32,281 nt of DNA from an uncultured delta proteobacterium (GTDB taxonomy: Bacteria; Desulfobacterota; Desulfomonilia; UBA1062), in NCBI GenBank assembly GCA_963798485.1, contig CAWCTR010000003.1:1-32281 (forward strand). Direction: 5' to 3'. A program made the position numbers and the translations under genes. This document shows positions 1 to 32,281 of the stretch, one piece after another (within the stretch, counting starts at the first letter, position 1; each line of letters starts with the position of its first letter). The notes under the pieces were generated by a model. The model was not told the DNA's origin. It saw only the letters and a program-made list of their open reading frames with translations, and did no database searches.

Positions 1-222
1 ACCTGGCACATCATCTATGGTTTTAAATATTTTAGCAGCATATTGCCTTACAGTCAACGGTTGACGTTAAAGATTGAGATAGTCGAAAGCCTTTAGGCAG
101 CTTTCTCTTTGCAGATCCTTAAAGAATCATTTAATGTAAGATTGAAGGTGGATGCGAACCGTCACCACCCGATAAATGGAACTACCGAAGAATGTAATCC
201 ACTCTACACGCAGGAGGTATTC

Positions 223-741
223 ATGAAAAAAACAGTAGTATTTCTCATGGCAATGGTCTTTCTCCTCTGCATCGATGTACATGCTGAAGACCAATGGAAA
301 CTTGCTAAAGAGTCGGGTGGAATAAAGGTATACACAATGAAAGATCCTCAAGGTAAAGATTTTGCTATCTTTAAAGGAGTCTGCGATGTTGATGCTCCCT
401 GGGAGGTCGTTCTTGAGGTCCTTAAAGACCTCCCATCATACACCAAGTGGTTTCCAAACTGCAAGGAAAGCCGGTTGATCAAAAGGGATGAAAAAAATAA
501 TTCAGTCGTCTATTTGGTCATCAGCCCCGGCTGGCCTGTGGCGGACAGGGATGTGGTATTTTATACCTTAAATTATGATTCCCCGGAAAAAGTTGAACAT
601 ACCATCTCGCTCAACTACATCAAGGACTCTGACGGTATAGTGCCGCGGAATAAAGATTATGTCCGTATGTTGGATATCGGTGGGGGTTATGTTCTTACAA
701 GGATTAAAAAAAATGAAACAACCATGGCCTTAGATAGATAG
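223..741 (+). CDS. Secreted START/SRPBCC lipid-binding domain protein; C-terminus appears frameshifted (coding-like sequence continues to ~879)
   Basis: AGGAGG at 212-217 before ATG 223; signal-peptide-like N-terminus MKKTVVFLMAMVFLLC; START motifs WKL..ESGGIKVY, KWFPNCKE, PGWPVADRD. Out-of-frame downstream sequence reads like NFMAVDIPF..KDEYYKKAGVQK*. Confidence 0.75.
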   Translation: MKKTVVFLMAMVFLLCIDVHAEDQWKLAKESGGIKVYTMKDPQGKDFAIFKGVCDVDAPWEVVLEVLKDLPSYTKWFPNCKESRLIKRDEKNNSVVYLVISPGWPVADRDVVFYTLNYDSPEKVEHTISLNYIKDSDGIVPRNKDYVRMLDIGGGYVLTRIKKNETTMALDR

Positions 742-1934
742 AATCTGGAGGGAATATACATGTGTTTCGCTTGTAAATTTCATGGCTGTGGATATACCTT
801 TTTCAAATCACTGAAGGAATAGAGAGAGATGAGTGAGAAAAAGGATGAGTATTACAAAAAGGCTGGTGTTCAGAAATAAAACAAGATACTTGTTGTTCAC
901 TGAGAATTGTGAGGGAGACATGGTAGGTGTATTCGAGCCTGGCGGCAGTAGAGATTAGCCACGCGATCCGTGGTGTGAAAGAGTCGAACCTGAAAGGAGC
1001 ACACTGCATATTTGATCGTATCGTCGCAGCGGTTAGCTACTGAATTGATTGCAGAGTCTTCGCCACGATGCTGGCCGAGGAAAAGATTTGCACACCTGCA
1101 GATGTCGAATTGCTCCGGCGAAAGTGGGGAAAAATGTGATAAAGGAATTGTTTATGGGCTACAAAGATCACCGATAAGGACGGTTTAGCATCTCGGAGAT
1201 CCTTCGAGGAAAAATTGGAAAGCGAAGGAAAGATTTATCCATCTACCTTGATGACTCTGCAATAGAAGATCACGCCGCGAAAGCGCGGCAAGAGGTCATC
1301 TGGGGAGAGCTCGATTAGTGAACCGGTGTCAGTGGCTAATGGCAGTGGGGAAGCCCCTTGGGACTAGGTCTCAGGATCAGGTGCCAACCGCTTTGCAGCA
1401 CTTGATGGAGATAGCAGCGCGGGTGGTGGGCGTCGCAGGAAAAGTGGAGGAGCAAGGCCTAGGGCCGGTGGAGAGCCAGGAAGGCGAAGCAGAGTGAACC
1501 ACTGATGAGCTGTCGAAAAGTTAGAGAGCGTCATGGGAACGGGGCTACTTTATGGGTCCGGGACGAGTCTGGGGGAACCTGTTTACTGCCCAGATGGTGG
1601 CCGGCAGAAAGGTGGCGCGAGCCTTGGTAGGGGCTTTCATGCGGAACGTGGGAACCTGGCGCTCTGATGCTAAGGGACAAGTTGGAAATTGGGAGGAGCC
1701 CAGTGAAGACGAAAATTTTTCCGATGCAGAGCGCAGGGGCGGTTGCGTCCGTAGTAGTGGTGGATTTCCGGTAACCGGGATGGAGCGAAGGGGCTGAGCT
1801 GTCCGACCTTGTGCATTGTGAGTCAACCAGCAATGGGAGGAGCTTATGGATAAGGTAAAGTCGTCATGTTCTTTATTGATGACTGGACGGCAGGAGCCGG
1901 ATCGGTGAGAGTCTCACGTCCGGTTCTGTGAGGG

Positions 1935-3908
1935 TTGCGCCTTGAAGCGTGGAATACAGTGGTCTGAAATGACCACCTTGGTAAAGCCTAGCCAGCAGCA
2001 GGAGTACCAGTCTTGCGTGGTGAGCGGTAACAATCACTGCGGAAGACGTAGACAGGAAGGTGCGATGGCCGGAATCGAAAGATGAAGAGGATAATTAGCC
2101 CCGAAATCGAACGTGTTTGAAGCAGTCGACCTTATCTCTCTATGGGGAAAACAACAATCTAGTCAGTAGCTGATGGCCAAGACGTCGATTGCTTCCGGGG
2201 GTCTCGACACCCTCCCCGGCGTGCTCCAAAGGATTCCAAGTGAACAAGGGAGATCCGGCAAACTCCGGCGGAGCCTGTAGGAACAAACAAGCCTACAGAG
2301 ACGGAGATCTGCGAGACGGTTTGTCGGAAGTCGGACTGGCTCATAAGTATACGAGACGGGAGAGCCTGTTACAAGGGGAAGCGGCAAGCGGGATTCGAGT
2401 ACTTCTAAGGAAACATGAGCTCCATACAAAGGGAGGATACGAGCCTAATGCAAAGTGGTAGACTCAGTCATGGGAACGGGATTAGAAGGGATAGCAGCAA
2501 AAGACTTAGAAGGAACGAACTTCAAGTTCACGACGCTCTGCCATCATGTCACCCGAGGAGAGTTTGATCTGGAAGAGTCTGAATAGCATTCCTAAACAAT
2601 CGGCACGGGAGTGGATGGTATGAGCGTGGAGACGAAGAAGACATTCGATGCATGGATGACAATGCTGCATAGTCAGTACACCGAAAAGCCTCCATCCACC
2701 ACCGGTAAGGCGGGGTTTGGATACCCAAGCCTTTCGGGAAGACCTGCAAGAGGCCTATAGGCGTACCTTGTATGGCGGACCGAGCACTGCAAAGAAGTGT
2801 TTCGGTGGTTCTGTCAAGTATTTATGAACAGGACTTTCTGCCGTGCTCATTTGAAGGTCCGAGGACCGGAACTTCGATGCCCGTAGCCATTTGCCTATCC
2901 ACACTCAATGAAATCATAGCGGGCAAGAAGGTGGTTCGGGTACTAGAAACAAGTGTAGAAGAACTTCTTCGGTAGTTTGAACCATGGATGGATAAGAACG
3001 GTTTGTTGAACATAGGAGTCGGAGACCCGAGGTTTATAAGCTTGATAAGGCGATGGTTAAAGGCTGGCGTTCCTGGAAGAGGGCGAGGTGAAACCGGTTG
3101 AAGAGGAGACTGCCAAGAAGGGGGGTGCCATCAGTGTACTGCTGAGCAATATATGTACTCCATACGTTTGGATCTTTGGTTGAAAGGGTGATCGAACCAA
3201 TGAAGAAGGGAGAAGCCTATCTGGTAAGGTATATAGATGATTTGTCGTATGCTTTCAGCTGCAGGTCGGATGCGATCTACTTTCCAAAAGGTACTGGTAG
3301 AAAGACTTGAGAAGTTTAGCTTGGAATTGAGACCTTGAGAAGACCCGGTTAGTGAAGTCCGGGCGCTTTGCCAACGCAAGACAAGGAAAAGGGTAAGAGC
3401 CTGGAGTTATATACTTTCTGGGGACTTACCCATTACTGTACCCGCAACCGCAGAGGGCAACTTTATGGTGGGTCGCAAGATAGGAAAAAGTCTCGATTCC
3501 GGCGGAGTGTTCAAAATTTGCCAGGCACTGATGCGGGAAATCAGGCACTATTCCTTGGGAGAACAACTGAGAAAATCAACCAAGTGCTGGAGGAGCCACT
3601 ATGCTCTATGGGTGTGCAGGTGGGAACGTTAAATCATTGTTCAAGATTTACCGTATTGCCGAAAAGTGTCTGGCGTAAGATGCCAGTAGCCGGAGCCAGG
3701 AGAAGAGCTGCATGACCTGGGATAGGGTGTTGCTACTTGCTGAGCCAGGTCTTCCGTTACAGCAGCCCAAGCTTTCTGTACCCTTCGGGAGGATGAAAGC
3801 ACTCGCTGTGCTGTGAAACAAATTTGTGGAGCCGCGTAGTGCGGGAAATGCAGACACTACGTTCTGTGGGGGTTGGGGCTGCCAATTTGCAGCCCCTTTC
3901 TACCCGGC
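1935..3908 (+). mobile_element. Inner group II intron (IIB, class E-like), RT-encoding
   Basis: Begins TTGCG at 1935; DI motifs (cttgcgtggtgagcggtaacaatcactgc..cgtagacagg, ccccgaaa, gtcgac..gaaaacaac, gaacaagggagatcc); degenerate DV at ~3829-3864; DVI hairpin ggggctgc..gcagcccc; 3' end ctacccggc. Confidence 0.8.
2470..3816 (+). pseudogene. Group II intron reverse transcriptase/maturase, multiply frameshifted; no endonuclease domain evident
   Basis: Fragments in different frames: MGTGLEGIAAK, FTTLCHHV, PPPVRRVWIPKP, RPIGVPCMADRALQRSV..LSSIYEQDFLPCSF, LIRRWLKAGV, RYIDD (3227-3241), GLTHYCTRNR, PLQQPKLSVPFGRMKALAVL*. Confidence 0.85.
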
Positions 3909-4134
3909 CCTGGGGGTGAGATTCCCCGGGCTACTCGACTCTCATTAAGCTCCATTTCCATTGTGACCCTGTTTTATATTTTACCAAACCCCGTTTGACC
4001 ATATTCAATGACTTAGAAATGACACTCCCTTAGATTGAACGGAATCATGGTGAAAGATGATGCATAAGGATTATGGGGAGTAGGGGTATCCATGATAAGG
4101 AAAGTCACGGAGAAAACAGAGATTTACCTTTCAT

Positions 4135-4169
4135 CTGGATTCCGGCCCCTGGATTCTGTATTCTGTCGC
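4135..4169. repeat. Degenerate 7-nt tandem repeat (ctggatt-like)
   Basis: ctggatt ccggccc ctggatt ctgtatt ctgtcgc. Confidence 0.45.
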
Positions 4170-4170
4170 T

Positions 4171-4842
4171 ATGAACCACTTTGAGAATAAGTATCAGGCC
4201 GTGATCTTCGACATGGACGGCACCTTGCTCGACACCATTGAGGACATTGCCGACTCCATGAACGCGGTATTAAATAGTCTCGGATTTCCTGTACATCCGG
4301 TAAGCAGTTATCGGGCGTTCGTGGGGGACGGGATAGAGGTCCTGGCCGAGAGGTCGCTGCCTGAGGGGCAACGCACCGCCCATACCATTGCCCGGAGTGT
4401 GGATCTCATGAAGGAGGAATACAACGTTCGGTGGTCTGTCAAATCAAGGCCTTTTCCCGGTATCCCCGAATTGCTCGATGGCCTGACGGAAAGGGGCATG
4501 GCGCTCTCCATCCTTTCCAACAAGCTCGATTCATTTACCAAGGCTATGGCCGCCTCATTGCTGCCCTACTGGAAATTTGCCGAAGTAAGGGGTCTTTCCC
4601 CGGATATCCCTAGAAAGCCCGATCCGACCGGTGCCCGTATTTGTGCGGACCGTATGGGAGCAGACCCGCGGCACTGCATCTTTGTAGGCGACAGCGATAT
4701 CGACATGGAGACTGCCGGCAGGGCCGGTATGGCAGCGTTCGGCGCCTTATGGGGTTACCAGGATAAGCAACAGTTGATAAATAACGGTGCAAGGATTCTC
4801 CTGGATGATCCAAGGGACCTGCTCGGGTATCTCTGCAAATAA
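4171..4842 (+). CDS. HAD-family hydrolase (phosphoglycolate phosphatase-like)
   Basis: Motif I FDMDGTLLDT, motif II LSNK, KPDP, motif IV VGDSDIDM. Confidence 0.9.
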   Translation: MNHFENKYQAVIFDMDGTLLDTIEDIADSMNAVLNSLGFPVHPVSSYRAFVGDGIEVLAERSLPEGQRTAHTIARSVDLMKEEYNVRWSVKSRPFPGIPELLDGLTERGMALSILSNKLDSFTKAMAASLLPYWKFAEVRGLSPDIPRKPDPTGARICADRMGADPRHCIFVGDSDIDMETAGRAGMAAFGALWGYQDKQQLINNGARILLDDPRDLLGYLCK

Positions 4843-4940
4843 TTCCTATCTCTTATGAATAATTTGCCATTGACCGGCAACTTCCCCATCCGGTAGAGAA
4901 GTCCATTGACAGGGCCGGTAGGGCTTAACATAAAAAGGTC

Positions 4941-5519
4941 ATGATGGAGGTATTCTTGAGTGCATTTCTTAAAAAAGATGAATGTTTTCTCATTGTAGTA
5001 GACATCCAGGAGAGGCTCCATGCCGCCATGGAAGACCAACTCAAGGAAACCTATGTTAAGAATAGTGTGATCCTCATAGAGACGGCCAAGTCATGTCAGA
5101 TCCCGATTATTGTGTCCGAGCAATACCCCAAGGGGCTGGGACCGACCATAGCTGATGCGGCAGGACACCTTGAGGGCATACGCAGGCATGAGAAGCTCTT
5201 CTTCAGCTGCTATAGGGATGAGGGGATAAAGAAGGCCATTAAATCAACAGGCAGGAAGACGGCTGTCATTATCGGCATTGAGACGCATGTGTGTGTCATG
5301 CAGACCGCGATTGACCTTTTTAATGACGGCTATTGCGTTGTTATTGCCGGTGATGCTGTCTGCTCCAGAAGGGCGCATGACAGGGGGACCTCGCTCGATG
5401 CCATGGTGCGTCTCGGGGTGCTCGTATATCCCACCGAGACAATCGCCTTCATGTTTATGGAAAAGGCCGGAACGGATTTATTCAAAAAATTGTCAGTTCT
5501 TTTCAAGTTACAGCATTAA
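4941..5519 (+). CDS. Isochorismatase-family cysteine hydrolase
   Basis: VVDIQERL, SEQYPKGLGPT, EKLFFSC, GIETHVCVMQTA, DAVCSR. Confidence 0.88.
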   Translation: MMEVFLSAFLKKDECFLIVVDIQERLHAAMEDQLKETYVKNSVILIETAKSCQIPIIVSEQYPKGLGPTIADAAGHLEGIRRHEKLFFSCYRDEGIKKAIKSTGRKTAVIIGIETHVCVMQTAIDLFNDGYCVVIAGDAVCSRRAHDRGTSLDAMVRLGVLVYPTETIAFMFMEKAGTDLFKKLSVLFKLQH

Positions 5520-5562
5520 GCCCTTGAAACCATGATTCTTGTATGGTAAATGGCTCAACCAG

Positions 5563-5648
5563 CACACACGCCCCGTAGTATAACAAGGTCTGAGGTGTCC
5601 TTGCAAACCAAGGATCAGCCTTGTAGGGCGGAGGAAAAACCAAGGAGG
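5563..5648 (+). promoter_or_regulatory. Putative rpsB 5' leader (structured autoregulatory RNA) and RBS
   Basis: cacacacg start, nested stems acaaggtctga/tcagccttgt and ccttg/caagg, then gcggagg and AGGAGG before rpsB; resembles known rpsB leaders. Confidence 0.5.
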
Positions 5649-5654
5649 TAGTAC

Positions 5655-6545
5655 ATGTCAGTCGTCACCATGAAACAGCTGCTCGAGGCTGGTGTTCATT
5701 TCGGTCATCAGACACCGAGGTGGAATCCAAAGATGAAACCCTACATTTTCGGTTCACGTAACGGCATCCATATCATCGATCTCCAGAAGACCGAAAAGCT
5801 CTTCGAAAAGGCATGCGATGTTATCCGTGAAACAGCTGCCAACGGCGGCAAGGTCTTGTTCGTAGGCACCAAGAAACAGGCACAGGACGCCATCGAGGAA
5901 GAATCCCAGAGGGTAGGGGCCTTTTACGTGAATTACCGCTGGCTCGGCGGCACACTCACAAATTTCACCACCATCCGCAAGAGCGTGGACAAGCTCAAGT
6001 GGCTTGAATCAATCATCGATAACAGCAATATCGAGAACTATCCCAAGAAGGAACAGATCATGATGAAGCGCCACAAGATGAAGCTGGAGCGCTCGCTCCA
6101 TGGGATAAAGGATTTGGGCGGTCTTCCTGATGTCCTTTTCATTGTTGACCCCTCTCGTGAGTATATAGCGGTCCGGGAGGCCAAGAAGCTGAAGATACCC
6201 ATAGTCGCCATTGTAGATACCAACTGCGATCCCACGCTCATCGACTATGTCATTCCCGGTAATGACGATGCCATAAGGGCTATCAGGCTGTTTACCTCCA
6301 AGATAGCGGATGCAGTGGATCAGGGCGGCCAGCTCTGGCAGGAAAAGCTGGCCACCGAGGTAAAAGAGGCCACGGCCGATGAGAAGGTCCAGACCAAGCA
6401 GAAGGCTGCTTCCACCGAGGTTATGGGCAAGGGGCTTGAGCATGAGATCGAGATCATCGTTAAAGACAGCAAGCCGGCGAAGGTAAAAGATGCTGAGATA
6501 ACGGCAGAGTCCGTGAACCCCACCGGCGAGGAAGAATCAGCATAG
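5655..6545 (+). CDS. rpsB: 30S ribosomal protein S2
   Basis: [53 protein letters not shown]. Confidence 0.99.
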
Positions 6546-6566
6546 AAACGTTGTTGGAGGTAGAGA

Positions 6567-7166
6567 GTGCAGATAACATCGGATGTGGTAAAAAAACTCA
6601 GAGATAAGACCGGCGTCGGCATGATGGACTGTAAGAAGGCCCTTGAAGAGACGAATGGGGATTTTGAAAAGGCAGTGGAGGCCCTCAGGAAGAAAGGCAT
6701 TGATGTTGCCAACAAACGCTCCGGCAGGCAAGCCGGCCAGGGTACGGTGGCTGCATACATCCATATGGGCGGGAAGATCGGCGTGCTTGTAGAGGTGAAC
6801 TGCGAGAGTGATTTTGTTGCAAAGTCGGATGACTTCAACAACTTCGTCAAAGACGTTTCCATGCAGATCGCTGCTGCAAACCCCGAGTGGGTTACCAGGG
6901 ATGAAGTGCCGCAACAGGTCCTTGATAAAGAAAAAGAAATCCTCAAAGATCAGGCGCTCAAGACAGGCAAGCCCGAGAAGGTGATAGAGAAGATCGTAGA
7001 AGGCAAGCTCACCAAATTCTACTCCGAGCGTTGTCTTATAGACCAGCCTTTTGTGAAGGATCAGGACAGGACCATAAAGCAACTCTTGGATGAATTAATG
7101 GCAAAAACCGGAGAAAAGTGCCTGGTAAGACGATTCGTTCGGTATCAGGTGGGTGAAGATATCTGA
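6567..7166 (+). CDS. tsf: Translation elongation factor Ts (short form)
   Basis: VKKLRDKTGVGMMDCKKAL, VEVNCESDFVAK; GTG start with GGAGG; follows rpsB. Confidence 0.98.
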   Translation: MQITSDVVKKLRDKTGVGMMDCKKALEETNGDFEKAVEALRKKGIDVANKRSGRQAGQGTVAAYIHMGGKIGVLVEVNCESDFVAKSDDFNNFVKDVSMQIAAANPEWVTRDEVPQQVLDKEKEILKDQALKTGKPEKVIEKIVEGKLTKFYSERCLIDQPFVKDQDRTIKQLLDELMAKTGEKCLVRRFVRYQVGEDI

Positions 7167-7896
7167 CGAGAGGGTCCCCTTGCATTATAAACGAATACTG
7201 CTCAAGGTTAGCGGAGAGGCCCTCGCCGGAGGCAAGGGTTTCGGCATTGATGATGCGACATTAAAAGGCTTTGTTGCATTGGTGAACGCAGCTATTGATG
7301 CCGGGGCACAAGTCGGCCTTGTTATCGGCGGGGGAAACATGTTCAGGGGGATAAGCGCCACATCCGTGATCGACCGGGTCAGCGCCGATCACATGGGCAT
7401 GCTTGCTACCGTGATCAACGCCCTGGCCTTAAAGAGCGCACTTATTGCCCAGGGTTGCCAGTGCAGGATCATGAGCGCTATCCACATACCCTCCATGGCT
7501 GAACCCGTTGTAAGCGAGAGGGCGATCCGTCATCTTGAGAAGGGAAGGGTTGTAATCTTTGCAGGTGGAACCGGCAGTCCATTTTTCACTACCGATACCA
7601 CGGCGGCATTGAGGGCACTTGAGATCAGGGCTGATGTACTCATAAAGGCCACGAAGGTAAACGGCATTTATGATAAAGACCCCATGAAACATAAAGATGC
7701 CCGGTTTTTCAAAGAGCTGGACTTTGATATGGTCCTTAAGATGAACCTTGGCGTCATGGATGCATCTGCGATTTCCCTGTGCCGTGAAAACGGGCTTGAA
7801 GTGAGGGTAATCAATATTTTTGAGCATGAAAGCTTGTCAAGACTCCTGAAAGGAGAGGAGATCGGATCAGTCGTCAGAGCGAGGAGGGATAATTAA
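7153..7896 (+). CDS. pyrH: UMP kinase
   Basis: YKRILLKVSGEAL, GGGNMFRG, DHMGMLATVIN, GTGSPFFTTDT. Confidence 0.98.
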   Translation: MKISDERVPLHYKRILLKVSGEALAGGKGFGIDDATLKGFVALVNAAIDAGAQVGLVIGGGNMFRGISATSVIDRVSADHMGMLATVINALALKSALIAQGCQCRIMSAIHIPSMAEPVVSERAIRHLEKGRVVIFAGGTGSPFFTTDTTAALRALEIRADVLIKATKVNGIYDKDPMKHKDARFFKELDFDMVLKMNLGVMDASAISLCRENGLEVRVINIFEHESLSRLLKGEEIGSVVRARRDN

Positions 7897-8453
7897 TGGT
7901 TGATGAGATCCTCAATGACATGAAGCACGGCATGAACAAGACCGTGGATTCCATGAAGGGTTCACTTCAAAAGGTTCGCACAGGCCGGGCATCCATCGGC
8001 ATCTTAGACGGCATTATGGTGGATTACTACGGCACACCCACCCCCATGAGTCAACTCGCAACCATGGCTGTACCGGAGGCGCGTCTCATCACCATACAGC
8101 CCTGGGACAAAGGCGCCTTGGCACCTATCGAGAAGGCAATAATGAAATCCGAACTTGGTCTTACCCCTAACAACGACGGGAGAATCATCCGTGTCCCCAT
8201 CCCCCCTCTGAACGAAGAGAGGCGAAGGGATCTTGTAAAAATGATAAAGAAAACAGCCGAAGAATTTCGTGTAGAGGCCCGCAACCATCGTCGTGATGCC
8301 AATACCCTTTTAAAAGACCTTGAGAAGGAAAAAGAGATCAACAAAGACGAGCTCAAGGTTGCCCAGGACAAGGTGCAGGACCTCACCGACAACTGCATCA
8401 AACTCATTGATGAACAGCTTGCAATAAAAGAAAAAGAGATTATGGAAGTATGA
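7896..8453 (+). CDS. frr: Ribosome recycling factor
   Basis: RTGRAS, VDYYGTPTP, PPLNEERR, RNHRRDAN; rpsB-tsf-pyrH-frr synteny. Confidence 0.98.
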   Translation: MVDEILNDMKHGMNKTVDSMKGSLQKVRTGRASIGILDGIMVDYYGTPTPMSQLATMAVPEARLITIQPWDKGALAPIEKAIMKSELGLTPNNDGRIIRVPIPPLNEERRRDLVKMIKKTAEEFRVEARNHRRDANTLLKDLEKEKEINKDELKVAQDKVQDLTDNCIKLIDEQLAIKEKEIMEV

Positions 8454-8559
8454 TGGTTATACGTAAAGGCATATTATTTTATAGGTATAAGACAGGCGTT
8501 GAGCCTGGTAATGATTTATACGAAGATATCTTGATTGGAAAGAACGAGGAGGTGCATCT

Positions 8560-9057
8560 ATGATGCGCGCAAAAGAGGAAAAGGTTTCTTCACGGTTTAT
8601 GATGTACTTTAAGCCAAACAACTTGAGTGAGCTCAGGGTCATCTCCCGGATGCTGAACATCGCTATGGTCGATTTTGTAGGCGCTGCCCTTGATGCTTAT
8701 ATCTTCAAAAAAGAAAGTGAGTTGGATGGGAAAGTACCTTTGCGTCAAAAGAGAAGATATGTAGGCCCAAGGAACGATACATCCGAGAAGCGGATACGCT
8801 ATGTCATGCGTTTGGACAAGAACCTGGTGGAAAGGCTCAGAGACATCGCGTCTTTTGACAACCGCAGGTTCACCCATGTCTGCGATGATGCCGTTGCCAA
8901 CTTTATCCTGTTCACAAAGCAGGCAAAGAGTTTTAAGAATATCTGGACGGCAAGGTCAGATGTTGAGGCGGTGAGAGGAAGGAAGAGCGTCAAGTCCAAT
9001 GAGGAGATAGCAGGCCTCTTGAATGCGTATAAGAATAAGGTCCCGTCAATAGGCTGA
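8560..9057 (+). CDS. Hypothetical protein with two tandem ribbon-helix-helix-like repeats
   Basis: GGAGG RBS; repeats RFMMYFKPNNLSELRVISRMLNIAMVDFVGAALDAYI and RYVMRLDKNLVERLRDIASFDNRRFTHVCDDAVANFI. Confidence 0.6.
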   Translation: MMRAKEEKVSSRFMMYFKPNNLSELRVISRMLNIAMVDFVGAALDAYIFKKESELDGKVPLRQKRRYVGPRNDTSEKRIRYVMRLDKNLVERLRDIASFDNRRFTHVCDDAVANFILFTKQAKSFKNIWTARSDVEAVRGRKSVKSNEEIAGLLNAYKNKVPSIG

Positions 9058-9077
9058 TCATACAGTGGACTTCGGCG

Positions 9078-10643
9078 ATGGAGGATCTCTTGGAAAGTCC
9101 TGAGCCCTCTATCCGTCGGAAAACGGGTATATTCCCCAATCTGTCAGTGTGGTTACGTCCTGCCGGGGCGCATAGAGATATTAACGGATGGTACAGGGCA
9201 TCTTTCTGGGGAAGTGTTGCCTGTATTGTGCTGTATACCGCTTTCGGATATGTCTTTGTTAGGGAGCATGCCCTTCGGATAACAGCCGAGACGGCCCTCT
9301 TGGCCCGTTTCGGTATGACGGTTCTCATCAATCCGGATGATGTCCATCTGATAGCGCCGGGCCATCAGCTTGCCAGTGCCCTTTTTTTCGGAATGACCCT
9401 CGGTGTCCTGAATGCCCTTGTGTGCATGGCTCTCACCTTACCGGCATGGGTTTCAGGCCGTTTTGTACGCCGGGACCTCTTTGCCTTTGCCGGGGCAGTC
9501 CTTGTATGCACATTTTTCACCTTCAGCAAAGACATGCCCTGGGTATCCGTCTGTTTCGGGCTCCTGAGCCCCTTAGTCTTCACTCTTGTATGGCTGTTTA
9601 TGGTTAGGAAAGCAGGACACAAAAGCATCAATATAAATATAAAAAGATGGGCTATCTTCTGTGGTATCATCATTGCCCCCCTGGCGATCATTATCGGAAC
9701 CGGCTCATCATTCATGTCGATACGTGATTCCATGCTCTCCATGAGGGTTACCGAGGCCTTGAGTGACGTCTATTATGATCATACCCTCTTGTCTGCTGAT
9801 GTGATCAAACCCATTTCCGCCAGGTCCCAGAACGTGATTGCGTTTTCTGATGATATAAAATCTCTGGGTTACACACCCCACGGGACCCTCTGGATTCGAT
9901 CAAAAAGTCCTTGCTCGGTTGAAGGTGCAACCTTTGCGGTGAGCAGGCAGCCTTTGAACTGCAGGTCTGTAAGGCTCCCGGATGACAGCTTGAGTGCGAA
10001 TGATAATAACAGGATCATCGACGAGCTGAGCAAGGGCATAGATCCCAATAAACAGATGCGCGGTGGTATTGGCTTCTTCTTTTTTTCCGGACCGTTGATC
10101 GTCATTACTGCCCTCATCTTGTCATGGTTTGCCCTTGCACTGGAGATGATTTTTACCCGGAGCAGGTTAATTGTGTTCATAATTGTTATTGCCTATCTGT
10201 CGGTCTTTATGCCCCTGTTCCACGGGGCATATCTCCTGGCCCGGCTCAAGTCTCATCCGGAAAAGATATCAGACTATGCCGCCTCACCTGTGGAGAGGAT
10301 GCGCTATGCGGTTGTGGCCACTTATCCGGGGGCCTTGTCTAAGCAAGACCTTGTGAGGTTGATGCAGGACCCAAGCGCCCGTGTACGGGTAAATGCCGTG
10401 ATTGAGGCCGGGGATCGTATGGACATGGCCCTTCTGAGCGCCATTGAGGCTCGATTGAAAGATCCCAAAATGAATGTACGTACCAAGGCATGCCGGGCGC
10501 TTGGCAAGATACAGTCGGATAAGGCATTAAACCTCCTGGACAAGGCTGTAAGCGAAGATCCCTCATGGTATGTACGGGACTATGCCTATGCCTCTATGGG
10601 CAGGATCAGGCCCGAGACCAAGGTGATATCGCTTATCAAATAG
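9078..10643 (+). CDS. Multi-pass membrane protein with C-terminal HEAT/PBS-lyase repeats
   Basis: Several hydrophobic segments; repeats QDPSARVRVNA, KDPKMNVRTKACRALG, EDPSWYVRDYA. Confidence 0.75.
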   Translation: MEDLLESPEPSIRRKTGIFPNLSVWLRPAGAHRDINGWYRASFWGSVACIVLYTAFGYVFVREHALRITAETALLARFGMTVLINPDDVHLIAPGHQLASALFFGMTLGVLNALVCMALTLPAWVSGRFVRRDLFAFAGAVLVCTFFTFSKDMPWVSVCFGLLSPLVFTLVWLFMVRKAGHKSININIKRWAIFCGIIIAPLAIIIGTGSSFMSIRDSMLSMRVTEALSDVYYDHTLLSADVIKPISARSQNVIAFSDDIKSLGYTPHGTLWIRSKSPCSVEGATFAVSRQPLNCRSVRLPDDSLSANDNNRIIDELSKGIDPNKQMRGGIGFFFFSGPLIVITALILSWFALALEMIFTRSRLIVFIIVIAYLSVFMPLFHGAYLLARLKSHPEKISDYAASPVERMRYAVVATYPGALSKQDLVRLMQDPSARVRVNAVIEAGDRMDMALLSAIEARLKDPKMNVRTKACRALGKIQSDKALNLLDKAVSEDPSWYVRDYAYASMGRIRPETKVISLIK

Positions 10644-10734
10644 TAAATATGCCTGACGTCCTTGAGGTAACATCGAATCTGTGTTAGGCAGCATAGTGTT
10701 ACAATCATACTATCTTAGGCAATCGGGGCAGCAT

Positions 10735-11586
10735 ATGATTCAGATAAAAGACAAACCGTGGGCCAAGAAAAAAGATGAAGGAAAAGAGAAGGTCAAAGAG
10801 AGGCTAGGGCTCATCAGACACACCATTATGGTCATGAGCGGCAAGGGCGGTGTGGGCAAATCCACTGTGGCTGCAAACCTGGCGGCAGGCCTGGTGCAAC
10901 AGGGATATGCCGTAGGCGTCCTTGACGGCGACATCCATGGCCCCAATATCCCGAAGATCCTTGGTATTGAGGACTGCTCCATAAAGGGGGATGAAGAAGG
11001 GAATATGATCCCTGTGGATGTTTATAAAAACCTTAAGGTAGTCTCCGTAGGGAACCTTCTGGAAAATAAGGACCAGCCCATTATATGGCGCGGCCCCATG
11101 AAACATTCGGTGATGAGGCATTTTATCAATGATGTAAAATGGGGTGAGCTCGATTTCCTCATCGTCGACCTCCCTCCCGGCACAGGGGACGAGCCGCTTT
11201 CTATTGCGCAGATCATAAGGCAGGCACAGACCGATCGCTCACCCCATGCCGTCATCGTCACGACACCCCAGGATGTCGCCCTGCTGGACTCACGAAAGAG
11301 CGTTGAGTTCGCAAAGGCATTAAACCTGAGCATGCTTGGGATTATCGAGAATATGAGCACCTTTTCCTGCCCCCACTGCGGGCATGCCATCGATCTGTTC
11401 AAGGCAGGAGGTGGTGAACGTGCCGCCCACGAGCTTAATGTGCCTTTCCTCGGTGCCATACCCATTGACCCTGCTGTTGTGCGGGACACCGACAACGGCA
11501 GACCATTCATGCTCTATAACATGAGCTGTGTTGCAGGCATGGCTTTCCAGCGGGTCATAGAAAAGATATTGAAGTCTTTCGGATAA
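10735..11586 (+). CDS. apbC: Mrp/NBP35 (ApbC) Fe-S cluster carrier ATPase
   Basis: SGKGGVGKST, DGDIHGP, IWRGP, DLPPGTGDE, VTTPQ, ENMSTFSCPHC; ATG 10735 preferred over GTG 10681. Confidence 0.92.
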   Translation: MIQIKDKPWAKKKDEGKEKVKERLGLIRHTIMVMSGKGGVGKSTVAANLAAGLVQQGYAVGVLDGDIHGPNIPKILGIEDCSIKGDEEGNMIPVDVYKNLKVVSVGNLLENKDQPIIWRGPMKHSVMRHFINDVKWGELDFLIVDLPPGTGDEPLSIAQIIRQAQTDRSPHAVIVTTPQDVALLDSRKSVEFAKALNLSMLGIIENMSTFSCPHCGHAIDLFKAGGGERAAHELNVPFLGAIPIDPAVVRDTDNGRPFMLYNMSCVAGMAFQRVIEKILKSFG

Positions 11587-11616
11587 TTGATTCATTCATT
11601 ATAATGAAGCAGTCTT

Positions 11617-12120
11617 ATGCCGACATATAGTACAATGATAAAGCCAATCACAAACGAATATTGTCTTAGTACTTTTCCTCATAAACAGCTCGTAGCCCTT
11701 TATACTGTTTTCCTGCTGGCCTTAGGATTCGGCTGTCAAGTACATTCCTCTGACATAAATATCCAAAAGGACTCATCTGCAAAGGTTGGCGGCCCTTGTG
11801 AGTACAAAGACTACAAAGGCAAGGCCGAGGTAATATCTGTTCAGAAGATAGAGTTTGGCAGTGCTTCAACAAGCATAAAGAAGCCTGATGGGTCATATGA
11901 AGTAAAATATTCATTTTATCCGGAGAATAAGATTCAAGAGACCTTTGTTCACGTGGAGTCTCGATATTTTGTTCTCCTTCTTCCCGATTCGTCTTATCCT
12001 GACCCCGAGTTCATTCGAAAGAATGACATTACACCGGGTAAGAAACTTGATTGTGTCCTAAAGGTTATCACGAAAGGTGCATGCACCCCCATGATCTTCA
12101 AGTTTCCGGCATTGAAGTGA
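11617..12120 (+). CDS. Hypothetical exported or lipoprotein-like protein
   Basis: Hydrophobic stretch ending LGFGC; Cys motifs GGPCEY and GACTP; start uncertain. Confidence 0.55.
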   Translation: MPTYSTMIKPITNEYCLSTFPHKQLVALYTVFLLALGFGCQVHSSDINIQKDSSAKVGGPCEYKDYKGKAEVISVQKIEFGSASTSIKKPDGSYEVKYSFYPENKIQETFVHVESRYFVLLLPDSSYPDPEFIRKNDITPGKKLDCVLKVITKGACTPMIFKFPALK

Positions 12121-12149
12121 AAATCAGGAAACAGTATAGGTACAACAAC

Positions 12150-15100
12150 ATGATTACTTATAAGAAATCATTTGCCAATATTACGATACTGTTCCTTATA
12201 TTCTTGGCAGGTATTTTTCAAGCTGCTCAAGCAGATGATCTCAGAAGGCCGCATGGTGTTATGCGGCCTGACAGTGAAACCCTGATCAATTGGCAACAGA
12301 GATATAAAGACGCCCCACAAGCACAGATAAAAAAGAATGTGCTGTATAACGCAGGATCTACGGGATCATTGAGTTTATTGAACCATCTTGATTATATCCC
12401 TTCCGAATATGACCAGGGTTCGTGCGGAGACTGCTGGATGTGGGCGGGGACTGGGGTAATGGCCATTGCCCTCGATGTAAATAATAATACATACGACAGC
12501 CTCTCTGTCCAATATTTTAATTCAAATGCAACGGTGGTACCCGGGTTAACATGTTGCGCAGGCGGCGACCTTTCCTATCTGGTCGATTTCTATTCTACTT
12601 CGGGATACCAGCAGGCCATACCCTGGTCTAATACAAATGCAAACTGGCAGTCTGGAAATGACACATGTGGTCCTCTAGGCGCATCTATCAGTACCAATCC
12701 TGATTATCCCATTTCATCGATAACAGCTGTAACAATACCGACCCAAACAGTCTCTCAGGCTACGGCCATTGCAAATATTAAGAGCATACTCAATCAGAAT
12801 CAGGCTGTTTATTTTGGTTTTATCATGCCTACAGCGGCAGATGGAACTAACTTTGATACCTTCTGGGAAAACCAAACAGAAGACATAATTTGGAATCCCG
12901 ATTTCTCCTGTGGTCACAGATATACCACTGGCTGGGGCCATGCGGTGCTCTGTGTCGGTTACAATGATGAAGATCCCAACAACTCCTATTGGATCATAGT
13001 GAACAGCTGGGGTGTAACCTCAGGAAGACCGAACGGGATATTCCACCTTGATATGAACATGAGTTATAATTGTCAGTATAGCATAGGCAGGCAAACGGGA
13101 TATTATAGCTTCGAATTTTGGACACTGAATATTGCTTACGCGATCCCACAAATATTGTCTTCCTCTCCAACCTCTCTTGCTGATTCATGCGTAACAGGGA
13201 ATATCGTCCCATCCCAAACGTTCCAAGTCTCAAACTCAGGCACGGGGACCCTCAATTACACAATTACAACAGATCAGGCGTGGTTAACCTGCAACACAAC
13301 AAGCGGCACATTATCAGGTGCATCAAGTACGAATACTATCACAGTAAATTATGCAACCTCCAGCTTAGCCCCAGGGAACTACTCGGCCAATATCACGATA
13401 ACCGCACAAGGCTCACAGAATAGCCCTCAGACTATCCCGGTGAGTCTCACGGTGCTTTCACCTACGCCTACAATTGCGATCTCTCCAACCTCTCTTACTA
13501 ATTCATGCCCGGCAGGGACTAATGCCTCAGCCCAATCGTTCCAAGTCTGGAACTCAGGTGCAGGGACTCTGAATTACACGATTTCAACCACCATAACAAC
13601 AGGTCAGGATTGGGTATCCTGCTACACTACAAGCGGAATTTCATCAGGTGCATCAGATAGGAAAGCTATTGCAGTAAATTATTCAACCTCCAGCTTACCT
13701 CCAGGGAGCTACTCGGCGACTATCACGATAAACGCTCCAGGTTCATCGAACAGCCCTCAGACTATCCCGGTGAGTCTTACGGTCCTTCCACCTACGATTG
13801 CAGTTTCTCCAACCTCTCTTACTAATTCATGCGTAGTGGGAAATAATGCCCCTGCCCAAACGTTCCAAGTCTGGAACTCAGGGGCGGGAACCCTCAATTA
13901 TACAATTACAACCACCATAACAACAGGTCAGGCTTGGGTATCCTGCGACACGGCAAGCGGCACTTCATCAGGCCCATTAAATCAGCAGACTATTACCGTA
14001 AATTATATAACCTCCGGCTTACCTCCTGGGAACTATTCGGCGACTATCACGATAACCGCAGCAGGATCATCGAACAGCCCTCAGACTATCCCGGTGAATC
14101 TTACGGTCCTCACTCCCACCATATCATTTTCTCCTTTATCTCTAACCAACTCATGTTCCCAGGGGTGTAACGCAGCCGGCCAAACATTCAATGTCTGGAA
14201 CTCAGGTGCCGGTACACTGAATTACACGATATCTTCAGATCAATCATGGGTTTCCTGTGCAACATCGGGGACTTCAAGTGGCGTAAATGACAAAAAGAGT
14301 ATCTCAGTATTCTACTCTGCTTCAGGCCTTACCGCTGGGGACTATTCAGCTACTATTACCATAACCGATCCCATGGCATCCAATAACCCACAGACTCTCC
14401 CTGTGACCTTAAATATAACTCCCCCTCCCAGTCCTGTGATTGCTCATAATGCCCCTGCAACAATTTCCGCTTCGTGCATTCAAGGCAGCAACCCGTCAAG
14501 CACATCTTTCAATATATGGAACTCCGGGGGCGGGACCTTGGGTTATACGATCGCATCCAGTCAATCCTGGCTCTCTTGCATCCCCTCAAGCGGAACATCC
14601 GTTACCACGTGCAGTGGCAGCGGGCATAACACCATCACGATCAGTTATTCAACAACCGGGCTAACAGCAGGGAGTTACCCGGCAAGCATTACCATTAATG
14701 CCTCAGGGGCATCAAATAACCCACAAACTATACCGGTAAGCTTGACAGTGAACGCCCCCGCACCGGTCCCAACCATTTCAGACACCCCTGCATCCATCAC
14801 AGTCACGTGCGTGAAAGGATCCAATGCATCGAGTCAGTCTTTTGATGTGTGGAACTCAGGAACTGGGACGCTTAATTATACGATTTATGATGACGCTTCG
14901 TGGCTGTCATGTACACCATCAAGCGGAACATCCATTGGCGGGCATAGCGTTATAACTGTCACTTTTGCAAACTCCGACCTTGTTTCAGGGACATATCCGG
15001 CAACTATAACCATCAGCGCACCAGGGGCGTCAAACAGCCCCCAGACTATCCCCGTGAGCCTGATTGTGAGTGAACCGGTCGTCGTCAGCACGGTAAAATC

Positions 15101-15572
15101 AACCTTCTCGATTGATCCTGCATCTCTCACGGTGACATGTACACAAGGATCTGATGCAGCAGACCAAAGTTTTGATATATGGAATTCGGGGAGCGGAACG
15201 CTCAATTATTCCATTTCCGCCGATGCAAATTGGATCACCGTTTCACCTGCAAACGGGGCTTTGACTAGTGATCATACCATGATCACTGTTCATTTAAATA
15301 CCGCCGGCCTGGCTGCAGGGGAGTATGACCAGAACATTACCATCGCCTCTGTAGATGCAGATGTTACCAACAGCCCTCAAACAATACCTGTGCATGTGTC
15401 GGTGAAAGCTGCCGCTGCACTGAGCACAGGAGGCAGTGGAGGAGGCGGGGGCTGTTTTATATCCTGTTCCGTATCAAAGGGGCATGTTTCACAAGTGATG
15501 TATTTCTTTGTGGTCGTAGGGATAATGTTCGTAGGTATAGCACGTTTCATCATACAATTCGTGGCACCATAA
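12150..15572 (+). CDS. Papain-like (C1) cysteine protease with 7 Ig/BACON-like repeats and a C-terminal GGGGGCFI plus TM anchor
   Basis: Signal peptide; DQGSCGDCW (Gln/Cys), GHAVLCVGY (His), NSWG (Asn); repeats with (W)NSGxGTLxY..W..PQT(I/L)PV; tail GGSGGGGGCFI followed by a hydrophobic helix. Confidence 0.88.
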   Translation: MITYKKSFANITILFLIFLAGIFQAAQADDLRRPHGVMRPDSETLINWQQRYKDAPQAQIKKNVLYNAGSTGSLSLLNHLDYIPSEYDQGSCGDCWMWAGTGVMAIALDVNNNTYDSLSVQYFNSNATVVPGLTCCAGGDLSYLVDFYSTSGYQQAIPWSNTNANWQSGNDTCGPLGASISTNPDYPISSITAVTIPTQTVSQATAIANIKSILNQNQAVYFGFIMPTAADGTNFDTFWENQTEDIIWNPDFSCGHRYTTGWGHAVLCVGYNDEDPNNSYWIIVNSWGVTSGRPNGIFHLDMNMSYNCQYSIGRQTGYYSFEFWTLNIAYAIPQILSSSPTSLADSCVTGNIVPSQTFQVSNSGTGTLNYTITTDQAWLTCNTTSGTLSGASSTNTITVNYATSSLAPGNYSANITITAQGSQNSPQTIPVSLTVLSPTPTIAISPTSLTNSCPAGTNASAQSFQVWNSGAGTLNYTISTTITTGQDWVSCYTTSGISSGASDRKAIAVNYSTSSLPPGSYSATITINAPGSSNSPQTIPVSLTVLPPTIAVSPTSLTNSCVVGNNAPAQTFQVWNSGAGTLNYTITTTITTGQAWVSCDTASGTSSGPLNQQTITVNYITSGLPPGNYSATITITAAGSSNSPQTIPVNLTVLTPTISFSPLSLTNSCSQGCNAAGQTFNVWNSGAGTLNYTISSDQSWVSCATSGTSSGVNDKKSISVFYSASGLTAGDYSATITITDPMASNNPQTLPVTLNITPPPSPVIAHNAPATISASCIQGSNPSSTSFNIWNSGGGTLGYTIASSQSWLSCIPSSGTSVTTCSGSGHNTITISYSTTGLTAGSYPASITINASGASNNPQTIPVSLTVNAPAPVPTISDTPASITVTCVKGSNASSQSFDVWNSGTGTLNYTIYDDASWLSCTPSSGTSIGGHSVITVTFANSDLVSGTYPATITISAPGASNSPQTIPVSLIVSEPVVVSTVKSTFSIDPASLTVTCTQGSDAADQSFDIWNSGSGTLNYSISADANWITVSPANGALTSDHTMITVHLNTAGLAAGEYDQNITIASVDADVTNSPQTIPVHVSVKAAAALSTGGSGGGGGCFISCSVSKGHVSQVMYFFVVVGIMFVGIARFIIQFVAP
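13146..15405 (+). repeat. Seven ~105-aa intragenic tandem domain repeats
   Basis: Seven units visible in translation; units 1-3 share long identical DNA stretches (tctccaacctctctt, agccctcagactatcccggtga); bounds approximate. Confidence 0.85.
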
Positions 15573-15724
15573 TCTTTACCCACACCGCGCTTTTATCTTG
15601 ACTGGTGAGCAGCCTTACCATAAATTCTGCTGCAACCCGTTGGTAAGGGCATTTGGAATGGCATTGGGGATGAAACCTTTTACCAGCCTCTTTTGAGATG
15701 GACGTAAGGTGAGAAACCGGATCT

Positions 15725-18700
15725 ATGTTTGAATTTCATATATCCCGTAGAGCACGGGAACTGTATCAGTTCGATAAAACGTTGTTTTCCTTTTCGGGCA
15801 ATGTGGTCTTTGCCTCTGCGCATGCGGCAAGGGAATTTGCCGAGAAGATGAACCATATCCGGGATGTTGCAGCACATCCTGAACGCTCAGTGCGCGCCTC
15901 TGATATCAATGCCATGGGTTTGATCGACGAGGTGCTGCACTTTATGATAGAGGTTTACCGCAGACAGGTTAACCCGAACATCATGAAGGATGCCTACGGA
16001 TATGCAGCCTCCAAGCTCGCTGCGGTGGATAACACCCTAGAGCTCTTCCTGGAACAGTTTCCACCGAGGGATGTTTACCTGGGCAAACTGTCGGTCAAGG
16101 AATATCTCCAATCCGACACGTTAGGGGTCTCAAACAAGCTCATTGCCATGGAAGAGATGCTCATGCTCTTCATCTCCAATGAGAATCCTGCACTGGTGCC
16201 CTATAAGGAGCTCTTTGACGACTCACAGTTGAGAGAGGAAACGCCTTATATCCAGATCATCTCCTGCCTCGATGAATTTTTCAGGACACAGCCGCCGTTA
16301 GGGGCTATGGGACAGACCCTGCTCGATCTTCTGATGGCGCCGCTGAGGGCTGCACCCCATTCTCTCTATGACCAGCTCGAATACATCAGGCTCCACTGGG
16401 GATCTCTTTTGGCAGAGCTCTACATCAAGCTCCTGCGCAGTCTCGACCTCATCAAGGAAGAGACCAAGGCCCGCTTCCTTGGCCCGGGAACCGCACCTGT
16501 CCCTTTCTTCACCCTGAAGGACCTGGAAGACCTTGAACGGTTCAGCGCGGACCTTGACTGGATGGCAAGCCTGGTGCTTATGGCCAAGAGCGTATATGTG
16601 TGGCTGCACCAGCTCTGCCTCAAATATCAAAGGCACATCTGGCGGCTCGATCAGATCCCTGACGAGGAACTGGAGATACTCGCAAGATGGGGATTCACCG
16701 GGCTATGGCTTATCGGAATATGGGAGCGGAGCCCTTCATCGCGCACCATCAAGCAGATGACCGGCAACCCCGAGGCCGCCGCCTCGGCGTATTCCATCTT
16801 TGATTACTCCATTGCATCCGAACTTGGCGGCGATGAGGCCTTCGAAAACCTTAAAGGCCGTGCCATGCGTTACGGCATAAGGATGGCCACCGATATGGTG
16901 CCCAACCATATGGGGATCTATTCCAAGTGGGTCATCGAACATCCCGACTGGTTCATCCAGCTCGACCACAGCCCATTCCCGGGCTATCGGTTCACCGGGG
17001 CCAACCTTTCAGGTGAAGACCGCGTGGAGATCCAAATTGAGGACGGATACTGGGACAGGCGCGATGCCGCGGTGGTATTCCGGCGACATGACCGGTACAC
17101 CGGTCAAAGCCGGTATATTTACCATGGCAATGACGGAACGAGCATGCCCTGGAACGACACGGCCCAGCTCGACTTTTTGAAGCACGAGGTGCGCCAGGCG
17201 GTCATCAACCAGACCATTGCCATTGCCAGGAAGTTCCCCATCATCCGGTTCGATGCGGCCATGACCCTTGCCAAGAGGCACTTCCAGCGTCTCTGGTATC
17301 CGCCTCCCGGCTATGGCGGTGACATACCGTCACGCTCCGGCCACGGGGTATCGCCTGATGAGTTCGAAAAGTTCTTTCCCATTGAATTCTGGAGGGAGTT
17401 GGTGGACCGGGTTGCAGCCGAGGTACCCAACACCCTGCTCCTGGCAGAGGCCTTCTGGCTCATGGAGGGCTACTTTGTCAGGTCTCTGGGCATGCACCGT
17501 GTCTATAACAGCGCCTTCATGAACATGCTCAAGACCGAAGAGAACAGCAAATACCGCGATGTCATGAAGAACGTGCTGCGCTTCAACCCCGAGATCTTAA
17601 GGAGGTTCGTCAACTTCATGAACAATCCTGACGAAGAGCCTGCGGTCCACGGTTTCGGCAAGGACGATAAGTATTTCGGCGTGGCCACACTCATGGCAAC
17701 CATGCCGGGCCTGCCCATGTTCGGCCATGGGCAGATCGAGGGGTTCTCTGAAAAATACGGCATGGAATACAAGAGGGCCTATTGGGAAGAATCCATTGAT
17801 GAGAACCTTGTAAGGCGTCATGAACGCGAGATCTTCCCGCTCCTGAAAAAGCGCCGCCTCTTCAGCGGTGTGGAAAGCTTTGTCATGTATGATGTGCGCA
17901 CGCCGGACGGACATGTGAACGAAGACATATTCGCCTATTCCAACAGGTATGGCGTTGAGCGCTCGCTCGTGGTCTATAACAACCGCTATGCCGATGCCAC
18001 AGGCATCATCAAGAGCTCGGTGGGCATGAACATGGACAACAACGGCAGGAGGCACGTCATCCATAAAGGTCTTGGAGATGGTCTGGAGCTGAAGAACGAC
18101 GGGTCTGTCTTCTACACGTTCCGTGACCACAGGACAGGCCTGGAATATATCCGTAACAGCCACAGACTCTGGCAAGACGGCCTGATGATTCACCTTGGGG
18201 CCTTCGGGTGCCACGTGTTCACCTCCTTCAGCGAGGTCTATGACCACGATGGCACCTGCCGCATCCTTGAGGAGAAGCTCCTGGGCAAGGGAGTCCCGGA
18301 TGTGATGAGGGCACTGAGGGAGACCTACCTTGAAAAGGTGCTCTTGCCCTTTGGCGAAATGCTTACCGGGGATACCTTGAAGATACTCATGGCAGAGGGA
18401 AGAAGAACTCTCAAGGTCCCTGCCATGTATCAGGATCGGCTGGTCTCGTTCCTGCGCAATGCCCGTGAATTTTCCGGCTGGGCTGCCAGGGAAACTGTGG
18501 TGGCAGACAAATCGTGCTCCATGATGGAGGCCCTCTTCTTCATGGATGCGGCAAGGGGCAAAAAGGAATGGAAGAAAGACAAGAAGGTGCAGTCGGTACT
18601 GGCGCTCATCCCTGAACTGATGCCTGATGACCTCTTAGGGTGGAGGCTCCCGGTGCTCTGGTCTGTTGTGACCCATATAGATGGACTTATGGGCGATGAA

Positions 18701-19156
18701 GAGAAAACCGCCAGGTCCATCAACTTGATTGAAGACTGGATGCTGGACTGGGCATTGGAAAAGGCCATGGTAAACCTTGGCACGGACGAGGGCAGGGCGC
18801 GTTACGAGGTAACGTTGATAAAGATCCTCACGCGATATCAAGGAAAGACAGCCTTACAGGATATGATACAATTCAGCTCAAAGATTAAAGAGATGCTCGT
18901 AGATACACAAGCGAGAGACTTTCTCGGTTTCAACCAATTCAACGAAACCTGGTGGTTCAACAAGGAGTCCATGGAAACACTGATCTCCTGGCTTGCCTTT
19001 GGTTCTGTTTTGCAGCAGCTCTCAGGCCAAAGGCACAGCGAAAAGGTTTTAAAAGATATTTTGCACAAGACAGACGACACGCTCAGCGAGCTTAGAAAAC
19101 GGATTGAATCATCCGGATATGAGGCAACAAAACTCGCTGCATTGTTGAATATATAA
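15725..19156 (+). CDS. Large GH13 alpha-amylase-family protein
   Basis: DMVPNH (region I), RFDAAM (nucleophile Asp), AEAFW (acid/base Glu), NNPDE; long N- and C-terminal extensions. Confidence 0.85.
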   Translation: MFEFHISRRARELYQFDKTLFSFSGNVVFASAHAAREFAEKMNHIRDVAAHPERSVRASDINAMGLIDEVLHFMIEVYRRQVNPNIMKDAYGYAASKLAAVDNTLELFLEQFPPRDVYLGKLSVKEYLQSDTLGVSNKLIAMEEMLMLFISNENPALVPYKELFDDSQLREETPYIQIISCLDEFFRTQPPLGAMGQTLLDLLMAPLRAAPHSLYDQLEYIRLHWGSLLAELYIKLLRSLDLIKEETKARFLGPGTAPVPFFTLKDLEDLERFSADLDWMASLVLMAKSVYVWLHQLCLKYQRHIWRLDQIPDEELEILARWGFTGLWLIGIWERSPSSRTIKQMTGNPEAAASAYSIFDYSIASELGGDEAFENLKGRAMRYGIRMATDMVPNHMGIYSKWVIEHPDWFIQLDHSPFPGYRFTGANLSGEDRVEIQIEDGYWDRRDAAVVFRRHDRYTGQSRYIYHGNDGTSMPWNDTAQLDFLKHEVRQAVINQTIAIARKFPIIRFDAAMTLAKRHFQRLWYPPPGYGGDIPSRSGHGVSPDEFEKFFPIEFWRELVDRVAAEVPNTLLLAEAFWLMEGYFVRSLGMHRVYNSAFMNMLKTEENSKYRDVMKNVLRFNPEILRRFVNFMNNPDEEPAVHGFGKDDKYFGVATLMATMPGLPMFGHGQIEGFSEKYGMEYKRAYWEESIDENLVRRHEREIFPLLKKRRLFSGVESFVMYDVRTPDGHVNEDIFAYSNRYGVERSLVVYNNRYADATGIIKSSVGMNMDNNGRRHVIHKGLGDGLELKNDGSVFYTFRDHRTGLEYIRNSHRLWQDGLMIHLGAFGCHVFTSFSEVYDHDGTCRILEEKLLGKGVPDVMRALRETYLEKVLLPFGEMLTGDTLKILMAEGRRTLKVPAMYQDRLVSFLRNAREFSGWAARETVVADKSCSMMEALFFMDAARGKKEWKKDKKVQSVLALIPELMPDDLLGWRLPVLWSVVTHIDGLMGDEEKTARSINLIEDWMLDWALEKAMVNLGTDEGRARYEVTLIKILTRYQGKTALQDMIQFSSKIKEMLVDTQARDFLGFNQFNETWWFNKESMETLISWLAFGSVLQQLSGQRHSEKVLKDILHKTDDTLSELRKRIESSGYEATKLAALLNI

Positions 19157-19168
19157 GGAGTATCAATA

Positions 19169-20518
19169 ATGGGCAGACTGTTCGGCACTGACGGGATCAG
19201 AGGGGTGGCAAACGCCCATCCCATGACCTCCGAATTGGCGCTCAAGGTGGGCAGGGCCATTGCTTATCTTTCAAGGAAAGAGGGCCATACGCCAAGAATC
19301 CTCATCGGCAAGGACACAAGGGTTTCGGGCTACATGCTTGAAAGTGCACTGGTCTCGGGTATCTGTTCCATGGGAGCGGATGCATTGCAGGTCGGGGTCA
19401 TGAGCACGCCCGGGGTCGCCTTCCTCACGGTAAGCATGAGGGCGGATGCGGGCATCGTGATCTCAGCCTCCCACAACCCCTATGAGGATAACGGGATCAA
19501 GATATTTTCCAAGGATGGTTTCAAGCTTCCTGATTCACGCGAGGCGGAGATTGAAAAGATCCTCCTCGCAGAAGACCTCTCCATTTTCCACGCCGAGCCG
19601 GAGACCATCGGCAAGGCCTACCGCATCGATGACGCCAGGGGACGTTATATCGTGTACCTCAAGCGCTCCTTCCCTGATGATTATTCACTGGAAGGCATGA
19701 AGATCGTTCTCGACTGCGCCAATGGGGCCACCTACCGGATTGCGCCGGAGGTCTTTTTCGAGCTCGGCGCCAAGGTGTTACCGCTGTTCCACGAGCCGGA
19801 CGGCAAGAACATCAACAAGGGATGCGGATCACAGCATCCGGAAGCGCTTTCCTATGAGGTAGTGAAAAACGGTGCGGACGCCGGTTTTGCCTTTGACGGT
19901 GATGGCGACAGGGTCATTGCCGTGGACGAGAAGGGAGATGTGCTCACCGGCGATCATATGCTTGCCTTGTGTGCAGCGGCGATGAAGAGGCAGGGAACCC
20001 TCAGGAACAATCTCCTGGTGGCGACCGTTATGAGCAACCTCGGCATGAAGGTCGCCCTGAAGGAACAGGGGATAGACATGGTCGAGACCAAGGTGGGCGA
20101 TCGCTATGTGCTCGAAGAGATGCTCAAGCGCGGGGCAGTCATCGGTGGTGAGCAGTCGGGCCATATCATCTTCCTTGATCATCATACCTCGGGTGACGGT
20201 ATCATCTCGGCCCTGCAGGTGCTCATGGCAATGAAGACCGAGGGCAAGCCGCTTTCCGAGCTAGCAAAGATCATGAAGGTTTTTCCCCAGAGGCTCATCA
20301 ATATTGACGTGAAGAGCAAGCCCGACCTGGAAACATTTCCTGAGATCATGTCGGTGATCAATGAAGTGGAAGGGGTGCTCGGCGAGAAGGGAAGGGTGCT
20401 TGTGCGTTATTCCGGCACCCAGCAGATGTGCCGGGTAATGGTGGAGGGACCCACTGAGCACGAGACCGAGAGGTATAGCAAGATGATCTCAAAGGTGATT
20501 GCCGACAGGATAGGTTAA
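19169..20518 (+). CDS. glmM: Phosphoglucosamine mutase
   Basis: FGTDGIRG, GKDTRVSG, SASHNP, FDGDGDR, GGEQSGH, VRYSGTQ. Confidence 0.97.
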   Translation: MGRLFGTDGIRGVANAHPMTSELALKVGRAIAYLSRKEGHTPRILIGKDTRVSGYMLESALVSGICSMGADALQVGVMSTPGVAFLTVSMRADAGIVISASHNPYEDNGIKIFSKDGFKLPDSREAEIEKILLAEDLSIFHAEPETIGKAYRIDDARGRYIVYLKRSFPDDYSLEGMKIVLDCANGATYRIAPEVFFELGAKVLPLFHEPDGKNINKGCGSQHPEALSYEVVKNGADAGFAFDGDGDRVIAVDEKGDVLTGDHMLALCAAAMKRQGTLRNNLLVATVMSNLGMKVALKEQGIDMVETKVGDRYVLEEMLKRGAVIGGEQSGHIIFLDHHTSGDGIISALQVLMAMKTEGKPLSELAKIMKVFPQRLINIDVKSKPDLETFPEIMSVINEVEGVLGEKGRVLVRYSGTQQMCRVMVEGPTEHETERYSKMISKVIADRIG

Positions 20519-20537
20519 GGCATTAAAGGACTGGTGC

Positions 20538-21785
20538 ATGGAAGGTGATCCTCGCATACAAGCGCTCATGAACAAGGGGGTTATCCTCCCTGATGCCCTC
20601 AATATCTACATCGGCAGAGAAGTGGATCTTGAGCGGATATCAGGCAATGATGTGGTCATTCATCCGGGCTGCAGGATTCAAGGCGGCAAAACCCTGATCA
20701 TGGATGGTGCAAGGCTTGGCCGGGAAGGCCCTGTTACTATCGAAGACTGCCAGTTAGGGCCCAAGGTAGAGCTCAAGGGCGGTTACTTCAGAAAATCGGT
20801 GTTTCACAAGGGGTCAAACATGGCATCCGGGGCGCACGTCAGGGATGCATGCATACTCGAGGAAGAGGCAAGTTGCGCGCACGCGGTAGGCCTCAAGCAC
20901 ACCATATTGTTCCCATTTGTAACGCTCGGGAGCCTGATAAACTTCTGCGATTGCCTCATGGCCGGAGGAACGAGCCGCAAGGATCACAGCGAGGTCGGCA
21001 GCTCGTACATCCACTTCAACTTTACCCCCAACCAGGACAAGGCGACAGCATCGCTTCTGGGAGATGTGCCCTGCGGCGTCATGCTCGACCAGCAGCCCAT
21101 CTTTCTTGGGGGCCAGGGCGGTCTTGTGGGCCCATCCGTTATCGGATACGGGACCGTGATGGCCGCAGGTGTCATCTTTCGAGGCGATTTTGCTGAAGGA
21201 CATAAGATAATTACCGGCACGCAGAACATACCGGCGCGAAAAGAATTCGTTCCAGGGCTCTTGTTGATGATGAAGGACAAGGTCCGGAACAACATTGTCT
21301 ACATTGCCAACCTCATCGCCTTGAAGGCATGGTATTCCCACGTCAGGTCCCTGTTTGCAGGCTCAGTGCCCTTGGACATTGCCTTGCTGGAAGGGGCCAT
21401 TGAAAAACTGGATATGGCCATAACCGAAAGGGTTACAAGGCTTGAGGGCTTAATCGACAAGATCCCTGAATCATTGATCCTGCACAAGGGTTCCTCCGGG
21501 GCATGGGCGCTGCCTGCCATGATCAATCAACAAGAAGAGCTGTCCAAAAACTGGAGCATGATAGCCGATATGATAGAATCAAACCGTTCGTACTCCGGGA
21601 GCGATGAGGTGAGGGACGGATTCCTTGCAGCGCTTTATAAGGATATGCCTGAGGGGAACTCCGACTATATCGCCACCATCAAGGGCCTATCGGAGGGTTC
21701 ACGCAAGAGCGGAACCGCCTGGCTGCATGGTCTCGTGCAGGATATCACCAATAGCGCAATAGACAAAATACCATCGTTTAAATAG
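20538..21785 (+). CDS. GlmU-related left-handed beta-helix protein lacking the N-terminal nucleotidyltransferase domain
   Basis: Starts LMNKGVIL.D..NIYI, like the GlmU linker/LbH start; hexapeptide-like repeats; no GxGxR nucleotidyltransferase motif; immediately follows glmM. Confidence 0.6.
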   Translation: MEGDPRIQALMNKGVILPDALNIYIGREVDLERISGNDVVIHPGCRIQGGKTLIMDGARLGREGPVTIEDCQLGPKVELKGGYFRKSVFHKGSNMASGAHVRDACILEEEASCAHAVGLKHTILFPFVTLGSLINFCDCLMAGGTSRKDHSEVGSSYIHFNFTPNQDKATASLLGDVPCGVMLDQQPIFLGGQGGLVGPSVIGYGTVMAAGVIFRGDFAEGHKIITGTQNIPARKEFVPGLLLMMKDKVRNNIVYIANLIALKAWYSHVRSLFAGSVPLDIALLEGAIEKLDMAITERVTRLEGLIDKIPESLILHKGSSGAWALPAMINQQEELSKNWSMIADMIESNRSYSGSDEVRDGFLAALYKDMPEGNSDYIATIKGLSEGSRKSGTAWLHGLVQDITNSAIDKIPSFK

Positions 21786-21810
21786 AATAGATCCTTGCGC
21801 CGGGGTTAGG

Positions 21811-21838
21811 TAGCCAGAAGTCAGAATCCAGGAGCCAG
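21811..21838. repeat. 7-nt tandem repeat, reverse complement of the 4135 family
   Basis: tagccag aagtcag aatccag gagccag, between convergent genes. Confidence 0.45.
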
Positions 21839-21862
21839 GTATCGTGCTGTATGAATACTATT

Positions 21863-23401
21863 TTATTCCCACTCGATTGTGCTTGGTGGTTTGGAGCTGA
21901 TGTCATAGACAACCCGGTTCACCCCCTTGACCTCATTGATGATGCGGGTGGAAATTTTTGTAAGCAGGTCGTAGGGGAGTTTTACCCAGTCCGCTGTCAT
22001 GCCGTCCAGGCTGTGCACGGCACGGATGGCAATGACATTGGCATAGGTTCGTTCATCACCCATCACCCCGACACTCTTCACAGGCAGCAGTACTGCGAAG
22101 GACTGCCAGACGTCGTGATACCCTTCCCATCGTACCATCTCCTCATGCACCCGCCTGTCCGCCTCCTGGAGGATTTTCACATTCTCTCTGGTCACTTCCC
22201 CAAGGATGCGCACTGCCAGGCCCGGACCTGGGAAGGGCTGACGTTTGAGGATGGAATCAGGCAGACCCAGCTCCTTGCCGAGCACCCTCACCTCGTCCTT
22301 GAAGAGCTCCTTTAAAGGCTCTATGAGCGTGAACTTGAGGTCTTCAGGCAGGCCGCCCACATTGTGGTGGCTCTTGATGGTGGCGGACGGACCGCCCTTG
22401 GCGGACCTGCTCTCGATGACATCCGGGTATAGGGTCCCCTGGGCCAGAAAGTCGGCGCCCCCGATACGGTCGGCCTCACTATAAAATACCTCAATAAAGG
22501 TCCGGCCGATGATCTTGCGTTTCTCTTCGGGTTCACTCACCCCGGCAAAGGCATCGAAGAAGCGATCCTTCGCATCCACAATATCGAGGTTCAGCGGGTA
22601 CACCTCGGTAAAGGTTGTGCGGATCTCCTCGGCCTCACCGCCCCGAAGCACGCCGTTGTCCACGAAGATAGCCGTCATCTGCTTTCCAAGGGCCTTGTTT
22701 ATAAGGGCTGCCACAACCGCTGAGTCTACTCCGCCGGACATGCCGCAGATGACACGCGCCTCACCCACCTGCGCCCTTATGACCTTTATGGATTCTTCGA
22801 TGAACCCCTTCATGGTCCAGCCGCCCGTACACCGGGCAATATTGAAAAGGAAGTTTCTGAGAATCTCTATACCTTTGGGTGTATGCACCACCTCGGGGTG
22901 AAACTGCACGCCGTAAATCTTCCGGCTATCATCCCCCATGGCAGCCACGGTACAGGAGCTTGTATTGGCAAGTATGGAATAACCTTTGGGCGGGGTTGCT
23001 ACATGGTCGCCATGGCTCATCCAGACATCAAGCCTGCTACCCAGTCCGTCAAAGAGATTGCCTGATTTGACCACCTCAATAGTGGCAGGACCGTATTCAC
23101 GGGCTATCCCGCGTTCGAGTTTTCCGCCAAGGATAACCGAAAGGAGCTGCAACCCGTAGCAGATGCCGAGTACCGGGATGCCGAGATTGAAGATTTCGGC
23201 ATCGATCCCGGGGTGATCCTTGTCGAGTACCGAGGCAGGGCCGCCGGAAAGGACCACGGCCTTGGGCGACAAGGCGCTGAGCTCAGTGTGAGAGATATCA
23301 TGGGGAAGTATCTCACAGTACACGCCGCACTCCCTGATACGTCGTGATATAAGCTGGGCATACTGGGAACCGAAATCAAGGACTGCTACAAGCTCACGCA
23401 T
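21863..23401 (-). CDS. guaA: GMP synthase (glutamine-hydrolysing)
   Basis: LDFGSQY, GICYG, QFHPEV, SGGVDS, IKSHHNVGG, SKPPSTIEWE. Confidence 0.99.
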   Translation of the reverse strand: MRELVAVLDFGSQYAQLISRRIRECGVYCEILPHDISHTELSALSPKAVVLSGGPASVLDKDHPGIDAEIFNLGIPVLGICYGLQLLSVILGGKLERGIAREYGPATIEVVKSGNLFDGLGSRLDVWMSHGDHVATPPKGYSILANTSSCTVAAMGDDSRKIYGVQFHPEVVHTPKGIEILRNFLFNIARCTGGWTMKGFIEESIKVIRAQVGEARVICGMSGGVDSAVVAALINKALGKQMTAIFVDNGVLRGGEAEEIRTTFTEVYPLNLDIVDAKDRFFDAFAGVSEPEEKRKIIGRTFIEVFYSEADRIGGADFLAQGTLYPDVIESRSAKGGPSATIKSHHNVGGLPEDLKFTLIEPLKELFKDEVRVLGKELGLPDSILKRQPFPGPGLAVRILGEVTRENVKILQEADRRVHEEMVRWEGYHDVWQSFAVLLPVKSVGVMGDERTYANVIAIRAVHSLDGMTADWVKLPYDLLTKISTRIINEVKGVNRVVYDISSKPPSTIEWE

Positions 23402-23424
23402 TGATTACTACTCCAAATGATTTA

Positions 23425-24255
23425 TTACCGGACAATGACCTCTCCGGTGAAGACCGTCTCCACCGGGCCCATAAGCCAGACCTCTAAGTATTGGTTGCCT
23501 TGTTTGGTAAAGTCGATCTTCAGTTCGCCGCCTTTCATGGTAACAAGCACAGTAGTGCTTGCGACCTTTCCCAGGTGCTCCGAGATAATGGCGGATGCCA
23601 CGGCGCCTGTACCGCACGCCAGGGTCTCATCCTCCACCCCGCGCTCGTAGGTGCGTACACGGATTCGATTGTGGTCAAGCACCTGCACAAAATCGGCGTT
23701 GGTCCCTGCCGGTAAGAAGCGGCTGTGAAACCTAATGGCCCGGCCGAGGTCTGCTACAGGCTCATTATCGATGGCATCGGAAAATAATATTGCATGCGGA
23801 ACACCTGTGTTGATGAAGTGCGCTATCAGGTGTTTGCCCAAGACATCAATTGCGATATCGGTTTCCAGCCCGAAAGGCTCTGTCATCTCTACGGCGACAT
23901 CTTCTCCATCAATCCTGGCGCCTATAGTGCCTGCCGGGGTCTTGAAACGCATGGGAGTTCCTGCGATGGCCTGTTGACGGGCAAAAAGGGCTGCACACCG
24001 TGCGCCGTTGCCGCACATCTCGGCCTCGCTTCCGTCGGCATTGAAGATCCGCAACGTGAAATCAGTATCTTTATCTTCACCCAGCACGATCACGCCATCC
24101 GCGCCTATGCCGGTCTTCAAGGCGCAGGAGCGGATTGCAAAGGCCTGCCAGTCAAGATGAACAGGGTTTTTTACATTGTTCACCATGATAAAGTCGTTTC
24201 CAGCCCCTGCCATCTTGGTGAAGGGAACCCTTATCTCGCCGGTTGTTGATCCCAT
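23425..24255 (-). CDS. dapF: Diaminopimelate epimerase
   Basis: FTKMAGAGNDF, NADGSEAEMCGNGARC, ERGVEDETLACGTG. Confidence 0.97.
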   Translation of the reverse strand: MGSTTGEIRVPFTKMAGAGNDFIMVNNVKNPVHLDWQAFAIRSCALKTGIGADGVIVLGEDKDTDFTLRIFNADGSEAEMCGNGARCAALFARQQAIAGTPMRFKTPAGTIGARIDGEDVAVEMTEPFGLETDIAIDVLGKHLIAHFINTGVPHAILFSDAIDNEPVADLGRAIRFHSRFLPAGTNADFVQVLDHNRIRVRTYERGVEDETLACGTGAVASAIISEHLGKVASTTVLVTMKGGELKIDFTKQGNQYLEVWLMGPVETVFTGEVIVR

Positions 24256-24505
24256 GACCTCTTACGCCCCTGGTATTAAGAAAATCACACATTTTTTATG
24301 CGATATTCAAGATAGTGTTGACTTAACAGAGTAAGTGTTGTGCGTCAAGAATGGAAGCAGTGTGTCTTTTGTCTGGATCATTCATTAATAAGTCTATATA
24401 ATGCGAGCGTTTCTATTGCCCTAGCACGTGTTCTCTACTATATAAAATACAGGGTATATACTTCTCATATTAGCCAGTGTGTATTTATGCATGGGGACAT
24501 TAAAC

Positions 24506-26284
24506 ATGAATAATGAAAATAAGCAGAGAGAAGAGCTTATAAAGGAGCTGGCCGAAGCCCGGCATACCATCACTGAACTGAATAAGATGGCATTCGAGCA
24601 AAAGAAGGTTGAGGAAGAATTACGTGAGGGGGAAGAAAAATACCGCATTCATTTCTCGCTGGCAAACGATGTCATGTTCTCCTACGATAACCAATTCAGG
24701 ATTCTCAGTGTCTCCCCCAATGTAGAGAGAGTCCTCGGGTACAAACCTGAGGAACTGATCGGCGGGACCTTTCACGATCTTCATGTTCTGCACCCGGATT
24801 ATATGGAATTGGCGTTCAATAACGCACTGAAGGTTCTCTCAGGAGAGACTGTATATTCTTCTATTTACGAGTTTATTTCTAAAGACGGGGTAAGAAAATT
24901 CGGAGAGGTCAGCGGTGTCCCCCTTAAGCGCGATGGCAAGGTCGTGGCGGTGGTCACCGTAGCCAGGGATATTACCGAACGGATTAAGATGGGGGAATCT
25001 TTGCAGGAAAGCGAGGAAAGATACCGAATCACCTTGCAGAGTATGCCGGATGCGGTGAGCATCATCAGGGTTCAGGATTCGCACTATCTCTATGTTAATG
25101 ATGCATTCAGCAAGATAACCGGGTACTCACTTGATGAGGCCATAGGGAAAACGCCTTTTGACCTGAATCTGCCGGCAGGTTCAGATGTTATTGATCATTG
25201 CATTGAGCTCATTAAAGACAACAGATCCGTTGACAGCCTCGAGCACCAGTGCCGGAAGAAAGATGGAACCATCATTGACACCCTTATTTCCGCCAGGCCG
25301 ATTCACTATAGTGGGGATAACTGTATGATCATGGTCATGGCGGATATCACCGATCTTAAACAGATCGAAGAAGAGAAGAAGAGGTTGGAGATACAATCTC
25401 AGAAAATGGATTCCATCGGGACATTAGCCGGCGGCATAGCCCATGATTTTAATAATCTCCTTACTACCATCATCGGGTTCACGAAGATGTCAATGAAAGA
25501 TATCATGGGACAGGCCAAGGGTGAGATAGACTTAAGCGTGGTCCGAAGCGATCTGGGTGAAGTGCGTAATGCAGCCTTACGGGCAAGAGACCTTGTGAAT
25601 CATATCCTGGCATTCAGCAGGCATACCGAAAAGGAATATGCGCCGATAGACCTCGGTTCGACAGTAAGAGAATCGCTCAAGGTGTTGCGTCCGACATTCC
25701 CCGCAAATATCAAGATTCGTGAGGACCTTTCAGATTCAAAGATAATCCTGGGTGATCCCGCTCAGATTCATCAGGTAATAATGAACCTCTGTACAAATGC
25801 AGCCTATGCCATGGATAAAACCGGGGGTGAGCTCGAAGTAAGCATTGCAAAGATTGAAGTAGGTGGTAACACTGCAACCCTTAACCTGGATGTGCCTGCA
25901 GGTCCTTATGTAAGGCTGACCGTCAGGGATACCGGCCATGGCATGACAAATAAGGTCATGGTGCGGATCTTCGATCCCTATTTTACCACCAAATTCAATG
26001 GAAGAGGCACCGGCCTTGGATTATCGGTTGTCCACGGGATTGTGAAAAGTCATGGAGGCACAATCACCTGTAAGAGTGCCTCAGGGGAAGGAACCACCTT
26101 TGATATTTACCTGCCTGAGTTCGAATTAAAAAAGGAGCAAGAGGGAAATACCATTAAAACGACCGGTACCATGGAGAACAAGAGGATCCTCAATCTTGAT
26201 GATGAGCTATCTCAAGATGAGATGGTGAACAAGACGAGGGACAATCAAGGGATATTCATCGATCCCAAAAACAAACAGGTGTAA
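24506..26284 (+). CDS. Cytoplasmic PAS-PAS sensor histidine kinase with a vestigial receiver start
   Basis: Two PAS/PAC units ending RDITER and ADITDLK; H-box GIAHDFNN; N-box NLCTNA; DTGHG, FDPYFTTK, GTGLGL; tail KRILNLDDE. Confidence 0.92.
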   Translation: MNNENKQREELIKELAEARHTITELNKMAFEQKKVEEELREGEEKYRIHFSLANDVMFSYDNQFRILSVSPNVERVLGYKPEELIGGTFHDLHVLHPDYMELAFNNALKVLSGETVYSSIYEFISKDGVRKFGEVSGVPLKRDGKVVAVVTVARDITERIKMGESLQESEERYRITLQSMPDAVSIIRVQDSHYLYVNDAFSKITGYSLDEAIGKTPFDLNLPAGSDVIDHCIELIKDNRSVDSLEHQCRKKDGTIIDTLISARPIHYSGDNCMIMVMADITDLKQIEEEKKRLEIQSQKMDSIGTLAGGIAHDFNNLLTTIIGFTKMSMKDIMGQAKGEIDLSVVRSDLGEVRNAALRARDLVNHILAFSRHTEKEYAPIDLGSTVRESLKVLRPTFPANIKIREDLSDSKIILGDPAQIHQVIMNLCTNAAYAMDKTGGELEVSIAKIEVGGNTATLNLDVPAGPYVRLTVRDTGHGMTNKVMVRIFDPYFTTKFNGRGTGLGLSVVHGIVKSHGGTITCKSASGEGTTFDIYLPEFELKKEQEGNTIKTTGTMENKRILNLDDELSQDEMVNKTRDNQGIFIDPKNKQV

Positions 26285-26477
26285 GCAGGACCAACGGCAA
26301 CTTGATCTTAAAGGCATCGGAAAGGACGTACTCCTGTTTAACCCGGAATATTTGATTCTGCCTGAATCAGGTCTTGCTTTATCATATTTATGATAGCACC
26401 CTTACATATATTATATTACAAGATAATACACTACCCCTTTCGGTTCCCGGAAAAATGAAATAAGCGTTAGCTGGGAG

Positions 26478-27173
26478 CTATTCACCTGAATATTGGCGTA
26501 AATGGCTGAGGGTCCGGCGGAACGCGTCGGCCGCATCAGTTGGTGACCACGCCTTTGAAGATTTTATGGTAAAGCCATGCCCGGCATAGGGATACTCAAA
26601 GACTTCCAGCATGACTTTGCCTTCGCTCTTCTTAGCCGCATCAGCCAACTTCCGGGCCGTTTCAATTCGGCAGCAATTCCTGTAGGTATCACTCCCTCCG
26701 GCAAACATCAGCGTTGGCACCTTAATTTTTGAGACAAAGTCGTCTGGATTCGTAATGTAGTAGGTCGCTGGATAGTAAACCACAACCGCGGAAACCAATT
26801 CCGGCATTCGTGTTGCATAGGTTAGGGTAGAGGCCCCGCCGAGCGAAAAGCCTACCACCGCCACCTTGCCGGGCAAAGCGTGCGGCGACTGTTGTGAGCG
26901 AGTAATGACACCCTTTAAGAGAGCCTCGCCACCGCCACCCTTTATCCAGAAGTCGTTACCGTCGACAAGAACTGCATAATAGCCTTGCTCGGCAAAGTCT
27001 TTTGCGACGTATGCGTAGTTGCCGGGACCCGTTTGTCCGGAGACGACAACGACCACTCGCCCTTTTCCCATCGGCGGTTCATATTCCTTCTGGGAAGGCA
27101 ACGGTGCATCCGCGTAAGCCCGACCCATGAAGACAAAAAGCATTATTGCGATGACACGACAATTTATTCTCAT
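26478..27173 (-). CDS. Secreted dienelactone-hydrolase-family alpha/beta hydrolase
   Basis: Signal peptide; GFSLG nucleophile motif; GGSD; YPYAGHGF. Confidence 0.8.
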   Translation of the reverse strand: MRINCRVIAIMLFVFMGRAYADAPLPSQKEYEPPMGKGRVVVVVSGQTGPGNYAYVAKDFAEQGYYAVLVDGNDFWIKGGGGEALLKGVITRSQQSPHALPGKVAVVGFSLGGASTLTYATRMPELVSAVVVYYPATYYITNPDDFVSKIKVPTLMFAGGSDTYRNCCRIETARKLADAAKKSEGKVMLEVFEYPYAGHGFTIKSSKAWSPTDAADAFRRTLSHLRQYSGE

Positions 27174-27322
27174 GACAAATTCCCCTTTGATTTATTGGAT
27201 TCTTGACGCAACCGCCGAACGTGACACACAAATTTTGATGCAATTCATTTATCAAAACCAAGCCATTATGCTCACGATCGACCCGGCCATTCGGCTATAA
27301 GTTCTATCTCACAATCAGAGCC

Positions 27323-27379
27323 GTCCAACGGCAGGCATCACCGGTGGCTTTAGCCGTCCGGTGGATGCGAGTGTTGGAG
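27323..27379 (-). repeat. attC site 1 (57 bp)
   Basis: gtccaac ggcaggc atcaccggtggctttagccgtccggtggat gcgagt gttggag. Confidence 0.88.
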
Positions 27380-27383
27380 GCGT

Positions 27384-27791
27384 TCATTTTTCTTTTCTAT
27401 GAATAATATCTGAAAATGATCTTGGGCTTAAGATTGGTATCTCTTTATATTTTTCAAGAGTGAGTAAGTCTTTATCACCTGTTACGATGTAGTCTGCACT
27501 GGACGCAATTGCTAACCCAAGTATTTTTATGTCATCCGCATCACGGCAGGCATCCTGTGGCAGCGAAACTGGATTGAACATAGTGGCATGTTCCTGAAGA
27601 AATTCCTTGATAATATGAACCATTGTTACAGGGAGCTTTATTTTCCGTTGGAGATTTCTCGCAATCTCATTCAACAAATCTTCACAAAGAATTAACGCAT
27701 GTTCACTGAGACATAGCTCAAAAATGGATTCGCATAGTCCGCGAGAAGCGAATGCAGCAACAATAACATTAGCAGCAAGAACAATCTTCAT
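27384..27791 (-). CDS. PIN-domain (VapC-like) toxin, first catalytic Asp replaced by Ala
   Basis: MKIVLAANV (consensus VLD.NV), CRDADD, ADYIVTGDKDLL. Confidence 0.85.
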   Translation of the reverse strand: MKIVLAANVIVAAFASRGLCESIFELCLSEHALILCEDLLNEIARNLQRKIKLPVTMVHIIKEFLQEHATMFNPVSLPQDACRDADDIKILGLAIASSADYIVTGDKDLLTLEKYKEIPILSPRSFSDIIHRKEK

Positions 27792-28003
27792 GAAATTGCT
27801 TTGAAGACGTCCTCATCAGTTAAAAAACCTTGGGCCTCGGCAAAGGGCAGTACCTTTCTCCGCAAAGAACGAAATTTCTCAACGGCAACATAGCGCCGAA
27901 TGGATTCTCTTACAATATCACTTACAGGTTTGCTCTGCTCTTCGCTGAGCTTTTGTAAATCATCTTTTAAATCTTCTGGTAATCTAATAGTTAATGTATT
28001 CAT
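27788..28003 (-). CDS. RHH/CopG-family antitoxin
   Basis: MNTLTIRLPEDLK..L..LS....PVSDIVRESI; ATGA overlap with the PIN gene. Confidence 0.85.
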   Translation of the reverse strand: MNTLTIRLPEDLKDDLQKLSEEQSKPVSDIVRESIRRYVAVEKFRSLRRKVLPFAEAQGFLTDEDVFKAIS

Positions 28004-28053
28004 GGTAAGACATTGTAGCACATTATTTTAGAAAATCAATATCTGGCTATAGC

Positions 28054-28113
28054 ATCCAACGATTAGGGTCAGCGGCGGTTGTAAGCCGTCCGGTGGATTA
28101 GCTTGGGTTGTGT
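28054..28113 (-). repeat. attC site 2 (60 bp)
   Basis: atccaac..gtcagcggcggttgtaagccgtccggtggat..gttgtgt. Confidence 0.82.
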
Positions 28114-28118
28114 TGCCA

Positions 28119-28451
28119 CTACCAACTTTTTTTACGATCTGTTCCACATTGCCAACAAGTAGTGAACTGAGGTTCGAGTATTTCACCACATTTGGTACAA
28201 CGCCACAGTTTACCAATGATGACATGTGAACCAAATCCTTGCTCATAGCGTGAGACAATTCCCAATGCCTTTTCTATCTGACTATCTTCCTGAATCCAGA
28301 CTGATGGTAGAGTGTCTTCTGTTATTGCGAGCGCACCCAAGGCACCAAAGAGCGCTTCTCCTTGTACTTCCGATTCTATACCTTCCAACTCCAAAAGGCC
28401 TTTAACCAAGTGTGCCTCTGAGGGGTGTCGTGCGATGAATACTTTTTTCAC
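28119..28451 (-). CDS. DUF2007-like putative signal-transducing protein with C-terminal zinc ribbon
   Basis: EAHLVKGLLELEGIE; WRCTKCGE..EPQFTTCWQCG. Confidence 0.75.
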   Translation of the reverse strand: MKKVFIARHPSEAHLVKGLLELEGIESEVQGEALFGALGALAITEDTLPSVWIQEDSQIEKALGIVSRYEQGFGSHVIIGKLWRCTKCGEILEPQFTTCWQCGTDRKKSW

Positions 28452-28461
28452 AGCTAATCTC

Positions 28462-28513
28462 CAACAACGCTACGTATCACCGGCGGCTTTAGCCGTCCAT
28501 GCGATGGTCAGCC
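28462..28513 (-). repeat. attC site 3, degenerate (52 bp)
   Basis: caacaac gctacgt atcaccggcggctttagccgtcc at gcgatg gtcagcc; lacks 5 nt (ggtgg) relative to site 1, and R'' reads GAC instead of AAC. Confidence 0.75.
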
Positions 28514-28653
28514 CACAAGTTTATCGTATAGTGAAGAGAAGGATGATAAGGATTGGTTTTTAGGATCTGGAAGTAATGGTCAGCGTGTTCTCTAATATTT
28601 TCTGGAAGCCGGTCATAACATTCCCAAAATGCAGGTGAAGCAAAATGCTTCAA
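28508..28653 (-). pseudogene. ParE/RelE-like toxin with internal deletion
   Basis: TTG start overlaps the antitoxin stop; MKHFASPAFWECYDRLPENIREHADHYFQILKTNPYHPSLH, then YDKLVG* in another frame. Confidence 0.75.
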
Positions 28654-28850
28654 ATTTCTCTCGTCTTTCCTGCGTTATGTGCAGTCAAAGCCTGTTCTGC
28701 CAATTTATCGAGCTTGCCTACGTTTGTGTCTTTCTCGATCTGACAGTCCCATTCATCAGAATCAAATTTTCTGAACCAATCCCTGAAGGAAGCTAGCTCT
28801 TTACGATCAAGCTTTTGTATCTCTTGCTCCAATTTCTGAACTTTTGTCAG
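28650..28850 (-). CDS. Small antitoxin partner of the ParE-like toxin; CTG at the expected start
   Basis: (CTG)TKVQKLEQEIQKLDRKELASFRDWF..DEWDCQIEKD..GKLDKLA; GGGGGTGA upstream. Confidence 0.7.
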   Translation of the reverse strand: MTKVQKLEQEIQKLDRKELASFRDWFRKFDSDEWDCQIEKDTNVGKLDKLAEQALTAHNAGKTREI

Positions 28851-28902
28851 ATGATCACCCCAAAAACATATATAGCATATCTCTTAATAGGAGTCACGAA
28901 GG

Positions 28903-28959
28903 GGCTAACGTGCCGATCACCGGCGGCTGTAAGCCGTCCGGTAGATTTGCTGGTTGGAT
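28903..28959 (-). repeat. attC site 4 (57 bp)
   Basis: ggctaac gtgccg atcaccggcggctgtaagccgtccggtagat ttgctg gttggat. Confidence 0.88.
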
Positions 28960-28963
28960 GCCT

Positions 28964-29278
28964 TTAAAAACCTGTAAATAAGAAATCAAGAGCTGAAATA
29001 ATAATATGGCGTTGATCCTTGAGGGAACCGACCTTCTCGCCCAATGCACGAACAGGAACACCGGCCAACTCAGCGGTAGATATGTATACAGCCTTTCGTT
29101 TGATTCGAAACTGTGGATTAAGATGGCTTATTGGTTTACCTATTGCAGACGCACTTACAAGGGGCGCCACAACACGTGTTGCAAGAGAACTGAGAAGGTC
29201 GGCTTGAAGATCGAGAAGATAAGGGACATTCTTCTTTGTATGCTCATTGGGATTATCGTATACATCAAACTGTGCCAT
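28964..29278 (-). CDS. ccdB: CcdB-family gyrase-poison toxin
   Basis: MAQFDVYDN, PYLLDLQADLL..LATRVVAPL, LNP, C-terminal ALDFLFTGF. Confidence 0.9.
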   Translation of the reverse strand: MAQFDVYDNPNEHTKKNVPYLLDLQADLLSSLATRVVAPLVSASAIGKPISHLNPQFRIKRKAVYISTAELAGVPVRALGEKVGSLKDQRHIIISALDFLFTGF

Positions 29279-29526
29279 TAAAAATTCCTCAAATTATCAC
29301 TAAAAACGCCTGAGACTTCTATTCGTCGATTATACGCTTCGATGGCCTCTTTATTGTCTTCTCTCCATTTGCAGCGATTTTCCTCCAGCAGCATTTCTAC
29401 AAGACGCTGTTCCAATGCTCTTGATAGGTTGATGTTATTCTGCTTCGCTTGCGTGAGAAGATCACTATTGATACTGAGATTGGTAGATTTTTTAGGTGCT
29501 TTGGGATTAAATATATTCATTTGCAT
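29278..29526 (-). CDS. ccdA: CcdA-family antitoxin
   Basis: KKSTNLSINSDLL..AK..NINLS, WREDNKEAIEAYN, FSDNLRNF. Confidence 0.9.
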   Translation of the reverse strand: MQMNIFNPKAPKKSTNLSINSDLLTQAKQNNINLSRALEQRLVEMLLEENRCKWREDNKEAIEAYNRRIEVSGVFSDNLRNF

Positions 29527-29538
29527 GCACGTCTCCTG

Positions 29539-29575
29539 ATGCGCATATAATAAACCGATTAATGCGCATTAACAA
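29539..29575 (-). promoter_or_regulatory. ccdAB promoter/operator
   Basis: ATGCGCAT at 29539-29546; perfect TTAATGCGCATTAA at 29559-29572; TTGTTA-17-TATTAT on the minus strand. Confidence 0.6.
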
Positions 29576-29603
29576 GCAATTCTTCTCTGTGTGATATTGG
29601 TTG

Positions 29604-29659
29604 GTTCCACGTGCGGATCAGCGGCGGCTTTAGCCGTCCGATGGATGCGAGTGTTGGCA
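29604..29659 (-). repeat. attC site 5 (56 bp; R' core reads GTG instead of GTT)
   Basis: gttccac gtgcgg atcagcggcggctttagccgtccgatggat gcgagt gttggca. Confidence 0.8.
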
Positions 29660-29662
29660 GGT

Positions 29663-29998
29663 TTATGGCTTTGAATTGATGAATCTTTTCAAAAGAATAT
29701 CTTCAACATTCTGTCGTGAATCTAACACAGATAAAACATAAACACTTTTCTTCGATACCCTATAGATGACTCTCCAGGGAGAAATGATTAATTCACGATA
29801 TTGCATGATTCCTTGCTCTTGAAGTTCAGGGACGATACGACCTCTGTCAGGATGAGCACAAAGGTTTGATGCACGTTCTTTAATCTCCTTGAACTTTTCA
29901 AAGGCAATGGAGGGGTTGACTATGGCGGTGTATTCCATGATGCTTATGAGATCTTTCTCTGATGTATCAGACCATCTGACCTCATATACTTTTTTCAT
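29663..29998 (-). CDS. RelE/ParE-family toxin
   Basis: YEVRWSDTSEKDL, PDRGRIVPEL, YRELIISPWRVIYR, VLSVLDSRQ. Confidence 0.88.
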   Translation of the reverse strand: MKKVYEVRWSDTSEKDLISIMEYTAIVNPSIAFEKFKEIKERASNLCAHPDRGRIVPELQEQGIMQYRELIISPWRVIYRVSKKSVYVLSVLDSRQNVEDILLKRFINSKP

Positions 29999-30276
29999 TT
30001 CAATTTTTCTTTCAGAATATTCTCTATATTTGTAAAAACTTCCTCTTGATATTTTGACTTTCCGTCCTTGATATCCTCCTCGCCTTGGGAGATCAGCTTT
30101 AATATGCCGATGGCATTTCTCATATTCTGATAACTTTCAGGATCCTGTAATACGGCTTTTGGTTCACCATTCTGAGTAATGACAATTGGTCGATGGGTCT
30201 CGTTAATTTGCTTGAGCAAATCAGCGGCTCTCGATTTAAGATAGGTAATGGGCTTGATATCTTTTGAAATATTCAC
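29995..30276 (-). CDS. Phd/YefM-family antitoxin
   Basis: DIKPITYLK, PIVITQNGEPKAVLQD; ATGA overlap with the toxin. Confidence 0.88.
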   Translation of the reverse strand: MNISKDIKPITYLKSRAADLLKQINETHRPIVITQNGEPKAVLQDPESYQNMRNAIGILKLISQGEEDIKDGKSKYQEEVFTNIENILKEKLK

Positions 30277-30286
30277 ATTAGCACCT

Positions 30287-30325
30287 CCGGTCTATATATG
30301 GTACCATAATAAGACCGGTTGTCAA
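30287..30325 (-). promoter_or_regulatory. phd-relE promoter/operator
   Basis: CCGGTCT-ata-TATGGTACCATA-ata-AGACCGG inverted repeat; TTGACA (30325-30320), 16 nt, TACCAT with an upstream TG on the minus strand. Confidence 0.6.
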
Positions 30326-30344
30326 GATTTATGGGAGCCCTACT

Positions 30345-30432
30345 GCCCAACGCCTCAGATCACCGGCGGTAAAAAGCGGAGCGAGGAACGAGCGGCGCTT
30401 TTTGCCGTCCGAGTTCATTTGCCTTGTTATGT
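30345..30432 (-). repeat. attC site 6 (88 bp, extended terminal loop)
   Basis: gcccaac..atcaccggcgg taaaaagcg..cgctttttg ccgtccgagttcat..gttatgt. Confidence 0.85.
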
Positions 30433-30434
30433 TT

Positions 30435-30827
30435 TTATCCAGTTGGAGACATCTTTCTACAAATATAAGAACCTATAAAGGCTTCCAGCAAGCTGAGCGG
30501 AACAGCATAAATAAGAATAGCACTTGGGAGTATATTCAGATTCCAGGTAACAACCCACATCAAAACAAACGCCATAAACCAACTGACTAGTGTCGTTTGT
30601 ATGAGATTGAATTTTCTGGAAATTAAATAAATTGCTATGGCGAATAAGAACCCCCATGCAACCCAAATCATTCCATTGAGCGGTTCAGAGGGAAAAGTCA
30701 TTCCGAGTGATTGATAATGGTCAACCCAATATGTTTTTAGAAGAACCTCATTTCTAAAAAACTCAGATGCATTCACCCAAATGCCAGTGAGTATTACTGC
30801 AATGATGCTTCGGGATTGTAGATTCAT
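30435..30827 (-). CDS. Hypothetical ~4-TM membrane protein (cassette)
   Basis: AAGGAG RBS; hydrophobic segments; flanked by perfectly complementary gttatgt/acataac cassette ends. Confidence 0.75.
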   Translation of the reverse strand: MNLQSRSIIAVILTGIWVNASEFFRNEVLLKTYWVDHYQSLGMTFPSEPLNGMIWVAWGFLFAIAIYLISRKFNLIQTTLVSWFMAFVLMWVVTWNLNILPSAILIYAVPLSLLEAFIGSYICRKMSPTG

Positions 30828-30855
30828 TACGACTCCTTAAGTATTCTGTATTGAC

Positions 30856-30893
30856 ACATAACGAAAAGCATCACCGGCGGCTTAAAGCCGTTC
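30856..30893 (-). repeat. attC site 7, truncated (R'' half missing)
   Basis: acataac gaaaagc atcaccggcggcttaaagccgttc, then unrelated sequence. Confidence 0.65.
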
Positions 30894-30977
30894 ACTCAAG
30901 ACTCATTTAGTAATGCTTGGGATGTGAAGACCAACACGTTCCTTCTCATTTATACCAGCCGGAAGAAAAAAATAAAT

Positions 30978-31391
30978 TTACTGATTTGATTCTTTAGCAA
31001 AGACATACGAAAAAGGTATTGCGATCAGGTCTCCAATGATATAGGTCGCAAAGATTATTACAGTAGGTATGGCGTAACTTGGGAAATGTGCGGTAATCAA
31101 AAGAGGCAAAACAACACCGATGAACCATATTGACTTGTAGCAAAGTTGCATCAAAAGAACAGGCACGAATTTGAGAGGAGACCGCAGGCCCAATATAGAC
31201 GATAATCCGAATGCCACATAGACGCTGCCAACAATTCCAAAGGCTATTGGTTCTTTAACCGGCCATGTAAACATCGTTTTTATCACCTCGGGAATGACAA
31301 TCATTCCTAATCCAAATAATCCAGCTCCAACAATAGTGTAAATATACATTCCCCTGAGCCAACCCAATCGAATCTTGATATCTTTAGACAT
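30978..31391 (-). CDS. Hypothetical ~4-TM membrane protein (cassette)
   Basis: AAGGAGG RBS; four hydrophobic segments; PLKF.PVLLMQLCYKSIW. Confidence 0.75.
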   Translation of the reverse strand: MSKDIKIRLGWLRGMYIYTIVGAGLFGLGMIVIPEVIKTMFTWPVKEPIAFGIVGSVYVAFGLSSILGLRSPLKFVPVLLMQLCYKSIWFIGVVLPLLITAHFPSYAIPTVIIFATYIIGDLIAIPFSYVFAKESNQ

Positions 31392-31438
31392 TGCCTATCC
31401 TCCTTTCTGAAAGTTAAAGGTATTTGTGTAGCAATTTC

Positions 31439-31495
31439 ATATAACACCAGGCATCACCGTCGGCTTTAGCCGTCCGGTGGATGACTTGGTTATGT
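31439..31495 (-). repeat. attC site 8 (57 bp)
   Basis: atataac accaggc atcaccgtcggctttagccgtccggtggat gacttg gttatgt; overlaps the PIN stop codon. Confidence 0.88.
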
Positions 31496-31897
31496 GACCA
31501 GATAGGTATCTACAAACACCCGTGGTTTTAGAATTTTCACACCACCAAAAGCTGCTATCTTTAATAAATGCTTGTCTCCGCTCACAATCATTTTGCTCTT
31601 GCTGGCAATCGCACAGGCAATAAACATATCATCGTCGGGATCTTCACAGACTGGTTCAGATAACTTGGGAGATTGGAACATCATCGCATGTATCGTTACT
31701 AAACCAAGTATAGTACTCAGATCTACAGAGGGGAACTGCTTTGACAGCTCATCGCTAACTCGTTGATACTCACTGAGTATATCTGGAGAGATTGCCGACT
31801 GCACTCTGCCGTCCCTCCATGCTTCGAGAATACATGAAGGAGGACCGGAAAAGAAGATTCCGGAAACAAACACATTTGTATCGAGCACTATTCTCAC
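31490..31897 (-). CDS. PIN-domain (VapC-like) toxin
   Basis: VLDTNVFVS, CEDPDDDMFIACA, IVSGDKHLL. Confidence 0.9.
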   Translation of the reverse strand: MRIVLDTNVFVSGIFFSGPPSCILEAWRDGRVQSAISPDILSEYQRVSDELSKQFPSVDLSTILGLVTIHAMMFQSPKLSEPVCEDPDDDMFIACAIASKSKMIVSGDKHLLKIAAFGGVKILKPRVFVDTYLVT

Positions 31898-32157
31898 TTG
31901 TGAGCCCGTGCTTTAACTACAACTGCAGATATATCAGATTGTTTCAAGCCAGCCTGTCGAGCTTGTTTCCGTGCCTCTCCAACCAATACATTAAAATCTT
32001 TCATAGATGGTGCTTCAATTGTTTTAAGAATAACCACACCATCGTCGCCTAAAACAACAAACTGAGAACCAGCTTTTAGATTAAGGCGCTTCCGAATATT
32101 CTCTGGGATGACAACCTGGCCTTTTGATGACATCTTTGTCGTTGCTGGGTTTGGCAT
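31894..32157 (-). CDS. AbrB/MazE/SpoVT-family antitoxin
   Basis: TTKMSSKGQVVIPENIRKRLNLKAG; GTGA overlap with the PIN gene. Confidence 0.88.
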   Translation of the reverse strand: MPNPATTKMSSKGQVVIPENIRKRLNLKAGSQFVVLGDDGVVILKTIEAPSMKDFNVLVGEARKQARQAGLKQSDISAVVVKARAHK

Positions 32158-32178
32158 ATCTTTCTCCTAATGATAACT

Positions 32179-32221
32179 ATCTTACTAGTAAGATTATAAG
32201 ATGTGTATGCTAATATTGCAA
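32179..32221 (-). promoter_or_regulatory. abrB-PIN sigma70 promoter and operator
   Basis: TTGCAA-17-TATAAT (32221-32193); perfect palindrome ATCTTACTAGTAAGAT at 32179-32194. Confidence 0.7.
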
Positions 32222-32247
32222 GCTTAAAACATCAATAAGTTCTGAAG

Positions 32248-32281
32248 ACCGGGTAGGTCAGGGGCGTTACCGCCCCGTTCG
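32248..32281 (-). mobile_element. Probable 3' end (domain VI) of a group II intron, cut by the window edge
   Basis: Minus strand reads ggggcg gtaa cgcccc tgacctacccggt, resembling the inner intron end gcagcccctttctacccggc. Confidence 0.5.

Follow-up and report, generated by a model that had tools for sequence, protein, structure and literature searches.

A probable fossil twintron in an uncultured delta proteobacterium and a group II intron lineage found at the DV/DVI region of other group II introns

The stretch of DNA analysed in this work, 32,281 nt from an uncultured delta proteobacterium (hereafter the window), very probably contains a fossil twintron, whose guest belongs to a widespread lineage that homes, guided by RNA, into the 3' end of DV, the linker and the start of DVI of other introns. 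The host appears to be a degenerate ORF-less group II intron of the Rfam D1D4-2 type, and the guest a decayed, endonuclease-less, RT-encoding group II intron of the Rfam D1D4-6 type with an unusual UUGCG 5' end. The features of the window on which this reading rests are the following.

1270..1934, plus strand: outer intron, 5' segment, running from DI through DV into the first 5 nt of DVI; 5' end approximate, from alignment to four ORF-less copies starting GTGCGCC
1894..1926, plus strand: outer domain V, with the upper helix one base short compared with intact copies (alignment and fold)
1923..1926, plus strand: IBS2 (GTTC) of the inner intron, formed by the final 4 nt of the host DV, pairing with EBS2 at 2109-2112
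1929..1934, plus strand: IBS1 of the inner intron (TGAGGG), the last linker base and the first 5 nt of the host DVI, pairing with EBS1 at 2136-2141
1935..3908, plus strand: inner intron, decayed, 1974 nt, with a TTGCG start and a CTACCCGGC end; boundaries from uninterrupted hosts
1966..2210, plus strand: inner DI-DIV core, Rfam RF02005 group-II-D1D4-6, 80.2 bits (cut-off 49)
2109..2112, plus strand: EBS2 core of the inner intron (GAAC), alignment columns 269-272
2136..2141, plus strand: EBS1 of the inner intron (CTCTCT), alignment columns 297-302, in a hairpin loop of the Rfam D1D4-6 consensus structure
2449..3816, plus strand: inner RT/maturase remnant (pseudogene), scattered RT pieces in a three-frame translation
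3829..3864, plus strand: inner domain V, damaged; alignment to the copies on C18 and C7 reveals 2 inserted nt and mutation of the upper helix
3865..3908, plus strand: inner linker and domain VI, with predicted branch A 3902 (alignment)
3909..3939, plus strand: remainder of the outer DVI and 3' end (CTACTCGAC), with predicted branch A 3933; equal to the uninterrupted copies except for one missing C

The nesting and its exact ends were established by comparison with the outer intron where it stands uninterrupted, at four other places in this genome (C2:14161-14764, C14:505640-506243, C7:625457-626060, and C17:79233-79836). In the alignment of all four, the equivalent of window position 1934 abuts that of 3909, and each of them gives 64 bits with Rfam Intron_gpII, for which the cut-off is 40. 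Removal of 1935-3908 thus restores the DV-DVI pair of the outer intron, as a preliminary description of this DNA had proposed, and the joined form of the window folds into a DVI with a bulged A. A second inner copy, at C7:265227-267167, lies in a host that has an uninterrupted twin at C7:635746-635822, and the DV-DVI of this twin is the joined form of the interrupted one (75 nt folded). That the nesting is not due to chance follows from the same junction being found again in other loci and in other genomes. Several details of the preliminary description had to be revised, and its account of the nesting is in this sense partly confirmed: the insertion does not lie exactly at the DV/DVI junction but within the 5' strand of DVI, 5 nt from its start and 8 nt past DV, and the outer 5' end, which had been placed at 1283, is put by the alignment at approximately 1270, where GTGCG has been lost. 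The TTGCG start and the ctacccggc end proposed for the inner intron stood, whereas the RT ORF and the DV ascribed to it turned out to be a frameshifted pseudogene and a damaged element without a DV fold.

Both partners of the twintron in the window look dead. The inner copy is 89.6% identical to the intact copy on contig C18, from which it differs by 46 indel events; 35 of these are in the ORF, and 30 of the 35 are frameshifting. The inner piece contains no RT ORF, its longest plus-strand ORFs being 90 and 115 aa, and the substitutions in the RT remnant are spread evenly across codon positions (42/39/42). There was also no Rfam DV match for the inner intron of the window among the matches listed. 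From its sequence, the window copy of the inner intron is probably inactive. The outer copy is ORF-less and degenerate (85-88% identical to the four uninterrupted copies); its match to Rfam D1D4-2 at 1345-1457 reached 25.8 bits, which is below the cut-off, while intact relatives have 104-106 bits, and its DV was matched by Intron_gpII at 1892-1982 with 28.3 bits, again under the cut-off of 40. In addition, the alignment shows a deletion in the EBS1-like motif of this copy. It is improbable, then, that the window holds a working twintron, in which the inner intron makes its own RT, splices first and rebuilds the host DVI, after which the host splices. The folding of the joined host DV-DVI with a bulged A would agree with such a function, and the intact twintron on C18 could act in this manner, but the frameshifting indels in the RT gene, the even distribution of its substitutions, the disrupted inner DV, the absence of GTGCG and the damaged EBS1-like motif of the outer intron, and the low score of the outer DV are all against it for the window copy.

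C3:1-600, in the flank of the window copy, is approximately 100% identical to C2, with which C3 overlaps across approximately 16 kb, and the divergence is confined to 600-1800 and the inner intron. Sequencing error at the contig end was considered as a simple cause of the decay and was rejected because of the identity of C3:1-600 to C2. Part of the heavy indel load of the window copy could nevertheless stem from a poor consensus and not from decay.

Contig C18 of the same genome carries an intact twintron whose two RT genes are both open. The inner RT (P0001) has 449 residues when translated from just 5' of the first ATG and contains RVT_1 (108 bits) and GIIM (25.9 bits); the outer RT (P0002) has 417 aa, with RVT_1 and GIIM only, and the domain search reported no endonuclease domain in P0001 or P0002. 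The intact, RT-bearing inner copies on C18 and C7 are 1941 nt long and identical at 1940 of the 1941 positions (99.9%), score 144.3 bits for D1D4-6 and 45.9 bits for Intron_gpII (cut-offs 49 and 40), and fold with a bulged A in DVI. Multi-copy ltrA genes from Bradyrhizobium and from S. meliloti plasmids, which we take to be RmInt1, share only 61-64% sequence identity with P0002. The preliminary description had called the DV-DVI end of the outer intron class D-type, which makes class D a candidate label for it. The RTs of bacterial class D, RmInt1-like introns group with RmInt1-type IEPs of approximately 419 aa that lack an endonuclease domain. Intact relatives of the outer intron, both ORF-less and RT-bearing, are present elsewhere in the genome.

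The possibility had to be weighed that the 1934/1935 and 3908/3909 junctions are artefacts of collapsed repeats in a metagenome bin. The genome is a bin of 32 contigs with 6.96% contamination, contigs break at inner-intron copies (the end of C10 and the start of C21), and the overlap of C3 and C2 described above could be viewed in the same light. Of the public sequencing runs listed for this DNA, none was recorded as RNA, and a single DNA run, which had 0.13 of the sampled words, matched in two pieces of 52 nt at 1476-1527 and nowhere at the junctions. Against an assembly chimera, both types of junction are found twice more in this genome, at separate loci, as well as in dozens of assemblies from elsewhere and in finished plasmids of cultured rhizobia, and we consider such an artefact scarcely credible.

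The insertion site recurs, first of all, within the genome itself: all three full inner copies lie directly after ..GGTTCTG plus 6 nt, in three different hosts. A search of contigs representing one genome per species yielded 563 relatives, of which the best 80, which are not a random sample, were analysed, and 64 of these had a readable 5' junction. A DV hairpin ended 3-14 nt upstream at 47 of the 64 junctions, which are distributed over many phyla, compared with 25 of 2000 random positions. These numbers were obtained with a descriptor looser than the initial one, which forbade a G-A mismatch at the triad and detected 31 of 64; the looser version was used with the random control. Among the 17 junctions that fail the descriptor, about 10 are without any DV (L018, L029, L060, L061, L062, L071, L073, L076, L092, and L096), and the remaining ones resemble, by eye, truncated or mis-registered DVs. 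In finished plasmids of S. meliloti and S. medicae, the intron is directly preceded by a DV and by an ORF annotated as ltrA or maturase, and a 1940-nt Sinorhizobium intron was present in 26 plasmid records at a cover of at least 80%. On the 3' side, the evidence consists of five junctions read by eye and of repeated tails. Systematic proof on this side is weak, because a strict descriptor of the 3' strand of the host DVI, too rigid for the varied geometries of DVI, matched 23 of 57 loci as compared with 182 of 1140 (16%) when hosts were mismatched.

The choice of the target can be traced to base pairing. EBS1 and EBS2 of the lineage covary with the 3' end of the host DV, the linker and the 5' strand of DVI. 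For EBS1-IBS1, 310 of 348 cells were paired (mean of 266 and maximum of 285 with shuffled exons), and for EBS2-IBS2, 193 of 232 (mean of 171, maximum of 184); none of 2000 shuffles reached the observed value in either case, although these statistics are inflated by related sequences. All six IBS1 pairs were formed at 26 of 58 junctions and at least five at 55 of 58. Covariation in IBS1 was seen at positions -1, -2, -4, and -5, with four pair types at -2 and -4 and, in L029, A-U in place of G-C at position -1. In EBS2, compensatory changes are present in L030 and L073. These results bear on the alternative that insertion is untargeted and that introns survive preferentially inside other introns, which are harmless sites. 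It has been reported that bacterial group II introns generally enter other mobile elements (PMC2882425, PMC5894124), which would fit such a view. The position is, against this, the same to the nucleotide across host classes, EBS1 and EBS2 covary with the flank, and even the DV-less sites outside introns still mimic the target motif by eye. We therefore regard untargeted insertion as very improbable. The suggestion of the preliminary description that the inner element is a lineage parasitising the most conserved part of introns is strongly supported by the three copies in this genome, the junctions behind a DV, the Sinorhizobium plasmids, the range of host families, and the EBS/IBS covariation.

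At least four Rfam intron families are represented among the hosts. When host DI-DIV was assigned with Rfam at nine loci, one matched D1D4-2, one D1D4-3 together with D1D4-1, three D1D4-4, and one D1D4-6, and three had no match. An upstream RT ORF was present at 25 of the 64 junctions, with 27-62% identity to P0002 and 25-65% to P0001. The inner lineage itself departs from the consensus ends of group II introns (5' GUGYG ... AY 3'), since the inner intron has 5' UUGCG and 3' ..GGC; its 5' boundary is fixed by the uninterrupted hosts and by the covariation at position -1. Among 69 starts across the lineage, 60 were TTGCG, 5 TTGTG, 3 GTGCG, and 1 GTGCA, so that U is the first nucleotide in 65 of 69. 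GTGCG is also the start of two D1D4-6 relatives that are more distant (41-45% RT identity) and have no DV upstream, and judged from these two, homing into DV/DVI with a U start would be a derived trait. It may be that the initial U and the non-AY 3' end adapt the intron to life inside a ribozyme. For the class of the inner intron there is its Rfam D1D4-6 assignment; the cluster look-up gave only generic names, and in the plasmid search the class E intron of S. meliloti GR4 did not stand out.

In the mechanism that we propose, the homing site is the DNA of other group II introns from the 3' end of DV across the linker of 3 nt to the fifth nucleotide of DVI, and the target would be chosen by RNA: EBS2 pairs with the last 4 nt of DV, and EBS1 with the final base of the linker and the 5 nt that open DVI. 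Given this pairing, reverse splicing would take place after the fifth nucleotide of DVI, at a point that lies two base pairs above the bulge of the branch point. No primary sequence of group II introns is more conserved than this stretch, which is why the lineage can colonise several classes, its own kind included, with nests that reach a depth of three. Priming at replication forks is established for endonuclease-less introns such as RmInt1, and retrohoming of the guest would likewise proceed through reverse splicing with priming at replication forks. A site within another selfish element would cost the cell nothing. The inner intron would have to leave before the host DVI can work, so that the order would be obligatory, the host splicing only after the exit of the inner intron.

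Alternatively, the composite may move and splice as one unit, either because the host ribozyme puts up with the 1.9-kb guest, which would form a giant bulge on the stem of DVI, or because the inner intron never splices (a 'zombie' twintron), and no fixed order would then be needed. The two ends of a folded group II intron are close together, and the host DVI might therefore still pair. In lycophyte mitochondrial twintrons, the outer intron splices while the inner one was not seen to splice (PMC7049729). The distribution of the outer copies in this genome could also be taken in this sense, since of the RT-bearing outer copies the one on C18 is occupied and the one on C10 is perhaps occupied (its contig ends 6 nt short of the junction), whereas the four ORF-less copies are empty. 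That these four, which look like perfect targets, stand unoccupied also counts against the homing reading. The pattern of occupancy could be accounted for by the fit to EBS1 alone, because the C18 target is perfect and the empty sites carry a wobble and a mismatch. Furthermore, the inner copies on C18 and C7 are nearly identical in unrelated hosts, which is expected from independent recent homing. Unit behaviour of the composite is thus unlikely, while being the alternative that we take most seriously, and insertion of the guest by RNA-guided homing into DV/DVI remains the preferred reading. A bolder reading is that the clade, which crosses phyla, is a hyperparasite of group II introns of any class, its own among them, which it would recognise through EBS1 and EBS2 by the near-universal DV-linker-DVI sequence and with which it would ride between genomes; as the guest splits the branch-point helix, splicing and mobility of the host would then depend on splicing of the guest. 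We consider the case for this reading to be evenly balanced.

Twintrons in bacteria are usually treated as rare curiosities. Automated intron finders drop loci with several introns (PMC4028801, PMC8919778), and both partners of twintrons such as these would therefore be under-counted. The lineage described here offers a natural system for asking whether a group II ribozyme works with a split branch helix, with cultured Sinorhizobium as a ready experimental model, and it represents a case of parasite-on-parasite dynamics among retroelements.

Several known systems share some of these properties. UHB.I2 has been described with boundaries of 5'-UUGCG..GU-3', an RT that its authors place in the CL1 class and a location after an attC site (PMC7923331); the inner lineage resembles this description in the U at position 1 and the non-AY 3' end. 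In the twintrons of Thermosynechococcus elongatus, ORF-less F3 (TeI3) introns lie within F1 (TeI4) introns (Mohr et al. 2010, PMC2882425). Identical inner copies occur there in diverged hosts, similar to the 99.9% identity of the C18 and C7 copies, but the insertion is in DIV between two start codons and is confined to a single genome and a single intron family, in which hosts and guests are closely related. The nested introns of Methanosarcina acetivorans have been attributed to repeated homing cycles, with nests several deep and recombination as a balance (Dai and Zimmerly 2003, as relayed in PMC4424553). L091, L093, and L021 carry repeated DVI tails that resemble the outcome of such a process, although the M. 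acetivorans case concerns one archaeal genus. Dai and Zimmerly reportedly described in 2003 homing of these introns into the ORFs of related introns. The Euglena gracilis psbF twintron, which Copertino and Hallick are said to have described in 1991, has an inner intron that interrupts a catalytic-core domain of the outer one, and its position within a core domain makes sequential splicing necessary. It differs in that it occupies one locus of a plastid and consists of degenerate introns that lack ORFs, whereas the present case is a mobile lineage whose target is conserved.

Another parallel is provided by B.th.I3, M.a.I5, UA.I3, and P.l.I2, whose homing target is the YADD motif in RT genes carried by other group II introns (Tourasse and Kolsto 2008, PMC2504315). 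These introns are also endonuclease-less, have an IBS1/IBS2 target that is a conserved sequence of other introns, and give rise to twintrons repeatedly across distant taxa; their target is the RT active site, in domain IV, whereas that of the inner lineage is the ribozyme core, so that the branch-point helix is split and no ORF is hit. The target of the inner lineage indeed lies 3' of the host ORF, in DV/DVI. In the literature searched, with key older papers outside its scope, the sites found were RT genes and domain IV, and homing into DV/DVI was not described. To our knowledge, the intron-hunting lineages recognised so far aim at protein-coding parts, whether the YADD motif or, in domain IV, the beginning of the ORF. 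The target of the present lineage is the catalytic heart of the ribozyme, a sequence common to nearly all group II introns, and such a near-universal target would explain how one lineage, with 563 relatives, can be found in at least four Rfam families and in many phyla.

The nesting of one group II intron within another, as noted in the preliminary description, is real, with corrections. Searching the contigs of the window's own genome with window 1283-3939 gave 17 matches, and this search together with alignment identified the following uninterrupted copies of the outer intron:

C2:14161-14764, uninterrupted outer intron
C14:505640-506243, uninterrupted outer intron
C7:625457-626060, uninterrupted outer intron
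C17:79233-79836, uninterrupted outer intron

In all four, the base matching window position 1934 is directly followed by the base matching 3909. These copies are ORF-less and approximately 600 nt long, start with GTGCGCC behind a common exon motif, end in CTACTCGAC, and match Intron_gpII with 64 bits and group-II-D1D4-2 with approximately 104 bits. Furthermore, the inner copy at C7:265227-267167 resides in a host different from that of the window. This second host also occurs uninterrupted, as a twin at C7:635746-635822 whose DV-DVI agrees with the joined form, which is a second, independent proof of nesting. Therefore, the inner limits proposed earlier, 1935 and 3908, stand. The outer 5' end, formerly placed at 1283, aligns at approximately 1270, where the GTGCG start is degenerate in the window copy, as is the EBS1-like motif. 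The insertion does not fall exactly at the domain V/VI junction: it lies 8 nt past DV, after the first 5 nt of the DVI 5' strand, and thus two base pairs above the bulge of the branch A. In Rfam, the sole match in the window at gathering thresholds was group-II-D1D4-6 at 1966-2210 (80.2 bits, cut-off 49); Intron_gpII at 1892-1982 (28.3 bits) and D1D4-2 at 1345-1457 (25.8 bits) were weak matches of a permissive scan, under their cut-offs of 40 and 36, respectively.

The RT ORF and the DV previously ascribed to the inner piece are both disrupted in the window copy. No long ORF was found within 1935-3908, where the best plus-strand ORFs encode 90 and 115 aa and RT-like peptides are dispersed over all three frames. 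An intact twintron is present on contig C18, in which the RT genes of the outer intron (P0002, 417 aa) and of the inner intron (P0001) are open; each product contains RVT_1 and GIIM, and the domain search reported no endonuclease domain for either. The inner copies of C18 and C7 each measure 1941 nt and agree with one another at 1940 of these positions. Compared with them, the window copy shows 89.6% identity, with 46 indel events (35 in the ORF, 30 frame-shifting) and with substitutions spread evenly across codon positions (42/39/42), and in alignment and folding its DV has an insertion of 2 nt and a disrupted upper helix. These indels, the even substitutions, and the damaged DV indicate that the window copy is a fossil, a dead member of a lineage that is probably active at other sites of this genome and in many other genomes. 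The contig of the window (C3, 1-18100) overlaps with C2:1-16089 (reverse strand), and the inner intron is carried by C3 alone. C3:1-600 and C3:3909-9000 are approximately 100% identical to C2, and identity goes down to 59-92% in C3:600-1800; this divergence could reflect a strain variant, an old allele, a duplicate, or a poor consensus in a repeat. The contamination of the bin is 6.96%. At the end of contig C10, the sequence (C10:125330-125410) stops 6 nt short of the expected guest junction in a full-length outer intron, and contig C21 starts (C21:1-33) with one base followed by the 3' strand of host DVI; the assembly probably broke here at additional copies of the twintron. An isolated 317-nt piece of outer intron domain I (84% identity) is located at C14:382112-382428.

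The proposal that the inner element belongs to a lineage parasitising the conserved part of other introns was supported. Each of the three full-length inner copies of this genome sits after ..GGTTCTG plus six bases, and each is in a different host. When P0001 was searched against a set with a single genome for each species, 563 relatives were obtained, of which the best 80 (63-87% identity) were kept; these came from Desulfobacteria-like bins, Bacillus, Terriglobia, Vicinamibacterales, Mesorhizobium, Bradyrhizobium, Mycoavidus, Methylobacter, and others. Intron 5' ends were placed with a profile built from the initial 300 nt and the flanks tabulated, as had been suggested; upstream sequence of 60 nt or more was available for 64 junctions. 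A DV descriptor (a catalytic-triad motif, 11 or more of 13 helix pairs, and an end lying 3-14 nt upstream of the junction) fitted 47 of these 64 junctions versus 25 of 2000 positions drawn at random from these loci. Approximately 10 of the 64 had no DV at all, and their flanks, judged by eye, still resembled the target motif. In S. meliloti and S. medicae, cultured species with finished plasmid sequences, a 66%-identical relative on these plasmids lies directly 3' of an annotated ltrA/maturase ORF and DV, and this 1940-nt Sinorhizobium element was found in 26 plasmid records. Because the element recurs in finished plasmids of cultured strains, an artefact of metagenome assembly is ruled out.

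A covariation test of each exon position against each intron column, with 59 non-redundant junctions aligned, identified the target-recognition elements:

Window 2136-2141, EBS1, in a hairpin loop, pairing with exon positions -1 to -6
Window 2109-2112, EBS2 core, pairing with exon positions -9 to -12

Four pair types were found at exon positions -2 (97% paired) and -4 (88% paired), and compensatory EBS2 changes in loci L030 and L073. At position -1, 54 junctions have G-C and L029 has A-U; this pairing also places the 5' splice site immediately before U. With 2000 exon shuffles of 58 junctions (L053, whose DI was misaligned, was left out), a control inflated by the relatedness of the sequences, 310 of 348 EBS1-IBS1 cells were paired (shuffled mean 266, maximum 285) and 193 of 232 EBS2-IBS2 cells (shuffled mean 171, maximum 184), with 0 of 2000 shuffles reaching the observed value in either case; the multiple pair types are independent of relatedness. 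The role of the catalytic triad in group II introns is established, and in the fold IBS2 is the DV strand pairing with this triad, which suggests that guest exon binding would compete with host DV folding in the RNA. Since IIE and IIF introns are described as self-splicing without a need for EBS2-IBS2 (PMC3753933), this pairing may, by analogy, matter mainly for DNA targeting. As inferred from RmInt1-type introns (PMC5894124, PMC4424553), retrohoming without an endonuclease would be primed at replication forks.

The hosts are diverse. Of the 64 junctions, 25 have an RT ORF upstream, with 27-62% identity to the outer RT and 25-65% to the inner RT, and many hosts have no ORF. The Rfam scan of host DI-DIV at nine loci gave the following.

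Families matched by host DI-DIV
D1D4-2: one locus
D1D4-3 together with D1D4-1: one locus
D1D4-4: three loci
D1D4-6: one locus
None: three loci

Some hosts are members of the guest's own lineage. In L091, L093 (Vicinamibacterales chromosome OZ250139.1), and L021, two or three DVI 3' tail repeats of approximately 33 nt follow one intron body, which points to nests up to three deep, and L093 has two 5' ends, 1905 nt apart; orphan DVI tails may also have been left by recombination. The hosts at L024, L031, L051, L054, and L081 have a DV of the CCGC..GGTGG type with a CGC triad, and the sequence upstream of L024 matches D1D4-3 and D1D4-1. There, IBS1 matches EBS1 and IBS2 does not match EBS2; EBS1 alone may be enough for entry. 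The four ORF-less D1D4-2-type introns of this genome (C2, C14, C7, and C17) are near-identical, lie behind the exon motif ATAACTKCGATAAA, and carry the complementary TTTATC in DI; the RT of their full-length relatives on C18 and C10 presumably provides for their mobility in trans. The target of the inner intron is present in all four, yet all are empty.

The termini of the lineage are unusual. Its 5' ends are UUGCG or UUGUG in 65 of 69 cases, with U (window 1935) rather than the near-invariant G at position 1, and its 3' ends are GC (this genome; window 3907-3908) or UG (the Sinorhizobium copy, L098) rather than AY; changes at one terminus may have accompanied changes at the other. A GTGCG start and no DV upstream were found in two relatives at greater distance (41-45% RT identity, D1D4-6 187-190 bits) and in further D1D4-6 introns on C17 of this genome. 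Domain VI homing and the initial U are therefore marks of a sub-clade. The region C17:74190-76750 contains two introns in tandem rather than nested: the first is a D1D4-6 intron of the GTGCG type (192 bits) whose open frame has 510 codons, and the second, placed head-to-tail behind it, is a shorter copy without an ORF.

Several kinds of nested introns are described in the sources consulted: the inner intron is inserted in DIV in the twintrons of T. elongatus (PMC2882425) and in DI in that of Trichodesmium (PMC4649490), and nested introns occur in Methanosarcina (PMC4424553). No description of homing into a DV/DVI target was found in the passages on bacterial twintrons that were covered, and a target in the ribozyme core appears, with moderate uncertainty, to be new among the known kinds. 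The closest analogue is a lineage that also targets other introns, homing into the YADD motif of their RT genes (PMC2504315); that lineage hits the RT gene, whereas the present one hits the ribozyme core.
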